DNA of 64,000 nt, taken from positions 58,342,001 through 58,406,000 of the forward strand of contig OX597822.1 in the NCBI GenBank assembly GCA_951406725.2, in the 5' to 3' direction. This document shows, piece by piece, positions 1 to 64,000 of the stretch; positions within the stretch are counted from its first letter, which is position 1; every line of letters starts with the position of its first letter. Under the pieces are notes generated by a model that saw only the letters and a program-made list of their open reading frames with translations, had not been told where the DNA came from and ran no database searches. This DNA comes from Octopus vulgaris (lineage: Eukaryota). The translations under genes were made by a program, and so were the position numbers.

Positions 1-399
1 CATTAAGGAACTCAAAGGTTTCAGCAGGGGTGCTGCCCACCATCGCCACCACCACTACTGTTGTTGTTGCTGTAAATAATCAACAATTACTGATCTGCAG
101 AACAGTAATGGGCTTATAGGTAAAAATCAACAGAAACATTTTGTTTGTAATAAATTCATTTTCTACTTTTTCTCCTTCCTTGATCTCAGGTGACAGCTCA
201 GATTCTTTACTATCTCTGTGCCTATCAATGAACTTATTGGTCTCTCTCTTATGGACTAATACCTGCCAACAGAGAACATCACCATTTTCTTTGGATTCAA
301 GCCCAAATATATTATTGTACATGCCAAAAAGGAAGCATCTATGTGGCTGACCTGCTAGAAAGAGCAACCACCGCACCCCCAAATCACCCTCTGCTATTT

Positions 400-605
400 G
401 AAGAGGTGAAAAAAATGTGATAAAAATGTTGCCAGAAAGAATTACAAGAGCAGGCCAAGTCAACCAGCAGGAGACCCAGGGGTAGACTAAGAATGAAATG
501 GTTGGTCATGCTTGGAAATCTAGTCTAATGGCAGTTGCTTCCAATAGGACCACATGAAGGAAATGCTTGAGGACTTTACTCCTATGATACCCTGGGAATA
601 GTAAG
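400..605 (+). mobile_element. Possible very degenerate RTE-type LINE C-terminal remnant
   Basis: Translates patchily to 'VIKMLPERITRA...SRRPRGRLRMKWL', resembling the RTE GRP..W C-terminal motif. Confidence 0.3.
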
Positions 606-3600
606 CAGAGAAGATGGATAAATGGAAGAAATTTTAAAGAATACTGTCCTTGATATCCCCTTTAAAAAATACTGGATGGTTAAGGTTAGAATACCTCTAA
701 TTATAGATCTGCTTAATCAGGGATAACAACATTCAAACAATGCATTGTTGTTATAACATTTATACTAATGTGTGTAAAGACAAGAGACCCCGTTAAATTT
801 ATCTTCAAAATAGTTTTAGTGAATGAGAAATGGCTAATGTGAGTGAAACTCCTGACACTGTTGCAATTCCTTCTAACCTGATATTTTATCTCACTCTCAG
901 CACAGATAATCTGATAGAAACAAAATGGACTATTTCCCCTAATCCATCTTGCCATCCACAACCATCCAGGCAATTGGACACAAGTATGTCTAGGACTATT
1001 ATCCAATTTGTTCTTTCTTTTTTTAGTTCAGTAGTGTGTGATTTATGCAAGACTTGACTACTATTTCTCACAAGTTGAATAACTACATTTTGTTGTTTCT
1101 GGACAGAACACTTTACAGTACCTCACTTAACTCAGTTCTTAGTAGAAATGGGTACCAGATCTGTTAAAGAGAGTGGCTATGTAAAGTTAAGATGTGATAA
1201 ACAATTACCTTGGCCAGGAGAAAAATGTTATTCTCATCTACTTAATACTATGAAATCAGAGCTAACAAATTGGCTCTTAAAAGTTCATTATGGCCAAGGA
1301 GAGAATCTGCATTGAATATGATAGGTTTTATGTTTACCAAAGGAAGCAATGGAGTAAAAGAAATTTTTTTGCTGACTTTCTGTTTGTACTATGAATCATT
1401 TTTACAGATGGACATCTTTTTCACTGCTAATGTTACTCATGATAAGATGAGATGAATTAAAATGTGTTTTAGAGGTTTGTATTTATAGATCTTTATTGAT
1501 CAGCCTCTCATTTGCTTTAGCATTTTATGCCATTTCTCAGAAAACTGTACATTAATCATTAGAGCATTCATCTTTAAACTTAGACATCTTTGTTTAATGT
1601 TAGCTACAACTGCAAATGAAACCTATTTGTCAATCAGACAGACAAATGAACAGTCATGCATCTTGCTCAAAAGCACAAGGTAAATGGCTACTATTACACT
1701 TTCTAGCATACAAGTCACATTTTTCGGATCAAAATTTTCAGTTAAACAAAGGGAGGTCAACTTATATACGAAGATGGCTGTGAAGGACGAAAAAAAAAAT
1801 ATGCATATGAAATGCAGCATAATTTGTAAGCAACATTGATGTTTGAATATTTACACTATATACTCTATCAACTCATAAGCCAGAAAATACAATAGAAAGA
1901 TTTTAACTCATGACTATATAATAGTCAAGCACCATGACATAATAGCAACTGTTCATGACTGAAGATGGAAAATAGTGCCTTATTTCCATATTTAAGGTTT
2001 GGTTAGCCAAATGTTTGATCTTTGACCTACACTAAGTACAATCACACATCAGAGCTCAGACCCACAACAAAGCAGCATAGCGGGTGAATAAGTGCATATT
2101 TCCATCCTATTTGTTATGGTGGATTCTGTCCTAAAAAAACGTTTATTTATCTGGTGGGCCTTTGCACTCCTTTCCGGAAGTGTGTATATGAATCAGTGCA
2201 CATGTATATGTATAGGAATCTTCAAATGTAAATGTAAGTGAAAGACAATGTGTGTGTGTGTGTGTATGAGAGCCAAAGGTGGATGAAGAGGGTGGTAATG
2301 TGAAAGTTATAGTGAGAATGCAAGTGCTTATATGAGTAGGTATGTATAAAGGGAGATGAGAAGGTGGGAGAGGTGCTTGAAGGACAACAATGAATAGGTT
2401 AAACAATATTCCCACACACCCTAAAGGCCAGATTTTCAACTGGAACATCTGATATTGTTTGATGGCTTCTTGTCATATTTGTGAAATAGCTTCTCCAAGT
2501 GAAGTTATTTCACAAATAATAATGATAATAATAATAGTAATAATAATAATATGATCAACACCTGTAACTTGTCAACAAGTTTGAGAGGAGGAGGGAAAGA
2601 GCTGGGAAAGAATTAACTTAGAGATTGGGATGAGGGACAGGGTGATATAGAAGATCAACTGGATGGATAAATTTCTAGGATGTTTGTGTTGATAGTTAAA
2701 CTTTGGTCAGCTCTGAACTAGTTTAAGTAAAGTTGTGGCATTGGAAAAAAATAAACCATTTAAATGTTTCATCTCAAAATGTCAACCAATCATCTGACTT
2801 TTGACAATTTGCTCCAATACATATATATATCAAAATTGTTGATATTTTTTTCTGTCATTTGGAAATATTTGACAACTGGTGTCTAAGAAGATGACTGTGT
2901 GTCATTGACCCAGTGCAGGTGCATGCAACCTCCAAACAAGCAGATTGCGATGTGAAAACAGTCTTGTTTGTACTTAAGACCCACTGTCCTTCACTGGATT
3001 GGCCATATGTGTTGATACCCTCCAGTAAAATTTCTTCAGACCAGCCATTAATACAAGCACACACTTGGGTTAACAGCTTCACCATGGTAGAAAACTGAAG
3101 TCACAGCTGCATGTCAACAGGACAAACTTTATATTGACCATCAGTCCATGTATCAAGTCACTTATTCATGAAATGCAGACTAACTGCAAACTCATCTCAA
3201 AATGGTTTGATTTGGTTTGGTCAGTGACAAACAACAAGAGAGAGTTGTATGGGACACAGCTGTGTGGCTTTTGTTCTAATATCATTGGAAGTCAAATTCT
3301 ATTGCTCTAACATATAAAAAGACTAAGATTTTGGACTCTTGTTAAGCTTTTTACCAGCTTAGCATTGATCTTCAGTTCAAATCTAATTCAGTTACTTTCT
3401 GTTGCCTATTTAAGCAGAACATTTAATTCTGTGCGAACAGAAATTATGGGTAGGTACCAGATAATAACTGGAGACCACACCTTGGAACTATGTAGATAAA
3501 GGTTCAGTCTCAATGTGTGAATGCTGTTGGCCATTGACTATAGCCATGGACCAATACCTTGCAAATAAAAATGATAGATGGAAACTGAAGTCCATCACGA

Positions 3601-6600
3601 GTGAGTGAGTGTGTATGTGTACACACGTTGCCCCTGTCTTCATATGTCTTCACTGAGTTTAAGCAGAAGCCTCATTATTCATACAGTGCCATTTGCAATG
3701 AAGTTCATCACGAAGGTACATCCAGGGTTTATTACATACCCTGACATGTTGCATGATCTTGCAAAAACAAACAAAAAAAAGTTCTGCATAACCAACATCA
3801 GGAAGGCAGCTGGATGTAGAAGACTCTGCCCCAACATTCTCATCTGACCAATACAAACTTCCTGGCTTATACAAACCACATGTGGCTTTGAAAACAAAGA
3901 AAAGGAATCCTGGGATCTGCACTAAAACGTTTGATTAGCTATTTAGAATTACAGCTAACTAAGCCTACCAGACAACATAAACAGATATACAAACTGAAAT
4001 ATAAGCCTACACAAAGACACAATTCCAGTTCAAACAAAAATTTACAAATTAATTAATTAATTAGCTGTAATTAATTTGTAGTACAATACATAGCCTTTTT
4101 GGTAAACTTGGAATGCAGAGGTATGTCTATTTTTGTAGCCTCACTGAAAATGAAACAAAATTGTTACACCATAGGCTTTATATTCTTATGGGATGATAAA
4201 AATGGGAACCCTTTTGACTAATTTCTAGCCTTACACTTTCACCGGTGAAAGAATACTTGTCTTTGGTCCACAGAAAAATTAAGTAGCGTACAGTTATGTA
4301 CAGTGTATACAAGCTAGAACTGTTAAAATGGTCAGTGTCTTGTGATGAAGACCTAAATAACTCTAGAAACTAGTCACAGCAATGCCATTTATTCTGCCCA
4401 CAATGAAATGAACCTGTGATGTAATCAATTTGATTATTTCTCACTGTGAGGCTAAATTGTATGCCTTACACTCCAAAATATGGATTCATTTTCCTACAAT
4501 GAAGAAAAACTCTCAGAAAATAAGAAAAAAACTTTTTTCATCCTTTTCTGCTTCTAGTGAATAAAATACAGTAGTCAACTGTTTCTAGGAAATCAGCTTG
4601 CTCTAACCAGAATGTTAAAAAAATCTCATAATTAATGCTTAAAATAACTGGTATCTGGAAATTTTAAAATCTGCATTGCTGAGGTCATACAGTAGCTGAT
4701 AAATTTAAGGAAATTTATTCCTGCTTTCAGATGAAAATGCAGTGTAAGATGATGAATGAGAAAATGTTAACTATGCGTTGTCAGAAGTTGGTTGTTCGAA
4801 ATAAATATTCAGAGCATATATAAAGCAGCATTTATAGAAAAGAAACACAGAATCCATTTAGATACAAGAAGATGATGAAAAACTGATGAGAGCTGTCGAA
4901 AACATGTATGATATATATACATAAATGTATATATTTATGGCTCAAACGTAGTGCTACAGTTATGAACAATGAGAGTAATGCTTACTGCTGTCACTCAACA
5001 TCCTCTTTTTCTTCCCCTTCAAGAATGAGTGTGAGTTGTTTGGGAAACAATGTTCCTAACTGCAAAATTGACATACAAACAGGAAAAATAAAGTTTTCAG
5101 TTTCAATCTTCATAGAAGATTAATTCTATTGTAAAGGTAGCATTTGTGTTCTGTATAGTCTTAATTACACTCCTCACACACACATATCATATACATGGGT
5201 GACAAAATATTGTTTAACTCCAGAGCAGTCCAACAGAACAAAGCATAGGATCAAAGATATTCTAGTTATGTCTTTTTGCATTATCCAGTGTAGCTTTTCT
5301 TTTATAAGATAATGAAATGCGATTTTAGAAGAAATACTGATAATTCTAGTAAGAAATGATCAGGTAGCCACTGATTGACCAGATCTTAAACCAAGAGAGC
5401 CTCAGATTTATAATCTGACCTTTATTTATTCTTTTTTCTGACAGGCTGTCTAAAATGCCTAGTAAAATCTGTTGTGACACAAAGCCATAGTATATTATAT
5501 AGCTTCTCACAGACAAATCAACTCCACCTTCTTATGTTCTGCTCTAAAACAAGCAGTGTGAGCTGTCAGGATGGAAAGGATCTGATGAAGGTCAGGTGTT
5601 CAACATTCAGTTTTAGGGTGCAGGAAAGGTTTCTTAAAGACAAAAGATGAAATAACACTGAATGAAAGAAACCTCAGAGAAGGTATGGTCCAGTTAACTG
5701 TGGCATGCATGACTCACCAGAGAAATTGATAGAAATGGTAGAGAGAGTTAAACTCTCATTCCAATAGGAATTCAAATCCTATATAGATCTATTTTTTCTT
5801 CAGTAGAGATATCATCATCAGAATTTTATACTTGTTTTTCATGCTAACACGAGTTGGATAGGTCATCACAGTCCAAGTAAGTTCTTCTTATGAGGACCAT
5901 GTCTTGCCTTGTATGTACAGCTGGAGCCCTTCTTGACACTAATCACTTTACAGAATGTACAAGGTGCATTTTATTGCGGCACCAACATTAAAGAGGTTGT
6001 TATGTACTGGACAAGGCAAGACAGAAGGGTTCTCTCAAAACTATGCTTCTGTTTCATTCATTCACCAACCACTGTACAGTAGGTATGAAGAGTTGGTTGC
6101 ACTATATACCATAAGAATGCAGAGTAACTCATTTAAGACATGAATGTGACTGAAGAGGTGAGTAATAGTGAGAGTGATGGTAGAAGAACCAGAACAAATG
6201 GATGAAGTGAGGTAGAAACAATGATAGGAGTAATGAGACCAGAAAGAGTAATGTGTAATAGTTAGTCAAGGGTCTTAGAAGTCATTTGCTCAAGGTGCCA
6301 TACACTGGGATCAAATCCGGAACCCCATGGTTGTGAAAAGAACTATTTTTTGATGATACATCTAGGTCTGCTACTGTAATAATCCTGTTTGAAGTTAACA
6401 CAGTTTGAAATTGTGGTAGGATAATTAGAATATTTGACGTCACAATATCTAGACTATACACCTAGCTTATATAGAAAGATCATTAGAGATTTCGTAAATG
6501 TCTGGTAACAAAATACCCTCACCCATACTATATTTTGGGTAGTCATGTAGGAAGGGTGTGATACTCTTCCTACTTTTCTTTGTCTTAAATTGTTAATGTA

Positions 6601-9600
6601 CAGTGTGAGTCTTGTATGTATATGTGTGCGTGATAATGTATACCAGTAGGCATCTTTTAAATTCACCATATATGTTTACATATTTAGGGCACAAACACAC
6701 ACAAACACACAGACACACACACACACACACAACAAACCTAAGCCCAGAAATGTATATCTACATATGTTTACACAACTACATCATCAACACACACAGCTGC
6801 ATGTTTCACACATACACATGCAGATAAAGATGCACACGGTTTACATGCATTCTTCAGCATGCATGTGAGAAAACTATTCCATCTATTTGGTAAATAGACA
6901 CCATAAGCTGCAATGTTAACAAGTTCTAGTAAAGAGAAACAAAGACCTAAGATGCTGGCAGAAAACAGCATGAATATCAGACTTAATGACAATCTGACAG
7001 AGGACTAGAGTAGTATTAGCAGTGGGTAATGGTGTGAGGGAATACCAGCAATAGTGAGGGGGGGGTGCTGAGGGTGCAAGTAAACAAATGACCTCCCTAG
7101 GGGTTAATAATGTCACCCCTTCTCCTCTATGCATTCATAAGATAGATCAGCAGCACTTTAATGAGATATCAAAATACTTAAGTACCAAACTAAACTATGA
7201 AATGTGTGTGTACTTTATATATATATATATATGTGATTGTGGATGGGTGTAGAGGTAGTAGAGAGAGGGGAGTCAAATGAGAAAATGTGACAAAAAATAT
7301 ATTACTATCCCCTCCCTGCAGCATTAAAAAAATGCTTTCTTCTCTATCCTTTTCTTTCTCTCTCTCTGTCTCTCTCTTTCTGTCTTTCTTCAGGTAATCT
7401 TCCTTAATAGAAGAAAGTGAAAATAGAGTTAAAGGGAGTGGGAGTAACTGAGGAGGAGGAGGAAGAGGAAGGGTGGGAAGAAAATGCATGGTTTCTTTCA
7501 TTCCCCCCACCCCTGAAAATACAGTTGAATTATGAGGTTTTTTGGAAGTCAGAAGAGGTGAAGGTGATAGTGGTGGTGGTGGAGGGAACAAGGAGTGTAA
7601 CTGTGAGTGGGAAAGCACACTTTGAGTCTATCACACACATACATGCTCTAAGGCACACCCACCCTCTAGCAAGGAAAATGAGAATGTTGAATGGCTTTAC
7701 CAAAATTAGGCAAGAGAAAACTGATAGCAGTTTTTAGAAATTTTTGTTTGGTTGATATTTTTGGTTTCTGTTTTAAATATGTGGAAGGATCAACAAAAAG
7801 AATAAGAAAAAAAGGGAAAGAACAAAAGAAAATTCTTAACAAAATAAAAATTTCCCAACTGACTCTTCTTCGCCACACTCAAGAAAAAAAACTATAACAA
7901 AGATTTGATAAATTACATACATTCAAAAAATATAAGTCACACACAGACAAGACATGTATGTACCTATAGATGTGTGTGTGTGTGAAAGAAAATGGAGAGA
8001 ATAAGTGCTACATTGAGTAGGGAGTCAATAAGGACCAAGAAAGTCCTTATACAGAATCTGTTTTCTTTTCTAACTCTGGAAAAAAAATGCCATCCCATCA
8101 CACTGTCAAATAACAACATCCATTTTTTTCTTTCAACCTGCCCACCCCACCTGAAACAGCTGTTGCTAGCCAAGCAGGATGGTGGAGAAGGAGAGATGAC
8201 AGTACAATAGACACAAAGAAAGGGGTGAGTGGGGAAAAATGTCTTCCTTTTCCCTGATCTTTCTTACCATCTTAACACCAATCTCCCAGATTAGCAAGTA
8301 CCAGTCTTACCCAACTAAACACTACCATCATCTCCATCATCAACCTCTGCTATCTCATATGTAGGTACTCTTATTTACTCTGCCTTCTACCCAGTAGCGG
8401 GATGCACCTTGGTGACAGTTAAAACAGCCAGTTCAGTCAGGTCCAGCACAAACCTAGCAATAGGAAACACACTATGTGATGGCTTCAGTGAATAATTGTT
8501 GTGAGGATGGGGTCAGAGAAGGTTTCTTCCCTTAACACACATAACTCAACTCTCTCTCTCTCTCTCTCTCATACATACACACACACACACCCTCTACCTC
8601 CATACAGCATTCAACATTAAGCCAAAACCAAGTGTCATTCCTAAGTTCTCATTGGGAGTTTTTCAGATTTCTAGGCAACAGCAGCATTCCAATAATTTGC
8701 TTAGATACAGGATAAATAGTAGGGAAAGGAGAAAAAAATTGATAAAAATGTCAATAAACAACAATAACAATGACACAAATAGCATGAAATAAGTCATTTC
8801 TGGTCAGTGGAAACATTCAAATGAACCCAGTTTAATGAGGTTTCCCTCCCCAAGAGTGGGAGTGGGGGAGACAAACCTACAACAAACAAATAGCCTTAGA
8901 AACTATTAAAGAAGTCATTCTAGGTACAAGGAAATTTAGTGGTGGTGGTGATGGTAGTAATAGCAGGGTGATGCTAAAAAGGGTCAAAATATAGGCCTTT
9001 TCTTTTCTTTCCTCACTTCTTTTGCACTCTCCTTCACTGGGAACTTTCTGTTAATACACATACACAAACACACAGACTACATTAAAGCTGAACAAAGAAT
9101 TGTTTTTCTACATTTTCCATATTCCTATGTATTTGTATGTGTGAACAAAACAGAAATAGAAGAAGGGTGTGACTGTTAATACAGTTGGTGAAAGGGACAG
9201 GAGACTGGCATGGTCAGAAACATATCTTATCATCAACAGCAGTTTGTATTCATTGGTCAAGAAGGACATTTAGCTCTCAAATGCAGAGTACAGCACACTA
9301 ATATATAAGTACATTCATTGCTGTAATCAGTGACAACAATATAAAACTGACTAGTGTTTTATCAGCTCATGGGTCCCACATTCAATGCCTCTGTGAGTAG
9401 TTAAGTCACACACACACGACACTGCAATAGAGAAAAAGTTGTATGATGGATACAATTTGGGAGGTTATGAGACAGGTTTTTAGAGGGGCTAAATCAGGAA
9501 CCAATATATTGCACAGGTTTACCTTCATTACCTACCATCTTGATTTGTCCACTAATAAGGAAATGGTGGAGGAGGAGAGGAGGGATAGTTAGAGAAAGAA

Positions 9601-10387
9601 AGTGAAATGAAAATAAAGTGAAGAAGGGATACAGAGAGACAGAGAAGGTGAAAATTTGAGGACAGTCAGTAAGGAAAAAGCAAAACTGGAAGGGAAGAGA
9701 AATGTGAAAAAAGAATAAGAGGAAGAATAGAAAAAAAGGAGAGAAAAGATAAAGAAAGAAAGGGGGGAGGCACCCAAGGGAAAGAGACAAAAGAGAGTTT
9801 TCTATCATAACCTTAAGGTTGAACAAAGCTTTACTTGTGAAATTGGATAAATGCTAAATGTTGAAGCTAGTCAGGTGCTGTCCCCCTGTTTTTGGGCATA
9901 GTGGGCAGAGACTAAAATCACTGCCCAGTTCAAACTATCATATCGTCCGTGGGTGCCCATACTACAGTAAACTTGTTGCAACCACTCAGGGCAGTTTTCT
10001 GGTCTAAAGATAATCTCCTTCCTTATTTCAATCAGTGTCAAAGTCCATGAAAAGGGGTCATGGATGATGCCTTTCTGTCTCTGACTTAATAATTAAAAAA
10101 CAAACAATCAAAAGAGATAGAAATAGAGAGCCAAAAAAAGATTTCAGAATGGGATTCATGAGTGGCACCTATACATTTAAACAGTTACCAGTATATACTA
10201 TGTCCACTACAGCAGAACTGACTATAACTACGAAACAACTACAACATGTAATATGGGTTTTTCTTACATTGTTAAAACTGAATCTTTTAGTAAAAACTAT
10301 TAGATCTAATTCACAACACAAAAAAACTGTTTATTATCAATATTTTTTTGTCAATCAAATGTTTGTTAGTTAGTGAGTTAGTTAATA

Positions 10388-11247
10388 GGTGAAGGCATGG
10401 CTGTGTAGTAAGAAGCTTGCTTCCCAACTGCATGGCACCTTGAGCAAGTGTCTTCTACTATAGCCTTAGGCCAACCAAAGCCTTATTAGTGGATTTGGTA
10501 TATGGAAGCCCATCATACACACACACACATATATATATATATGAAATCGAAATTGAACCAAATTCGATGACTGGCACCCACGCCAGTGGAGCGCTAACAG
10601 CTCCGTCCAAACGGGAACACTGCCAGAGCAGCTTTCTGGCTTCCGTGCCGGTGGGCACATAAAAAGCACCATTTGAGCGTGATCGTTACCAGCGTCGCGT
10701 TACTGGCACTTGTGCCGGTGGTACATGAACAAAACATTTGAGCGAGGTCATTGCCAGTGCTGCTGGACTGACTCCTGTGCAGGTGGCACGTAAAAAACAC
10801 TATTTTCGAGTGTGGCCGTTGCCAGTACCGCCAGACTGGCCCTCATGCAGGTCGCACATAAAAGCACCCACTACACTCTCAGAGTGGTTGGCATTAGGAA
10901 GGGCATCTAGCTGTAGAAACTCTGCTAGATCTGATTGAAGCCTGGCGCAGCCATCTGGTTTGCCAGTGCTCAGTCAAATTGTCCAACCCATGCTAGCATG
11001 GAAAGCAGACATTAAACGACGATGATGATGATGATATGTGTCTTTGTGTCTATCTCCTCACCACTGCTTGACAATTGACTGGTGTTGATGTGTTTATGTC
11101 CCCATAACTTAGTGATTCAGCAAAAGTGACTGATAGAATAAGTACTCTAGGCTTAAAAAGAATAAGTTCTGAGGTCAATTTATTTGAGTGAAAAAACCCT
11201 TCATGGCAGTGCCCAGTCTATTGACTGAAATAAGTAAAAGATAAAAG
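10388..11247 (+). mobile_element. tRNA-head SINE (family A), interrupted by an RTE-tail element
   Basis: Head 'ggcatggctgtgtagtaagaagcttgc', 'gcaccttgagcaagtgtcttctactatagcc'; body resumes at ~11036 and ends 'actgaaataagtaaaagataaaag' as in the intact copy at 46329-46720. Confidence 0.75.
10541..11034 (+). mobile_element. Short RTE-3'-end element with 5-unit tandem array and (GAT)n tail
   Basis: Units start at 10571, 10636, 10703, 10768, 10836; then 'ggaagggcatctagctgtagaaac'...'gcatggaaagcagacattaaacgacgatgatgatg'; inserted in the CA/TA microsatellite of SINE-A. Confidence 0.8.
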
Positions 11248-11291
11248 TAGTACAACATTAAAACTCTTGAGTGGACTGAATTTGTTTCATA

Positions 11292-11662
11292 AACAAGAGC
11301 ACTCAGTGAGCACAAACCTCTGCCAAGGCAACACCAATGTCCTCTCAATGATTAGCCAAAGATGATTTTTAAAATGAGAATATCTGAAATAAACTAGACT
11401 GCTCTCACAAACGAGAATACTAAAAATGAACCTGATCACTCTCAAAAATTTAAGTAAAGTAAACAGGAAAAATAATCCAGAATCCTTGTCCAGTATCAGA
11501 TCAATCCCAAAATCTAATCAGTTCGTGCCAGTCACGAGGCTAAACATCCCTGAAAGTTTCATCCAAATTCATCCAGTGGTTCTTGAGATATCTTGTCCAC
11601 AGACAAACAAACAAACACAACTGAAAACAATACCTCTGCCTTCGCTAAGGCAGAGGTAATAA
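11292..11662 (-). mobile_element. Helentron-associated (HINE/DINE-1-like) non-autonomous element
   Basis: Palindrome 'tacctctgccttcgctaaggcagaggta' at one end, matching subterminal 'acctctgccaaggc' plus stem-loop 'gcactcagtgagcac' at the other, internal (CAAA)n, A/T-run ends, no TSD. Confidence 0.7.
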
Positions 11663-12356
11663 GTTTCCTCTCTGACCCATTATCACTTTTATGATGTCAG
11701 AGAGGGAAAAGAATAACATTACACGAACAATGAAATTTACAGTTTCCCAAAGCATAGGAAGAACTTTCAGCTGGAATGTATGTGAGTGGATTAACAGACA
11801 ATCTAATGAAGGAAGTGGCACCAGCAGAATTGCCTTGATGATCATAATTATTTATATCAATGGAGAAGCAGAGTGGAAGAATTAATAAAGCGTCATCTTG
11901 TAGTGTTTGGTTACATCACTTCATATTCTGAGCTAAACTCTATCAAAGTTGATGTTATATATAACGATTCTCCCTATGTGTCATTCCATCCTGAATAACA
12001 CACCCATAACACACACATGCAATAAAATGAGAACTAGAGAATTAATTATACTGCTCCTCTAAATTTCTGGTTAGAAAGTTCTGGTGATTAAGGGTTTCTT
12101 GCTACTGCTTGGACTGTTGGCCAGCATCTTCTATAATGGCTATGAGTTGACCAATGCCATGTGGGTGAAATTTGGTCGATGGAAGTCTGTCAGAGATATA
12201 ATCAATTATTGTTGCAACGGATATTTTCACAGGAAAGATAGAAACAATTTGGATTGTTCGTAGTAGTAGTAGTAGTAATAGTTTCATCATCATTTACCAT
12301 CACCTTTTCCATGTTGGCATGGGTTGGACAGTTCAACAAGAACAGATGGCCATGCC

Positions 12357-12397
<41 letters not shown>

Positions 12398-12745
12398 ACA
12401 TGTGCATAATATCTTCTATCTTTTATTTGTTTTAGTAAGGCTTCTTCCAGTTTCCATCAACCAAGAATTTGGTTAGCCTAAGGCTATACTAGAAGACACT
12501 TGCCCAAGGTGCCATATAAGAGAGTCTGAACCTAGAATTATGTTTGGGAAGCAAACTTTGTACCACACAGCTACACTCATATAAGGCTTTTAGAAAAATT
12601 TCTTGATACATTGACTTTTTGAAAAAAGATTTTCTCAAAAATTAATAATTAAAAAAATATTTATGTAATTGATAATTTTTGATTTAAGAACATTTATATC
12701 TCTTTTGATTCACCAGAAGTGATAAATTAGAAGAATCAATACAAA

Positions 12746-13794
12746 TTCTTTTATTTGTTTCAGTTATTTGATTGTGGCCATGCTGGAGTACCACCTTAAA
12801 GCGTTTTAGTCAAAGAAATCTACCCCAGGACTTATTCTTTTGGTCTCTTTTGCCAATCCGCTAACTTAGAGGGGACATAAATGCACCAACATCAGTTGTC
12901 AAGAGATAGTGGGGGGGACAAACACAGACACAAAGCCACACACACGCGCACAAAAATATATATTGGGTCATCCCATAAATAATGTGTTTTTTTATAACTC
13001 CTTTTATTTTTCAAAATTAAGATAAAGTTCCTTTTTAATCTAAAATATACTCTCATTCATTTCCTACAATGCTATTCCACCTATCTGGTAGATTTACAAG
13101 GCCCCTCTTCCAAAGTGCACTTGTCTGTGACAACAAATACTCCTCCAGTACTGTTCTGACCTCATCTACAGAATTCATATTTTTTCCATCCAAATGATTT
13201 TGAAGACTGCAGAATAAATGATAATCAGATGGGGCAATGTCTGGCGAATATGCTGGGTGGGTGGGGTATTGTTTCCTATCCAAATTGCTCCAGCCTTTGG
13301 AATGTCATCCTCACCTTCTGCCTTGAAACCAAAGATGGTTGTTTTTCTTGTAGCACAGGTGTCGATGAATGGTTGAATGACCAAATCCAAGCTTCTCCAT
13401 AACTTCCTCAACAGTTACGAAGGGATTTTGTTTTACCAGAGTTTGCAGGATGTCCACTTCAAGCTCTACAGATCTTCCAGGACAAGGCTCGTCATCTAGG
13501 CTGTAGTTTCCAGCTCAGAATTTCTGGAACTACCATTGACACTGACTCCATATACTGCATTAAAATTCCTTGCACTTTCCATTGCATTGTTGCCTTTATT
13601 GAACTCAAAGCAAAATATGCCAAATATGCTCCTTTGTCACTTCCATTATAGCTTTTTCAGAACTTGCACTAAGAATAAGTACAAGGTGAAATTAATACCT
13701 GTTTTTATAGCAAGTTGATGCAGGTAGTTTATCCTGTCCTTCTCCGACATTTAGTTCATGCAATTGAAAAAACCGCATTATTTATGAGATGACC

Positions 13795-13832
<38 letters not shown>

Positions 13833-13975
13833 CACATACATACACGACAGGCTTCTTTCAGTTTCTGTCTACCAAATCTACCCACAAGGCTTTGGTCGGC
13901 CCAACACTATAGAAGAAGAAACTTGCCCAAGGTGCCATACAGTGGGGCTGAACCTAGAACAATGTGGTTGGGAAA
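12746..13975 (-). mobile_element. SINE family A split by a mariner insertion
   Basis: 3' half at 12746-12955 and 5' half at ~13840-13975 are colinear with the SINE-A consensus; the gap is the mariner plus (TA)n. Confidence 0.75.
12961..13800 (-). mobile_element. Internally deleted mariner (DD34D-type) transposon
   Basis: TIRs 'tattgggtcatcccataaataatg' / 'cattatttatgagatgaccccaata' with TA ends; broken N-terminal HTH from ATG 13646 (MEVTKEHIWHILL...DDEPCPGRS...STIHRHL); C-terminal motif HPAYSPDIAPSDYHLF in ORF 13053-13283; middle of catalytic domain missing. Confidence 0.9.
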
Positions 13976-14455
13976 AGGTTTGGATTTCCACAATGTAGAG
14001 TTGCTCGCTTCCAGTCACCAGCTGGTAAAATGAGCCTGGTTGTTGTTTGAATATCCATAGTCTGAATATTTTTTGAAGTATGAAATGAAAGTTTGAAAGA
14101 AACACCTATCCATAAGTTCTTTCATTAAAAATTTTGCATGTGTGCTTGTGTTTACATGTACACACTCAACTGTAAACAAACAATTGTAAAATTATGCAAT
14201 TTTTTTTTTTACAAACTTTCTGCAATGTCTGTACGTCCTTCTGCATATCCAGCCACTGAGCTGGTTGTCCAAAGGGATAGGGGCAATATTACCTTACTTG
14301 GGAAACAGAAAAGGGGTTTTGATGAAAAGAATAAATAGTCACAGTTATGTTCAATAAGTTTTGTCTGACCTATGCAAATATAGAGAAGTGAATGTTAAAA
14401 CGACAACAATAATGATGATGATGAATGTAATATAAGAAGAAAACATCTCGTCGCT

Positions 14456-14670
14456 TGTTTATGACAACATTGTTTACAAAACAAACCTTGGTATGTTTAC
14501 AAACAACTGTGATTACAACTTAACTCTCACTTTGTTTACAAAACAACACTATAACATGTGACATGTTATCAACAGGAAAATATATGTTTTGCAGATCAAA
14601 TGATATTCATTTATTTATTCCATTTGTTACATTGGATGATGAAATAATAAATAACAGTAACCCTGGTAAC
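14456..14670. promoter_or_regulatory. Candidate cis-regulatory module: forkhead motif cluster plus RFX X-box
   Basis: TGTTTAC at 14471, 14494, 14533; TGTTTAT at 14456; GTAACCCTGGTAAC at 14657-14670; in non-TE sequence. Confidence 0.3.
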
Positions 14671-15291
14671 AATTTTATTTTGTTCTCAGAATGTATTAAT
14701 TTCTAATGTTTTGTGCACATGCAAGCAGGTGTTTTGTGTGCACGCATGTCTTAATTATAAACGAGTACTCAAGTGAAAATGTAACAGATTTTAAAAGAGT
14801 AATAACGATCTAGATTTTTTTTAAAATGAAATATCTCACATTGACATACATATCAATTAAAGGCATCAATTAAAGGCACACGTGTGTGAGAGAGAGAGAC
14901 AGGGAGAGAGAGGCCAGTCATAAGGTACTACATTGTAGCTCTTAATGTGTGTTAGTTATGGAAGATTAGTAAGTAATACACAACTCTCTTGAAACTTCAA
15001 CTTAATAGGGAGTCTGATAGACGAAGGAACCAGTGGGTAGTAGCTTACTGAATAGGAATTAGATGTTAACCCAATGGGGTCTTGATAATTATGAAGGGTT
15101 GGAATGCTAATAGTCAATCCAACCCTGTTGAGACCAGCTAATCACTTCGCCATGGGGTCTGGTGATTATGGCACTTTTTTTTTTATCCTGTTGTGGTAAC
15201 TTCATTCAGTTCTCAAACTTTTACCACTATGTCCCACTCTGACAAATCAATAATCTTCTGCAGCTTTTTAAAAAAGGTATTCCAATAAATG

Positions 15292-15845
15292 CAGGCAAGA
15301 CTGTGCGGTTAATATGCATGTTTTGCAATCATGTGCTTTTGAGTTCAGTTCCACTATGCAGCACCTTGGGGAAATATTTTTTATAACTCCAAGCTAACCA
15401 ATGCCATGTGAGTGAATTTGGTAGACAGAAACTATGAGGAAGTTATAAGGCGGCAAGCTGGTAGAAACATTAGCACACCAGGTGAAATGCTTAGCGGTAT
15501 TATGTCTGTCTTTACGTTCTGGGTTCAAATTCTGTCACGGTCGATTTTGCCTTTCATCCTTTCGGAGTTGATAAATTAAGTACCAGTTACACACTGGGGT
15601 CAATGTAATTGACTTAATCCCTTTGTCTGTCCTTGTTTGTCCCCTCTATGTTTAGCCTCTTGTGGGCAATAAAAGAAATAAGTAACTATGAGGAAGTCCT
15701 TCGTGTGAGTGTGTGTGCGTATGTGTACATGCACACACATGTGTGTGTACGTATGTGTGTGCCTTGTGTTACTCCTCTATCACCTCTTGACAATTGGTGT
15801 TGGATTGGTTATGTTTCCATAACTTAGAAGTTCAGAAAAAGAAAA
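15292..15845 (+). mobile_element. Old SINE family A copy interrupted by a younger SINE
   Basis: Degenerate tRNA head with 'gagttcagttcc' B-box, 'gcaccttgggga', 'gaatttggtagacagaaact'; resumes after 15697. Confidence 0.65.
15444..15683 (+). mobile_element. tRNA-head SINE with Meta/MESC-like central domain, 14-bp TSD
   Basis: B-box 'gggttcaaattc'; domain 'gcctttcatcctttcggagttgataaattaagtaccag'; TSD aactatgaggaagt at 15430-15443 and 15684-15697. Confidence 0.8.
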
Positions 15846-17184
15846 CAACCAGATCTTTTCTTTAAGTGAAATATTCCTCCATTTTTGTGAGCAGTAAATA
15901 TTGCTCATACATGGGTAACAGCTTCGTGAATGTTTTACATTTTATCAAATATTTTAAATAAGAAACAACTGTTTCACAACCTTCTCACAATTCTATTGTA
16001 CCCTAATTCAGGACCTAATAAACCCTAAATCTTCTTCTACTTGATACTGCTAAAAAAGATGGGATGGTCACACCTGGAATACCTTTGGCCATTGACCATA
16101 AGTCTGTTTCATGAGGACTAAATACAACACTGCTATATCAGTTGTATGATAGAGTTGTTTAGCCCCAGGTCAAACTGACTGAGCAATGATACTGCACACA
16201 GGTTGTCAGCAAAATGACAAAACATGATCTCCAAGTACGTCTCAATTATACAATATTTTTGTTGAGCTGAGGATCACACAACTCATTATTCTTCCTCAAA
16301 ATCTCAATTCCACTATTTCAGTTCCACTACATGTACAGCACTGACTTTCCAGATATCTCTTCCTTTCCTCTCTCTATCTCTTGTCCCCTTTTCAGTTATT
16401 TCTGCCTGTTTATTTCATATAATATTTTCAGTTATGAATCATATAGAGTACAGTGTGACAATCCAGACAGTTTTTTTTGTGTGTGTGTCTGGAATGGTAG
16501 TTAAACCATGATGTAACAACAAACTGTACCCTTTAGTAAAACCTTTAGTATTTTTGTTTTGTTGTGTAAGATGGTCTGTTCATAACCTATTATGATGTAG
16601 TTTTCTGTAGAGCAACTGGTGGCCCAGGTAGGACTAGCATATCATGATGGATCTAATGTTTTGTTTTCACACTACTGTTGTTGGTCTTCCTTCTACAGGG
16701 TACATTTAAAAATTGTGAATGCTTTAAGTACGTGTTAGTGCAGTTTTACTTCCTTTACCATATATTATATGTTCTTGGGACACATAGTATCAGAGACATA
16801 TCCTAACTCCTAGTACTATTGTCTTAGGTGTGTGTGACTGCTGAGTGTGTGGGCAGTAGTATGTGATGTTCTGCAGTGTTGCAGGTAGCAAGGAAGACAG
16901 TAGATTTAGTAAAGACTACTTTAAATCTTTTGTTGTGGAACCAAATTTCAAGGTAATTTTAGTAAGGCACAGTGTTGTGCAGTGGTATTTGAAGTAAGGT
17001 GGGGGGGGGATATGAGTTTGATTGCATCTGTATACAGGGCTGTACCTATATTTTGTGGAAAGTTCATGAAAAGAGTGGGTGAGTGTATGGATGTCTCTGG
17101 TACTTCATCAGAGAAACTGCAGGTCCTGGAAATGTTGCGCTTGCACTTTACATAGACATGGTGGCCTATGTAAGTTGTTAACCA

Positions 17185-17400
17185 CTATCCTTTTGTATTC
17201 AGATTACTCTGTTGAATGTAGTGCTTTTGTATTCCCATTGTTTTGAATTAATCATGCATCATCTCATAGCGCCAAGATTTCAATGATGTGATTGTTTATT
17301 TTTAGAATGACATTATAGGCTAGGTGTGAGAGACCAGATCTGGCTGGTTTGAACATAAAACAGGTAGAATATTTAGGCCAGAGAGGGGTTTAATGTTGAA
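17185..17400 (+). mobile_element. piggyBac-type MITE family 2, degenerate
   Basis: Internal sequence matches 63144-63373 ('ttttgaattaatcatgcatcatctc', 'ggtgtgagagaccagatctgg'). Confidence 0.55.
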
Positions 17401-18413
17401 TATATTCTTGTATGATCAGATAGCAGGAAATGTAGTTGACAGATATGCCCATGTTGATAATGGTTAGACCGCTATGTGCAAATTTTTGTTCATGCAGCCA
17501 TTACTATGTCAGGTTTGAGAGCAGTGATTGAGTGTAATAACCTGAATCAATGTTAGAAATGTGGAACTGTCTGTGGCAATCACTTGACTTGCCAAAAATA
17601 GCAACCAGATTTCCCTCAAATACTACCCTACAGACTTTAAAATAGTTTATCATTGGTAGAAAAATGTCAGCCCCATAACGTAATTTTACTACTCATATAT
17701 ATTCTGTTTCATTACCAAAGTTATAATTATTTTATAAACAACTGGATCATTAAAGCCAATGTCAGATCCCTCACTGCTGCCACCCCCACCGCCAATGTCT
17801 GTACAGGATTAATTATTGAAAAAACATTTATTTAAACATTTTGTTGCTTTTACATTTAGTATGTATGTATAATATTTGATGCTATTCCTCCCATCCTTAT
17901 GTTTCTTTGGAAAGTAAGCATCAGATGTCAGCAAAGTAAATTGCAGAAATATAGAACTTTAATAACGCTCATAATGTTATTTCTGTAAAAAAATAACTAA
18001 GTTAGAGGTTTGTTTCTTTAACGATAATATCAAAATAGCAGGAAGTTTATATTTCACTCATGATGAGAAAGCTGACATCTGATAAGAAAGATTTTCAGAT
18101 ACAGAATAAGAAATACCGCTTCCTAGGTGACTTCTGAAAAGATCATAATGTAACAACAGTGCTAAAATGAGACAAGAATTTAGAGACATCCCCCACATTT
18201 TTGTATAACAATACATATTACCAAAATCAATGGTAGTTCAATATTTCAATAACTAATGTGATCAACTGTTAATGTCAACAATGTTTTGTGAAAAACTTAG
18301 CATAATTTCAAATGTGATGTCCTATTAAAACTGTTCCATGCAGCTTTCTTATTTTCCCACGAACAGCATAGCACTTGAAACATCATAGTCTGCATACCAA
18401 CATGAACTGTTTC

Positions 18414-18595
18414 CATCACCTCTTGCTAACACCATGTTCTCAATGAGCCAACGAGGGAATATCTATACATCACCTCTTGCTGTTACCATATCTTCAATGA
18501 ACCCAAGAAGCAACATATATATATATATACATCACTTCTTGCTAACATTATATATCTTCAATTAGTCAATGTGGGAACATTTATATAATCACTTG
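18414..18595 (+). repeat. Diverged minisatellite, ~3.2 units of 54-62 bp
   Basis: 'catcacYtcttgct' at 18414, 18468, 18530, partial at ~18587. Confidence 0.7.
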
Positions 18596-18857
18596 ATCTA
18601 CTAGGATCAGCAGCCAAATTTCCTCAGATCATTCTCTGCTGTCTTTAAAATAAGATGAAATGATCAGGGTAGGAAAACTTTTGATCATAGGTCTGTTCAA
18701 TCAGGGCTGACTTGGGGGCTAAGAAGCAACACATTTAGCCAAATAGCATCTTCCATTAAACTCTTATATGTGTAATATGATTGTATATATTATATAACTG
18801 CATATCTCCAGCAGCTTTCATAATTCCCTGAGCCCAAAATCTCTCTTAAATCAGGCC

Positions 18858-19083
18858 TTACTGTCTTAGCATTTAAATTGGCAAGATCCAACCAAAATAT
18901 TCTATCTGTTTTATGTTCAAACTGACCAGATCTGGACTCTTACACCAATGCTACAATATCATTCTAAAAATTAAGTTACCTTATCAAAATCTCAAAGCTA
19001 CAAAATAATGCATGATTAATTTAAAATCATGTGAATAAATAAACATTACTTTTGAGAGAATAATGTGAATGCTGAAAGATTAA
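18858..19083 (-). mobile_element. piggyBac-type MITE family 2, inverted copy
   Basis: Reverse complement of 63144-63373; decayed ends 'ttagcatttaaa' ... 'aatgctgaaagattaa'. Confidence 0.6.
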
Positions 19084-20479
19084 AAATAGGGCATATTGCA
19101 TAACATAATCTTAGACACAATGTGTCTGAAGAGAAAAGAAAACATTCATAGGTCTGTTGGATTAGGGCTGATCAGAACAACAAGAACTATTACAATGCCC
19201 TCTACTGAAAACCCCACATCTTAAATATGGCTAAGAATATCTCATTTTAGTATTGGTCAACATATTATAAAACCACCACCTGGACATTGGGTGCCTTTAA
19301 CCAAGTCCCATACATTTACAAGCAGCCAGGCCAGGCCACTAGTTTGAGGATACCTTCCTCCCTCTATCAATTCCAACAGTCTCAGGGACCTAGTAAAGGA
19401 TCATATTATCTCTCTCTCTCTCTCTCACACACAGCATTAGTCGTGAGGTATTTGGATCAGACATCACCTTTTCAGTAAAAGTATTTCTAACTAAACTTCT
19501 CAAGCTATCAAACTCTTGCTCATTGGGTCTCTGGATTAAACCACAAGTTTCGTTACTGGTTGCTCACATACTATATACATCTGCTCAAATAAACCTGACT
19601 GAACTTAAAACAACAGCAACAACAACTATCGCTTTTACCCACGATCAAACTGTCGCTTTATTTTCCCTCTGCCTCTTGCACCCCAATAATAAAAACTCAC
19701 ATCACTTATCAATTTACCACACACCTGTATTTATTTACCTAGAATTCTGTAGGAGACCCAAAATGTCCAATACCTTGCCTATAATAACAGCCCCTGTACT
19801 GTACTACTACTCCTTCTCTCTACCAGTCAACAGTGCATTACTACTAACATTCAATAGTTTTCAACCCAATATTAAAACCAGACCTGCATCAGATATATTT
19901 CTTAACTAGTGCTCTCTCTCTCTCTCCCCCCATTTCTTGTTATATTATAGAAAACATTTTCATAGTATGGGGGAATAGAACTGTTCCTCTCAACTAAAAA
20001 CTAAATAAAACAAAACTAATACAGAACATATTTATTCTAAAACCAACCAAATGAGCATATCTTCATTTATTTAAAAAATATTTGTTTAGCATTTAAAATA
20101 TACCCCATCTGTGTGTGTGTGTGTGCGTGTGTGTGTATTACTGTTCATCTCAGTTTACTTAGTTACAGGTTAACTGTAGGAATTCCCATCACACATCAAA
20201 GACCTCCTAGTAGAATTCTTATAAAGTAGGTTGTCATTAATGATATAAACCCTACTTTGATGACATTATGTAACACATTTTAGCACCATCTGATCGAAAC
20301 TGTCTAGTCCATCTTGAGACATTCTAGACTTGACCATCCCATAGGGTATCGTATTTAAAATGTCCTTATTTACAACATTGTGTGACTTGAAGAGATTTGG
20401 GTGTTATTTCTCCCATGTTAATTGACTATGTAGCAGATTTCTAACTGACTCGTGCACAGACAAGTATTAATTTTATGCC

Positions 20480-20688
20480 CATTTCTCTATTTTTGTATGG
20501 GTGAGATGGAGATTATTGTAGCAGATTGTGCAGATGCTCTTACAGTCATAAACCCTCACCATTTCAAAGCAAAGTAATATTTCTCTGTGGCCAGACATGT
20601 ACACGCAGAATATTGGAAATGAATGAAACAGCTTGTATGACAGTGACACTCTTGACTTTTATGCAATGCCAAAACAAGGAAACCTGAA

Positions 20689-20731
<43 letters not shown>

Positions 20732-20848
20732 GACTTCTTTCAGTTTCCAATCTACCAAATCCACTTACAAGAATTTCTCCTAAGTGCCATACCTGTAACT
20801 ATGTGGTTGGGAAATGAGCTTCTTAACTACACAGCTACGCCTACACCT
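20480..20848 (-). mobile_element. SINE family B (family A head, RTE-type 3' end), degenerate
   Basis: Head complement 'cttcttaactacacagctacgcct', (CA)n, body 'gtaatatttctctgtggccagacatg'. Confidence 0.6.
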
Positions 20849-21738
20849 TAGCAGTGTGCATGTGTTTTAAAACTTCATAAATGACGGCTGGAATTGAAGA
20901 TGATGTCTAGCATTCAAAAAAGTACACTGCACTATATAAATACCATCAGCACATACATTCAATTAAGGCCTCATCTGAATTTGTTGTATACGTGTATCTG
21001 CACATACATGTGTGTGATGACAGGTTTGACAGACTAATATTATCGACTATACGTTTTCATCATATTATTTAAATGCTCTCCCAAACACAATCAGAAAAGA
21101 TATCAATGAAGACAACACATGATGAAATAAAAACAATACAGATAACATGTAAGATTACACAACAGTATCACAACTAAACTCCTTCTCTTTTATAAACAAC
21201 ATACATAATATATCCACTATCTTCCTCAAACTAACAACACTTCTCCAGACATTAGTAAAAGCCACAACTTTAAAAACAAAAAATCACAGTAGAAACATTT
21301 CTAATAAGAGTATGAGTGAATGTTTTTGTAAAACTAATTTTGTGAATAAGTACCAGACTTTAAAAAGAAAAATACTAGGATTGATTTGGCTTGCTAAACT
21401 CTTCAAAGAAATGCCCCTACATGGCTGCAGCCCAATGAGTGAAACAAATATGATAAACGATAAATATATATATATATATTTGTTTGTTTGTTTTTGTTTG
21501 TTTTTCCAGTTTCAGCTCTTGAGCTGTGGCCATGCTGGGGCAACAGGATATGTGGTGAAAAGTACTGCACTGAATCACCAATGTCTGCCGGAGCCTCGTT
21601 TCTAGAGCTTGATGTTTTCCTCAATAAACACACACAACGCCCAGTATACAATTGATGGATGCGATATCACATGACAGTTTTAACAACAAACCACTAGGCC
21701 ATGTAGCAATATGACATCAATATATCAAATAAAGCATT

Positions 21739-21888
21739 ATCTGCATTTAATATCTGTTTTCCATACTGGCATGGGTTTGATGGTTTGACAGGATCTGGTG
21801 AGCTGTATGTAAAGCTGCACTGTGCCGCAATGTCTGTTTTGACTTGGTTTCTACAGCTGGATGCCCTTCCTAACACACCAGTTTACTG
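21739..21888 (-). mobile_element. Short RTE-tail element flanked by ~95 bp direct duplication
   Basis: 'ttttccatactggcatggg...ctacagctggatgcccttcctaac'; direct repeats at 21643-21738 and 21889-21983. Confidence 0.75.
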
Positions 21889-22124
21889 AGTATACAATTG
21901 ATGGATGGATATCACATGACAGTTTTAATAACAAAATCTCCTACATGTAGCAATATGACATCAATATCATCAACAATGCATTTGATTGTTGATTGAATAT
22001 TTAACAACAGAAACATGACCCAGTGTTGGTTGACAGTAACAGCACATCCAAAATCAGTAAATTTTCCAACACAGCACCATAAGAGTCCATCTACTCATCC
22101 TCCATGTTTAACTTATTTTTCATA

Positions 22125-22498
22125 TTTTTTATATTTACTTGATTCCAACATTGGACATCAGATTTGCTGGGGTATCACCTTTAAGAGTTTAGTAGAACAA
22201 ATTAACCTCAGAACATATTTTCTTAAACCCGGTACTTATTCTGCCAGTCTTTTGTGAAGCTGTTAAGTTTATGGGGACATAAACAAACCAACATCAGTTA
22301 TCAAGGGGTAGAGGGAAGGACACACATACACATACACAATGAGCTACCTGATGGTTTCTGTCTATCAAATTCATTCACAAGGCATTTATTAGCCTGAAGC
22401 TACAGAAGACACTTGCCAAAGGTGCCATTAAGTGGGACTGAACCCAAAAACCACATGGTTACAAAGCAAGCTTCTTAACCACACAGTCATGCCTGTGC
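22125..22498 (-). mobile_element. SINE family A, full length, diverged
   Basis: Colinear with reverse complement of 46329-46720; head 'gcaagcttcttaaccacacagtcatgcctg'. Confidence 0.75.
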
Positions 22499-25029
22499 AG
22501 TTCTAAACAGGTATACATACAACACTCCAAGAACACTACAACAACCCCATATGACAACACTGAAGAATACTAATCCTCAGTCAAGAAATACAAATAAAAC
22601 CCATAATATATATATCCATAAACAGCTGCTGCATCAAAGCTTTATTAATGCCAATGTCATCAAAAACAGACTGTTACACTGCACACCATCCCAAGAAACT
22701 GCTGTTTGTCTGCTGAATTGCGTAGTATAGTGCTGAAGCATGACATATCTGGAACAGTGAACCTCTGGTTCAGGCCTAGTTGTTGTGATTGACTCTACTG
22801 GCATGTTATGGGTCTATTTGATCAGGGTTTTACCTGCAGCTATCCAACATTCGGCCAAGAGTAAACACACATACAACAATAATAATCTAGTTGACAATGA
22901 CAGTATATAACATAGCAGTGTTACTATAATCACTAGTGAGAGTGCAAACCTGTTTTTCATGTGAAAACTCCCATTAAAGTTTAAAAGAGAAACTGTGTTA
23001 AGAAGGAGTGAATAGGTAGGTTCCCACCTCATTGCAGCTAAAGTACAGCCATGTTCAACAAACAGATCACTGCTGTTTTCTCCATCTACTGGCTCTTTAG
23101 ATACCACACACCCAGTTTCTTCCACCTTCACCTCTACTTTCCCCACTCAAATGGATGATGATGATGGTGGTGATAATGTGGTGGTGGTGGTGGTAGATAG
23201 ATGGATTAGATGTGCTGGATGAGCAGAAGTATCACAAGAAGCACCCCAAGTGAGAAATCTAACAGCACACATGACAACCCACCTCAATAAACAGCAGGGA
23301 ATGAGGGTACAATCAGTACAGCAAGGCCCAGTTAGACTACTTGGCTTAAGTCCATGAAAACTCATAAATACAAAAACCACAACCACTTCCACTGCAATGA
23401 CATCAACAACAACAATAATATTTAATGTAGGATGCTTAATCTATGTACCACTACCTCAGCAAATGTTATCCCTGATGACCCAGCTTCAGTATCACACCAA
23501 CCACTGCATGCTGCTATTATAACTACTACCACTACAACTACTTCAGATCACTATCGCCACCACCACAGACCACACTACAGTCCACCACACCACTACTCTC
23601 ACCACAGGCACAACAGACCACAAACCAACACCATTACACACCACCACTACTACTTCTACAAGAATCCCAACCACTGTAGCTATCACTGGCTACTATTATA
23701 ACAGTTCAACCTACTCGATGCTCACCAGACCACCACGGAAAACTAAAAGCCACTATGATCACTACCACAGACACTACAGTTCATTCTGTAACCCAGTTCG
23801 GACTGGACTACAATCACCAGACCACCAGGCTATCACAACCACAGTCCACCACAAATATTAGCACTAAAACCTTCAATTATTACCCCTACTAACAACAACA
23901 TCTAACCCCCTTAAGTTTTTCGGGGGGGGGGGTGCGAGAGGGGGGAGGCCGCTGTTATCATCAAAAGAGAATTTTGGAAAAATCTGTCCCTTCTAGAGTT
24001 CATGAAGGAGAAGGCAGGTAGTAATGGAAGTATCCTAGCTGAAAATGATTAGCTAGTTGGTTGTTGAGTATTTTTTTTTATTCCCCACCTCCATCAACAT
24101 CATACCCACCACTACCATCAACCACTCTCTTCAACTCAACAACCACCCCCCTCTCATTACATTCCCATGTCCTCTCCACAGCACACACACACAAAAACCA
24201 TCCTCTCTCATTGCCTGCCGGCTCCCCCACCCCTGCGCCTGTCCCTCATCCTAAACTACTACCACCTCTTCCCTCCGTGTGAACTGCTCAGAGCCTCATT
24301 CACAGAGAAACAACCTTCCTTCATTCAAGTATAGATGGAGGCTTAACAATGTGTGTGTGTGTATGTGAGTGAGTGAGTGTGTGTGCCTGTGTGTGAGCAC
24401 ACAAGGCTTGTTGATGTTAGAGAAGAAACTAACAGCATGACAATCCCTTTAGGACATAAACAAGTTGTGTTCCCATTGGAGGCTCAATAGAGGGAGGGGG
24501 AGAATTATGCACCTCACTGAAATCACTGCACTATATCACTCCCATTAATATATTAATATATATGAGAAAAAGTAAGAGAGAGAGAGAAATGAGGTGGAAA
24601 ATGGTAAGAGTGACTGATTGAGAGAGCAATAGAGAGATTAAGAGGGTGACAGAGAAAAAATATGTTTTATGTAGAAAGTATAGCTCAAAGTATATTTTAC
24701 ACACTCACTCTCTTTCTCTCCCCCCACACACATGCAACATAAAAAAGAATTTAGCAATGATGGACTAATGAGTTTTTAGTTAGCTGTTCCTAATTCAGGA
24801 ATTGGTTTATAAATGCAAACATAAATGATAAATTATTAATTTGACAAGCAAGAACAAAGTAGCCACACATTTATTTCCTTCTGGAGTTCCACATGGATAT
24901 GTGCATGCACATGTGTATTCTGCTTTCGAATGCTTTGAATACTTCTTCAAATTTGCAGACCCTCAAAGACTAAGGGTACCTGTACTGTGTGTGTGTGTGT
25001 GCACGGATGTGCATTAATGTATGTGAAAA

Positions 25030-25390
25030 TCATAATTTTATCGTCCACTTTTCCATGCTTGCATGGGTCAGATGGAATTGAAATTGGTTGAGGCAGATTT
25101 CCTACTGTTGGGTGCCCTTCTTGTTGCCAGCCCTCCTCACTTGTTTGCAAACATGGTAATGTTTTCCATAATTGAATGGACATGTTTTCACAGAGGATTG
25201 GAAAAGAATAACACCACTTGTATGACAGTGATGCTCATTTACAACTATCATTTTGTCAAAACACACACACATAATAGGGCTTTTTTTAAACTTCTACCAA
25301 AATCACTCATAAGGCTTTGGTTGGCCTGGAGATACTTGCCCAAGGCACCCCAAAGTAGGGAAGTGAACTTAACCATTCAGCCATGCCTGC
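25030..25390 (-). mobile_element. SINE family B
   Basis: Tail 'cgtccacttttccatgcttgcatgggtcag', 'ggtgcccttcttgttgcc', (CA)n, 'acttgcccaaggcacc', head. Confidence 0.65.
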
Positions 25391-25433
25391 ATATATAGTT
25401 CACCTCACCTCTCTCTATATATATGTATGTATG

Positions 25434-25469
<36 letters not shown>

Positions 25470-25729
25470 GGGCTATTAAGTCAAATGGCTATAAATGTTA
25501 GCTTCACAATCATAAGGTCTTGGAAGTACTCCCATTGTGTGGCAAATCTTTTACCACAGCTTCAGGAGAACCCAGACTTTCTGAGTGAAAGTGAATGCTT
25601 CTATATAGGTGCTTAATGGCTGTATAATTAAAAAGTTTGCTTCACAACTATTTGGTTTTGAGTTCACTCCTACTACATGGCAACTTAAGCAAGTATTTTC
25701 TAATGCAGTCATCGGTTGGATACAACCAA

Positions 25730-26010
25730 CAACTATGTATGATTCGGAAGCATCAGCTCAGAGTGTTTGGTCATGTTGCTCAATTTTCAAAGTTGAATCT
25801 TGCATATAATATTCTCTTCTCTGAGGAGCCAGCTGAGGTGATGGCTCATGTTGGTTAGCCACATGCCATATGGTCAGAATGGATGAGGAAATATCTTACA
25901 GAGATGGGGATTAACTGGGACACTGCTTGGAGGGTTGTCCAGGAAAACCTTAGGGAATACTGACAAATGGTGAACACAGCAACATGCTTCAATAGTGCAG
26001 ACCCCATACT
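25730..26010 (+). mobile_element. Old RTE-group LINE C-terminal fragment
   Basis: 'MIRKHQLRVFGHVAQF...AYNILFSEEP' in ORF 25637-25858 resembles the RTE 'RQLRWFGHVAR' motif. Confidence 0.55.
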
Positions 26011-26167
26011 TAAACTGACCAGTCATGAGTAACTTGTGGCTTGTGAGACTTTCTGCATGACTTGCCTTCATTTTTTGTAGTAGTGCAGCATGCTTGATGA
26101 TGAGCCATGTCTTTCTCATACACTCCACTTCTCTAAAAAGGTTGCCCTTGCTAGTTCTAACCTCAGA

Positions 26168-26388
26168 TTAACCCTTTCGTTACAAACCCAGTTGAAACCG
26201 GCTCTGGCTCTGTAGTACAAATGTCTTAAGTTTTGAATTAAAATCTTCCACCAAAACTTAGTCATAATTAATGTTCCTAACACTAGCTTAATGATAATTG
26301 AGTTATTTTACTAATTTCTATGTTACATTTAAAGTAATTGAGAGATACACAGAGCATCTCAAAATAAATGCAGTAATGAAAGGGTTAA
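26168..26388 (-). mobile_element. piggyBac-type MITE family 1
   Basis: TTAA at both ends; TIRs 'ccctttcgttac' / 'gtaatgaaaggg'; reverse complement of 33651-33878. Confidence 0.85.
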
Positions 26389-26680
26389 CCAATGTTTTGT
26401 GAGAGAAACTGGTAGACAGAAACTATGTAGAAACATGTCTTTGTATATGATGTCCTGTGAGGTTTCTGAGACTATTCAAACTGGAGCTCTGACCCAAATA
26501 TTTACAACAGACTAGACATAGTCAAAGACATCCAAGGGTCAGATAAATGCTGTTAAACCAGATTAAGTCTAGCCTTCTATCATCATGGTTATAAAAGTCC
26601 AACAACTTGATCTGACTATGCTACTATTATTATCATCCATGCCTTACACAAAGATCCTATCATAGATCTTTTTTGCAGTT

Positions 26681-26955
26681 ATCATCATCATCATCATCAT
26701 TATTTAACATCCATTTTCCATACTGGCATGGGTTAGACAATTTGACCAGAGCTGGTAAGGCCAGGGGCTACACCAGGTTCCATTGTCTGTTCTGGCATGA
26801 TTTCAGCAGCTGGATGCCCTTTCTAATGCCAACCACTCCAATGTGTACTGGGTGTTTTTTATGTAGCACCAGTGCCGATTTTTTTAACATGGCACCAGTA
26901 TGAATGCTCTAAACGTGGCACTAGCATGAGTGCTTTTTATGTGGCATCAGCACAA
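26681..26955 (-). mobile_element. RTE-tail element with ~26 bp tandem units
   Basis: (CAT)n tail, 'ttttccatactggcatggg', 'gctggatgcccttt', then four 'tttt.atgtggcaccagc'-like units. Confidence 0.7.
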
Positions 26956-27996
26956 CAGAAATCATTTTCACTCATCATTCATTCACATTATATGCCTACC
27001 CACACCAGTGTCATCATCTCTTCTGTATTCATCAACCAGCTGTGTCTATAATCACTAATATTTGGGAGAACATAAGGGTGAATGTGGCCTATATAAACAG
27101 TAAGCTGTTTAAATAAAAATTAAAACATTGAGTTATAATGATATGTCACAAAGGTGAATGACACAAAGTCATATAATCTTTCGTTTCCGAATATAGGTCT
27201 CTATAAAACAGAGAATTCTCCTCTTCAGAAAACAGTAACAGTTTCACTTTACAGACACACACTTCAAATTGGTTGAAAAAGCATTATCCATAGCTGGATT
27301 TGGGGAGGGGGAGCTTCTCAAATACAAATGTGCTGTGTATATATGTCATACTTTAGAATATCAAAACCCATTCTTAGAGTAGTGGCTACTTGTGAAGAAA
27401 ACAACAACACACCCTTTGGGATTGTCAGAAACAGGGAAATTGTTGTCTAAGAATATGTTAGCCCGCACCCAGCTAGGACTATGCTATTGTTTTTTTTTTT
27501 CTTTTCAGACACAGTGTACCTAGAACTACCTTATTCAATGTGTCCGTGTTTTAGAGACAAAAAAAGTGATTTCAATGCTTTTTCTAACAGATGAACTAAC
27601 CATGTAGAGGCTCATATAGGAAGGTGTTTCATCCATGATAATTAGTATATCAAAACCATCAAGTGACTGTTACAAAAGTAAAGGTAACATACTATAGAAG
27701 GGAAATTACAGGAGTCTCATAGTAATACACTACTGTTGTTTTAACACTCATTTTTCCATACATAGGTTGGACAGAATTTGTTGAGGTAGATTTTCTACCT
27801 TCCTGTCATCAACCCTCATCTGATTCCAAGTAAGGTAGTATTTCCTCATAACCAGACATGTTTTTAAGGAAGATTGGAAACAAAAGAACACTGCTTGCAT
27901 GATGAAATACTCATTTACAACTATCACATGATGTCAAGGCAAAGGGATACTGACACACACGCACAACAGATATATATATATATATATATATATATA

Positions 27997-28366
27997 TTCT
28001 TTTATTTGTTTCAATCATTTGACTGCAGACATGCTGGAGCACCACCTTTAGTCAAACAAATCAACCCCAGGACTTATTCTTTGTAAGCCCAGTTACTTAT
28101 TCTATTGGTTTCTTTTGTCAAACTGCTAAGTTACAGGGATGTAAACACACCAACCTCAATGGTCAAGTGATGGTGGGGGGACAAACAGACACAAAGACAC
28201 ACACACGCACACACACACAATGACGGGCTTCTTTAAGCTTCACCTACAAAATCCACTCACAAGGCTTTAATAGAAGATACTTGCCCAAGGTGCCATGCAG
28301 TGGGATTGAACCTGGAACCATGTGGTTCGTAAGCAAGATACTTACCACACAGCCACTCCTGTGCCT
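27997..28366 (-). mobile_element. SINE family A, full length
   Basis: Colinear with reverse complement of 46329-46720; flanked by (TA)n on both sides. Confidence 0.85.
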
Positions 28367-28491
28367 TTATATATATATATATATATATATAACTATTGGG
28401 CCATAGAAGGAAGAATTGCAGTTTGTCATAAGTTGTGGAACCAGCAGATGTCATTCATTCAAACACATACACAAACGCATGCTCACATACA

Positions 28492-28703
28492 CACAAGGAG
28501 GTGCTGAAAAGTTCCTGGTTTCAAGGGAATTGCGAAAGGCCTAGATGATGGCTCAAATGTCCAAGTTCTTTTATAGGGCTTAGAAACACTAACGGACCAC
28601 TGTAATAAGTGTGTGAATCTGAGATGGGGATATGTTGAATAAAATCATAATTAACTGATCCCCCTGTATTATCTTTTACTCAAAGCCAGGAACTTTGAGG
28701 CAC

Positions 28704-28708
<5 letters not shown>
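28492..28708 (+). mobile_element. mariner-derived MITE
   Basis: TIRs 'ggtgctgaaaagttcctggttt' / 'aaagccaggaactttgaggcacc'; retains transposase C-terminus KCVNLRWGYVE*. Confidence 0.75.
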
Positions 28709-28749
<41 letters not shown>

Positions 28750-30227
28750 TGTGCATGTGTGTGTTCATCCAGAACAGGAGTGGGGAACCCCCTCAAACAC
28801 AAGTAAAATTTCACTTACATTTCTAAAACCACCCACTGACAAAATCTCTAAAAAAATTATACAGAAGGGAAATGGTTAAAACCAAAATATGCATTACATA
28901 TCTATGAATATGTAAAATTAAAGATTCATTATTTTCTCTCCCCGAGGTTCTTAAGTACTTGCAATTTGTTTTTGGTACTAAAGTTTTCCACTCCTTCATT
29001 TTAAAACTGATTTTAGTCGAGATCACATCATCTATAGTCTGGTGAGCAATGAGGAAACTTAGTTTAGAATATTAGATGAAAATTGCTCACTCCTCAGAGA
29101 GGGTTAAAATAGATTTTCTATTTTAACAAATGACTAATTCCATATTAGATGCAGAGGGATGGAACAAGACCACAAAGTATCTTTGTTCAATGCACCAATT
29201 TATTCTTATTTGCTACACAACAGTTTCCAGCTGCCAAAATTCATTCACAAGACAATTGTCAACAGAAAGCTATAATAGAAGATACTTGCTTAAGGCATCA
29301 TGTAATAACTAAGCAGAAGTAAACATTTTAACCACATGACAGGGGACAGTACATGGACATTCATATGTTTGGGGTTTTTTTCATAGTTTTTGAAGATGGT
29401 GCTTTTCAGAAAACTGAGGCATGATGGGAGAAAAATCATGTCTTGTTTTCACAAAGAGGAAACATATCAATGACACATACTAAACATGCTAACTGCATTT
29501 CCCAAATTCTTGCAGCATATTTTACTACTATAGTTATAAAAAAATGGCAGAACCCAATAACTGAGAGATAATTGCACCAATAAACAATGGAGTTAATTGA
29601 GAAATAACCTCATCTTAAGACTAATTTTCATATTTAACAGCTGTAATAGTAAAGCAGATGATGATAATTACAATAATAATTAGGGATAACAATATAAAAT
29701 TGCTTAAATACTGAACCATCCCTCAATTCATTCATAAGTTAAGGTAAAATGTCAGTGCATATTACTATAAGGAGACATGCCTGCTGACATGAAGATACAT
29801 GTATTCACATAGAAACACATCCTTATAAACCATACTTATCAATCATTATGTTTCATCAAATTAGCTTCCTTGTCCAGGCCATTCAAAGTTGACATATCCA
29901 AAATGAAAGTAAACTAGTTTAGTAAAGAAAATCCTGCTGACATCAATGTCACCACCATCATTATCATTTGTTTGTTACCAAGGTTTCAGTGTGTTTCTTT
30001 TCATTAAAAATTTACAATGACCTGGAGAATCAAGTGTAAATTTTTGGTCTCATAAGTCACAGGTTTCTATACTCTGTTACTCCATATTTTTTTTACCATA
30101 AATGTCCAAGTCTTCTAGCTATACTTTGTTAGTAAATAAAAACTGTATAAACACCCATTCACATTTTTGGGGGTTGCTTCTTTGATTTGTTTTTGTTGCC
30201 TTTTTTTTATCAAGTTGTTATTCGATA

Positions 30228-30609
30228 TTCTTTTATCTTTTACTTGTTTCAGTCACTGGACTATTGCCATTCTGGGGCACCATTTTGAATATTTAGTCAC
30301 TCAATTTGACCCCAGGACTTATTTTTGAAATCTGGTAATTATTCTATTTGTCTCTTTTATGCTGAACTGCTAAGTTACAAGGATGTAAACATACCAACAC
30401 TAGCTGTTGAGCAGTGAGAGATAAGCATAAATATGCATGCATACACAGACTCATACATATGACAGGCTGTTGAAATTTCCTGTCAAACTAACTCGCAAGG
30501 CATTGGTTGGCCTGGGGTTATAGTAGAAGATAGTTGCCCAATGTGCTATGCAATGGGACTGAACCTGAAATCATATGGTTGAAGTAAGCTTCTTAACTAC
30601 ACAACCATG
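30228..30609 (-). mobile_element. SINE family A, diverged
   Basis: Tail 'ttcttttatcttttacttgtttcagtca', 'gaccccaggacttat', 'gggactgaacc', head. Confidence 0.75.
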
Positions 30610-30847
30610 AATCCATGAATGGGTAGAGTTAACAAAAGACTTAGAAGTATAAAAGTTTACTGCTTACACATCAGAAAGGCAGTATATATATATATATATG
30701 TATTTTAATAATTACTGGTATCTTTATATATTTTATATGTAAAGCATAATATGTTATACATGTATGTATATTCTTGTAATTGTCATTTTAGTAAATAAAT
30801 AAATTGACATAATATAATGTCTAAAAGTTGATGAACCACCTATTGAT

Positions 30848-31193
<346 letters not shown>

Positions 31194-32139
31194 TACTATC
31201 TATGCCAGATGTTTCATTAGCAGAGCACTGAATTCTACATACCGCACTTTATCTAGATTATAGGAATAGTTATTGTAATTTTAGAGGAATACTGATTGAG
31301 TGATTTATCCATTATCAGTTTAACACCACAAACTGGAACTCTGTTGATAAGCTTCCTCAGGCTATAGGAAACATTTTACTTACTACACGGTTTATTTCTG
31401 TTTTCTATGCTCACATGGATTGAACAGACTATCAAAGCAATAGGCAGTTCTTATTAGTAGTTACTGTCTCTTCCAGGGTGGGTCAGGACTATGTCTTATT
31501 CATACAGTCCATTTCCAGCAAGGTTTATCATAGTGGTAGCCATAGCAAGGTTGTCACATCTCCTTCAAGACAACATTATCTCTGTTCATTTGCCAAACAC
31601 TTCAGAGAGTATACTGCAAGTGTTTTATTAAGACGCCAGCACTGGAGAAGCTGTCATGTCCCATGCAAGTCTAAAGAATATTCTCTTCTCTATTTTGTCT
31701 CCATTCTTTCAAGAAAAACGTTAAGGGGTGAGAAGGAGACAGTGTGAGTGTGATACAAGGGAAACAAAATCATAGGAGAGGATAGTAGAGGGAGAGAACA
31801 ATGGAAGAGAAACTCTGGAAGTTACATGCTGCTTGTTGGTAAGGAGATTGACTAAGAGACAGAATGAGCAGCATAATTAGTTAGCAATGAAGATGGATGA
31901 CTATAAAGGAAGGCAAGTGATGGACAGTAAGAGTTGGGCAATGGTAAGTGAGAGTAGTGGACTGATACATATTAACTGGAAGGACATTTTAAACACCATC
32001 TGCATACCAATTAACATCGGCTATCTTTCATGCCAAATCACTTTATCATTTTCTCTCAATTTTGAACTCAGCTAATTTCTCTCCATGTATGCGAGATTCT
32101 ATGTGTTCACAGTCAATTGTTCACTACAATATATCTCAC

Positions 32140-32209
32140 ATATGTGTCATGTACAAGAATAAAAAACAAAACCAACAGTAGAGTCTAAGAAAACCAATGA
32201 TGGTCTGCA
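32140..32209 (-). other. Candidate 70-nt internal exon
   Basis: On -: long polypyrimidine tract + 'gccag' acceptor, 70 nt, then 'gtgag' donor; motif evidence only. Confidence 0.25.
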
Positions 32210-32529
32210 CTGGCAAAAAAAAAAAAAAAGAAAGAAAAAGAAAGAAAGAAAGAAAAACACCAGTTGATACAAGTTTGTGAAACAGTAAGTTCTGATTTTT
32301 GTGAGGTTGAGGAAGTAAGCTGACAGAAATATCAAAACCTAAACATACTTTTGCATTGTCCATTCTTTATATGGAGGAAGAAAATTTCTTTTATGAAGAC
32401 AACAAGGAATTCCTGGCATGAACCCAAATCACATTATATAACAGAACAGCCAGTTAGCTATGCTGCAAACACCTGCACATGATGTTAGCTATTCAAGTGC
32501 ATCAAAAGCAATTAAATATACAAGTTGCA

Positions 32530-33311
32530 ACCATGCCTGTGTATTGAAAAATATTGCTTCCCAACCACTGGTTTTGGGTTCAGTCCCACTACACACTACT
32601 TTGAGCAAGTGTCTTCTACAATATAGCCGCAGGTGTGGCTGTAGTAAGAAGCTTGCTTACCAACCACATGTTTCAAGGTTCAGTCCCACACCATGATACT
32701 TTGGGCAAGTGTCTTCTACTATAGCCATGGGCTGACCAAGGCCTTGGGCTTGGTAGACAGAAACTGAAAGAAACCCGTTGTATGTGTATGTGTGTGGGTG
32801 CATTTATGTCTGTGTTTGTTCCTCCCATCACTCCTTGACAACTGGTGTTGGTATGTTTACATACCAGTAATTTAGCAGTTCAACAAAAGAGATTGATAGA
32901 ATAGGTACTAGGCTTAAGAAATAAGTTGTGGTGTCAATGTGGTGCTCCAGCATGGCCACAGTCAAATGACTGAACCAAGTAAAAGAATATAGCCACAGGC
33001 CAACCAAAGCCTTCTGAATGGATCAGGTTGACAAAAAACGGAAAGAAGATATCATGTGTGTGTGCGCATGTGAGTATATGTACCCTTGTTCAGACATCAT
33101 GTAATAGTTTAAAATAGTCCTTACAAGCAAGGTTTGCTTGTTTCTATCCTTCTGTAAAAAACATGTCTAGCTATGGGAAACTGGCTTGGGGCAGGTCAGA
33201 GTGGTGACAGGAAGGGCATCCAGCTACAGAAAATCTGCCTCAACAAATTCCACCTGACCCATGCAAACATGGAAATGTGCACATCAAAACAATGGTGATG
33301 GTGATGATGAT
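32530..33311 (+). mobile_element. SINE family B interrupted by a family A SINE
   Basis: Head to 'gtcttctacaatatagcc', resumes 'acaggccaaccaaagcc' at 32995, ends 'ggaagggcatccagct...gatgatgatg'. Confidence 0.7.
32629..32985 (+). mobile_element. SINE family A, nested, 9-bp TSD
   Basis: TSD aatatagcc at 32620-32628 and 32986-32994; full head-to-tail copy. Confidence 0.85.
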
Positions 33312-33650
33312 GTCTGCCTGTTCAAGACTTTTTTTAACTATTTGTTGCATTTTAGCTTTCAGTGACAATGCATTACTGAGTCTGTGCTAACTCACTTTCA
33401 ACACACCATACAAAGTCACTAAATTCATGTTGTTGCTGTTGATTAATCCCTTGTCACTTCTGTTTGACAACACCTACCTACAGTACTGGTTGCCAATCAA
33501 ACACTTGGGAGCAGGCCACAGGTCTTGTAGATGAAATATGGCAATAGTCATTCTATTCTGGTACTATTCTGTACAATCTGCCACAAAGTACTAGGTCATA
33601 TGGCAGATGGGGAAGAGTGGAAGTTTTTGCATTTCACATATATTTAGTTA

Positions 33651-33878
33651 TTAACCCTTTCGTTACTGTATTTATTTTGAGATGCTCTGTATTTCTTTCA
33701 ATTACTTTAAATATAACAAAGAATTTAGTAAAATAATTTAGTTATCATTCAGCTAGTGTTAGGAACACAAATTGTGACTAAGGTTTGGTGGGAGATTTTA
33801 ATTCAAAACTTATGAAAACAAGACATTTGTACTCAGAGCCAGAGCCGGTTTCAGCTGGGTTGGTAACAAAGGGGTTAA
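33651..33878 (+). mobile_element. piggyBac-type MITE family 1
   Basis: TTAA + 'ccctttcgttac' ... 'gtaacaaagggg' + TTAA. Confidence 0.85.
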
Positions 33879-33979
33879 TTCTACTCCTTGTGAATGATAG
33901 CAAAATCATGTAGAAGCTTCACTTCTGTTTTAAAGCTCATAAGTATTTCAATTTTGTGCATTATTTCAGTTTTCATAGA

Positions 33980-34368
33980 TGCAGGCATGGCTGTTCCATT
34001 AAGAAGCTCACTATGCAACTATATGGTTTGGGGTTCAGTCCCACTGCATAGCACCTTAGGCAAGTGTCTTCTACTTTAGCCTGGGGATGACTAATGCCTA
34101 GTGAATGAATTTGGTAGATGGAAACTGTGGAACCTCATATTGTGCCTGTGTGTATATGTCTGTGCATGTCCCACCACCACCACTTGACACCAAGTGCTGG
34201 TTTGATTTTGTCAGTACAACTTAGCAGTTCAGCAAAAGAGACAGAATAAGTATCAGACTTTAAAAAAATATATATAAGAACTGGGATCAATTTGTTTGAT
34301 TAAACCCTTCAAGATGGTGCCCCAGCATGGCCACACAGACTAAAACAAATGAAAGAGGAAAGATATAA
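33980..34368 (+). mobile_element. SINE family A, diverged
   Basis: 'gcaggcatggctg...gggttcagtccc...gcaccttaggcaagtgtcttctac'...'gtgccccagcatggccac'. Confidence 0.75.
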
Positions 34369-36822
34369 ATTAGTTGGGAGTGAAATGGTCTACTTTCAGC
34401 TGAGACAAATGCTGACACCCAGGGAAAATGTGGGTGTGATCTGAATGCCTGCAGCAAAGTGACCCAAAGATCAAGAGGTGATGTTAAATCAGATGGCATG
34501 TTAGAAGCGACTATGACCATGAAAGGATAAGATAATATTTAATTGCCAGAACGATAAAAACTAACAGTATTAACAATCAATTAACCTTGTTTGGTATGAA
34601 GAAAGCCGGTAGAAACTTAATACCATATAACCTCAATAACACACAAGCACATTAAACAAAAGTAAAAAAAAAAAAATCAACGCTCATTAAATAATTATCT
34701 AGTTTAATTGAAGGTAATAAAATAAAGAAAAGCAGGATTTATACTTCCAGTCAATACAAGGAAAATGTTTTACAAGTATTACTATCTACTGGTATTGTCT
34801 GGTTATTAGTGTTTGTAGCACCTGAAAAAAATGTCACACATGACCTTTCAGTGAGACAAGATCCACCATGTATTTAAGCAAGCAAGCTATTCTAGGTTAA
34901 GTGATAATTTCAGGATATATGCTATGTCACAAATATACAAATGTACATTAGTATATGTGTGCGTCTGGGGTTATATATAGCTATAACTAAATACCACAAG
35001 GTATTTTTGTTACAAAAGTAGGTCACACAAAACAAGAATTACATTGAAAGAAGAAGAATGAAAAAAGAAAATTAGAAATGGCATGCACAGTATACAACTA
35101 TGGGACTAAGTCCCAAAGGGGCTAACTGCAACTTAGGGCCAATGGAGGAACCCAGCAGAACCATGTAAGATACCTTGATTGTTTCTGAACTACAGTGTTT
35201 AAGTACCCTTCCTCACGTAATATTCATAAACCTACAGGTAGATGCTGAGAATAAACCTGAGCTCTTAAGCACCGATTAGAAATTACTTGTTTCAGTCACA
35301 TCTACTGCACTACTTTTGCTATACCTATCAAACAGAGGAAGACTGCTGCTCTTCCAGACCACAAAGTGACAAGGCCATCCCAACAATTGGCTTCCCTTGT
35401 TTTTAAATACATATATTTTATGTTTCAAAAAAAAAAAATCTTTTTGAAGTGTTAATAATGACTGGAGACTTTAGAGTATTAGTACAAATTAATGACTTTT
35501 AACAAATGTGTGTGTGAATCAAAAGTGACTAATAGACTAACGACTAATAACTGTGTCCCAAACCTCAACAAATAAGAGATTATCACATGATGGTACAAGT
35601 TTGTATGTGAAGACAATAAGTCTATCAGGAGACAATGAAAGGTGTCTGCAGTTGTGAAAAGGAATACCAGAAATGTCCATCTGGTAGGCAATTGAAAAGT
35701 CACTGATATGCTATTAGTAAACAGACAATAGTAATTTGAAGTGGGGACCAACTGCACAGAAGCCTAACTGGTAATGTCAGCAGACTATCATAAGATGCTG
35801 ATAGTTGGTTGTTATTGTTTAGTTTTGTTTTCAGAACCTGAATACAGATCAGATGCATTCCATACACAACTGGCACGAGAACACACACATTGGTATGTGT
35901 GTATGCATAACCACTCACACAAACAGATCCACTATACATACAATAAGCATGGCCACTGATACGCATGGTAAACAAACATTGAAAACACAACACAGTCACA
36001 GGCTCAAGACTCAAACACACACACACACATTGTCAGTCACACACACAGAGTCTCGCTCACCAATCCAAGTCTAATTTCACAGTTTGCTGCTCAAAAATGT
36101 AATTAAAAACAATTTCACTGCTGTACTTTATTGGAATATCCTGGTCCAACACACCCATAGCAATATGGTAAAATAGATGGTGATGGAGGTGGTGGTGGTG
36201 TTGGATGAAGTGGTGGCTGTGTAACTAGTAGTGTGTACTGCAGGAGCTGTGAAGATGGGTGGAGGCTGCAGTGATGGCTACATTTAATAGTTTAATATAA
36301 TAGTAGTGTGATCTTACTATTGGCATAGCTGATAATGGAAAACAATAGTAAAATTTGAGAGGAAAAAGAATATTAGACTTATACTGACTCCACTTTATTT
36401 TATTTTATTGACACCTCCCAACCCCACCCCACCCACCAAAGAATAAACAGTAAAGTTGACCATGGTGAGATTTGAAACCAAAACACAAATACCTGGGGGA
36501 AATGCCACAAAGAATTTTGTTCTGGTACTCTAGTAATTATGCTAATCCATTGCTCTAATAATATAATAATGATCTCTTGTATTCAGTATAAAGGACAAAA
36601 GAGAAAAAATAAACAATTGTATTTATGCAAAATTAAGCATGAAAACACCGACATGGAAAAATAACACTATAAAAAAAAGTATGAAATGTGATGTTCCAAT
36701 AGGTGGACAGCCACTGGCCATTTGAAGAATCCCACAGATCCAAGATTATCTTGACATGCAAAGACAAGTGTCTTCTTTCAGTATTATTCTCCAGCAGATG
36801 GACCTACTGACCAGTAAAATAT

Positions 36823-38485
36823 GTTAGTTAGTTAGTTAGTTAATTTGGCTCAAAAGCAAATAGCAAGGCCATGTAGGGGGACATGGAGTTAAGTACAGGG
36901 TGGTGTTCATGTAAAGAGTTCAGGCCACTTGAGGTCCAGGGAGGCTTTGAACAAAGCGATCGTCGGCATCTTCACCATCTCGTCTGGCAGCTTGTTCCAC
37001 GGATCCGCAACCTGGACGGAGAATGCTCCTCTCCTTCGATTGAGATGAAATCGTCGCAGGTAGAGCTTTTCGGAATGACCCCGCAGCCGACGCTCCGGAG
37101 CAGGAGTGAAGAACAGCTCTTTCGAGAGGTTACACTTCCCGCTTATGATGTGGGCGAGAATGAGATCACCACGGCGGCGGCGTTTTTCAAGAGAATAAAG
37201 GTCGAGCGTCCTCAGCCTTTCTTCGTAGGACAAATTTTTGAGACCATGAACCATGCGGGTAGCCAGCCTCTGGACTCTTTCGAGATGCTGTATGTCTTTG
37301 AGGAGATAAGGAGAAGAGGCTTGAATCCCATACTCCAATATGGGTCTCACCAGCGTGACATAGAGTGGTAGGAATATGGCTGCTGTGAGCATTCCGAATG
37401 ACCGTCGAATCAAAAACAGAATTCCGCGCGCTTTGTTGGCAGCATGGACGCACTGGGCCGAAGGCGAAAAGGAGGAATCCACCAAGATACCCAGGTCCTT
37501 TACCTGATCGGTCCTCTCCAGCAGCAGACAACCCGGCTCGAAATCAAGTTGAGTTGCAGGAGTAGAGCCGACAGGCAGATGACAGCACTTTGACACGTTC
37601 AGACACAGGTCCCAATCGTTAGACCACTTCCAAATTTGGTGGAGGCATCGACGAAGATCCTCTATACAACCGCGAGGAGCGACCAGTTTGATATCGTCGG
37701 CAAATAGAAGGGTGTGTTGTGTGAGGTCGTCGGGCAAGTCATTTATGAAGACTAAGAACAACAAGGGCCCAAGCACTGAACCTTGAGGCACGCCACTGCT
37801 CGCAATGGAGACGTCGGACCGCGAACCATTAACTTGAACTTGGAAGGAGCGATCTGAGAGGAAGGCACCAACCCATCGTACAATATCCGGATGGAAACTA
37901 TATGCTTGAAGCTTGACAAGTAGTAGGCGGTGGTTTACCGAGTCAAAAGCTTTGGCAAAGTCCAATAAAACGATGTCAACAGCATCACTATCATCGAGGA
38001 TGCGCGTCACCAATTCTTCCATTACTAGTAAGTTGGTCAAGCATGATCTCTTCGGCACGAAGCCGTGTTGGGAATCAGTGATCGAGGCTGTGTTTAGGAG
38101 GTGGAGCATCATACTTTTCTTAAGGATGGTTTCGAACATCTTGCTGATTATTGATGTAAGGGAAACCAGTCGGTAGTTAAGCGGGTCTTCGCGGCTCCCT
38201 TTCTTGAAAATTGGGCAGATTATCGCTGTTCTCCAGTCTGCAGGTATAACACCCATCGCCAATGACATATTGAATAGTCGTGTTAAGGGCTCGCAGATGA
38301 CCGGAGCCAACGCTTTGATAACCCGTGGGTGTATGCCGTCAGGGCCGTGACCCTTGTTGACATCGAGGCCTTGAATAACACGTTTGACTTCGTCCCGCGT
38401 GATGATCAATCGAAGCATTGGAGGTACCGATCTATCAAATGGAGGGGGTTCACGACCATCATCTTGTTTGAAAATAGTTGAAAAT
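36823..38485 (-). mobile_element. 5'-truncated CR1-group LINE, young
   Basis: Open RT frame, short 3' UTR, (TAAC)n tail at 36823-36843; GC- and CpG-rich against AT-rich flanks; endonuclease and ORF1 absent. Confidence 0.9.
36907..38418 (-). CDS. LINE ORF2 fragment: reverse transcriptase and C-terminal domain
   Basis: Motifs GPDGIHP, QHGF...SC.TNL, LDFAKAFDSV, GVPQGSVLGPLLF, FADD, LERVQR.ATR, WN.LP; frame continues upstream to ~38484 (FSTIFKQDD), so the Met is internal. Confidence 0.9.
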   Translation of the reverse strand: MLRLIITRDEVKRVIQGLDVNKGHGPDGIHPRVIKALAPVICEPLTRLFNMSLAMGVIPADWRTAIICPIFKKGSREDPLNYRLVSLTSIISKMFETILKKSMMLHLLNTASITDSQHGFVPKRSCLTNLLVMEELVTRILDDSDAVDIVLLDFAKAFDSVNHRLLLVKLQAYSFHPDIVRWVGAFLSDRSFQVQVNGSRSDVSIASSGVPQGSVLGPLLFLVFINDLPDDLTQHTLLFADDIKLVAPRGCIEDLRRCLHQIWKWSNDWDLCLNVSKCCHLPVGSTPATQLDFEPGCLLLERTDQVKDLGILVDSSFSPSAQCVHAANKARGILFLIRRSFGMLTAAIFLPLYVTLVRPILEYGIQASSPYLLKDIQHLERVQRLATRMVHGLKNLSYEERLRTLDLYSLEKRRRRGDLILAHIISGKCNLSKELFFTPAPERRLRGHSEKLYLRRFHLNRRRGAFSVQVADPWNKLPDEMVKMPTIALFKASLDLKWPELFT

Positions 38486-39459
38486 AGTTTGAAAATACTT
38501 CTACAAGAAGCAAAAGAGCAGATTATACAATCTGATCAGATGAAAATTGAGGCAAGGCACAGCAGTCAGGCAGTAACAAATAACAGAGGTGATGCATGCC
38601 TCTGGCACCTCTAACTGACCTTTCAGAGATAGCTTTCCTTGAACATTTGTGTATAACTTGACCACCCAGCTCATCCAAGTTTCTATTCATCTAGCAGTCA
38701 GGCCTCAACTACACCCCAAGAACTTTTAAAAGACTTGTACATGAGAAAGTAAGACTAAGATTGAAATGAAAATAGAGAAAATGGTTGGGTGATAAAGCAG
38801 TTGTATCATGAAGTGAAGTGATGGCATTCAGAGAAGCGTAAACCATTTTAGGAGGGAAACAAAAAGAGGATACAGTTTAACAGTGAACCAGTGGTATGCT
38901 CTTTTGTGTGGTGATGAGGGTGAGTTTGCCATAAGGAAGAATAATTGACTTTTACTTTTTTATGACTTTGTAGAGCAGCATTCATGGCCCTTTCCAGGGC
39001 CTCTAAGATAACTAGCAAGAACTGATCCTCAAACTACAGATTGGCCCAAATACTTGCTGCAGAGGGGGCTCTAAAGTAAGAACAGCCTCTTGAGTGGTTT
39101 CTATTATGGCTTCTATCTAAAACATTTCACTGACAAGTCTTTGGTTTAATAGCTTTGTTATTTGAAATAAATTTATTTATCAAGATAGCATGTCAGCTCT
39201 CCATGGTAAAGTAGATCTGGATTTTTTAGCTTTTAAGGCAGAAACTATATATTCGTTCTCAGTATGGCCTAAGTTTGTGATTTTAGGATGTACCATAAAA
39301 CATGTAGAGTAACTATCAACTTCAACATCATTTATAATTTCTAAGAAGTTGTGGAGAGGCAAGGATGTAAAGGCCATGGGTATGTGGGTGGCAGACTTTA
39401 TCTGTTGCTCAGTTTAATATTACCAACTGATTCTTGGGTGACCTTAGCCATGTCCCGTT

Positions 39460-39762
39460 CTATTGCAGACATTTGATTGAGATGGCCAGTCTGAAGACAA
39501 CTCAATCCTACTACACAAAAGGTAGATAAAGAACTTTCTCACAACATATAGACTCATGGGGATAGTTTCCCAGTTTCTGTGGAGCACATATTCTCTCCCT
39601 GGTCCATCGCAGAATTACTCATTTTTGCCAGCTGATTGGACTGAAGCAATGAGAAATGAAGTGTTTTGCTGAAGAACACAATACATTGCCCAATACAGGA
39701 ATCAAAACCACAATCTTACGATCAGGAATCCAACGCCGTAACCACTAGGCCACACATCTCCA
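39460..39762 (-). mobile_element. tRNA-head CORE-like SINE (family D)
   Basis: 'gactgaagcaatgagaaatgaagtgttttgctgaagaacacaa...ggaatcaaaacc...aaccactaggccac'. Confidence 0.6.
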
Positions 39763-40446
39763 CAATCTTACTAGTAATACAGGATCAGAAACGGCGTTTA
39801 TAGGCACTTTCCTGATCCTTATTGTTCAACCTCTTCTTCAAGAACAGGTTTCATCAAGAAGATAAAGCCACTGGTACTAAACTCTTTCAATCATAGAAGA
39901 AAAAAAAGCCAACATCATCTACAGTAGGAATTGAACTTACAACTTAGATTGATGGAATTCCTCTAACTCTATTATTCCATCATCCCTTACCATTCCCCTT
40001 GTCTACACAATGTCAGAGAGACAAAAGATAAGAACTTGGTGATGAATATAGTGAAGTTACAAATTTAGCAGTTTTTCCCATTCAACTTTTTTTTAGTTTT
40101 CATTTTTTTTTTCACCAATTTTCTCTGAGAATGTTTCCAAATAAGCAACTCTTATAAAGTCTGTATGTAATATCAGAGTTAGAAACATAGTTTAATAATA
40201 ATAATAACAACAACTTTCCAGTTCTTCCAGCAGTAGTACACACTGTCTCTCCTCTCCCTCCTTGCCTGCCACCATCACTTGACAGCCACTCCATTCACAA
40301 CCTTGTCCATCATTCAGATTCCCACCAGCAGTGTGAGAAAAGCATGTGGAATGCCTGTCTAGCCAAGTAAACCAACCAACCTACCGACCTACCAACCACC
40401 ACAAACCACCACCCTTTCTCTGTCTCCACCCCATTCCATTTCTGGA

Positions 40447-40466
40447 GGGTGGGAACGGGCTGAGGG
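40447..40466 (+). other. Canonical G-quadruplex motif
   Basis: GGG T GGG AAC GGG CTGA GGG. Confidence 0.5.
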
Positions 40467-40747
40467 AAGGTTGATGTAAGGTGGGGGTGGATCATGGAGA
40501 GAAAGCAAAAAGATGTGGGATAAAGTTAATTTAGGTCTCCTTCCCCCACCCCTACTCCCTCTCTTTCTTACCTACCAATGTAAGTAGGTTCTTGAGTTGT
40601 ACTCTAAGCCCTAGGAAACCAATAAATAAATAAAATAAAGGTCCATGTTAATACAGATATCAAATCCGTCTCACCCCGGATTCAGGACAGGTTTCTTACC
40701 ATAGCAGCTTAATGGATATAACAGAATTTTCCCCACCACCTCATTCA

Positions 40748-40798
<51 letters not shown>

Positions 40799-41378
40799 TA
40801 ATAAATAGAAAGACAGAAGGAATCAGAGAGGAAAAATGGGAACTACATCACTGTTGACTCTTTATCACACACAGACACACTTGCTACAACAGTTCTTGGA
40901 TAAAACCACTTTCTGATTTCTGTGAATAAAAGTTGCCTAATTATCAACAAACAAGATAGTGGATAGGACAAATTAGCGTTATCATATTTAGGGTAATGAA
41001 CATAAAAAGTATCATTAAAAATATTTGTATGCTGGGAAAAATGAAACACAATCAGTAATCGTTTTGGTATGTACTGGAATCAACACTAGGCATGTTTCAA
41101 TCTTATTACACCTCTTCATCAAAGAATTAAATTTCACTCTACTTGTTTAGGTGGTGATAAAACAATCACTAAGTAAATATTACAATATTATACTTATGTA
41201 CGTTTTTTTTTAAAAATTAACATAGTTAAAACAAAGAAATCACAGAAATAATCAGAGACACTATCAGTATCATGTTTCAAACATATCATCACTTTAATAA
41301 AATCCTGATTTTGTGTGCATGTATACATATGTACGTATGTTTACATGGATGTGACTGAGTGTGTGTACATATATCTCT

Positions 41379-41630
41379 ATCATCATCATTTAACGTCTGT
41401 TTTCCATGCTGGCATGGGTTAGATGGTTTGACAAGAGCTGGTAAGCCAGAGCTGCACCAGGCTCCAGTGTCTGCATTGGTTTGGTTTCTATGGCTGGATG
41501 CCCTTCCTAACACCAACCATTTTACAGAGTGTACTGGTTGCCCTTTTATATGTCACTGGCATGGGGCCTTTTTGCATGTCACCAGCATGGGGGTGCATTA
41601 TGTGTCACTGGCACAGGTGCTTTTTTACAT
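41379..41630 (-). mobile_element. RTE-tail element with ~25 bp units
   Basis: 'atcatcatcatttaacgtctgttttccatgctggcatggg'...'ggatgcccttcctaac' plus repeated 'tatgtcactggca'. Confidence 0.75.
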
Positions 41631-41694
41631 GTTACACACACACACACACCCATATGTATATATAAACCTGAGTGTGTATGCATGCTGCATGCAT

Positions 41695-42048
41695 GTAGGC
41701 ATGGTTTCAGGGTTAGTCCCACTAATACCTTAGGCAAGTGTCATCTACTAAGTGTCATCAAGGCCTCATGAGTCAAGTTAGTAGACAGAAAGTGTGTGTG
41801 TGTACCTGTAACTGTCTCCTGGTCCTGATGCCATATGATAGTTGTAAATGAGCATCACTGTCATACAAGCAGTCTCCTTTGCATCCAACCTTACATGAAA
41901 ACACATCTGGCAATGAGGAAATATTACCTTACTTGGAAACAGGTGAGGGTAGTCGAGACAGAAGGGTACCTGTTGCAGAAAAATCTGTCTCAACACATTC
42001 CATCAGGTACAGAAAAGTGAACATTAAGTGATGATGATGATGATGATG
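41695..42048 (+). mobile_element. SINE family B
   Basis: 'gggttagtccc', 'ccttaggcaagtgtc', 'gaaatattaccttacttggaaacagg', (GAT)n tail. Confidence 0.65.
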
Positions 42049-42317
42049 TGCTTGTATATGTGTATTGAAGTTTGAGTTGATTGGGACAAACAGCTAAATT
42101 CACTAAGGTATTAGTTAACTCGGGTTTTTGGGGCTATTAATGCCTTATAAGTGTCTTTCACCCCTTTAGTATTCAGTCAAATGTAATACTTATTTATGCA
42201 GATTTTATAAAATTAATCCTATATTATCTTGTAGCTTTGATATTTTGAAGATACAACATTGCTGGATAGCTGTGAGAGGCCTGATCTGGTCAGTTTTAGC
42301 ATATATATATATATCAC

Positions 42318-42655
42318 CCACTTCAGTCATTAATGACCATGGGATTACACTTAGAAAGTTCCTCTCTGAGGCACAAGTCCAAGCAAGGTTGTTTATGGAA
42401 GACTAAAGACTAGCAGTTGCCCATGCATACTAGCCTCCCTTCTCCACACCACTGATGTTATCCAAGGGAAAGGCAAAGGCCAATACAGTTTGGCACCAGT
42501 GACATCACAACCCATTTCTACATCTGAGTGAACTGGAGCAACATGAAATAAAGTGTCTTACTGAAGAACACAACATATAGCATTATCCGGGAATCAAACT
42601 CACTACTTCATGATTGTGAGTCCAATGCTCAAACCACTGAGCCATGTGCCTTCAC
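42318..42655 (-). mobile_element. tRNA-head CORE-like SINE (family D)
   Basis: On -: A-box 'tggctcagtgg', B-box 'gagtttgattccc', CORE-like 'gtgttcttcagtaagacactttatttcatgttgctccagttcactcag'. Confidence 0.7.
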
Positions 42656-43403
42656 ACACACACACACACATATCTTTATACAATACTGAGAATACAGGAG
42701 TGCTACTCAAATTTTATGTAGTCAGTTGTATGCTGATTGTACTCAGAGAAAGTACAACTGATGGATGCCTGAACAGTCATCAGATTTTCAGCCTGATGCT
42801 GATGAATGTTGGCACAATCAAAATTCTCTCTCTTTGAGTACAAGCCACAGGTAACATAATGAAATTCAAATAATCCCTGAACCCTGAGTACTGTATAAAG
42901 ACTAAATTTAACACTTTTGTACAAATCAAGTTACCTTTAGTTGTGGAAAATTATTCATCAAAGTTAGTGAGTGTGTGTGTATGCATGCATGCACATATGT
43001 GTTTGTGCATGTACATTACTGTATATAGACCCAGATGTAGAATGGGAACATCATGTCCATGTATGTTGTAAGAGGTTAGCAACAGGAAGAGCATCAGTAT
43101 GGTAAAACAGATGTAAATCAATCAAACATGCACAAACACAAATTTTGTCTCAATATGTATACACCCAAAACAGTTTTCTAAATTATGCTTCTTCCGGCGA
43201 TGAGGCCTTTAATAAGTCATTGTTTGGACCCGAATTTCTCAACAGAATTCCAAACCACATTAATCCTAACCAGCCCGAGAGGATAGATCTCTCCATATCC
43301 AACTGATAACAAAATAAAATACATTTTCTAGCAATTCTAACATATAAACATCACAACTCAACAGGTTGTTAAATTTATAATTTCTCACTATATCCCTGTA
43401 CTG

Positions 43404-43406
<3 letters not shown>

Positions 43407-43460
<54 letters not shown>
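43407..43460. repeat. (TA)n microsatellite
   Basis: Direct reading. Confidence 0.95.
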
Positions 43461-43463
<3 letters not shown>

Positions 43464-43848
43464 GTATATGCATATGTTAAGCACAAAAACACACAGATTC
43501 TTGGAGTCAACCGGATAGACAGCAGGAGGTAGCAAGCTGTTTGAGCAACAGTCTGTGTGTGTGGATGTATGCATGTATACACACACACACACATCATTAT
43601 CTTACATCCATATATACTTCACATTGGTTACACTTTCAAACACTGGAGGGAGTTTTTGTTTAATCATTGCTGGGTTGACTGAAGATTTTGGACTCACTGC
43701 TATATGAGTCTCTACTATGTGTGTATTGAGCATGAAAACCCTCTTTCTTCAAGGTATCCTCCACTACCCCAGTCATATTGTATGAGTGTGTCCTAGTGTG
43801 TATAAATAGCCATGTGTATGATACATATATATATATATATATATATAT

Positions 43849-43955
43849 ATCATCATCAGCATCGTTTAACGTCCGTTTTCCATGCTAGCATGGGTTGGAC
43901 GGTTCGCCCGGGGTCTGGGAAGCCAGGAGGCTGCACCAGGCTACAGTCTGATCTA
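43849..43955 (-). mobile_element. Short RTE-tail fragment in (TA)n
   Basis: 'catcatcagcatcgtttaacgtccgttttccatgctagcatggg'; CpG-rich; TA repeats on both sides. Confidence 0.8.
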
Positions 43956-44056
43956 TATATAGATATATATATTATACATGTATTTATACACATACATCTT
44001 TACTTATATACATATATATTCATGCATCTATACATATGTATACATATAAATACATG

Positions 44057-44976
44057 AGCATGTGTGCGAGCTGCCATGCTAGATGGCAGTGAAACATGGG
44101 CCATGAATGCTGAAGATATGCGTAGGCTTGAAAGAAATGAAGCTAGTATGATCCGCTGGATGTCTAACAACAGTGTGTAAGCACCCTGACAGAAAAGTTG
44201 GGCATACGAAGAATCAAATGTGGTGTGCAAAAGAGGTGACTGCGCTGGTATGGCCATATGTTGCATATGAATGAAGACAGCTGTGTGAGGAAGTGCCACT
44301 CCCTAACTGTAGAAGGAACCTGTGGAAGAGGTAGACTCAGGAAGACATGGGATGTGGTGGTGAAGCATGACCTTCAAACTGTGGGCCTCACAGAGGCAAT
44401 GAAAGGAGACTGGGACCTTTGAAGATATGCTGTAATTGAGAAGACCTGGCAACTAACGTGAGACTGCAGCTATGCATGCCTGGCCCTGTTAAGAATACCC
44501 CTGAAGCATCAGATGATATATGCTTGAGAGGACCTGTTGAGTCAAGTAAAACCAATATTGTAGCTGGGGCTAGTGACCCGATTGGCTCCTGTGCCAGTGG
44601 CACGTAAAAAGCACAATCTGAACGTGGTCGATGCCAAGTCCACCTGACTGGTTCCTGTGCTGGTGGCATGTAAAAAACACCAACCGATCATGACTGATGC
44701 CAGTACCCACCGACTGGTTTCTGTGCTGATTGCATGTAAAAAGCACCATCTGAATGTGATTGTTGTCAGGCCCGCCTGACTGGCTCCTGTGCCGGTGGCA
44801 CATAAAAAGCACCCATTACACTCTCGGAGTGGTTGGCGTTAGGAAAAGCATCCAGCTGTAGAAACTTTGCCGGATCAAATTGGTGCCTGGTGCAGCCGCT
44901 GACTCTCCAGACCTCAGTCAAACCATCTAACCCATGCCAGCATAGAAAATGGATATCAATCAATGATGAAGATGAT
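44057..44976 (+). mobile_element. RTE-clade LINE 3' end: ORF C-terminus, long 3' region with 66-bp array, (GAT)n tail
   Basis: Broken frame ACVRAAMLDGSETWAM...RLERNEASMIRWM...LRWYGHM...GRGRLRKTW; array units at 44582, 44648, 44714, 44780; tail 'aatgatgaagatgat'. Confidence 0.85.
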
Positions 44977-46328
44977 AAATACATACATGCACACACACAC
45001 ACACACGGGTGTCTATATATATATATATATATATATACACATACATACATGTGTGTATGTATGTGTATGAATGTGTATATATACATATATACATAAACAC
45101 ACACACACATATGATGTATACGCTGCATGTATATATAGATGTGTGAGAATAAGGAGGCACGACAAACTATGTAGAAATGTAGATCGACCACCCATTCTAA
45201 AGAGAGCTTTCCTCTCAAATAACCTAGAAACAGTAAATTAAAATATTTGCTGATGATATAATTCACACACCAGCCAGACATGAGAGGTTTTAGCTTATTT
45301 CACTTAAGTTTATTCATTTTTCTTTATTTGTTTGCACATTTTTTTTTCCTTTTTTCTTTTTCTTTTTACTCTTTATTACATCAAATGGAAATCTCTTCCA
45401 TCTGAGATTTCATCCTGGGTACAAGTTATTTACCAAAATCCCAAGCAAGAAATGACACCTTGTGTGTATGTGTGTGTTAATGATATTAGCTATCAATGAG
45501 ATGTTGAAAAACTGAATATAACTTAACACTATGATAATATGTCACAGCCAGGAATATAAGACAATTGAAAGGAAAGGATATATGCTATGCATTTGACTGT
45601 ATGAATGAATGAATGAATGAGTGTGTGTGTTTAAGTATATATGTATGTATGTAGTTCCACTGCATGGCACCTTGAGCAAGTGTCATCTACTACAGCTTCA
45701 GGCCAACCAAACAAAGCCTTGATTGGATTTGGTAGATGGAAACTAAAAGAAGCCCATTATGTGTGCTTGTCCTCCACTACTGCTCAACAATTGGTGTTAG
45801 TGTGTTTATGTTCCTGTAAATTAGTAGTTTGGCAAAAAAGACCGATTGAATATGTAGCAAGCTTGATGAAAGGTAAGTACTGGAGTCAAATCATTCAACT
45901 AATATTCTTCAAGGCAGTGCCACAGCATGGCCACAGACTAATGAATGAAACAAGTAAAAGATATATACATACATATACATAGAAGCGAGTGAACAAACAA
46001 AACAAAGTGGCACTCAGAACATTTGATAGGAGATACATTTTTTTTTTAATAACAGTTTGACTTATCTGATGAGGTAGGTTCATCCTATGAGCCCACAGAA
46101 CTTTTAAATCATATGGAACTGAATCAAACTCTTATGATATATATATATATATACATAAATATATATACATAAAATCATCATCATTTAGTGTCTGCTTTCC
46201 ATGCTGGCATGAGTTAGACAGTTTGACTATAACTGGTAAATTGGAGAGCTGCACCAAGTTCCAGTCTCATTTGGCACTTAGTACAGCATGGAAAGTAGAT
46301 GCTAAATGATGATGATGATATATATATA

Positions 46329-46720
46329 GGTGTAGGAGTGGCTGTGTGGTAAGTAGCTTGCTTATGAACCACATGGTTCCAGGTTCAGTCTCATTGCGTG
46401 GCACCTTGGGCAAGTGTCTTCTACTATAGCCTCAGGCCGACAAAAGCCTCGTGAGTGGATTTGGTAGACGGAAACTAAAAGAAGCCCGTCGTATATATGT
46501 ATGTGTGTGTGCATATGTTTGTGTTTCTGCATTTGTCTCCCCAACATCGCTTGACAACCGATGCTGGTGTGTTTATGTCCCCGTCACTTAGCGGTTCAGC
46601 AAGAGAGACTGATAGAATAAGTACTAGGCTTACAAAGAATAAGTCCTGGGGTCGATTTGCTCGACTAAAGACGGTGCTCCAGCATGGCCACAGTCAAATG
46701 ACTGAAACCAGTAAAAGAGT
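46329..46720 (+). mobile_element. SINE family A, best-preserved copy
   Basis: A-box-like 'tggctgtgtggtaa', B-box 'ggttcagtctc', 'gcaccttgggcaagtgtc', internal TA/TG tract, 3' end 'gactgaaaccagtaaaagagt'. Confidence 0.85.
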
Positions 46721-46744
46721 ATATATATATATATATATATATTT

Positions 46745-46895
46745 GCGTTAGGAAGGGCATCCAGCTGTAGAAACACTGCCAGATCAGACTGGAGCCTGGT
46801 GCAGCCTACTGGCTTCCCAGATCCCCAGCCGAACCGTCCAACCCATGGTAGCATGGAGAACGGATGTTAAACGATGATGATGATGATGATGATGA
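46745..46895 (+). mobile_element. 5'-truncated RTE-tail element
   Basis: 'gcgttaggaagggcatccagctgtagaaac'...(GAT)n, between TA repeats. Confidence 0.8.
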
Positions 46896-46906
46896 TATAT
46901 ATATAT

Positions 46907-47410
46907 ACAAAACAAATCAAAATAGATGAACATCAATGGAATTTGTATCTTTGTGGTACCAGTGCCGGTGGCACACAAGAAAACCATCCGAACGTGGCCG
47001 TAGCCAGTGCCGCATCGACTAGCCTCCGTGCTGCGGGCACGTAACAAACACCATCCGATCGTGGCCGTTCGCCAGCCTCATCTGGCACCTGTGTCGGTGG
47101 CACATAAAAACACCATCCGAGCGTGGCCGTCTGCCAGCCTCGTCTGGCACCTGTGTCGGTGGCACATAAAAAACACCATCCGAGCGTGGCCGTTCGCCAG
47201 CCTCGTCTGGCACCTGTGTGTCGGTGGCACATAAAATCACCCACTACACTCTCGGAGTGGTTGGCGTTAGGAAGGGCATCCAGCTGTAGAAACACTGCCA
47301 GATCTGACTGGCCTGGTGCAGCCTTCGGGCTCCCCAGATCCCAGTTGAACTGTCCAACCCATGCTAGCATGGAAAACGGACGCTAAATGAATGATGATGA
47401 TGATGATGAT
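46907..47410 (+). mobile_element. Short RTE-3'-end element with 5-unit 62-63 bp array
   Basis: Units at ~46953, 47019, 47082, 47144, 47207; shared tail and (GAT)n. Confidence 0.85.
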
Positions 47411-47458
47411 TAATAATAGCTTGATTTAGCACTATATGATTTCAAAGTATTGTGGGCT

Positions 47459-47517
<59 letters not shown>

Positions 47518-48765
47518 AAGGGGTTAGACAAAATAATGGAAACACCTAGCATCATAAGTTTGAAATATTTATAAAACTGTCAAAAGCTTGTTTATTTTTA
47601 TGTTTTTTGATTTATTATTAATGTTGCTTAATATGTTTTGCTAAAATTGCTGTTCCTTTTCAGATATCATCAGAAAAAGGTAATTAAAATTCATTATAAT
47701 GACAGATCTATCGGACTTTCAAAGAGGTAAAATTATTGGTGCTCATATGGCAGGTGCTAGCATAATGAAAACAGCCAAAATGTTTGGTGTATCAATAAGT
47801 ATGGTCTTGAAAGTAATGACAGCCTTTGAGAAAGAAGGAAAAACCTCCTCGTCGAAACAAAACTCCAGAACAAAATCAACACTCTCAGATAGGGACCATC
47901 AGACTCTTATGCGAATTGTTAGAAAGGATCACAAAAGTACAGCAGAGCTTAATGACCACCTCGAAAACCCAGTTTCCACAAAAACTGTTCGCCAGGAGCG
48001 GCACAAAGCCAGATTTCATGGGAGGGCTGCAATCAGAAAACCACTGCTTTCAAAGACAAACATTGCAAAGCGTTTAGAGTGCAGTAAAAACCTACAGAAT
48101 TGGTCCCTAGAACAGTGGAAGAATGCGATATTCTCCAACGAGTCATCCTTTACCCTATTTCCAACCACCAGCCAAGTATATGTGTGAAGACAGCCAAAAG
48201 AAGCATTTGACCCAGACTACTTTCTTCCAACTGTTAAACATGAAGTAAGATGTGTGACGATCTGGAGGGACTATATCTTGGAAATCTGCCAGCCCAATGG
48301 TTTCCCTTCATGGTAGAATTAATAGTCAAGACTATTTATGCATTTTATCTGATCAAATTCATCCTATGGTTGCAGAACTGTTTCTGGAGGGAAATGCAAT
48401 CTTTCAGGATTATAATGCATCAATTCACACAGCTAAAGTTGTTACTGAATGGCACAAGGAACATTCTAGTGAAGTTAAATATCTTATCTGGCCAGCACAG
48501 TCCCCAGATCTCAATATCATTGAACATTTATGGGGCATTTTAGAAAAACAAGTAAGGAGTCAATATCTTCCACCATCAACACAAGAACTGGAGACTGTTT
48601 TAGCTGAAGAATGGACAAAAATTCGTTTGGAAACAATTCAAACTTTGTATGAATTCATACCTCATAGAATTCAAGCTGTAATTACAGCCAAAGGTGATCC
48701 TACCTAATATTAAAATAACTTTGTTTGAAATTTTAAGGTGTTTCCATTATTTTGTCCAACCCCTG
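47518..48765 (+). mobile_element. Full-length Tc1-like DNA transposon, inactivated
   Basis: 30-bp TIRs 'aaggggttagacaaaataatggaaacacct' / 'aggtgtttccattattttgtccaacccctg'; TA at right end; ~1.25 kb. Confidence 0.92.
47699..48707 (+). pseudogene. Tc1-family transposase pseudogene (D..D36E spacing)
   Basis: DLSDFQRGKIIG HTH, RKPLLS, FSNES, PTVKH, FQDYNASIH, WPAQSPDLNIIEHLW; stop at 48185-48187 and a frameshift near 48270. Confidence 0.9.
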
Positions 48766-49634
48766 TACATATGTACATGATGTGTGTGAGATGAGACATC
48801 CGCAACATCATTATCATTACTTAATGTCATGGGGTCTGTCCTTTCTGCTATAGGCTAAATTAGGCACTATTTTACATATATTTTACAGAGAACTGGAAAT
48901 AATATGTTGATTCTGATATCATAGTGTAAGAGGGTGTGGTAACATTTGCACCAGAGCTTTTATCTAAAGGAAAGTCTTTTTCATTGTTGCTGTTGTTGGA
49001 TGTTGTTTGTATCATCAGATTTGCACATCCTCCATAAACAAAGCCCACAATAACTTCTTGCAGCAGAGTGTTAAGATCTCATTCAACAGCAGCAAAAACT
49101 CAGATAGCAGCACCCAACGGCCAAAACACACTCCCTATGAATACCATGCTTCACAATCCCTGATAAAACTTTCATGGCAACCCCATTGCTTTCACACAAC
49201 CAAGATAGTATCATAAAGGCTGGGTTTCCTCTACAGCACTAGGAAATAGTTCAAAATCCTGAACAGATGTTATAGCTTTAACAAAGTATGAATAGTAAAT
49301 AGTTCATTTGAATACTGTTCACAGGACCCACACAAAAAACACTCCCTAGATCACAGCAACAAAAGCATTAGCTACCTCACAAACACTTACCTATGATGTA
49401 GATGCTCTTTCACTCACCAATACTATAGGCTTTGATCCATTGTCTTATATACTTTCTTTTTCAAAGTCTCATAAAACAGCCTCTACACCTATATAATTTT
49501 CTGACATTATACCACCAACTACACATGATTCCACACGACATTTGTCTCTCCACCTTCCATTTTAATACTGTCTCATCCTAATCTTCTTTACCTAGAAATG
49601 TATCCCTCTAGAATTCTTAATCACCGATACAGAG

Positions 49635-49771
49635 CAGACATGGGCAACCTTTTTTAAGAAATAGTTCACATGAAACATCATGTGGGCCACACTACTAAAA
49701 AATATTCAAGGTAATTTTCTGTTAGACATGTCATGCAGTAAGTCCTGCAGACCAAAGTTTGCCAATGACTG
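49635..49771. mobile_element. hAT-type MITE (137 bp)
   Basis: TIRs 'cagacatgggcaacc' / 'gtttgccaatgactg'; imperfect 8-bp TSD atacagag/atatagaa. Confidence 0.6.
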
Positions 49772-49961
49772 ATATAGAAGATCTTGTAAAGTGAAAAGAT
49801 GATACAGGTTGGATATAAATTGTCCTTCGAGTTGTTTAGAGAATGTGACCACAAGGTAAGGTGGATGGGAGTAAGTCATTGAGGTCAAATAGTAAAATGT
49901 TGGGTCTCACTATTGAAATAATACAGGATAAAATAACGTGGGAAAATTCTATAGTGTAAAT

Positions 49962-50234
49962 CAGTGGTTCCCAAACATTTTGGGCCTACTGCCCCCTTGA
50001 CACCCAGGCCACATTCCTAGCACCCCCACCCCAACTAACCATCACAAATATAGACCTCTTTCTGAAGCAAATTCAAAGCAACTGTATTTCACAAATAAAA
50101 CTTAACCTAATGAACCCATTATTTTGTTTTTACATGAATTGCTACCCCATTATTGCCCCACTCTTCTTCAACACCCCCTTGGAACTTTCCACTGTCCCCA
50201 GGGGGGTTAATAGTGCCCACTTTGGGAAACACTG
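49962..50234. mobile_element. hAT (Charlie-like) MITE
   Basis: TIRs 'cagtggttcccaaa' / 'tttgggaaacactg'; 8-bp TSD gtgtaaat/gtataaat. Confidence 0.8.
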
Positions 50235-50304
50235 GTATAAATTAATGCAACCAACACCAGCTGCTGAAGGCGCCCCAGTAAGGTCGTTTCATCTGCTACA
50301 GATG

Positions 50305-50585
50305 TTCGTTTTCCATGCTGGCATGAGTTGGATGGCTCAACAGGAGCTGGCATGCAAGAGAGCTACACCAGGATTCATTTGTCTGTTTTGACAGGATTTC
50401 TACAGCTGGATGCACTTCCTAATACCAACTGCTTTACAGAGTATGGGGTACGTTTTACTTGAAACCAACACAAAGTACTTTTTGTGCCACACCAGCACAG
50501 GAGCTTTTTGTTTGACACCAACACAAGTGCCAGCTCAGGTACTCTTTGTGCTACACCAGAATAAGAGCTTTTTACGTGGCACAGA
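50305..50585 (-). mobile_element. RTE-tail element with ~26 bp units
   Basis: 'ttttccatgctggcatgag', 'ctacagctggatgcacttcctaa', repeated 'tttttgtgccacaccagcac'-like units. Confidence 0.65.
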
Positions 50586-51068
50586 AAAATATCCTCAAAA
50601 CATGTCCTCCATCTTAAGGACACACTTCTGAGATAATGAAGCAGAATTTCTATGACTGGATGCTCTTCCAGCCTTCAACCCTCACTTGTTTCTTAGCAAG
50701 ATAATAGTTTCCCCTTAATCCAGACAAGATTTTCATGGACAACTGCAAACATTACTATACATTTCAGAGAAGTTTTCTTATAATTCACACATGTTGTTTT
50801 AAGGAGCTGTGTGCACACACACACACATACACAAAACAGGCTTTTTTTCAGTATCTACCTACCAAAGTCACTCACAAGGCTGTGTGATTGGCTGGAAGAC
50901 AAATGTCCAAGGACAACTGCCAGATTGGAGATGTGAAACTTTAAATTAAAGAATATGAAATATCAGCTTCAGGAACTGTAATATGATGCTCTAAAATTTG
51001 ATATTGAGAACTCTTTTTTCCCTTATATGCACTCAGATGTTTGCATATAAACATGCAATAAATGTATA

Positions 51069-52359
51069 CAAGGTGGGGCAGAAAGGACAATGGCTATTAC
51101 TCAGCCCCAAGGGGTGAGATATATGTCTGACAGGTATCAATCAGTCTGTGGGGTCTTAGCATTTTTTTTTCCTTTTCAGGTGAAGTCATGGTGCTGTAGA
51201 TGATAGAGTATCATGCTTGCCTACAACAGTTACGTGAAGTATAATGAGTCTGGCACAGCAGTTCAGCATGAGTTTTGGTGCCACTTCAACATTCACCAAA
51301 ATCAGGCTGTTCCCACCCATAACACAATCTTACATTGGGTGAATGCACTTCATGCACGAGGTACACTAATGAATAGAAGACTGGTGGGGGTGCCACAAAT
51401 GGTACAAACCCCAGAAAATGTTGAACGCATCAGACAAGCTTTGATATGGAATCTGAATCACTATGCTCAGAGGTATTCCACTGAACTTGGCATCAGTAAT
51501 TGAACGATAAGGTATATTTTGCATGAAAACCTGCATTTCTACCCATAAAAATTAGTCATTGGGCAACAGTTGAAACCAATGGGACTATGTACAGCAGCTT
51601 AACTTTGCATGTCAGATGGAAGCAATTTCTGAGGCAAATGACAACATTCTGTTAATGAGTGATGAAGCTCATTTTCACCTCAATGGCATGGTGAATCAAC
51701 AGAACATTGTTGGGCTCTTGAAAATCCAAGAGAACTGCACAGCCCAAAAGTGACAGTCTGGTGTGCTGTTGGAAAAGGTGCCATCATTGATCCTTACTTT
51801 TTTGAAGATAATAATGAAAATGCTGTTACTGTGAACTCCGAGCGTTACATCGAGGTGATAACCAACTTCTTTGTACCTGAATTATAACAAAAACATATGC
51901 CTATTTGATGCATGTAGTTTCAGTAGGATGGGGCGATGGTCCGCACAGCCAGAGCATCAATGGATGTTCTTCACCCTCTCTTTGGTGACTGCCTCATTTC
52001 TTGGTGTGCTGACATTCCTCAGCCCCTTTGGTCCCTGATTTGTCCATGTGTGATTATTTCTTGTGGGGAAACGACAAGGCACATGTGTGTGTGCAGAAGC
52101 CCCATACATTGGACGATTTGAAGGAAACTATTTACATGGAAGTCACCCAAATCAACAGAGCAATTCTGGAGAGAGTGGAGGCCAATTTCCAAGAACACCT
52201 TCAGAAATGCATCAATGAAAACAGATACCACATGATGGACGTTGTTTTCCACGCTTAATTCTGACAAATGCTAATTCAATATGAACACATTAATGTCAAA
52301 ATTTGTTTGCAGCTCAAATTAATGATTTTGTGAATGTCTGTCCTCTCTGTCCCACCCTA
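51069..52359 (+). mobile_element. Full-length DD41D-type (rosa/Visitor-like) Tc1/mariner element, inactivated
   Basis: TA-flanked TIRs 'caaggtggggcagaaaggaca' / 'tgtcctctctgtcccacccta'; ~1.29 kb. Confidence 0.85.
51188..52258 (+). pseudogene. DD41D transposase pseudogene
   Basis: N-terminal HTH (AVQHEF..HF...P..NTI..WV, TPENVERIR), MSDEAHFHLNG.VN.QN, VTVWCAV, PYFFE, VTVNSERY, Q*DGA, PDLSMCDYFLWG; many stops and frameshifts. Confidence 0.85.
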
Positions 52360-52374
52360 TATATACACACACAC

Positions 52375-52834
52375 ATCAAAATTAAAATTGCCGACATAAC
52401 CGATGACAGTACTGCCTGATTGGCACTCGTGCCAGTGGAACATTAAAAGCACATCCGAGTGCGATTGGTGCCAGGGCCACAGATTGGCTCCTGTGCTGGT
52501 GACACATGAAAAGCACCATTCAAGCGTGATCGTTGCCAGCGTCGCCTTACGTGTAAAACAACATTTAAGCATGGTTGTTGCCAGTGCCGCCGGACTGGCT
52601 CCCGTGCAAGTAGCACATAAAAACACCTTTTCAGCATGACTGGCCCTCATGCAGGTGGCACATAAAAGCACCCACTACACTCTTAGAGTGGTTGGCGTTA
52701 GGAAAGGCATCCAGCTGTAGAAACTTTGCTAGATCAGATTGAGCCTGGTGCAGCCACTGGCTCACCAGTCCTCAGTCAAACCATCCAACCCATGCCAGCA
52801 TGGAAAGCGAACATTAAACGATGATGATGATGAT
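52375..52834 (+). mobile_element. Short RTE-3'-end element with partly deleted array
   Basis: Units at 52420, 52484, a truncated one at ~52548, 52595, 52640; shared tail and (GAT)n. Confidence 0.8.
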
Positions 52835-52890
52835 AGAGAGAGATAAACTACATTTTTAAATATATTAAATAACGGCCTTCCTGATGATCA

Positions 52891-52939
<49 letters not shown>

Positions 52940-53327
52940 ATCATCAGGAAGGCCGTTATTTAATATATTTAAAAATGTAGTTTATCTCTCTCATCATCAT
53001 CATCATCGTTTAATGTTCGCTTTCCATGCTGGCATGGGTTGGATGGTTTGACTGAGGACTGGTGAGCCAGTGGCTGCACCAGGCTCAATCTGATCTAGCA
53101 AAGTTTCTACTGCTGGATGCCTTTCCTAACGCCAACCACTCTAAGAGTGTAGTGGGTGCTTTTATGTGCCACCCACATGAGGGCCAGTCATGCTGAAAAG
53201 GTGTTTTTATGTGCTACTTGCACGGGAGCCAGTCCGGCGGCACTGGCAACAACCAGGCTTAAATGTTGTTTTTCACGTAAGGCGACGCTGGCAACGATCA
53301 CGCTTGAATGGTGCTTTTCATGTGTCA
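52500..53327. repeat. Long inverted repeat: ~390 bp arms around (TA)n
   Basis: 52500-52890 is the reverse complement of 52938-53327 with about five substitutions and one 2-nt indel. Confidence 0.95.
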
Positions 53328-53377
53328 TGCTTTTCTGTAATTTCCGCTCAGAGCCTCGGTCATGCTGATGCACTGCC

Positions 53378-53416
<39 letters not shown>

Positions 53417-53428
53417 AAAACAACATGA

Positions 53429-53634
53429 TTAGCGTTTTTGATACCAATTTACATGAGACTGCCCCTGGGTCAATGACATACGCTAAAACCTCCATCAAAA
53501 CTTTGTGTTAGTTTATTTTCTAAACACCACCTTAATAATGACAAAGATATTTTACTAAATTCTTCACTATTTTCAAAATTTATTGAAACAAAAGCAATAT
53601 ATTTCAATAGAAATATGGTAACAAAAGGGGTAAA
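53429..53634 (-). mobile_element. piggyBac-type MITE related to family 1, degenerate
   Basis: 'ttttactaaattcttc', end 'ggtaacaaaaggggtaa'. Confidence 0.55.
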
Positions 53635-54401
53635 TTTGGGATATGCTTGTCTTTGCAGTTAAATCTACATTAAAGCAATGTGAGAAAACAAAAATTAACA
53701 AAATGACAAGATGTCAACAAAAAAATATCAGGGTAGTTATAAGATACAATATGAGTTTTGTTGCTGGCTAGATTTATCTTTCTATCTCTCCATCTATTTG
53801 ACTAAATGTCTACCTATCTTTGCCTACCCATCTGTCAAGACAGTTAAACTTAAGCTAGCAACAGAGACATATTGTCTGTCATGCTATTCTGTTATGTTTT
53901 TGATATCCTATCATGTAGCTAATATTGGTTCTCACCACATTTAACTGTAAGGATATATCCACAGTATACACACAATAAACTCAAGCATCACTTAATGTTT
54001 TTATTTCACACATCGGTATGTGTATTTGAGCATAAGAAAGGCTTCGCAACAGAGAAACAGACATACACAGGTATATTACACACATGTAAACATTATGTAC
54101 AAACACATTTAATCATACACACACAACAGAACACATATTCACAAAGAGCACTAGCTGAAACTAGAAAAAAAAAAATGAATGTGTGTGTGTGTGTGTATAC
54201 ATACACATACATTCATGTACATTTATAAGAATGGTGGTGATAGTGTCTTTGAACTTTTGGCCTGCTAGCCATCTTTGGATACTTCAAAGTCACTATCACA
54301 ACTAATCTTGTAAATGTATAAATATGCACTCCCAAAATAGTATTGAGTAGTCAGTCCTTCAGTTTAATGTTAGTATTTATCATAACTCAGTATATATATG
54401 G

Positions 54402-54442
<41 letters not shown>

Positions 54443-54959
54443 TATGAATATCACACCTACCTCTTTTTTAATTAGAAACTTCCAGAGAAGAGATTCAATA
54501 TAGTAATTTGTTCCACCAACGATTACTGGAAGCTTTTGATTGGATAACAAATTTTCAATCTGAAAGCTCAGTCAAGGAACATACACATCATCATTTTCAT
54601 CAGTATTCCCATCATCATAAAAATAAGATTCTGTTGATATTAGAGAGACATGAAATTTAATAAATGGACATGGGCGCACCATGATAATTATTATTAGTAG
54701 TATTAGTATCATTATTAGTAATAGTATTGGTATTACTAGTAGTATTAGTAGTAGTAATAGGAAATTGAAACCATGGATTATCTGAATCAGATGAGCATTG
54801 AAAATTTGCTTTTAACTACATCTCTTTTATGTCCTGATTTGGAATCCCAAATTGGCTTTTCATTCTTGCAAGGGTTGAAACAGGATAGGATAAGACATGA
54901 AACTTCATAGGATGGGCAGTGGTTCCTCATAGAAATTACTATTATTATCAAGAAAGTTG

Positions 54960-55412
54960 TTGAGCTCGCAGAATCAACATGCTGAACAAAATGCTTAGGG
55001 GTATTTTGCCTGTCACTACATATTGAGCTCAAAATCTGCCAAGGTCGACTTTGCCGTTCATCCTTTTGTGAGGGATGAGGTGGGGGTGGATAACGAAAAA
55101 GTATCAGTTGAACACTGGGGTCAATATAATCAAGTGTCACCATCCCGTAAAATTTCAGGCCTTGTGTCTATAACCGAAAGGAGAAGGCAAGCTGGCAGAA
55201 TCATTAGTACACCGGGCAAAATGCTTAGTGGCATTTTGTCCAACTTTACATTCTGAGTTCAAAATCCACTGAGGTCGATTTTTGCCTTTCATCCTTTCAG
55301 GGTCAATAAAATAAGTACCAGCTGGACACTGGGAGTCAATGTAATCGACTATCATCCCTCCCACAAAATTTCAGGCTTTGTGCCTATAGTGGAAAGGATT
55401 ATTATTATTATT
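54960..55412 (+). mobile_element. Two head-to-tail Meta/MESC-like SINEs
   Basis: Twice 'aaaatgcttag...gagYtcaaaatc...gccKttcatccttt...cactgggRgtcaa...aaaatttcaggcYttgtg'; second ends (ATT)n. Confidence 0.75.
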
Positions 55413-55489
55413 AAAATGAGATCAGTGAACTAGTAGACTATATGAAGGAAAAGTAAGAAAAACTTCTACATAGACATCAGTTCAGTTTT

Positions 55490-56185
55490 CATTGGTCTTA
55501 TAGCTGAATCGCTACAAGAACTAGAAGAAATTTCAGGTATGGAAGCAAGGTCTGGAATCAAAAATCCTGTAAGTAAATTTAGTTGCAACCAAAGTCCTAG
55601 TCAGTAGGAAAACAAGACAAATTACTAATCTCTTCAGGCAGATGGCCCTGCTTGATAGGTAGAAATTCCATACAATGTACCCAGTGCAAGCTATGAACAT
55701 ATAAGAAAGAGGTGCAGCAGTATCACAGGAAGATTAACAGAAAGTAACTTTGGCATGTGGCAGATGTGCAGATACAATAAACACTAAGAATGCAGAGAAA
55801 AAAAGACTTCCTCAAATATTCTGAGGTGGGGGAGGGCACTTAGAAATAGCAGATAGCTTCTGTTACCTCGATGATCAAGATAGCAGAGGAGGAGGAAGTT
55901 CTGAAAACTTAGTTGTTAGAATGAGCTGGGCAAAGTTCAGAGAGCTACTACCTTTGTTGGGCACAAAGAGCCTCTCCCTCAGAGTGAAAGGCAGATTGTA
56001 TGATGCCTGTGTATGAAATACGGGCTGACTACAGGGGACATGCAAAGGCTTAAAAGAAATGCTAGCTGGGTTACATCAGTGTGCATGTACAAAAGAGAGT
56101 AAATGATTTAAGAGGAAAATTAAGCATAAGAGGCATCAGATATAGTGAGCAAGAGAGAAGACTACGCTGGTATGGTCATATGATG
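55490..56185 (+). mobile_element. Old RTE-clade LINE RT/C-terminal fragment
   Basis: Broken frames: IAESLQELE, WKQGLES, TKVLVS, LEIADSFCYL, WAKFRELLPLL, LSLRVKGRLYDACV, LRWYGHM. Confidence 0.8.
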
Positions 56186-58069
56186 TATATAAATATGTAT
56201 AACATACCAATACAGTAAAAAATATTAAAACCAAAACAAAACACCATATCACAGTTAGATTTCAATAATGCAGTGGAAGCACACAATAAAAATGACTTCT
56301 GAGTAATAATTGATTCTAAAATTTGATTTATGGCTTAGTGAGAGGAGGAAGGGCAGTACCAGAAACTTATAGAGGTATTCTATGAGTAACGAAGATAAAG
56401 TAGCAAGAATCACAAGTTTTGGTTCGTGGCAGGATGAAACAGATCTCTGAATGATTACAAAACATAAGCTGCTAAAAACAACTAAAGGTTAAGTGGTGGT
56501 ATTAAAGAAGCTGACAGGCTTCTTCAATTTTCTCCCTATGCAAATCCATTCAGAAATTTTGGATTGAATTGAAATTCAATTTGTCTAAAACTTTGCAATA
56601 CTGTCAAACTGTTAACCACATGTTTGTCAAATAAACTTCTTAACCACACAGAACCATACCACAAGACCACAAATTTTAAGGATATAGTCACTGAAACTGC
56701 CCTCAATATCTAAATACTTCAAAGTATTTCATCTCATGTGTCAGCCTGTCTGATGCTCACCTCCCAGTAAAATAGCAATTTCTAACACAGGCATAAGGTC
56801 ACAGAAAGTGTTTAATTGATTAAATCGACCCCCCCACTTCCCCATACATGACTGGTACAAATCTGAAAACTCTGGAAAGATGAAAAGTGAAGTCCATTGA
56901 TCTCAGCAGGATTTGAACTTAGAATGTGAAGGGATGCAATTAAATACTACAAGACATTTAATCCACTACCAATCCTGTTCATAACCGACCCCACATGGAA
57001 AATTAAAAACTAATCACACAGAATATTTGCAGAACTATACAACCCATGTTGACTTGTGAAAAAAACAAAAAACAACTGATACTGAACATCATCATCACCA
57101 TTACCATCACTATAATATCCACTTTGTAGATTAGTAGAGGCACCACCCATTTTTATCATATGTACTGGCATGGAAAAGTGATTACATGAGCCTGCAACAA
57201 GAATGACAACAACAGTAATAACGATGTGGATGATGACAACACCACTATGTTCAAATCTCTTCAACCTTATCAATATTACCAAATGCACTAACTAGTGTGA
57301 CTGACAAGAATGAACTTCCCACAGAGAAAGAATTACATAGACTACTGTTGCTTGTCTACCGGAAGTAAATAGATAAGGTGACCTCATTAGTATAGAGGGT
57401 AAGAGATCAGTAGAGCATGGTGCCTAGAGTTCAAAATAGTTGGTTGATGTTTTAGGAAGCAATTACCTTTGATGATGAGGAAAGATTTTCTTTCTCTTAG
57501 AACTGCCCCCACCTTGCCTTTTCTCTTTTGAAATTATTCCTTAGTCTAATAATAAGAAAACAACGGTCCATAGTCTTACTAAGATTTGAGTGGATGCTAA
57601 GAATAACAACAAGAAACTTGTATGACTAATGTTCAGTTCAAATTGTGTATTTGTGATGATAGGGAAAATGTCATGTAAATAATTTCTAGTGGGAAGAAGG
57701 AACTGTTAAAGTCTGATGCTTAGCTTTAGTATTATAATGGAGGTTAACAGACAAGAAAGAGAATAAATTATAGACAGTTCGGGAACTTACAGACAGTGCT
57801 GGGTACAAGTTCAACAGAGCATGATAGTCAAAATACTTTACAGAACTATTTTTTTAAATAACAGAAGAGTATGTGAGAAAGACAACTCCAACTCCACTGA
57901 ACTAGGCATGTTACATAAATGGATAAGCAGCTCAAAGTCAATAAATGCTTTTTCTGATGCCAGTCGTTGTTCTTTAGCCACACAAACACACACACCCTGG
58001 CAACCTAAATTGTGTAGATCTATGGTCAAAGACCTTCCAACTATGAGACTAATTCATGATTTTCGTTCT

Positions 58070-58296
58070 TTAACCATTTAGCTTTCAGATTTCTTTGTCA
58101 AATGTATTGCTTATTTATTCACATTGTTTTGAATTAATCACGCATGATCTTGTAGCTTGGAGATTTCAATGGTGTGTCTGTATATTTTTAAAATGACATT
58201 GTCAGTAGGTGTGAGAGGTTGGATCTGGTCAGTTTTAACAGAAAACAAGTAAAATATTTGGGCTAGATACAGACAGTTTAAATGCTAAAGGGTTAG
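58070..58296 (+). mobile_element. piggyBac-type MITE family 2
   Basis: 'ttaaccatttagc' ... 'gctaaagggttag'; interior matches 63144-63373. Confidence 0.75.
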
Positions 58297-60423
58297 AACC
58301 TTGCTCTACATTATCCAATATGTTCTTTTCAAAATTCTAGGTTTTAGTTTTAAGACAGTTTGGCTCTTATTTCAAGCAGTTCCAGCAAGCACAGGGAGTC
58401 CTTTTTTGCTGATTCATATTTATCGACAGTAAAAAGGACTTCCATCATAGGAAGAAGTGGGAAAAAGTGCTAACATGAACTCACAGGAATCAAGGACCTT
58501 ACAGATGATATGACAAAGGAATAAGAGTAACAATGTGTTGTAATGCAGACCTGTGGAACTCTTTCACAGTATTAAACATTAGATGATAAAATAAACTGAT
58601 GGATGATGAGGATGACAGCATAGGTAGAATAGTTTAAGCAAATTTGAATATCTGTATACAAGTTGTCATTTAGTGTTTTTATTGGCTGTCACTCAAAAGT
58701 TTCTCTATAGACATACAGTTGTGGTGGTGGTGGTGGTGGTAGTGGAAGACAACAACGGTAACAAGAATAACTCTATTTTCAACCAGACTAATTAATACAC
58801 TAAGAGCAACATACTGAAATAAAGATATGGATCTATGATCTGAAAATCAATAAATATTCCACTATATTAAGATAAACCACATCTACCATTCTATGTCTAC
58901 TTACTTTACTATGACTGGTGGAAGCTTTTCAAGGATTTACATTCCTGAATTAATTGCATTATAGAGAATTCCAACTAAGGACATAAAAGACAAACCTACA
59001 CATGGAAAAACATAAAAATCAGTATCTGTAGTATACAAGAACAAGTTATTGTGGTTTAGCCTAGGGTTAGAAATGGCCAAACAAACTTATTGGTCAAAGG
59101 CATTTAAACTAGGATCATTGCATCATTTCTTTACTTTTCCCAGGCAGATTGTATCAAGGACCACATTATCCAATGTGTCCTTCATTCTTGTAGAGCGTGA
59201 TCTGATATTTGACTGTTATTTCTAATAATAGGTTCAGTGGCATTGTGTTCTTAAAGTGTACAAGCTATTATTTAAATTAATAGGTCATGATTTGAGGGAG
59301 ATTCAGCTGCTGTTTCTAGCTGGCCAAGAAACCATCTAGAGATTTTCTGTTCATTAAGTTCTGTTGATATGTTCAAATTTAGTCCCAGAAAAAAGAATGA
59401 GGTGCCATTTCAGTGAATCCCCACATGACTATCTGGAGCTTCAATTGTGCCCTTATTACAATAATAAAGGGACAAACAACAATCACAACTACTAATCATA
59501 TCAATTCCAGTGATTTCCAGTACTAATTCAAACAATCCACTATTATTTATTCATTTACTTTTGGGTGCCATCTTGAAACTAGAGTGGTGTTCCTACACGA
59601 GAAAATTTCTTTGTTGAGCTTAGTATTCAGTATTTTTAGTCAACCACATGGTTTGGGGTTCAGTCGCAAGCCCCAGCTTGGTTAATAACTTGTCAGTGAA
59701 TTTGGTTGATGGACAGTGCACAAAGCTCACCATGTGTATGTGGTGGGTTGCTGACACATGTGCATGTATTTGTGTGTGCATCTGTGTGCATGATGACAAC
59801 CTGCACATGCCACATGAAAAAGCATAAGCTACAAGTAATGAAATTTAGTCATTTACCTCCCAACAAATCCTCTTGCACTTTCAAAAATGAGGAATAAGAA
59901 ATCCCTTAATTAAAAAAAAAGGTAAAAGGTTAGTGACAGGAAAGGCATCTAGCTGTAGAACAATGCCTCAATCATATCTATGCATCTAACCCATGCTAAC
60001 ATGGGAAAACACATGCAAAATGCACATTCTTTAGAATAGCCTGAATTTACAACATTGTTTTTTAACTAAAGACTACCAATGTTCTTAAGCATTGGCCCAA
60101 AAGCCAAAACTCCAATGAAAAATACCCCTAAAATTCTAACCTTAGTCACTTGGAAAAATAAGATCTAAATCTAATGATGATGATGGTAGTAATTATAGTG
60201 GTAATGATGACTATTTTGATGTCTACATTGATGATGTTGGAAGTAATTGTGTGTGTCTGTAATGTAGCAATTTAGCAGATTTGGGACATCTGATAGAGCT
60301 TGACTTTGTTTTTCATCATTTTGGCATCAATAAAATAAGTCCAGTTGAGCACTGGGGTCAATATAATTGACTAACTTCTTCCTCCACAATTCCAGGCCTT
60401 GTACTATAGTAGAAATTATATAT

Positions 60424-60895
60424 ACAAAGGGGTGCTGAAAAGTTCCTGGCTTTGGGTAAAAGAAAATACAGGAGGAGGATCAGTTAATTATAATTTTATC
60501 CTGAGAAGAAGATTCATCAAGCCAAGCAAAATCACAGTTGTGGCAAATACTGGCATCACACATATTGGCACGTAAACACACCCCAGTGTCACACAAATGG
60601 CACCCATGCCGGTGGCACATAAAAGCACCCATTACACTTTCAGAGTGGTTGGTGTTAGGAAGGGCATCCAGGTGCAGAAAACCATGCCAAATCAGACTGG
60701 AGCCTGGCACAGCCTTCCAGCATGCCAGCCCAGTCAAACTGTCTGACCCATGCCAGCATGGACAACAGACGTAAAATGATGATGATGATATTCCCCTCTC
60801 AGATTCACACTTATTGCAGCAGTCCTTCAGTTTTTCTGTAAAAGAACTTGGAAGGTTGGGCCTCCAACCAGGCCTTCCATGATACCCTTAAAACC
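60424..60895 (-). mobile_element. mariner-derived MITE (same family as 28492-28708) interrupted by an RTE-tail element
   Basis: TIR 'ggggtgctgaaaagttcctggcttt'; resumes at ~60790 'attcccctctcagattcacacttattgcag'; other TIR truncated. Confidence 0.7.
60501..60789 (+). mobile_element. RTE-3'-end element
   Basis: 'atgccggtggcacataaaagcaccc', 'ggaagggcatccagg', (GAT)n tail. Confidence 0.8.
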
Positions 60896-61683
60896 ATATA
60901 TATATATATGGTTCAAAATCGTACAAAAACCAAGAGAGAGACAGGTAAAGGAACAACAAACAAGGAGTATTAGTTTGAGTCTTTGACATTTTGAGTCTAT
61001 GCTATTCTGCAGAATGAAATGAGGACAGAAAATAGACAGAGAGAGAAAAAAATATGTCTGGATTTATAGTTGCACATATATATGTGTCAAAGGGCGTTAT
61101 TGAAGAAAAGCTTGTTGCATCAGAAATTTTATTAAGTTTGGATGTTATAACAACAGAAAATTGTCCGAAAGTCTGTAGGGAATGTTCCTGTGAAACAAGT
61201 TGCTGTATACAATTTCTCTAAGTTGTCACACATTTCTAAATAGATCAAGTTATTTTTCAGCCATACTATTTATATTTCCTACCACCTTGTTCAATTTCAT
61301 TTTGCGACACAATAGTGTGTTACAGACCTCAAATCCCAATAGAATTAAATAAGTGGTGTCATAAAGACTGTACATCAAAATAATAATAATAATAATGTTT
61401 TCACATGTAAACAAACTATCATGAAATCAGCACTTTGCACTAAAGTAGTACTAACACCACTACAACCACTACTACTACTACTACTTGTGACAACCTGAAA
61501 CTTTCTCTTGAAAGAATCCAACCCTATTCTGTTCATAGGTTAGCAGTTACCTAATGCTAATAGCTAAATAAATTATGGCATAGAATTAAAGTGCTAAGCC
61601 CAGAGACAGTAGTAAGGTATTTGGGTAGATTGGAACTCCTGGCTCACAAACTAGTTGTCCAATATCTTCTCCATTTGTGTTTT

Positions 61684-61694
<11 letters not shown>

Positions 61695-61765
<71 letters not shown>
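61695..61765. repeat. (GA)n microsatellite
   Basis: Direct reading. Confidence 0.95.
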
Positions 61766-61766
<1 letters not shown>

Positions 61767-62711
61767 GTGAGTGAGACAGAAAGATAAAGACGGGAAGGGG
61801 GTATCTTCAGATAAGAATTTTGCCAAAGTGTGCTAAGAATTACAAAAATCTTGAGACTTTCTCCTAGAAGTTGAAGAAACAGCTTCCAACTAACCAAGCA
61901 AACATCATTAAAAGCTGTCAGGCATTTCAAGTGGCTACAGCTTGTGTGAAGGACAGCTAAGTGAAAACCTTCACCAAATATGAAAAAGAGGAAAGCAAGT
62001 GAAATCTCTTGGAAAAAAAATATCTCTGATAGAACAGGATTGTCTGAGGACAAATGTTTTCCCTCAATTGTAAGCAGGAGTTTCAGATCTATATAGATCT
62101 GACCTCACTTTCTCACACCCTCTCTCTATCTCTCCCAAGATTAAGTAGAAATTAAATATTGATATGATTAATACAGAAGTGGTTGGATAAGAGGCAGGGA
62201 AAGGTTCAAGGAGGTGGAGATAAAAGATATATAAAACAAATTTAAATAGTTGGATGCCCCACCCCTTCAAATGTCAAAAGGGGAGACAGTAGCACCCAGA
62301 CACAGTGTGATGTATCAGCTGAAATAGGAGTGGCACCTGAGCATGGCACATCAATAAATGACTGAGAATAATTCAGATAACTACATACAGTGTGCTGAGA
62401 GAGAGAGAGAGAAAGGGAACAAAGTACAGAGAAGGAATGGGTGAGTGCAGTGATGAGAGATATAGATATTTCTATAGGAATCTTTTAAAGTTAATGAAAG
62501 TGTCCCAGAGAAATTGAAACTGAAGAATATCTGAATGAAAGAAGATCAAACAATAAAGATGATAAGACAAAATAAGTAAAAAATTTTCTGCATATTGATT
62601 GTAAAATTTTCATTTGTAATAAATGTCCTTAATGTTTGAGATTCTGTTGCCGTGTCTAGTGAATAGTGAAGAGGCATGATAACTGCAGGGTATGATGTCA
62701 GACTACTGATA

Positions 62712-62941
62712 TTAACCCTTTTGTTACCACATATATTTTGAGATGTTCTGTGTTTCTTTCAATCAATTTTAGATATAATAAAGAATTTAGTAAAATAACT
62801 TAGTTATCATTTAGCTGGTGTTGAGAACATAAACTGTGACTAAGGTTTGGTGGGAGATTTTAATTCAAAACTTATGAAAAGAAGACATTTGTACTACAGA
62901 GCAAGAGCCGGTTTCAGCCGAGTTGGTATTGAAAGGGTTAA
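62712..62941 (+). mobile_element. piggyBac-type MITE family 1
   Basis: TTAA + 'cccttttgttacc' ... 'ggtattgaaaggg' + TTAA; close match to 33651-33878. Confidence 0.85.
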
Positions 62942-63143
62942 GGGCAAGGGTAAAAATATTGGTAGATCCACTGTACTGTTCCTCTAGTTAAATACAGTCA
63001 CTAACCCTCTAAATAAGAGCAACAGTTGAAACCTTGATAGTCTACTGCACTTCTAAATAAGGGCAAGATTGCAAACTGGTACTATTTCCAGGTAAGGGCA
63101 GCAGTTGAAATCTGGGTATAACAGCAGTGATACACATCCTTCA

Positions 63144-63373
63144 TTAACCCTTTAGCATTCAACTTATTCTTTCAAATGTAATGCTTATTGACTCACATTG
63201 TTTTGCATTAATCATGCATCATCTCGTAGCTTTGAGATTTTGATGAGGCAACAGTTAACTCTTTAGAATGACAATGTAGGGTAAGTGTGAGAGACCAGAT
63301 CTGACCAGTTTGAACATAAAATGGATAGAATATTTTGGCCAGATATTTGCTGGTTTAAATGCTTAAGAGTTAA
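63144..63373 (+). mobile_element. piggyBac-type MITE family 2
   Basis: TTAA + 'ccctttagcatt' ... 'aatgcttaagag' + TTAA. Confidence 0.8.
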
Positions 63374-63624
63374 AACAATGGTTGGCGAAAAATAACAAGC
63401 CTAAATACATTTTCAACTGATGAGTGGATGTGAGACAACTGACAAATCAATTTGTGAATATGCTAACTGCTGCATTTGTAATTTCATCGTCATTAACATA
63501 TTACTACAGTGTTAACTTAGTAAGTAGGAGCAGTAATAGTAAAGAAGGACTACTACCAGCACAACTACAAATTTAATCATTATGAACTTGATCAAGAGTG
63601 ATGGAACACTTAGAAAGCATTGGT

Positions 63625-63780
63625 TTGAAATTTTGGCACAAGGCCGGCAGTTTTGGGGGAGGGAATTTGTTGATTACATTGATCCCAGTGTTCAACTGGT
63701 ACTTGTATATCAATCCCGAAAGGATGAACGGCAAAGGTGACCTCTGCAAAATTTGAACTCAGAACGTAAAGATGGACAAC
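63625..63780 (-). mobile_element. Meta/MESC-like SINE, 5' part decayed
   Basis: 'gatcccagtgttcaactggtactt...cccgaaaggatgaacggcaaagg...atttgaactcagaacgtaaag'. Confidence 0.7.
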
Positions 63781-64000
63781 TCAATATAAGTTTGTCTGCA
63801 TTTTATTCCCTCTTGTTACAAGCCACACTGACAGACATCAACAACCATGGACCTCCATACCTTCCTGTCCAACACCCTATGTGTTGTTGTGTATATTATG
63901 TGAAGTCTAAAGCATCAGGATTTTTGTTAGAAAAAATACAGCATTGGTTTCCTAAAGTTTACTCTGCTAGTTTCTTGCACTCTCAAGTTTACCCTTAAGG

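Follow-up and report, generated by a model that had tools for sequence, protein, structure and literature searches.

Tandem copies of a predicted pseudoknot module in the 3' UTR of an abundant octopus RTE element, and their counterpart in the 5' UTR of related elements

How a short structured repeat came to lie between the coding region and the tail of an octopus retroelement, and what it might do there, is the question raised by positions 44,057–44,976 of the window, a 64,000-nt stretch of Octopus vulgaris contig OX597822.1. Unit starts (TGG) fall at 44583, 44649, 44715 and 44781, an exact 66-nt spacing, and TRF delimits the array at 44576–44813 (period 66, 3.6 copies, 74% matches), between the end of a broken RTE ORF (stop 44459–44461) and the remnant of an (ATG)n tail. 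A sequence-only reading of this DNA had described four units at exactly this period as a tandem module in an RTE 3' UTR, and both period and placement are borne out. The fourth unit is partial, its sequence changing after CACC with no closing GCCAG. The parts of the module core, in which GGTG and CACC would form stem 2, and their surroundings are given in Table 1. The window copy is decayed: it shares 89.5% identity with the majority of its 29 closest copies, with damage to stem 2 in both unit 1 and unit 3. Elsewhere in the window, near-identical element 3' ends lie inverted around a (TA)n tract (52413–52835 and 52990–53330), a 542-codon RT frame at 36907–38535 (−) belongs to what we take to be a CR1/L2-type LINE, and 47684–48187 (+) is presumably a fragment of a Tc1-like transposase.

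Table 1. Parts of the element 3' end carrying the array (positions in the window)
Feature	Position	Strand	Basis or remark
3' remnant of RTE LINE ORF, 5'-truncated, with frameshift and stops	44058..44461 (start approximate)	+	
3' UTR start, subfamily-specific	44462..44568	+	common to the 29 closest copies
Predicted linker hairpin before unit 1 (GCCAG-type arm/following CTGGC arm)	44569..44586	+	
Module core 1: stem 1, loop base, GGTG, stem 1', A-rich loop, CACC	44590..44615	+	stem 2 damaged
Module core 2	44656..44681	+	sequence
Module core 3, GGTG decayed to GATT	44722..44747	+	sequence
Module core 4, intact	44788..44813	+	gap-free alignment to the module found once on the 5' side in L062, L095 and L186
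Short predicted hairpin CACTC/GAGTG, between module and domain	44819..44831	+	
Conserved GGTTG..GGAAGGGCATCC..GTA(G/A)AA domain, the 5'-UTR domain of related RTEs	44831..44872	+	
3'-terminal stem-loop, common to distant relatives	44924..44954	+	
(ATG)n tail remnant	44963..44977	+	sequence

The block is among the most abundant repeats of the octopus genome. A 25-nt core pattern, allowing up to two mismatches, finds 14 matches in the window against 0.01 expected, and its exact form occurs 31,264 times in the whole genome (reversed pattern, 0). In a search with a unit profile, 40 evenly placed 10-kb stretches yielded 41 units (reversed control, 0), a density of about one per 10 kb, or by extrapolation roughly 3x10^5 units. 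Forty scored copies, from 10,152 candidates, span most of the query at 81–85% identity excluding the self-match. A protein search of the genome yielded copies with open frames of up to 1276 codons, and the array stands between ORF and tail in 19 of 20 long-ORF loci that were fetched. Unit number depends on subfamily, from one in older families to more than ten, and unit sequence varies as well. The array is also present in contigs of four sequencing runs; it had no match in the viral contigs searched, and an exact pattern for the old family returned nothing.

A representative protein of 1046 aa (locus L050) consists of Exo_endo_phos followed by RVT_1, that is, a single ORF with an AP endonuclease and then an RT, and the 3' stem-loop is followed by a short tandem-repeat tail, as in RTE elements. 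Many of the protein's homologs carry a PHD finger (PF00628), and the top homolog comes from Octopus bimaculoides. We assign the element to the RTE clade by its architecture and C-terminal motifs, an assumption on our part as the tree contains unnamed relatives only. Near the ORF start in L042, L043 and L050, the endonuclease sequence is immediately preceded by a pyrimidine tract ending in CAG, which resembles a splice acceptor. In the accessible text of two reports, RTE-2_OV is described, in contrast to the present element, with a 3' UTR that is mostly microsatellite (PMC9115989), and active RTE families are catalogued without structure (PMC13282606).

Comparison with related elements supplies the main clue to the origin of the block. 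Among 79 metagenome loci taken as relatives, the sequence after the ORF was inspected in 35; none has an array there, and by eye approximately 31 end within about 150 nt of the stop codon. The sequence directly 3' of the octopus array is instead found as a 5'-UTR domain in seven of eight near-full-length relatives, the eighth lacking its 5' end. The first ATG, 26–32 nt past this domain, starts an ORF of 983–1106 aa in six of 12 loci; in the other six the first frame after the domain is short or cut. The sequence-only reading had missed that the array block is part of the 5' UTR in related elements. In a FastTree phylogeny of 21 sequences (untrimmed, midpoint root), the seven octopus proteins form one clade, sister to L062+L072 with support of 0.99 and nested among relatives with short 3' UTRs.

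Both the domain and the terminal stem covary. The nested helix of the domain is 97.9% paired over 25 sequences, four of its eight pairs are changed on both sides, and none of 500 shuffles reaches its paired cells and score; in the terminal stem (15 sequences), 93% of cells are paired and four of five pairs are changed on both sides. The shuffle counts are not probabilities, since each structure was drawn on the alignment with which it was scored, and the sequences are related to one another. A possible pseudoknot helix in the domain is 49–72% paired, with zero two-sided changes. The domain shows clear covariation and matches no Rfam family. Short non-octopus elements (L186, L191 and L195) keep the domain together with the 3' stem, and many short elements have the domain without the octopus module, so the module is not generally required. 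Other octopus short repeats (window ~41880–42050 and 33100–33300; L202 and L205) share the domain and terminal stem ends behind a different upstream hairpin, and at G000:C15:71095410-71096415 the domain itself is tandemly arrayed with a 47-nt period.

In the relatives, the slot ahead of the domain is filled by different structured sequences in different loci. Three of them (L062, L095 and L186) have the octopus module in this slot, once, in gap-free alignment from stem 1 to CACY. A module pattern, composed after these loci had been viewed, occurs in three of 36 domain-bearing non-octopus loci against 0.014 expected. The gap between module and domain is 15 nt in all three and 17 nt in octopus. 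Stem 1 is swapped in L062 and L095 and missing from L186; L062, with its single swapped-stem-1 module, belongs to the clade sister to octopus. With the unit profile, 230 kb of non-octopus loci yielded no relative (two hits at E 2.6), so homology of the modules rests on position and structure.

The slot may also hold a ribozyme. In L193 it is occupied by a match to twister-P1 (63.9 bits, E 7e-13, under the gathering score of 67.2) and in L199 by a weak one (31.9 bits), and twisters occur at RTE 5' ends in Schistosoma, according to the accessible part of PMC8501958. This shared slot, together with CTGTGCCGGT, common to L199 and the octopus unit, would favour the module being a self-cleaving ribozyme or a still-active twister derivative. 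We regard this as extremely improbable: the array has no twister match, it lacks three parts of the Rfam RF03160 consensus (UAA cleavage loop, UCCC loop, GAGGG strand), and cleavage would sever the ORF from the priming end, yet the 19 of 20 long-ORF loci run through the array to the tail, which makes self-cleavage unlikely. In L193:419-498 (−) and L199:347-406 (+), both apparent animal RTE DNA within bacterial genome records, the 3' strand of twister-P1 overlaps the GGTTG start of the domain. The 5' UTRs of L064, L068, L129 and L180 hold another slot module, in which a TGCCTT hairpin loop could pair with a later AAGGC; it contains an inserted hairpin of the GGTG/CACC type, is tandemly duplicated in L068 and has no match in Rfam.

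The octopus element itself begins differently. In none of 30 octopus 5' ends does the shared region contain the domain; at two loci a domain lies about 1 kb off, and the one inspected is part of an adjacent insertion. Of the 30, 19 have a TATA-like motif, and in all eight loci chosen (L241, L243, L246, L247, L254, L255, L259 and L238) the 5' sequence repeats at 550–715 nt. These TATA-like monomers are, in our estimation, reminiscent of the promoter monomers of rodent L1. Because relatives carry module and domain in the 5' slot and octopus has a different 5' end, the block has likely moved, with amplification of its first module; that a 5' RNA block was relocated to the 3' UTR is a step in which we have considerable confidence.

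We propose a model for this relocation whereby the octopus lineage would have acquired a new 5' end of tandem TATA-like monomers, the new promoter supplanting the ancestral 5' UTR, and the 3' end would have been replaced through capture of a bipartite derivative consisting of the 5' block and the 3' stem-loop. Such derivatives are common in RTEs, as far as the accessible portions of PMC5786205 and PMC7245038 indicate. One of their traits, a 5'-UTR part joined to the 3' end, is seen in octopus, where the domain precedes the 3' stem; another, absence of the ORF, is not, as the octopus block follows long ORFs. The first module may then have expanded by slippage or unequal exchange from the one copy of older subfamilies to more than ten, with hairpin linkers between. 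By analogy with the pseudoknot in the R2 3' UTR, block and terminal stem-loop might serve protein loading or template selection, and extra module copies might raise avidity or be simply tolerated. Taken whole, the reading of the array as relocated 5' modules, each a predicted H-type pseudoknot, that may provide a cis-acting handle for the element's own protein is one to which we give an even chance.

The module could instead derive from the Nin/Deu SINE domain, of which it would be the 3' part, taken over from a Deu SINE with an RTE-type tail. By eye, 15 of 16 bases of the bivalve BivaMD-SINE1 primer agree with the last unit, which also matches the 5' stem arm in the BivaMD-SINE1 consensus, as far as both are given in the accessible part of PMC4824008; EbuSINE2 bears the label tRNA-Deu-RTE5' in that of PMC5786205, and tRNA-Deu SINEs are listed for O. 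vulgaris in Table 1 of PMC13282606. The likeness spans about 30 nt by eye, however, versus 70–120 nt for the whole Nin/Deu domain, and the Deu loop is about 8 nt longer. Among 44 motif matches in the genome, the 30 inspected are mutated array units without Deu SINE context, and the position-anchored match in L062, from the sister clade, is closer in layout. A Deu origin is improbable in our judgement yet a live alternative, and the possibility raised by the sequence-only reading, that the module is a known SINE domain such as Nin/Deu, keeps this partial likeness in its favour. A likeness to the Meta domain was rejected, the SINE resemblance lying in the Deu part (PMC4824008, accessible part). 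Descent from an RTE 5' UTR and from Deu could both be correct if Deu itself came from an RTE 5' UTR.

By our prediction the module folds as a small H-type pseudoknot, a model that the evidence favours to a modest degree. The core is conserved over 26 unit types, which represent 536 of 866 units, and among 23 inner unit types non-CpG variation is 0.03–0.07 in the core versus 0.21 in the spacer, a contrast inflated by the relatedness of the types and their recovery with a core-seeded profile. In the sequence-only reading the pseudoknot had rested in part on free variation at loop 1. The loop-1 bases of the window copy (C, T, T and C in units 1–4) reflect CpG decay only, and the variation is real at the level of subfamilies: last units have A49/C43/T26/G22 (n=140), so that 71 of the 140 carry a purine (A or G), as do 25 of 214 inner units. 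In an older family, 22 of 31 copies have a C at the helix junction, by which stem 2 becomes GGTGC/GCACC; the junction C thus extends stem 2 and breaks the simple hairpin. This family repeats the bare core at 25–26 nt (21 spacings), and in a further unit type GGTGC/GCACC is retained in hairpin form (18 pattern matches). Tandem 26-nt arrays of bare core from an older family that shares the domain and tail also lie at 26886–26952 and 41540–41592 of the window and in L140. In the young arrays of L044, L049 and L050, GTGTC..GGCAC and GTGCC..GACAC units alternate, and their arms pair perfectly between neighbours.

Over seven sequences, three of the five pairs of stem 1 show two-sided changes, which come from just two relatives, with a slid control nearly as high. 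Stem 2 is 96% paired, with one-sided C>U changes only and no two-sided change, and a register slide of −2 scores 0.254 versus 0.280 for the proposed register. The proposed GGUG/CACC pairing draws indirect support from the junction variants that extend it and none from two-sided covariation, and a GGU-triloop hairpin, the predicted nested fold of L062, L095 and two of the four window units, competes with it. In a program that cannot form pseudoknots, the predicted folds of the window units are no more stable than those of shuffles (z −0.12 to −1.18). Some fixed unit types break the fold: two have a C-A junction pair, one lacks CACC, and two first units have AACC.

These observations bring in a more neutral alternative, namely that the module has the same origin and is a plain hairpin with no 3' role, carried beside a needed domain and stem-loop, the array being neutral slippage homogenised by recent amplification. 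Copy number from one to more than ten, fixation of degenerate types, the triloop as predicted fold in the loci named above, and an element 5' end that is likewise tandemly repeated all agree with it, and slippage could be seeded by GCACC, two copies of which lie around the last core at a distance of about 26 nt. Against it, conservation across unit types is some 3–6 times higher in the core than in the spacer, a triloop-breaking A or G stands at loop 1 in half of the last units (the 71 of 140 above), and the whole core is kept in two repeats of differing size. We consider the neutral hairpin unlikely, while giving it more weight than any other rival.

The helix of CUGGC and GCCAG, drawn earlier as enclosing each pseudoknot, was placed in the wrong register. 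GCCAG stands downstream of the last unit in none of 238 cases and upstream in 194 of 214 last units with CTGGC; where inner units lack CTGGC, the upstream arm is also missing in 65 of 87. Since CTGGC tracks the upstream GCCAG, the outer helix is best read as an inter-unit linker hairpin, and this predicted hairpin recurs ahead of every unit.

As for function, the likeliest role for the block is that of a cis-acting handle by which the element's own protein would recognise its RNA, a suggestion that we advance tentatively and by analogy: according to the accessible part of PMC12180492, the R2 protein binds a pseudoknot in the 3' UTR, and pairing is required. Other roles put forward in the sequence-only reading, a block to 5'-3' exonuclease of the XRN1 type or a stall of RT, make different predictions for truncated copies, whose junctions serve as a genomic proxy for RNA 5' ends. 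An RT stall would put copy starts just after CACC, and an exonuclease stop would put them at stem 1. The counts leave out elements that continue upstream or lie at the profile edge (101 of 205 and 71 of 115). Just after CACC, four of 148 junctions were found versus 16–20 expected, fewer than an RT stall would leave. At the 5' edge of stem 1, 14 of 104 discovery junctions versus 5.2 expected (p=0.0007) favoured the exonuclease block, yet a replicate set in advance gave three of 44 versus 2.2 expected (p=0.38), a small set with which a weak effect would be compatible, and the pooled value is p=0.07 with 2-nt microhomology in the null. The excess was therefore not replicated. The array also has no Rfam match and no known xrRNA fold, and we hold either of these roles to be very unlikely.

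As the sequence-only reading had proposed, the array was compared with Rfam, and it matches no family. Searches of Rfam with eight relatives gave no relevant family (three unrelated weak hits), and those with ten octopus 5' ends gave only microsatellite-driven miRNA hits. No description of the array or of the domain was found in literature titles and abstract openings, the scope of that search, with Repbase and Dfam outside it; these probably hold the octopus element as a consensus. It is, apparently, a known kind of element with an undescribed rearrangement and RNA block. The arrangement bears on how RTE proteins select their RNA and on why RTE-derived SINEs retain a piece of the 5' UTR: an autonomous element with a 5'-UTR piece at its 3' end suggests that the piece works regardless of position. 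A bolder generalization, to which we assign a rather low probability, would be that RTEs carry, beside 5' ribozymes, an undescribed position-independent structured block needed for protein loading or translation, which octopus moved to the 3' UTR after TATA-monomer promoters arose and whose pseudoknot it multiplied into a multivalent binding array. If that were true, about 10^5 insertions would carry such an array, and the module might also be ancestral to the Nin/Deu SINE domain. The octopus arrays supply natural variants for a direct test of position independence.

Several known systems invite comparison. Luteoviral frameshift pseudoknots and flaviviral xrRNAs share with the predicted octopus fold short stems, a 1-nt first loop and an A-rich last loop, the latter RNAs being repeated in the 3' UTR, and a luteoviral −1 frameshift signal has its slippery heptamer just upstream, within an ORF. 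The octopus array differs in being non-coding, with no slippery site before the core, no three-way junction, no Rfam match and no replicated end signal. The likeness to luteoviral pseudoknots that the sequence-only reading drew therefore does not extend to a frameshift context, as the sole slippery heptamer, at 44672, lies in the A-loop. With the Nin/Deu SINE domain, as presented in the accessible part of PMC4824008, the module shares similar hairpin arms and an A-rich 3' run; that domain differs in its longer loop, its tRNA-headed SINE context and in being unrepeated. Twister-P1 at RTE 5' ends (Perere-3; PMC8501958, accessible part) occupies the same slot directly before the same domain in L193 and L199, whereas the octopus module lacks the twister core and is located in the 3' UTR. 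The pseudoknot-hinge-stem of A-clade R2 elements (PMC12180492, accessible part) is similar in that a LINE 3' UTR has a pseudoknot, here a predicted one, ahead of its terminal stem. Clade and protein are different, and the R2 pseudoknot is a single copy next to the 3' stem, whereas the octopus module, a putative pseudoknot, is multimeric and more than 100 nt from the stem. A further parallel is with RTE LINEs and the bipartite derivatives of that clade (Kojima 2018, PMC5786205; Kojima 2020, PMC7245038), as far as their accessible portions describe them. The motif GGCATCC was not found in one supplementary file of PMC5786205, so the octopus domain is apparently not the Ceph/RTE domain of that paper, of which this file is a part. 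Shared are the single endonuclease-RT ORF and the microsatellite tail, some RTEs carry a conserved 5' domain twice, and short derivatives have 5'-UTR parts joined to the 3' end; in octopus, by contrast, it is the protein-coding element that has the block, within its own 3' UTR and with one module amplified.
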